A stretch of 12,845 bases of DNA from Gemmatimonadota bacterium (GCA_039589315.1 JBDHHQ010000120.1:1-12845); one strand, 5' to 3'; positions 1-12,845 are shown, counted from the stretch's first letter. Notes: generated by a model from the sequence alone, not told the origin. Program-made: numbers and translations.

Positions 1-984
1 CTCTCCGGACACGCCCCGGCGCTCGAGCACTTTCAGGAACTCGCGCATCCGGCGAGGCTCGCTGGCCACCCAATCCTGATAGGGGATCGGGTTGAAGGGG
101 ATCAGGTTCACGAACGCGTGCAGCTCCCTCGCCATCTCGGCGAGCTTGGGCGCGAGGTCGGGGTGATCGTTCACACCCCGGATCATCGTGTACTCGAAGG
201 TGATCCGCTTCCCGCCCCGAGCGTTGAAGGTCCGCAGCGCTTCCATGAGGGTGGGAAGGGGATAGCGCTTCTCCAGGGGGATGAGCCCGGCGCGGAGCTC
301 CGACTCGGGCGCGTGCAGCGAAAGGGCCAGGCGAAACTGCTCCGGGCGGTCGGCCAGCTCCAGGATCCCCGGCACGAGCCCCACGGTCGAGACGGTGATC
401 CTTCTGGCACCGACACCGAACCCCTGGTTGAGGATGGTGAGGGCCGGGTGGACGGCCTTCCGGTTGGCCAACGGTTCGCCCATGCCCATGAAGACGACGT
501 TGGAGATGCGGCCGAGCTCGTGCTCCTCGGCCCACCGGGCCGATGCCCGGTACTGCGCCGCGATCTCGCCGGCCGTGAGCTGTCGACGGAAGCCCCCCCA
601 ACCGGTCGCGCAGAACGTGCATCCCATGGCACACCCGGCCTGGGAGGAGATGCACAGCGTGAGCCGCGTCTCGGTGGGGATGAGCACCGACTCGACGAGC
701 TCGCCGTCGGCGGCGCGCCAGAGGTGCTTGACCGTCCCGTCGGCGGAACGGGACACCGTGGCGGTGTCCAGCTCTCCCACATGGAACGCCTGGGACAGCG
801 CGGCCCGCTCCGACGCCGGCAGGTTGGTCATGTCCTCAACCGATCGTGCAGCGCCGCCATACACCCAGCGGCGGACCTGGTCGACCCGGTAGGCCGGTTG
901 GCCCCGGTCTCGGAAGTGTCGGTCCAGAGCCCGCGTCAGCGCGTCGGGCGTCAGGTCGAGGAGATCTCGCGGGTCTTGGCTCAC
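1..984 (-). CDS. rlmN: Dual-specificity 23S rRNA (A2503-C2)/tRNA methyltransferase RlmN, radical SAM; 3' end lies outside the window
   Basis: Manual translation from GTG at 984: MSQDPRDLLDLTPDAL...GQPAYRVDQVRRWVY...MTNLP...SADGTVKHLW...VESVLIP...TLCISSQAGCAMGCTFCATG (CxxxCxxC)...NVVFMGMGEPLAN...ITVSTVG...LALSLHAP...ITFEYTMIRGVND...VNLIPFNP. The frame is open to base 1 with no stop in the window. Confidence 0.96.
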   Translation of the reverse strand, partial: MSQDPRDLLDLTPDALTRALDRHFRDRGQPAYRVDQVRRWVYGGAARSVEDMTNLPASERAALSQAFHVGELDTATVSRSADGTVKHLWRAADGELVESVLIPTETRLTLCISSQAGCAMGCTFCATGWGGFRRQLTAGEIAAQYRASARWAEEHELGRISNVVFMGMGEPLANRKAVHPALTILNQGFGVGARRITVSTVGLVPGILELADRPEQFRLALSLHAPESELRAGLIPLEKRYPLPTLMEALRTFNARGGKRITFEYTMIRGVNDHPDLAPKLAEMARELHAFVNLIPFNPIPYQDWVASEPRRMREFLKVLERRGVSGE

Positions 985-1019
985 GGAAAGGTCGTGGGTT
1001 CGGTTGGACCGGAGTCGAT

Positions 1020-1922
1020 TCAGTTGAGGCCGATGCTGGCCTGGAAGAAGCGGGCCGCGCCGAAGTCGTTGGGCAGCCCCTCCCGCACGATTGCCAGCCC
1101 GTAACGGCCGACTTCCAGCCTCAGCTCCAGCAGAGAGGTCCAGGGACCGCCGTTATGGGAAAGGGCTGCCGCACCGGCAATGAAACGCCCCAGCCATGTT
1201 CCCCGAACTGACAGCCGATGTTCCGGATTGAAGTCGGAGACGGTCCCCTGAAGACCGTACCCGGCAGTGAGCTCGAGGCGGTCCGGCCAGGGCGTCGGGA
1301 CACTCGCCTGGGCTCCGAGGACCGCGTCCGTTCGGGTCCCCACGGAGCGCAGGGCCGCGCCGACACCGGGACGCAGCCTACCGCCGAAGCGGGACTGGAC
1401 GCCCAGGTCGACGGCGACCCTGTCCCGTCGGTCGGAGCCAACCGTGCCGCGCATGAGCCGGACCGAGGCGCCCACCCCGGCCAGGGACATGACGCTCTGG
1501 GCAAGGCTCAACACGGCCAGGTCTTCGGTGACCGTCAGGGATCCCGGCTCGGGCTCGGGTGAGCTGCCCGTGCGCTCGATGTCCGGGATGCCCAGGTGCT
1601 GATAGGCGACGCCCACCCGGCCCAGCCAGGGCAGGTCGAAGACCACCGAGCCCACCAGGCCCTGGATGCCCGAAGCGTCGGGACCGTCCACGTGGACGAT
1701 CCACACTTCCCGCTCCTCCTGGCTGGAGGGGGCGAATCCGGAGGGATTCCAGAGGAGGGAAGGGGCACCGGTCACGAGGGCCTCGGGTCGGACGTCCGAT
1801 CGCACGGGCCAGTCGAACAGGACCTGGCTGCGGAGGGAGGCCGGCGTCACCGCAGCCACCGCCAGCGTCGCCGCCAGAAGCAACGACGGGGGCCGAGCGG
1901 AAGGTGTGCCTCGTCCCCTCAC
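1020..1922 (-). CDS. Predicted outer-membrane beta-barrel protein, PorV/PorQ (FadL-like) family-like; start uncertain (GTG 1922 or TTG 1979)
   Basis: Signal-peptide-like N-terminus (R-rich, then LLLAATLAVAAVTPASLRSQ); 'LLWNPSGFA' resembles the WNPAGLA motif of PorV/FadL-like barrels; alternating amphipathic strands (GRVGVAYQHL, GVGASVRL, VAVDLGVQ, LELTAGY); C-terminal strand FFQASIGLN. The family call is by motif recognition only. Confidence 0.6.
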   Translation of the reverse strand: MRGRGTPSARPPSLLLAATLAVAAVTPASLRSQVLFDWPVRSDVRPEALVTGAPSLLWNPSGFAPSSQEEREVWIVHVDGPDASGIQGLVGSVVFDLPWLGRVGVAYQHLGIPDIERTGSSPEPEPGSLTVTEDLAVLSLAQSVMSLAGVGASVRLMRGTVGSDRRDRVAVDLGVQSRFGGRLRPGVGAALRSVGTRTDAVLGAQASVPTPWPDRLELTAGYGLQGTVSDFNPEHRLSVRGTWLGRFIAGAAALSHNGGPWTSLLELRLEVGRYGLAIVREGLPNDFGAARFFQASIGLN

Positions 1923-1993
1923 AGGGGAGTCCCGGCCCGCGCCCGCCCGTGGAAGGCCACCGACGCTACCATGACCCAACTGCCTCCATTCGC

Positions 1994-2022
1994 TTGAACC
2001 TCCAGAATGCGCCGGTTAAGTT
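1994..2022 (+). promoter_or_regulatory. Putative sigma70-type promoter for the vanZ-aspS operon
   Basis: TTGAAC (1994-1999), 17-nt spacer, TAAGTT (2017-2022), in an AT-enriched patch of the divergent intergenic region. Confidence 0.5.
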
Positions 2023-2046
2023 AGCCGCCGTTATGCCCGTCGGAAA
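2018..2046 (-). promoter_or_regulatory. Putative divergent promoter for the barrel-rlmN unit
   Basis: Minus strand TTTCCG (2046-2041), 17-nt spacer, TAACTT (2023-2018); the -35 match is weak. Confidence 0.3.
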
Positions 2047-2117
2047 ACCTATGATCGGCGGGCGACACCGGCTGAATCCGGAGGAGTCCGCGACGGACGG
2101 CCCGAACCGAACGAGAT

Positions 2118-2498
2118 GTGATCCGCGCTTTGATCGCATGGGGACCGGCGGCGACCTGGGCGACGGTCCTCTTTTTGTTGAGTGAGTTTCGAGGCTTCAC
2201 TCCGAACGTCTGGTTCGCCGTCCACGACAAGCTCGTCCATCTGCTACTGTACGGGGTTCTCGGCGCGACGCTGAGTTGGGCGAAGCGAATGAGCGACCGC
2301 TCGGTTCCGCATTGGGCGCTTCTGTCCCTGGGCCTCGCATACGGCGTGGTCGACGAGCTTCACCAACGCTTCGTGCCCAATCGGGTGTCTTCGGTCGACG
2401 ACCTGGTGGCCGACGCCATTGGCCTCGTGATCGGCTACGTCGTGATGCTGTTGGTGTGGAACGTCGTCGGCCGGTTCCGAACGCAGCCTTCCCGGTAG
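2118..2498 (+). CDS. VanZ family membrane protein
   Basis: Four hydrophobic segments with the family motifs W..VLFLLS, DKLVHLLLYGVLG, YGVVDELHQRFVPNR and DDLVADAIG. Confidence 0.9.
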   Translation: MIRALIAWGPAATWATVLFLLSEFRGFTPNVWFAVHDKLVHLLLYGVLGATLSWAKRMSDRSVPHWALLSLGLAYGVVDELHQRFVPNRVSSVDDLVADAIGLVIGYVVMLLVWNVVGRFRTQPSR

Positions 2499-2516
2499 AT
2501 TCCTCCTCACAAAGCG

Positions 2517-4310
2517 ATGACGCCAGTCAACAAGGATCAGACTTCGCAGCGCTCGTGCTCATTGGGCGGCCTCGACGCCTCCGGCGTCGGGGAGAGGCTG
2601 CGTGTGGTGGGATGGGTGCATCGGCGCCGGGACCTGGGTGGGCTGTTCTTCCTGGATCTCAGGGACCGCACGGGCCTCTTGCAGGTTTCTCTGGGTCCGG
2701 ACTGGACGAACGCCGACGGCATGGTCGCCGGCCGGACCCTCGGCAGCGAAGACGTGGTGGCCATCGAGGGTGAGCTGAGCCTGAGACCGGAGGATGCCCG
2801 GAACCCCGAGATGCCCACCGGCGACGTGGAGCTCAAGGCTGAGCGGGTCGAGCTGCTGAACAGCGCGGTCACGCCGGCGATCCCAGTATACCGGGCCCCC
2901 GACGAGGAGCTTCCCGCCGAGGAGCTGCGCCTCCGGCATCGGGTCCTGGACCTGCGCAGGCCGGAGCTGCAGGCCCGGCTCATCTTGCGGCACCGCCTGG
3001 TCCTGGAGGCCCGCAACTACCTGAGCGAGCAGGGCTTCACCGAGATCGAGACCCCGATCCTCACCAAGCCGACCCCGGAGGGCGCGCGGGACTACCTGGT
3101 GCCCAGCCGGGTCCACCCCGGTGAGTTCTACGCCCTGCCCCAGAGTCCTCAGATCTACAAGCAGATCCTGATGGCAGCGGGATTCGACCGCTATTTCCAG
3201 ATCGCCCGCTGCTTCAGGGACGAGGACCTGCGCGCGGACCGGCAACCCGAGTTCACACAGATCGACCTGGAGGCATCGTTCGTCGAGCCCGAAGACATCT
3301 ACAGGTGGATGGAGGGGCTCATGGAAAGGCTCGCGGTGGTCGCGGGGATCGAGGCGCCCACGCCCTTCCAGCGCCTCTCGTACGCTGGCGCGCTGAACCG
3401 TTTTGGCAGCGACCGCCCGGACCTTCGCTACGCCCTGGAGATAGCGGATTGGAGCGGTCCCCTTGGCGTGCTCGACTCGGGCATCCTCCGCTCGGCCCTC
3501 GAGGGCGGCGGACGGATTCGCGGGATGGTGCTGCCCGGAGGGGCCGGTCTTTCACGACGGGAGATCGAGGCCCTCGAGGCCGAGGCCAAATCGGCCGGTG
3601 CGCCGGGGCTCCTCTGGTTCAAGCGGACGGCTGACGGAGGGACCGGTCCCTTGAGCCGATTCATGACGCCAGAAGCGTACGAGGCCACCAGGGCCGTGGA
3701 GGGTGACCTGGTGGTGGTGGCCGCCGGAGAGGACGGCGTGACGTCTCCGGCGCTGGCCGCCACGCGAGGCGCGGCCATACGGGCCCTGGACCTCCCCGCC
3801 GAGCGTGAGCATGCATGGCTGTGGGTCACAGACTTCCCCTTGTTCGAGGTCGTCCCTGGGGCGGACCGCCTCACCGCCACCCACCATCCCTTCGTGCTAC
3901 CCCACGAGGACGACGAGCAGAAGCTGGGATCGGATCCACTGTCGGTGCGGGGCCATGCCTACGATCTGGTGTATGACGGGACTGAGTTGGGTTCCGGGAG
4001 TCTGCGTTGCCACGACCCGGAGCTACAGCGCCAGGTGCTCGCGGTGTTGGGGATGGACGACACCGAGATCGACCGGCGGTTCGGATTCCTGCTCCGGGCG
4101 CTGGGGTCCGGTGCGCCTCCCCACGGAGGGATCGCTCTGGGCATGGACCGGATCGTGAAGGAATTCAGCGGTGCTCAGAGCCTTCGGGACGTCATCGCAT
4201 TCCCGAAGACGACGGCGGCGCGCGCATTGTTCGAGGGGGCACCCGTTCCGGTGTCGTCGGAGGACCTGGCCGAGCTCAGGATCCGGGTGGAGTCCAGGGC
4301 GGACGACTAG
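2517..4310 (+). CDS. aspS: Aspartate--tRNA ligase (bacterial type with GAD insertion)
   Basis: OB-fold GWVHRRRDLGGLFFLDLRD; motif 1 region EIETPILTKPTPEGARDYLVPSR; LPQSPQ; motif 2 YFQIARCFRDEDLRADRQPEFTQID; HHPF; motif 3 GAPPHGGIALGMDR; DVIAFPK. Confidence 0.98.
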   Translation: MTPVNKDQTSQRSCSLGGLDASGVGERLRVVGWVHRRRDLGGLFFLDLRDRTGLLQVSLGPDWTNADGMVAGRTLGSEDVVAIEGELSLRPEDARNPEMPTGDVELKAERVELLNSAVTPAIPVYRAPDEELPAEELRLRHRVLDLRRPELQARLILRHRLVLEARNYLSEQGFTEIETPILTKPTPEGARDYLVPSRVHPGEFYALPQSPQIYKQILMAAGFDRYFQIARCFRDEDLRADRQPEFTQIDLEASFVEPEDIYRWMEGLMERLAVVAGIEAPTPFQRLSYAGALNRFGSDRPDLRYALEIADWSGPLGVLDSGILRSALEGGGRIRGMVLPGGAGLSRREIEALEAEAKSAGAPGLLWFKRTADGGTGPLSRFMTPEAYEATRAVEGDLVVVAAGEDGVTSPALAATRGAAIRALDLPAEREHAWLWVTDFPLFEVVPGADRLTATHHPFVLPHEDDEQKLGSDPLSVRGHAYDLVYDGTELGSGSLRCHDPELQRQVLAVLGMDDTEIDRRFGFLLRALGSGAPPHGGIALGMDRIVKEFSGAQSLRDVIAFPKTTAARALFEGAPVPVSSEDLAELRIRVESRADD

Positions 4311-4360
4311 AGCGCGCCAGGACGGTCGCGAACCCTTTTCGGCGAGAGGTACGCATACGA

Positions 4361-5356
4361 ATGGCGAACGGCGACAGCACCATGGTCGAGCACCGGCTCG
4401 ACGCCGAAGGGGCGGATCACCTTCTCCTGGCCGGCGTGAACGACGCCAACATGCAGGAGATCGCACGTCTGTTCGGCGTGCGGGTCGTCCTCCGCGGGGA
4501 CCATCTGATCCTCTCGGGAGAGTTGATCGCGGTGGAAAAAGCGGTGCCCGTCACGCATCACCTCATCGAGCTGGCTCGTCTGCGGGCACCATTCGACACC
4601 AACGACATCGCCCGGTTCGCGGAGGAGGCGGCCACGCTGGGTGAGGTCGGGCGCATACCGGCCGACGAGGCTCTCCGCATCGCTCTCCCGGGATCCAGCA
4701 AGGTCATCAGCCCGAAGTCCGATGGGCAGCGGCGCTACCTGGAGGCGATCTCCGAGTACGACATCGTCATCGGCATCGGTCCCGCGGGGACGGGCAAGAC
4801 CTACCTGGCGGTGGCTCGGGCCGTGGATGCTCTCTACAAGAAACGGGTGCGCCGGATCGTCCTGGCTCGGCCGGCCGTCGAGGCGGGCGAGAACCTGGGG
4901 TTCCTTCCGGGAGACCTCCAGGAGAAGGTCGATCCCTACCTGCGTCCCTTGTACGATGCTCTCGAGGACATGATGCCCCACGACCGCGTTCAGCGGGCCC
5001 TCGAGTCCCACACGATCGAGATCGCGCCGCTCGCCTACATGCGGGGGCGCACGCTCGCCGACGCCTTCGTGATCCTCGACGAGGCCCAGAACGCCACGAC
5101 GGCGCAGATGAAGATGTTCCTCACGCGCGTGGGGCTGAACTCCCAGGTCGTGATTACGGGCGACAAGACCCAGGTCGACCTGCCGCGTCGGGAGGACTCC
5201 GGGCTCCTGGAGGTCGAGCGGATCCTGACGGGCATCGACGGCATCGCGCTGGTGTATCTGGACGCCATGGACGTGATTCGGCACCGATTGGTCAAGGACA
5301 TCATCCGGGCCTACGCCCTGGCCGACGAGGAGTCCCTTCTGGAGTCGGACGGGTGA
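4361..5356 (+). CDS. phoH: PhoH-family ATPase (YbeZ-like)
   Basis: ATG 4361 preceded by GAGAGGT (4344-4350). Walker A GPAGTGKT, RPAVEAGENLGFLPGDL, EIAPLAYMRGRTL, DEAQN, TGD..QVDL, RHRLV. The track's start at 4007 overlaps aspS and is unlikely. Confidence 0.95.
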   Translation: MANGDSTMVEHRLDAEGADHLLLAGVNDANMQEIARLFGVRVVLRGDHLILSGELIAVEKAVPVTHHLIELARLRAPFDTNDIARFAEEAATLGEVGRIPADEALRIALPGSSKVISPKSDGQRRYLEAISEYDIVIGIGPAGTGKTYLAVARAVDALYKKRVRRIVLARPAVEAGENLGFLPGDLQEKVDPYLRPLYDALEDMMPHDRVQRALESHTIEIAPLAYMRGRTLADAFVILDEAQNATTAQMKMFLTRVGLNSQVVITGDKTQVDLPRREDSGLLEVERILTGIDGIALVYLDAMDVIRHRLVKDIIRAYALADEESLLESDG

Positions 5357-7800
5357 GCACCGGGAACGGGCGGAGCCGGGGACCCACGGTTCTCGACGGC
5401 CTCTCGACGAGACCCACCGGGGTCTGGCCGGATGCGGTGCTGCACCACGGAGCCCGCATAGCCTTGCTGCTGCTCGTTGCCGTAACCGTGACTGCCCTGT
5501 TCCCTCCGGTGACGAGCATCACGATGGTGGGGTACGAGCTCGGCACAGTGGTCGAGGAAGACCTCATTGCCGAGTTTCCCTTCGCCGTTCCCAAGTCCGC
5601 CGAGGAGCTGGCCCGGGAGCGGGCTGACGCAGCGGCGTCGGTTCCGCCCACCTTCGACTTCCGTCCGGACGCCGCCGATTCAATGGCGGTACGCCTCGAG
5701 CGCTTCTTCGCAGCCGTGGATTCGGCGGTCGGCCAGGGAGAGGCCGCCGCGTTGGAAGACTACCTGAGCCGCGTCCGTATCCGGACCCAGCCTGCCCAGC
5801 TCGCGCTGCTGGTCGAGCCGGACAGCCGCGCTCAGCTTCGGCGTGCCTCGCTACGGGCCGCCCAGGAGATCTTGCCCGGGGGCGTCATCGAGAGCGAATC
5901 CGACATCACCACCGACCGGGTGGCGGTACGCGTCGGCGATCAGGACCAGGGCTACATCGGCCTCGACCAGCTGATGACGCCGCGGGAGTTCCAGGCCGAG
6001 GCCGAAGCAGGCCTGGGATCGAGCCCCTCCAGCGACGCGACCGATCTTCTGCGGCTGATTCTGATCCGGTGGCAGGAATACAACTACACGCTGAACGTGG
6101 TGGCCACCGACGTGGACCGGAATCAGGCCCGCCAGGCCGTGGACACCACCCGCGAGAGCATCCTGGCCGGCGAGGCCATCGTCCGGGCGAACCAGCAGAT
6201 CCGCGCACCGGAGATCGAGCGCCTCACCGCCTACGAGCGGCAGCTCCAGACCCTCGGTCTGGTGGAGGAGGGCGTCTCGTTACTCCCGTTCGTCGGCTCC
6301 ACCCTGGTGGCAGTCCTGCTCCTGGGCCTCTTCGGCATGTTGCTGTTCTTCTACCGCCGCGAGGTCTACACCACTTTTGTCTGGCTCTTGCTGCTGGCTT
6401 CCCTCGTCACAGGGTACTTCCTCGTGGCTTGGGTCATCGACCTGAACCGGTTCGCACCCGAGTTGCTCCCCATCGCGTTCGTCGCCCTGGCCGTTGCGGT
6501 GCTGTGGGACGGGCGCATGGCGCTGGTTCTGGTCCTGCTCCTGGCGCTGCTCACCGGCACGTTGGAGGGCTTCGCGCAGCACGGGATCGTGCTGACGACG
6601 GCCACCGGTGGCTCCGCCGCCGCGCTGAGCGTGCGGGCAGTGCGCCGCCGGGCGCAGACCTGGGTCTTCGTCGCGATCATCGCCGCGGCGTATGCAGCCA
6701 TGGTCTTCGCGCTCGGTCTGGTCGAGAGTGCCTCCGCGAGCTCGGTGTTGACCGGAACCTTCTGGGGCGTGGCCAACGCCACCGCCTCCGCGATCCTGGC
6801 CATGGGCTTCCTGCCCGTGTTCGAGTGGGTCACGGGGATCACCACCGACCAGACACTGCTGGAGTGGGCGGATCCGAATCGGTCCCTCCTGAAGCGGCTG
6901 GCCATGGAGGCGCCGGGGACCCACAGCCACTCGATTCAGGTGGCCAACCTGGCCGAGGCCGGAGCCGCCGCGATCGAGGCCAACGGGCTCCTCTGCAGAG
7001 TGGGAGCCTACTATCACGACGTCGGGAAGGTCCTGAAGCCCCAATACTTCATCGAGAACCAGCCCGAGGGCCGGAATCCCCACGACAAGCTCAAGCCGTC
7101 CACATCGGCGCAGGTCGTCCGGGAGCACGTCACCGAGGGCCTGCGTCTGGCGCGGGACGCGAAGGTCCCGAAGGCCATCGCTGACTTCATCTCGCAGCAC
7201 CACGGCACCCAACGCATCGCGTACTTCTACCAGAAGGCGGTGGAGGAAGCCGGGGAGGGTAGCGTCGATCCGGCTCCCTTCACGTATCCGGGCCCGCGTC
7301 CTCAGTCGCGGGAGACGGCGATCTGCATGTTCGCCGACTCCGTGGAGTCCGCCACGCGCGTCCTGCAGGACGCCACGCCGCAGAGGATCAGGGGGCTCGT
7401 GCACAGCCTGGTGGAGTCCAAGATCCGGGACGGTCAACTCGACGACGCCGACCTCACGCTCCGGGAGGTGGCGGTCCTCGAGGATCAGTTCGTGAAGATG
7501 GTGAGCGGCATGTACCACCACCGCATCGACTATCCTACGACCCGCCACTTGACGGAATCGCCCGACGTCTCGGCCGGTGAGGAGGGGGAAGAAGGGCCCC
7601 CCGAGGAGGCGGCTTCGGCGTCCTCGGGCTCCGATCCTGCCACGTCGGGCGGAGCTGAAGCCGGAGCACCTGAAGGCTCCCCGGCCCTGGGCCCGGACGG
7701 CGCGGGGGCGCCCGTCCGCACCGAAGCCCCCGCCTCGGAGGCCCCCGCGGACGACACCGGGGAGGAAGAAGCCCCCCAGCTCCCCGGCCTGGGCACCTGA
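5353..7800 (+). CDS. 7TM-HD (HDIG) membrane metal-dependent phosphohydrolase, PgpH/YqfF-like putative cyclic-di-AMP phosphodiesterase
   Basis: N-terminal TM, large extracytoplasmic domain (GEAIVRANQ), about seven TM helices, then an HD domain: APGTHSHS, AYYHDVGK, YFIENQ...NPHD, HVTEG, QHHGT, YPGPRPQ, ADSVES, HHRIDYP. The GTG start overlaps the phoH stop (GTGA), and the gene sits in the known phoH-pgpH-ybeY context. Confidence 0.9.
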   Translation: MSTGNGRSRGPTVLDGLSTRPTGVWPDAVLHHGARIALLLLVAVTVTALFPPVTSITMVGYELGTVVEEDLIAEFPFAVPKSAEELARERADAAASVPPTFDFRPDAADSMAVRLERFFAAVDSAVGQGEAAALEDYLSRVRIRTQPAQLALLVEPDSRAQLRRASLRAAQEILPGGVIESESDITTDRVAVRVGDQDQGYIGLDQLMTPREFQAEAEAGLGSSPSSDATDLLRLILIRWQEYNYTLNVVATDVDRNQARQAVDTTRESILAGEAIVRANQQIRAPEIERLTAYERQLQTLGLVEEGVSLLPFVGSTLVAVLLLGLFGMLLFFYRREVYTTFVWLLLLASLVTGYFLVAWVIDLNRFAPELLPIAFVALAVAVLWDGRMALVLVLLLALLTGTLEGFAQHGIVLTTATGGSAAALSVRAVRRRAQTWVFVAIIAAAYAAMVFALGLVESASASSVLTGTFWGVANATASAILAMGFLPVFEWVTGITTDQTLLEWADPNRSLLKRLAMEAPGTHSHSIQVANLAEAGAAAIEANGLLCRVGAYYHDVGKVLKPQYFIENQPEGRNPHDKLKPSTSAQVVREHVTEGLRLARDAKVPKAIADFISQHHGTQRIAYFYQKAVEEAGEGSVDPAPFTYPGPRPQSRETAICMFADSVESATRVLQDATPQRIRGLVHSLVESKIRDGQLDDADLTLREVAVLEDQFVKMVSGMYHHRIDYPTTRHLTESPDVSAGEEGEEGPPEEAASASSGSDPATSGGAEAGAPEGSPALGPDGAGAPVRTEAPASEAPADDTGEEEAPQLPGLGT

Positions 7801-7824
7801 GCCCGGCACCTGCCGATAGCCCCC

Positions 7825-9654
7825 GTGCTTACCGTCCACGTAAATTGCAGGGGCCGATCCGAGATCGACACCGACCTGCTGGAGTCGGCCGTGCGGCTCG
7901 TTCTCCACGCCGAGGGCGTGGAACGAGGCGAGGTTTCCGTCACGCTCCTGGGGGACGACCCCATCCGGGAGATGAACCGCGACTACCTCGGGCACGACCG
8001 GCCCACCGACGTCATCGCGTTCGCCCTGCACGGCGAGGGCGAGCCGGTACTGGGTGACGTGTACGTGGGCGTTGAGCAGGCCGAGCGGCAGGCGGTGCGA
8101 GAGGGCGTGCCGGCTCGGGATGAGCTTGCGCGTCTGGCCATCCACGGCACGCTGCACGTGCTGGGATACGACCATCCGGACGGCGAGGGCAGAAGCGCAA
8201 GCCCCATGTTCGAGCGCCAGGAGCGGCTCATGGCCGAGCTGCTGGGCGATCGCACGGGCGGGTCCCCAGAAGAAACACCGGACGGGAGAAAGTCCTTGAA
8301 CGGGTCGGGCACACCGGAAGAGACGTTGATCGCCGAGCTGCGCCAATTGATCGAGTCCGGAGAGAGCGAGAGGCTCCAGGAGATCCTCGCGGGGATGCAC
8401 CCGAGCGACGTCGCCGACCTGGTGGAGTCGATCGACGACAGCGCCAGGCGGGTGGCCTTCATACGCGCGCTCCCCTCCGAGCTCGCCTCCGAAACCCTGA
8501 GCGAGATGGAGGAGGGCGAGCAGCCGGCCGAGCTCCTGGCGGCCCTGGGACCCGTAGAAGGCGCGGCCCTGGTCCACGAGCTCGACGATGACGACGCGGC
8601 AGACCTCATCGCCGATCTGGAGCCCGCGGACAGGGACCGGATCCTGGCGGAGCTCCCGGAGGACGAGGCCGAGGACATCGAAGGTCTCCTCCAGTACGAC
8701 GAGGAGACCGCCGGTGGCCTGATGACCACTGCCCTGGTGTCCGTTCCCGAACGCATGACGGCCGCGGAGGCGATCGCCGAAGTGCGGAAGCAGGGCCGTG
8801 AGGTGGAGGACTTCTACACCGTGTTCGTCGTGGACGACCGCGGTCGCCTCCAGGGCACGGTGCCGCTGGACGACCTCATCCTGGCCGATCCCCACGAACC
8901 GGTGGCGAGCCTGGTGCAGCCCGTCGTGACCTCGGTGCTCCCGGAGTTGGACCAGGAGGAGGTGGGCCGCCTCCTCGGTCGCTACAACCTGGTGAGCGTC
9001 CCCGTGGTCAACGAGTTCGGGACTCTCTTGGGGCGCATCACCTTCGACGACGTCATCGACGTGATCGAGGCGGAGCAGACCGAGGACATCCTGCGCTTGG
9101 CCGGTGGCTCGGAGGACGAAGAGGTGCGGGCCCGCTGGACTGACGCCGTGCGAGAGCGCCTGCCCTGGCTGCTGATCAATCTGCTTCCGGCTACCCTGGC
9201 CGCCGCGGTCGTCTATGCCTTCGACCAGACGATCGAGAACGTGGTGATCCTGGCCGCCGTCATGCCCATCATCGCCGCGACCGGAGGGAACGCGGGCACG
9301 CAGGCCCTGGCCGTCACGATTCGGCGTATCTCGCTGGCCGGCGGGCGGGCGGAGCGGGGATCGCCAGTGTCCAAGGAGATCAAGGTAGGCCTGGCGAATG
9401 GAGCGGCCATCGGCGCCACGGTGGCAGTGCTCGCGGCCGTGGTCCCAGGCGGTAACCCCGTCCTTGGCCTGGTGGTGCTCATCGCCATGTGGGGGACGGT
9501 GTTGATGGGGGGGTTCACCGGCGCCTTTGTGCCCACGGTGTTGAACCGCGCCGGCATAGACCCGGCCGTGGCATCCGCGGTGTTTGTCACCACCCTTACC
9601 GACATGTTCGGGTTCTTCCTGCTCCTGGGCCTCGCCTCCATGTTGCTTCTATGA
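7825..9654 (+). CDS. ybeY-mgtE: In-frame fusion: rRNA maturation factor YbeY (about 7825-8250), linker, magnesium transporter MgtE (about 8296-9654)
   Basis: YbeY part: MNRDYLGHDRPTDVIAF, LGDVYV, Zn-binding HGTLHVLGYDH (8143-8175), MFERQERL. MgtE part: HPSDVADL N-domain, YDEETAGGLMT, tandem CBS domains, GRITFDDVID, RLPWLLINL, GGNAGTQ, GIDPAVAS, TTLTD (pore Asp). There is no stop codon between the two parts. Confidence 0.9.
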   Translation: MLTVHVNCRGRSEIDTDLLESAVRLVLHAEGVERGEVSVTLLGDDPIREMNRDYLGHDRPTDVIAFALHGEGEPVLGDVYVGVEQAERQAVREGVPARDELARLAIHGTLHVLGYDHPDGEGRSASPMFERQERLMAELLGDRTGGSPEETPDGRKSLNGSGTPEETLIAELRQLIESGESERLQEILAGMHPSDVADLVESIDDSARRVAFIRALPSELASETLSEMEEGEQPAELLAALGPVEGAALVHELDDDDAADLIADLEPADRDRILAELPEDEAEDIEGLLQYDEETAGGLMTTALVSVPERMTAAEAIAEVRKQGREVEDFYTVFVVDDRGRLQGTVPLDDLILADPHEPVASLVQPVVTSVLPELDQEEVGRLLGRYNLVSVPVVNEFGTLLGRITFDDVIDVIEAEQTEDILRLAGGSEDEEVRARWTDAVRERLPWLLINLLPATLAAAVVYAFDQTIENVVILAAVMPIIAATGGNAGTQALAVTIRRISLAGGRAERGSPVSKEIKVGLANGAAIGATVAVLAAVVPGGNPVLGLVVLIAMWGTVLMGGFTGAFVPTVLNRAGIDPAVASAVFVTTLTDMFGFFLLLGLASMLLL

Positions 9655-9752
9655 ACCCAGAGCCCGGGAACGCCGCGGGGCCGCGACTCCTCCCGGGCCG
9701 CCCGGACGTGGAGGTGGTGGGGGAGCGGGCCAGGGGACGGCGGCACCGATGA
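9651..9752 (+). CDS. Possible 33-aa small ORF bridging mgtE and the UbiB kinase
   Basis: ATG 9651 overlaps the mgtE TGA (ATGA), and its own TGA (9750-9752) overlaps the kinase ATG (9749). It encodes MNPEPGNAAGPRLLPGRPDVEVVGERARGRRHR; no homology recognised. Confidence 0.3.
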   Translation: MNPEPGNAAGPRLLPGRPDVEVVGERARGRRHR

Positions 9753-11407
9753 AGCGGGTCATCCGCAGCACCTCCGTCCTCGTCCGCCTCGTGCCGTACA
9801 TCTGGGCGTTCCTGCGCGACCGGAAGCGGTGGATCATCCTGGGCCAGCCGGCCCGACGTAATGAAGCGCACCACGAGCGCCGCGCCGAGCGCCTCACGCG
9901 CACGATTGCACACCTGGGTCCCACGTTCATCAAGTTGGCCCAGCTCTTCTCGTCCCGGGCCGACCTGCTCGTCGAGCCGTACCTCTCGGCCATCGGCACG
10001 CTCCAGGACCAGGTCCCTCCGGATCCCGTGGAGCGAATCCGCTCCGTGGTGGAGGCAGAGTACGAGAAGCCCATCGGGGAAGTGTTCGACGAATTCGAGC
10101 CCGAGCCCCTGGCCGCGGCGAGCCTGGGTCAGGTTCATCGAGCGGTCGTGGGAGGGCGCGAGGCGGTGGTCAAGGTGCTGCGGCCCGGTGTGGAGGGGGT
10201 CGTGGCCCTCGACCTGGATATCTCGTTCCGCGTTCTGTTCTGGCTCAACCTCCTGTTCAGGAACCACCACGTGCAGGGGCTCACGAACGTGGTGCGGGAG
10301 TTCAGCGTGAGGGTCCGCGAGGAGATGGATTTCACCAAAGAGGCCGAGAACATCCACCACTTCCAGGAGAAGTTCCGCACCGACCGGAAGGTCAGGGCCC
10401 CCTACGTCTTCCCGGAGTACACGCGGCGCCGCGTCCTCGTCATGGAGTACTGCCGCGGCACGAAGATCGATCGTCTCCAGGACAGGTTCCGGTCTGGTAG
10501 GCTGCGGTTCGAGGACGTGATGGAGACCATCACCGGCCTCTACCTGCGCATGATGATGGTGGACGGCTTCCTTCACGCCGATCCCCATCCCGGTAACCTC
10601 CTGGTCCAGGACGACGGCACCATCGTCGTGCTGGACTGGGGCATGGTCATCCAGGTGCCGCGGTGGACCCGGGAAGACATCCTGGCCATCGCGCTGGCCG
10701 TGGAGCGGGAGAACCTCGACGGGGTCATCAACGGCATGTACCACCTGGGGATGATCAACCCCGACGTGTCCCGGGGCGAGATCCGTGAGGCGGCAACGGA
10801 GATCCTGCACATCCTCGAGCGGGTGACGGGCGGCGGGCGAGAACGGATTCAGGAGATCGTCCAGGAGATCTTCGACACCTTCTATACGTGGCCCCTGATG
10901 CTCCCCCAGGAGCTGGTGTACTTCTTCCGCACCACGGCCCTGCTCGAGGGAATCGGGTTCCGCTATCGGCCCGACTTCGACGGACTGGGCCTCGTCCGGC
11001 GGGTCATCCGGAGCTACCGCGGCGAGATCCTCCGGACCACGGCTCGGCAACCCGCCGCGGTGGCCAAGGACGTCCTCACGGAGGTCAACAGCGTCGTCCG
11101 CTCCGTCAGGGACCTCCTGCACCGGGCCGAGCGGGAAGAGCTGCGCGTGCGGATCCATCCCCGTGACCTGGGTCACCTGGAACGGAACATCCACCTCCAG
11201 GCCCGGCGGTTGCTCCTGAGCATCTTCGCTACAGCCACAGCCGTAATCACCTCGGTGCTGTTCATATCGCTCCGCAGCTGGTGGCTCCTGGCCGGAGGAC
11301 TCGTGATCTCGCTGTTCATGTTCGTCCTGATCCTCTTTTTGCCTACGCACCTGCTGGAGAACCCGCTGAGGCACGCGAGGGGAATTCGGCCGGGAGACCG
11401 GTTCTAG
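9749..11407 (+). CDS. ABC1/AarF/UbiB-family atypical protein kinase-like protein with two C-terminal TM helices
   Basis: LGPTFIKLAQ (KxGQ position), LQDQVPP, PLAAASLGQVHRA, VVKVLRPG, EEMDF..EA, VLVMEY, HADPHPGN, LDWGM and a hydrophobic C-terminal hairpin. ATG 9749 is preferred over the track's 9584, which overlaps mgtE. Confidence 0.93.
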   Translation: MKRVIRSTSVLVRLVPYIWAFLRDRKRWIILGQPARRNEAHHERRAERLTRTIAHLGPTFIKLAQLFSSRADLLVEPYLSAIGTLQDQVPPDPVERIRSVVEAEYEKPIGEVFDEFEPEPLAAASLGQVHRAVVGGREAVVKVLRPGVEGVVALDLDISFRVLFWLNLLFRNHHVQGLTNVVREFSVRVREEMDFTKEAENIHHFQEKFRTDRKVRAPYVFPEYTRRRVLVMEYCRGTKIDRLQDRFRSGRLRFEDVMETITGLYLRMMMVDGFLHADPHPGNLLVQDDGTIVVLDWGMVIQVPRWTREDILAIALAVERENLDGVINGMYHLGMINPDVSRGEIREAATEILHILERVTGGGRERIQEIVQEIFDTFYTWPLMLPQELVYFFRTTALLEGIGFRYRPDFDGLGLVRRVIRSYRGEILRTTARQPAAVAKDVLTEVNSVVRSVRDLLHRAEREELRVRIHPRDLGHLERNIHLQARRLLLSIFATATAVITSVLFISLRSWWLLAGGLVISLFMFVLILFLPTHLLENPLRHARGIRPGDRF

Positions 11408-11521
11408 TGGCCGGTGGACGACACGTCGGCAGAAGGGGCGGAGGCACGGCGCCCACGATGCGCCTCGAGCGGCTCGGCCAGCCGGTCGCGACCCATCGCA
11501 TTCGTGTCAGAGGACGGTAGC

Positions 11522-12634
11522 ATGGCCACGGAGGACCTCACCACGGCAGTGGCCAGGCTGGTGGAGCGCTTCCAGGGTGGTCAACGGCCGGCCCTCGCCC
11601 GCGCGATCACGGTCGTGGAGAACCAGCGCACGGGCTTCCAGGAGCTGCTGCACGGGGTCGTGGGTGGCGGCCTCCAGGCGCGCCGCATCGGCTTCACCGG
11701 ACCACCGGGTGCCGGCAAGTCGAGCTTGATCTCGACCCTGGCAGCCCGGTACCGGGCGCAGGCAGAGGAGGTGGCGGTGGTGGCGGTCGATCCCACGTCG
11801 CCCTACTCGGGGGGCGCGCTTCTGGGCGACCGCATCCGGATGAACGACCTGGCGACGGATCCGGGCATCTTCATCACGACCGGCGAGGTCATCGATCTGA
11901 TGGACGCCTTCGGGTTCCCACGGGTGCTGGTCGAGACGGTGGGTGTGGGGCAGACCGAGCTCGAGATCACGGGAGCGGCCGACACCGTTGTAGTGGTCCT
12001 CGTGCCCGAGTCGGGCGACGCCATTCAGGCCATGAAGGCCGGGCTGATGGAGATTGCCGACATCTTCGTCGTGAACAAGGCCGACCGGCCGGGCGCGGAC
12101 CGGCTGGTCAAAGAGATCAGCCTGGCCATTCACCTCAGGGCGGGGGAGGCCCTGAAGGACATCCCCGCGCACCATGGGGTGGCCCTGAAGCCGGTGGGGG
12201 CTGCGTCCGGCGAGGGGCTGGCCGGGGCGGACACCCGCGCCGGACATGAGCCCGCTGTGGAGCCTGGCGCGAAGACGTCCCGCCGTTGGGAGCGTCACCG
12301 CCCCGAGGCCGGCGAGTGGAAGATCCCCGTGCTCAAGACGGTGGCCCAGACGGGCGCGGGGGTGGACGGCTTGGCCACGGCCATCGAGGAGCACCGGACG
12401 TACCTGGAGGCCAGCGGCGAGCTCGAGCATCGCCGTCGGGAGCGGGCTGCGGGCAGGGTCCGGGACGTGGCCGAGCGGGAGCTCTCGCGCATCGTGTGGG
12501 GCTCGGTCGAGACGTCGGAGTTGCTGGCCCAAGGGGTGGAGGCCGTGGCCCGGGGCGCCGAGACGCCGTACACCGTGGCCCGGCGGATCGTCGAGCGGCA
12601 CCTGGGGCGAGTGGATACGGCGCTGCCGGAGTGA
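11522..12634 (+). CDS. meaB: MeaB/ArgK (MMAA) G3E GTPase, methylmalonyl-CoA mutase chaperone; lacks a conserved internal segment and may be impaired
   Basis: ALARAITVVEN, P-loop IGFTGPPGAGKSS, AVDPTSPYSGGALLGDRIRM, ETVGVGQ, PESGDAIQAMKAGLMEIADIFVVNKAD, TPY near the C-terminus. ATG 11522 has GAGG upstream. Confidence 0.93.
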   Translation: MATEDLTTAVARLVERFQGGQRPALARAITVVENQRTGFQELLHGVVGGGLQARRIGFTGPPGAGKSSLISTLAARYRAQAEEVAVVAVDPTSPYSGGALLGDRIRMNDLATDPGIFITTGEVIDLMDAFGFPRVLVETVGVGQTELEITGAADTVVVVLVPESGDAIQAMKAGLMEIADIFVVNKADRPGADRLVKEISLAIHLRAGEALKDIPAHHGVALKPVGAASGEGLAGADTRAGHEPAVEPGAKTSRRWERHRPEAGEWKIPVLKTVAQTGAGVDGLATAIEEHRTYLEASGELEHRRRERAAGRVRDVAERELSRIVWGSVETSELLAQGVEAVARGAETPYTVARRIVERHLGRVDTALPE

Positions 12635-12775
12635 CGCTGTGCCGGTCTCCACGCCTGACCCGAGCGCTTCTGGATCAGCAGCGGGGACGGCTCGTCCGGC
12701 TTCCGCCGCCTTGGATCGGTGAGGATCGACCCACCCATTCGGCGTGCGGCGTGTGATTCGCTCCCAGGTGATTCG

Positions 12776-12804
12776 TTGACCCGTTCCGAATGCCCGATGA
12801 TCTT
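12776..12804 (+). promoter_or_regulatory. Possible sigma70-type promoter for the next downstream gene
   Basis: TTGACC (12776-12781), 17-nt spacer, GATCTT (12799-12804); the -10 is imperfect. Confidence 0.25.
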
Positions 12805-12845
12805 TGAAGAGGCCGACAATGGACCGACTACGGACCTGCAGGGGA

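What the first reader, a model, noticed from the sequence alone, without database searches (positions are those of the whole stretch)
7825..9654. YbeY rRNA-maturation factor fused in one reading frame to a full MgtE Mg2+ channel
Seen: a continuous 609-aa ORF with a complete YbeY (intact HxxxHxxxxxH Zn site), a G/S/P/E/T-rich linker (GGSPEETPDGRKSLNGSGTPEET, with PEET twice) and a complete MgtE (N-domain, 2 CBS, TM domain with the pore Asp). Established: YbeY is normally a small stand-alone protein for 16S rRNA 3' maturation. In E. coli it lies in ybeZ-ybeY-ybeX(corC), next to a different CBS-domain Mg2+-homeostasis gene, and the MgtE cytosolic domains act as a Mg2+-sensing gate. Inference: if real, this Rosetta-stone fusion tethers a ribosome-maturation factor to a dimeric membrane Mg2+ sensor and could couple ribosome biogenesis to Mg2+ status. 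I do not recall this architecture being described but cannot search for it.
Basis: partly seen in the sequence, partly recalled or inferred. Interest (0 to 1): 0.78.

Follow-up and report, generated by a model that had tools for sequence, protein, structure and literature searches.

The report
YbeY–MgtE fusion keeping an internal start
In one small group of uncultured Gemmatimonadota bacteria, the gene for a ribosome-assembly enzyme (YbeY) has merged with the neighbouring magnesium-channel gene (MgtE), so the enzyme is probably made hanging from the membrane channel; the merger is real and inherited, but nothing yet shows that magnesium controls the enzyme.

Summary
Window 7825-9654 encodes YbeY + MgtE_N + 2 CBS + MgtE in one frame, the only ybeY and mgtE found in this genome. 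It is not an assembly error: six protein clusters (73-90% identical) plus one partial protein are fused. Their MgtE halves form one clade (100/100; 44). Neighbouring lineages keep adjacent, separate genes (73 of 75 distinct loci; 89). Both domains are under purifying selection. The junction keeps the old mgtE start: GGAG, TTG/GTG at 8296, and an overlapping out-of-frame TGA (62, 65, 66). Best reading: a stop/start overlap was lost, giving a gene that makes tethered YbeY–MgtE and probably free MgtE too, each doing its usual job. A 2026 preprint recasts YbeY as a uS11 isoaspartylase; the target Asn-Gly is present. Mg2+ control of YbeY is unsupported: the linker is short and predicted disordered, and YbeY also fuses to unrelated neighbours. 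I found no paper on this architecture. The scan had not noted YbeY–MgtE before, but had noted other YbeY fusions (Lnt, PdxJ, RbgA).

The parts
7825..9654 (+). ybeY-mgtE fused ORF, 609 aa (P0001); GTG start with no SD-like sequence, 24 nt after the stop of the 7TM-HD gene
   Evidence: anti-SD duplex at this start -1.5 kcal/mol
7825..8256 (+). YbeY domain (aa 1-144): Zn triad H107/H111/H117, T61 (= E. coli T65), D78 (= D85); the E. coli R59 position is Leu here, as in 54 of 59 unfused relatives
8257..8295 (+). new tether (aa 145-157), the former ybeY tail; A-rich; AlphaFold pLDDT below 50 at 146-159
8285..8288 (+). GGAG Shine-Dalgarno-like motif, 7 nt before the internal TTG; inside an 11-nt block identical in G001
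8296..8298 (+). in-frame TTG (codon 158; GTG in G001) at the ancestral mgtE start position, 34 residues before the HPSD motif
8297..8299 (+). TGA in the +1 frame overlapping the internal start (TTGA; GTGA in G001): likely relic of a ybeY-stop/mgtE-start overlap
   Evidence: 11 of 59 unfused loci have this NTGA overlap
8296..9114 (+). MgtE cytosolic region: N-terminal extension, N domain, CBS pair, plug helix; Mg-site acids kept except D226 (Asn here); Thermus ATP-binding residues not kept
9115..9654 (+). MgtE transmembrane domain with pore D593; carries clade-specific changes such as P455 and T558
2517..4310 (+). aspS (context)
4361..5356 (+). phoH/ybeZ (context)
5353..7800 (+). 7TM-HD phosphohydrolase (context; such a gene lies directly upstream in 104 of 129 distinct ybeY loci)
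9749..11407 (+). ABC1/UbiB-like kinase (context)
11522..12634 (+). meaB GTPase (context), with a 13-codon in-frame gap

Best explanation
This is a real, inherited fusion of two operon neighbours that still carries the second gene's start. SHOWN: one frame; both domains intact and under purifying selection; one MgtE clade; sole copies in the genome; SD, start codon and overlapping out-of-frame stop at the ancestral mgtE start. INFERRED: the ancestor had ybeY's TGA overlapping mgtE's start codon (NTGA), and a frame-changing indel in the ybeY tail put ybeY in frame with mgtE. INFERRED: ribosomes starting at the weak GTG 7825 make YbeY-MgtE, while ribosomes starting at TTG 8296 make ordinary MgtE, so channels are mostly MgtE or mixed dimers. 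The cell's only YbeY then hangs in the cytoplasm on a ~15-residue flexible tether from MgtE's N domain. There it does its usual job (zinc-dependent uS11 Asn-to-isoAsp conversion in 30S platform assembly, per the 2026 preprint), while MgtE imports Mg2+ and closes when Mg2+ binds its cytosolic sites. The two activities are co-located, not coupled.
For: Fusion in G000, G001 and P0003-P0006, partial in P0297. MgtE clade 100/100. Sole ybeY in G000 and G001, sole over-cut-off mgtE in G000. dN/dS 0.23 for YbeY, 0.06 for MgtE core. YbeY/MgtE dN ratio 1.73, inside the 0.68-3.22 range of 22 unfused pairs, which share members. uS11 tail reads PHNGC and Era is present. Internal start: 83 of 114 stand-alone MgtEs begin 35 residues before HxSD, and the TTG is 34 before it. 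P0297 reads from YbeY straight into VTEPGAP, the called start of 452-aa P0030. TTG and GTG differ in amino acid yet both are start codons. A start codon with GGAG occurs at 0.31% of 1,164,288 interior codons, and with NTGA at 0.058%. The 30 nt before codon 158 are the most A-rich in the ORF, and local folding ranks 12th weakest of 589 positions. The ybeY start has no SD. Tether disordered, both domains confident. Other YbeY fusions to unrelated neighbours.
Against: No expression data. Keeping the start signal between the window and L140 is not remarkable by itself: 3 of 7 other interior start-codon+GGAG sites are kept too. The SD duplex (-7.4 kcal/mol) is not among the 12 strongest of the ORF's 57 in-frame start-type codons, and the G001 site folds more strongly (-14.9 vs -9.3). 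P0005 and P0006 have no V/L/M at the ancestral start position, so two products cannot be general. DNA was seen for only two species-level fused loci (G000, and G001/L140, whose proteins match P0002). The background rates were chosen after seeing the site. Codon usage does not favour the +1 frame as the old ybeY tail. The YbeY trees do not recover the clade, although they do not reject it (AU p=0.374).
Confidence: 0.55

Rival explanations
1. Obligate single product: the internal start is a silent relic, every MgtE subunit carries a YbeY, and the tether is passive.
For: P0005 and P0006 lack a start-capable residue at the ancestral position and have tethers 5-8 residues shorter. Signal retention between the two DNA-level loci is within background. 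The SD is only moderate.
Against: The start position, SD-compatible residues and tether length are kept across P0001, P0002, P0003 and P0297, whose tether sequences have diverged strongly. In P0297 the [GRW][RS] pair at -4/-3 has a 2.7% background. The ybeY start lacks an SD, which would limit channel supply.
Confidence: 0.27
2. Functional coupling: the Mg2+-dependent packing of MgtE's N domain gates YbeY's access to uS11 or pre-30S, tying small-subunit assembly to Mg2+ status.
For: The N domain is mobile without Mg2+ and packs on binding (PMC5882242, passages), and YbeY is attached to it. ybeY neighbours a Mg2+-homeostasis gene in E. coli and Salmonella too (corC). The fusion is retained in 6 of 7 full-length clade members, and the clade has a long MgtE stem branch (0.30) with changes at otherwise near-invariant positions.
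Against: The tether is unconserved and disordered. No fusion-specific conserved surface appears in YbeY: the only diagnostic column is T3. The MgtE changes are shared with the 452-aa P0030. In E. coli, YbeX and YbeY act through distinct pathways (preprint 10.64898/2026.07.10.737703, section 13). YbeY also fuses to partners unrelated to Mg2+.
Confidence: 0.12
3. YbeY is released: a +1 ribosomal frameshift in the tail runs into the overlapping TGA, or the disordered tether is cut, so free YbeY is the working form.
For: The +1 frame is open through the tail and ends at the TGA at 8297-8299 in both genomes. The tether is predicted disordered.
Against: By inspection, no slippery sequence is shared by the two junctions. 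Open off-frames are common at 68% GC. The TGA is explained by start codon plus A.
Confidence: 0.05
4. Assembly or sequencing artefact that removed a stop codon.
For: No reads could be checked. The same contig has a meaB gene with a 13-codon gap found in none of 30 relative loci. P0003-P0006 and P0297 rest on one or two contigs each.
Against: Seven distinct sequences at 62-90% identity, from several assembly sources, have the same architecture with similar junction lengths.
Confidence: 0.01

Closest known systems
YbeY-Era fusion proteins (some Clostridia, Selenomonadales, Thermoleophilum; PMC10582724 section 15; P0015/P0016)
   Same: YbeY is joined N-terminally to a protein whose gene often sits near ybeY, giving a natural two-function polypeptide in a restricted lineage.
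   Different: Era is a soluble, known physical partner of YbeY in the same process. MgtE is a membrane channel with no reported link to YbeY in the papers searched.
Thermus thermophilus MgtE (PDB 2yvx/2zy9/5x9h)
   Same: Same domain order and fold (E 1.1e-67 by sequence; Foldseek TM 0.88 on the target). Pore Asp and the Mg4, Mg6 and Mg7 acids are kept.
   Different: Extra N-terminal YbeY. The ATP-site residues R187, F227, Y170 and N203 are replaced (D349, L389, T332, Q365), D226 is Asn and gate N424 is Ala/Ser. These are mostly shared with unfused relatives. TM proline P455 is clade-specific.
Stand-alone YbeY (E. coli 1xm5, Aquifex 1oz9), reported as uS11 isoaspartylase (preprint 10.64898/2026.08.26.747345)
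   Same: Fold, His triad, T65 and D85 equivalents kept; substrate Asn-Gly present in this genome's uS11.
   Different: C-terminally fused to a membrane protein. The R59, R44 and T42 positions are Leu, Thr and Ser, as in most unfused relatives of this lineage.
E. coli / Salmonella ybeZ-ybeY-ybeX(corC)-lnt operon (PMC12421838; preprint 10.1101/2023.03.20.533420)
   Same: phoH/ybeZ and ybeY are followed by a CBS-domain Mg2+-homeostasis gene.
   Different: CorC is an unrelated, separate protein tied to excess-Mg2+ tolerance. Here the neighbour is an MgtE uptake channel, a 7TM-HD gene lies between phoH and ybeY, and the genes are fused.

Membership tests
YbeY (TIGR00043 / PF02130) | Family score above the curated cut-off | tested here: met
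   108.4 bits vs 45; 100.5 vs 25
YbeY (TIGR00043 / PF02130) | HGxxHxxGxDH zinc triad | tested here: met
   H107/H111/H117 in 6 of 6 fused proteins and in P0297
YbeY (TIGR00043 / PF02130) | uS11-contact and catalytic-cleft residues named for E. coli (T42, R44, R59, T65, D85) | tested here: inconclusive
   T65 and D85 kept; T42->S, R44->T, R59->L. The same residues occur in 59, 39 and 54 of 59 unfused relatives, so this is lineage variation whose effect is unknown
YbeY (TIGR00043 / PF02130) | Asn-Gly at the uS11 kink in the same genome | tested here: met
   uS11 tail PHNGCRPP
YbeY (TIGR00043 / PF02130) | Isoaspartylase activity / 30S maturation | not testable with these tools
   needs PIMT labelling or complementation
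MgtE (TIGR00400) | Family score and N-CBS-CBS-plug-5TM order | tested here: met
   297 bits vs 232.75; domain order and helices; Foldseek to 2zy9 E 3e-27
MgtE (TIGR00400) | Pore Asp (D432, Mg1) | tested here: met
   D593 in 7 of 7 clade members and 78 of 78 relatives
MgtE (TIGR00400) | Cytosolic Mg2+ sensor acids E59, D91/D247, D95, D226/D250 | tested here: inconclusive
   E223, D256, D409, D260 and D412 kept; D226 is N388, as in 75 of 78 relatives; sites from PMC5882242 passages
ATP-modulated MgtE (Thermus type) | R187, F227, Y170, N203 ATP contacts | tested here: not met
   D349, L389, T332, Q365; only D188 kept (D350)
MgtE (TIGR00400) | Mg2+ conduction and Mg2+-dependent closure | not testable with these tools
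   needs complementation of a Mg2+-auxotroph or patch clamp
Rosetta-stone fusion marking interacting partners | Repeated independent fusion of the same pair in distant lineages | tested here: not met
   One clade only. No other fused match in 313 family genomes, a 400-genome phylum sample, or the 150 best 50%-identity representatives
Rosetta-stone fusion marking interacting partners | Physical or functional interaction of the separate proteins | not testable with these tools
   needs pull-down or two-hybrid tests with an unfused pair

The most novel reading that the evidence does not exclude
The fusion hangs the cell's only uS11 isoaspartylase from the moving N domain of its Mg2+ channel. The channel's Mg2+-sensing conformation would then switch a universally conserved ribosomal-protein modification on or off, while an internal start sets what fraction of channels carry the enzyme. 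That would be a direct, post-translational link from Mg2+ status to 30S assembly.
Probability: 0.12. Interest if true: 0.75.

Novelty: new variant of a known kind. Interest (0 to 1): 0.38.

Why it matters
Even on the plain reading, this is a natural experiment. It implies YbeY can work while anchored to the inner membrane, which bears on where and when uS11 is modified (free protein versus nascent 30S). It also gives a ready construct for asking whether Mg2+ transport and 30S assembly, whose genes are neighbours in unrelated phyla, are ever directly coupled. It is also a candidate two-start gene. Where a source names the full-length fusion at all, it calls it only 'magnesium transporter', so ybeY can be missed in such genomes. 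Interest is limited because both parts are well known, the clade is small and uncultured, and YbeY fuses readily with neighbours.

Tried and rejected
(1) The first MgtE tree is invalid: a frame-selection bug put 17 of 70 rows, including G001, in the wrong frame. It was rebuilt; 23 of 84 loci were left out as duplicates, truncated or failing the motif filter. (2) The idea that the tether still shows +1-frame codon usage failed: frame 0 scores best in both genomes. (3) The test that start-signal conservation exceeds background failed to discriminate (4 of 8 sites kept, junction included; ABC1 was skipped for a frame slip and aspS only partly aligned). (4) Sequencing runs: none was listed; this is no evidence either way. 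(5) Complex prediction of YbeY with the MgtE cytosolic region returned no verdict (score 0.00, controls not folded); this is no evidence for or against binding. (6) The first AlphaFold model on 6 sequences was poor (pLDDT 52) and was replaced. (7) Long open frames upstream of ybeY in L061, L065, L043 and L090 have no similarity to the HD protein; no HD-YbeY fusion was found in 129 distinct ybeY loci (one search returned an empty count from a script fault). (8) Ten long or N-extended MgtE hits carry no YbeY. (9) No sigma-70-like promoter and no excess of terminators in 2000-12845. (10) 16S rRNA is not assembled in G000 or G001, so a standard anti-SD was used, which matches G228 and G010. (11) The YbeY review (Liao et al. 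2021) is not held and may list fusions I could not see. (12) The 'PEET twice' repeat is not conserved in P0003-P0006 and was dropped as a feature.

Full report
OBSERVATION. Window 7825-9654 (+) is one 609-codon frame. It carries Pfam YbeY (18-139), MgtE_N (191-294), two CBS stretches and MgtE TM (480-603), and passes both the ybeY and mgtE equivalog cut-offs. It lies in the run aspS-phoH-7TM/HD-[ybeY-mgtE]-ABC1 kinase-meaB. Named relatives are Gemmatimonadota, Longimicrobiales. tblastn and family searches of the 95%-complete genome find no other ybeY and no other over-cut-off mgtE; a partial CorA hit exists elsewhere. G001 also has one ybeY, the fused one.

IS IT REAL? Yes. G001 (same genus) has the uninterrupted frame at 90% identity. 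A search with residues 1-200 returned 16 proteins, of which 6 clusters have all four domains; they are 73-90% identical to P0001 overall. These clusters hold 18 members from JGI, NCBI, ENA and Logan; one member is a C-terminal fragment and one starts later. A search of longer proteins with the YbeY part added P0297: YbeY plus MgtE_N, then an out-of-frame-looking tail. Its contig has the same length (2948) as that of P0144, a C-terminal MgtE half. I infer these are two halves of one fused gene broken further downstream. No sequencing run was listed.

HOW WIDESPREAD? Narrow. Of 61 relatives, 60 match, and only G000 and G001 match end to end without a stop (this tally includes unpublished G037 and G056, on which nothing else here rests). 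Of 314 family genomes, 138 match residues 1-260 at E<=1e-40. Only those two span the junction without a stop, 12 others span it with one or two stops, and 176 had no match at that threshold. In a 401-genome phylum sample, 8 match at E<=1e-48 and only G000 lacks a stop. Among 75 distinct loci with ybeY upstream of mgtE, 2 are fused and 73 separate, 63 of them directly adjacent. Among the best 150 of 44,620 hits in the 50%-identity library, only P0002 covers both domains. Nine long or N-extended hits from that list, plus P0048, have no YbeY.

ORIGIN. In the corrected MgtE trees, the six fusions and the 452-aa P0030 form one clade (SH-aLRT 100 in 85 rows; 100/100 in 21 rows) on a long stem. P0030 nests inside weakly (89/79), and a fusion-only clade is not rejected (AU p=0.154). 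P0297's MgtE part is 88% identical to P0030, and P0144 is 98% identical, so P0030's own lineage contains a fusion. One origin is the simplest reading, with the 452-aa calls being reversions or gene calls at the internal start; two origins are not excluded. YbeY trees are unresolved (AU p=0.374). In both DNA-level junctions a TGA in the +1 frame overlaps the old mgtE start (TTGA, GTGA), and 11 of 59 unfused loci have just this stop/start overlap. I infer that a frame-changing indel in the ybeY tail made the fusion. A codon-usage test did not confirm this.

THE JUNCTION. GGAG (8285-8288) lies 7 nt before an in-frame TTG (8296-8298); G001 has the same 11 bases and GTG. This codon is 34 residues before the HPSD motif, and 83 of 114 stand-alone relatives start 35 before it. 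P0297 runs from YbeY into VTEPGAP, exactly where P0030 is called to start. A start codon with GGAG at this spacing occurs at 0.31% of interior codons in 2,511 filtered ORFs, and with NTGA at 0.058%. Twelve A's in the 30 nt upstream occurs at 0.086%. These criteria were chosen after seeing the site. The ybeY GTG has no SD (-1.5 vs -7.4 kcal/mol). Against a working start: the SD is not among the 12 strongest of 57 in-frame candidates; 3 of 7 other such interior sites are also kept between the window and L140; and P0005 and P0006 have no V/L/M there. So the site is certainly the old start; whether it is used is inference (about 2:1 in favour).

ARE THE PARTS ALIVE? Between G000 and G001, dN/dS is 0.23 for YbeY, 0.26 for residues 141-190 and 0.06 for the MgtE core. 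The YbeY/MgtE dN ratio (1.73) lies within that of 22 non-independent unfused pairs (0.68-3.22), so there is no sign of decay or new constraint. YbeY keeps the His triad and the T65 and D85 equivalents. R59, R44 and T42 are Leu, Thr and Ser, as in most unfused relatives (E. coli numbering read by eye from the HMMER alignment). The preprint 10.64898/2026.08.26.747345 (abstract and sections 5, 6, 12, 15 read; supplements not seen) reports that YbeY converts uS11 Asn119 to isoaspartate, with uS11 binding its beta-sheet face. This genome's uS11 has PHNGC, and Era is present. MgtE keeps pore D593 and most sensor acids but not the Thermus ATP contacts, like its unfused relatives (sites from passages of PMC5882242 and PMC5529423; mapped by eye with a 23-residue tag offset that I inferred). 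The clade has its own TM changes, such as P455 (Thr in 77 of 78 outside) and T558 (Asn in 76 of 78). AlphaFold on 150 sequences gives mean pLDDT 94, with only 146-159 below 50. Foldseek matches MgtE 2zy9 and YbeY 1oz9, 7y7o and 1xm5.

HOW IT MOST LIKELY WORKS. The operon yields YbeY-MgtE from a weak start and, probably, plain MgtE from the internal start (0.55). The alternative is the fusion alone (0.27). Either way the only YbeY is tethered on the cytoplasmic side of a dimeric Mg2+ channel (dimer and N-domain location from PMC5882242 passages) and modifies uS11 there, independently of gating. Coupling (0.12) is mechanically conceivable because the N domain moves with Mg2+. But the tether is unconserved, YbeY shows no fusion-specific surface, and E. 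coli YbeX and YbeY act by distinct routes (10.64898/2026.07.10.737703, abstract and section 13). YbeY is also a permissive fusion partner. One search shows it joined to a pyridine-nucleotide oxidoreductase (P0007, P0009, P0012, P0013), behind the 7TM-HD protein (P0008, P0011; P0010 and P0014 look frameshifted) and before Era (P0015, P0016). E. coli YbeY has been used as N- and C-terminal two-hybrid fusions (PMC5101352, passages).

WHAT IS KNOWN. YbeY-Era fusions are described (PMC10582724, passages and section 15). The ybeZ-ybeY-corC-lnt operon and a Mg2+-rescued ribosome phenotype of ybeX are described (PMC12421838 and 10.1101/2023.03.20.533420, passages). I found no YbeY-MgtE fusion in print. 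The search ybeY+mgtE gave 8 papers; I saw only the listing of 6, and none concerns it by title or abstract start. YbeY+Gemmatimonadota gave 0, a four-term membrane-fusion search gave 0, and searches listed nothing on it. A GTDB-wide MgtE classification preprint has no mention of YbeY in its main text (10.1101/2025.05.26.656215, passages). The main YbeY review is not held, subscription papers are not searched, and preprint supplements were not seen. Earlier notes of this scan hold no YbeY-MgtE case. They do report YbeY-Lnt, YbeY-PdxJ with an internal start, and RbgA-YbeY; I did not check these.

VERDICT. A real, apparently undescribed, clade-restricted domain fusion of two well-known neighbours, with a retained internal start. 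It is a new variant of a known kind; interest 0.38.

Noticed in passing
window 11858-11890 (meaB): MeaB lacks 13 codons (the RSMATRGSLGGLA stretch) present in all 30 relative loci that matched the search motif, including L140; either a real in-frame deletion or an assembly slip.
   Followed up: partly
P0007, P0009, P0012, P0013, P0299: A separate multi-member fusion of YbeY to a pyridine nucleotide-disulphide oxidoreductase (605-607 aa), seen in four clusters from Logan, NCBI, ENA and JGI.
   Followed up: partly
P0008, P0029, P0011: 7TM-HD phosphohydrolase fused to a C-terminal YbeY (873-896 aa; one named Longimicrobiaceae): a second route to membrane-anchored YbeY in a related lineage. No DNA seen; not found among 129 ybeY loci.
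   Followed up: partly
window 9115-9654: The fused clade's MgtE has a proline in the first TM helix (P455) and other changes (T486, T558, G562, T565, F595) at positions where the 78 relatives mostly or almost always have other residues; channel properties may differ.
   Followed up: partly
window 7825-8244: Synonymous divergence from G001 is lower in ybeY (dS 0.28) than in mgtE (0.63), a gap not seen in most unfused pairs; unexplained.
   Followed up: no
window 1020-1979 (-): 319-aa ORF with no Pfam hit and only a weak PorV/PorQ-family match (E 8e-4, far below cut-off).
   Followed up: no
L142 (G000:C82:18414-18659): Partial CorA-family match near a contig end; a second possible Mg2+ transporter.
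   Followed up: no
L025, L028, L030, L079 and L112, L117, L124: In 8 of 59 unfused loci a gap of 0.5-2.5 kb, large enough for other genes, lies between ybeY and mgtE.
   Followed up: no
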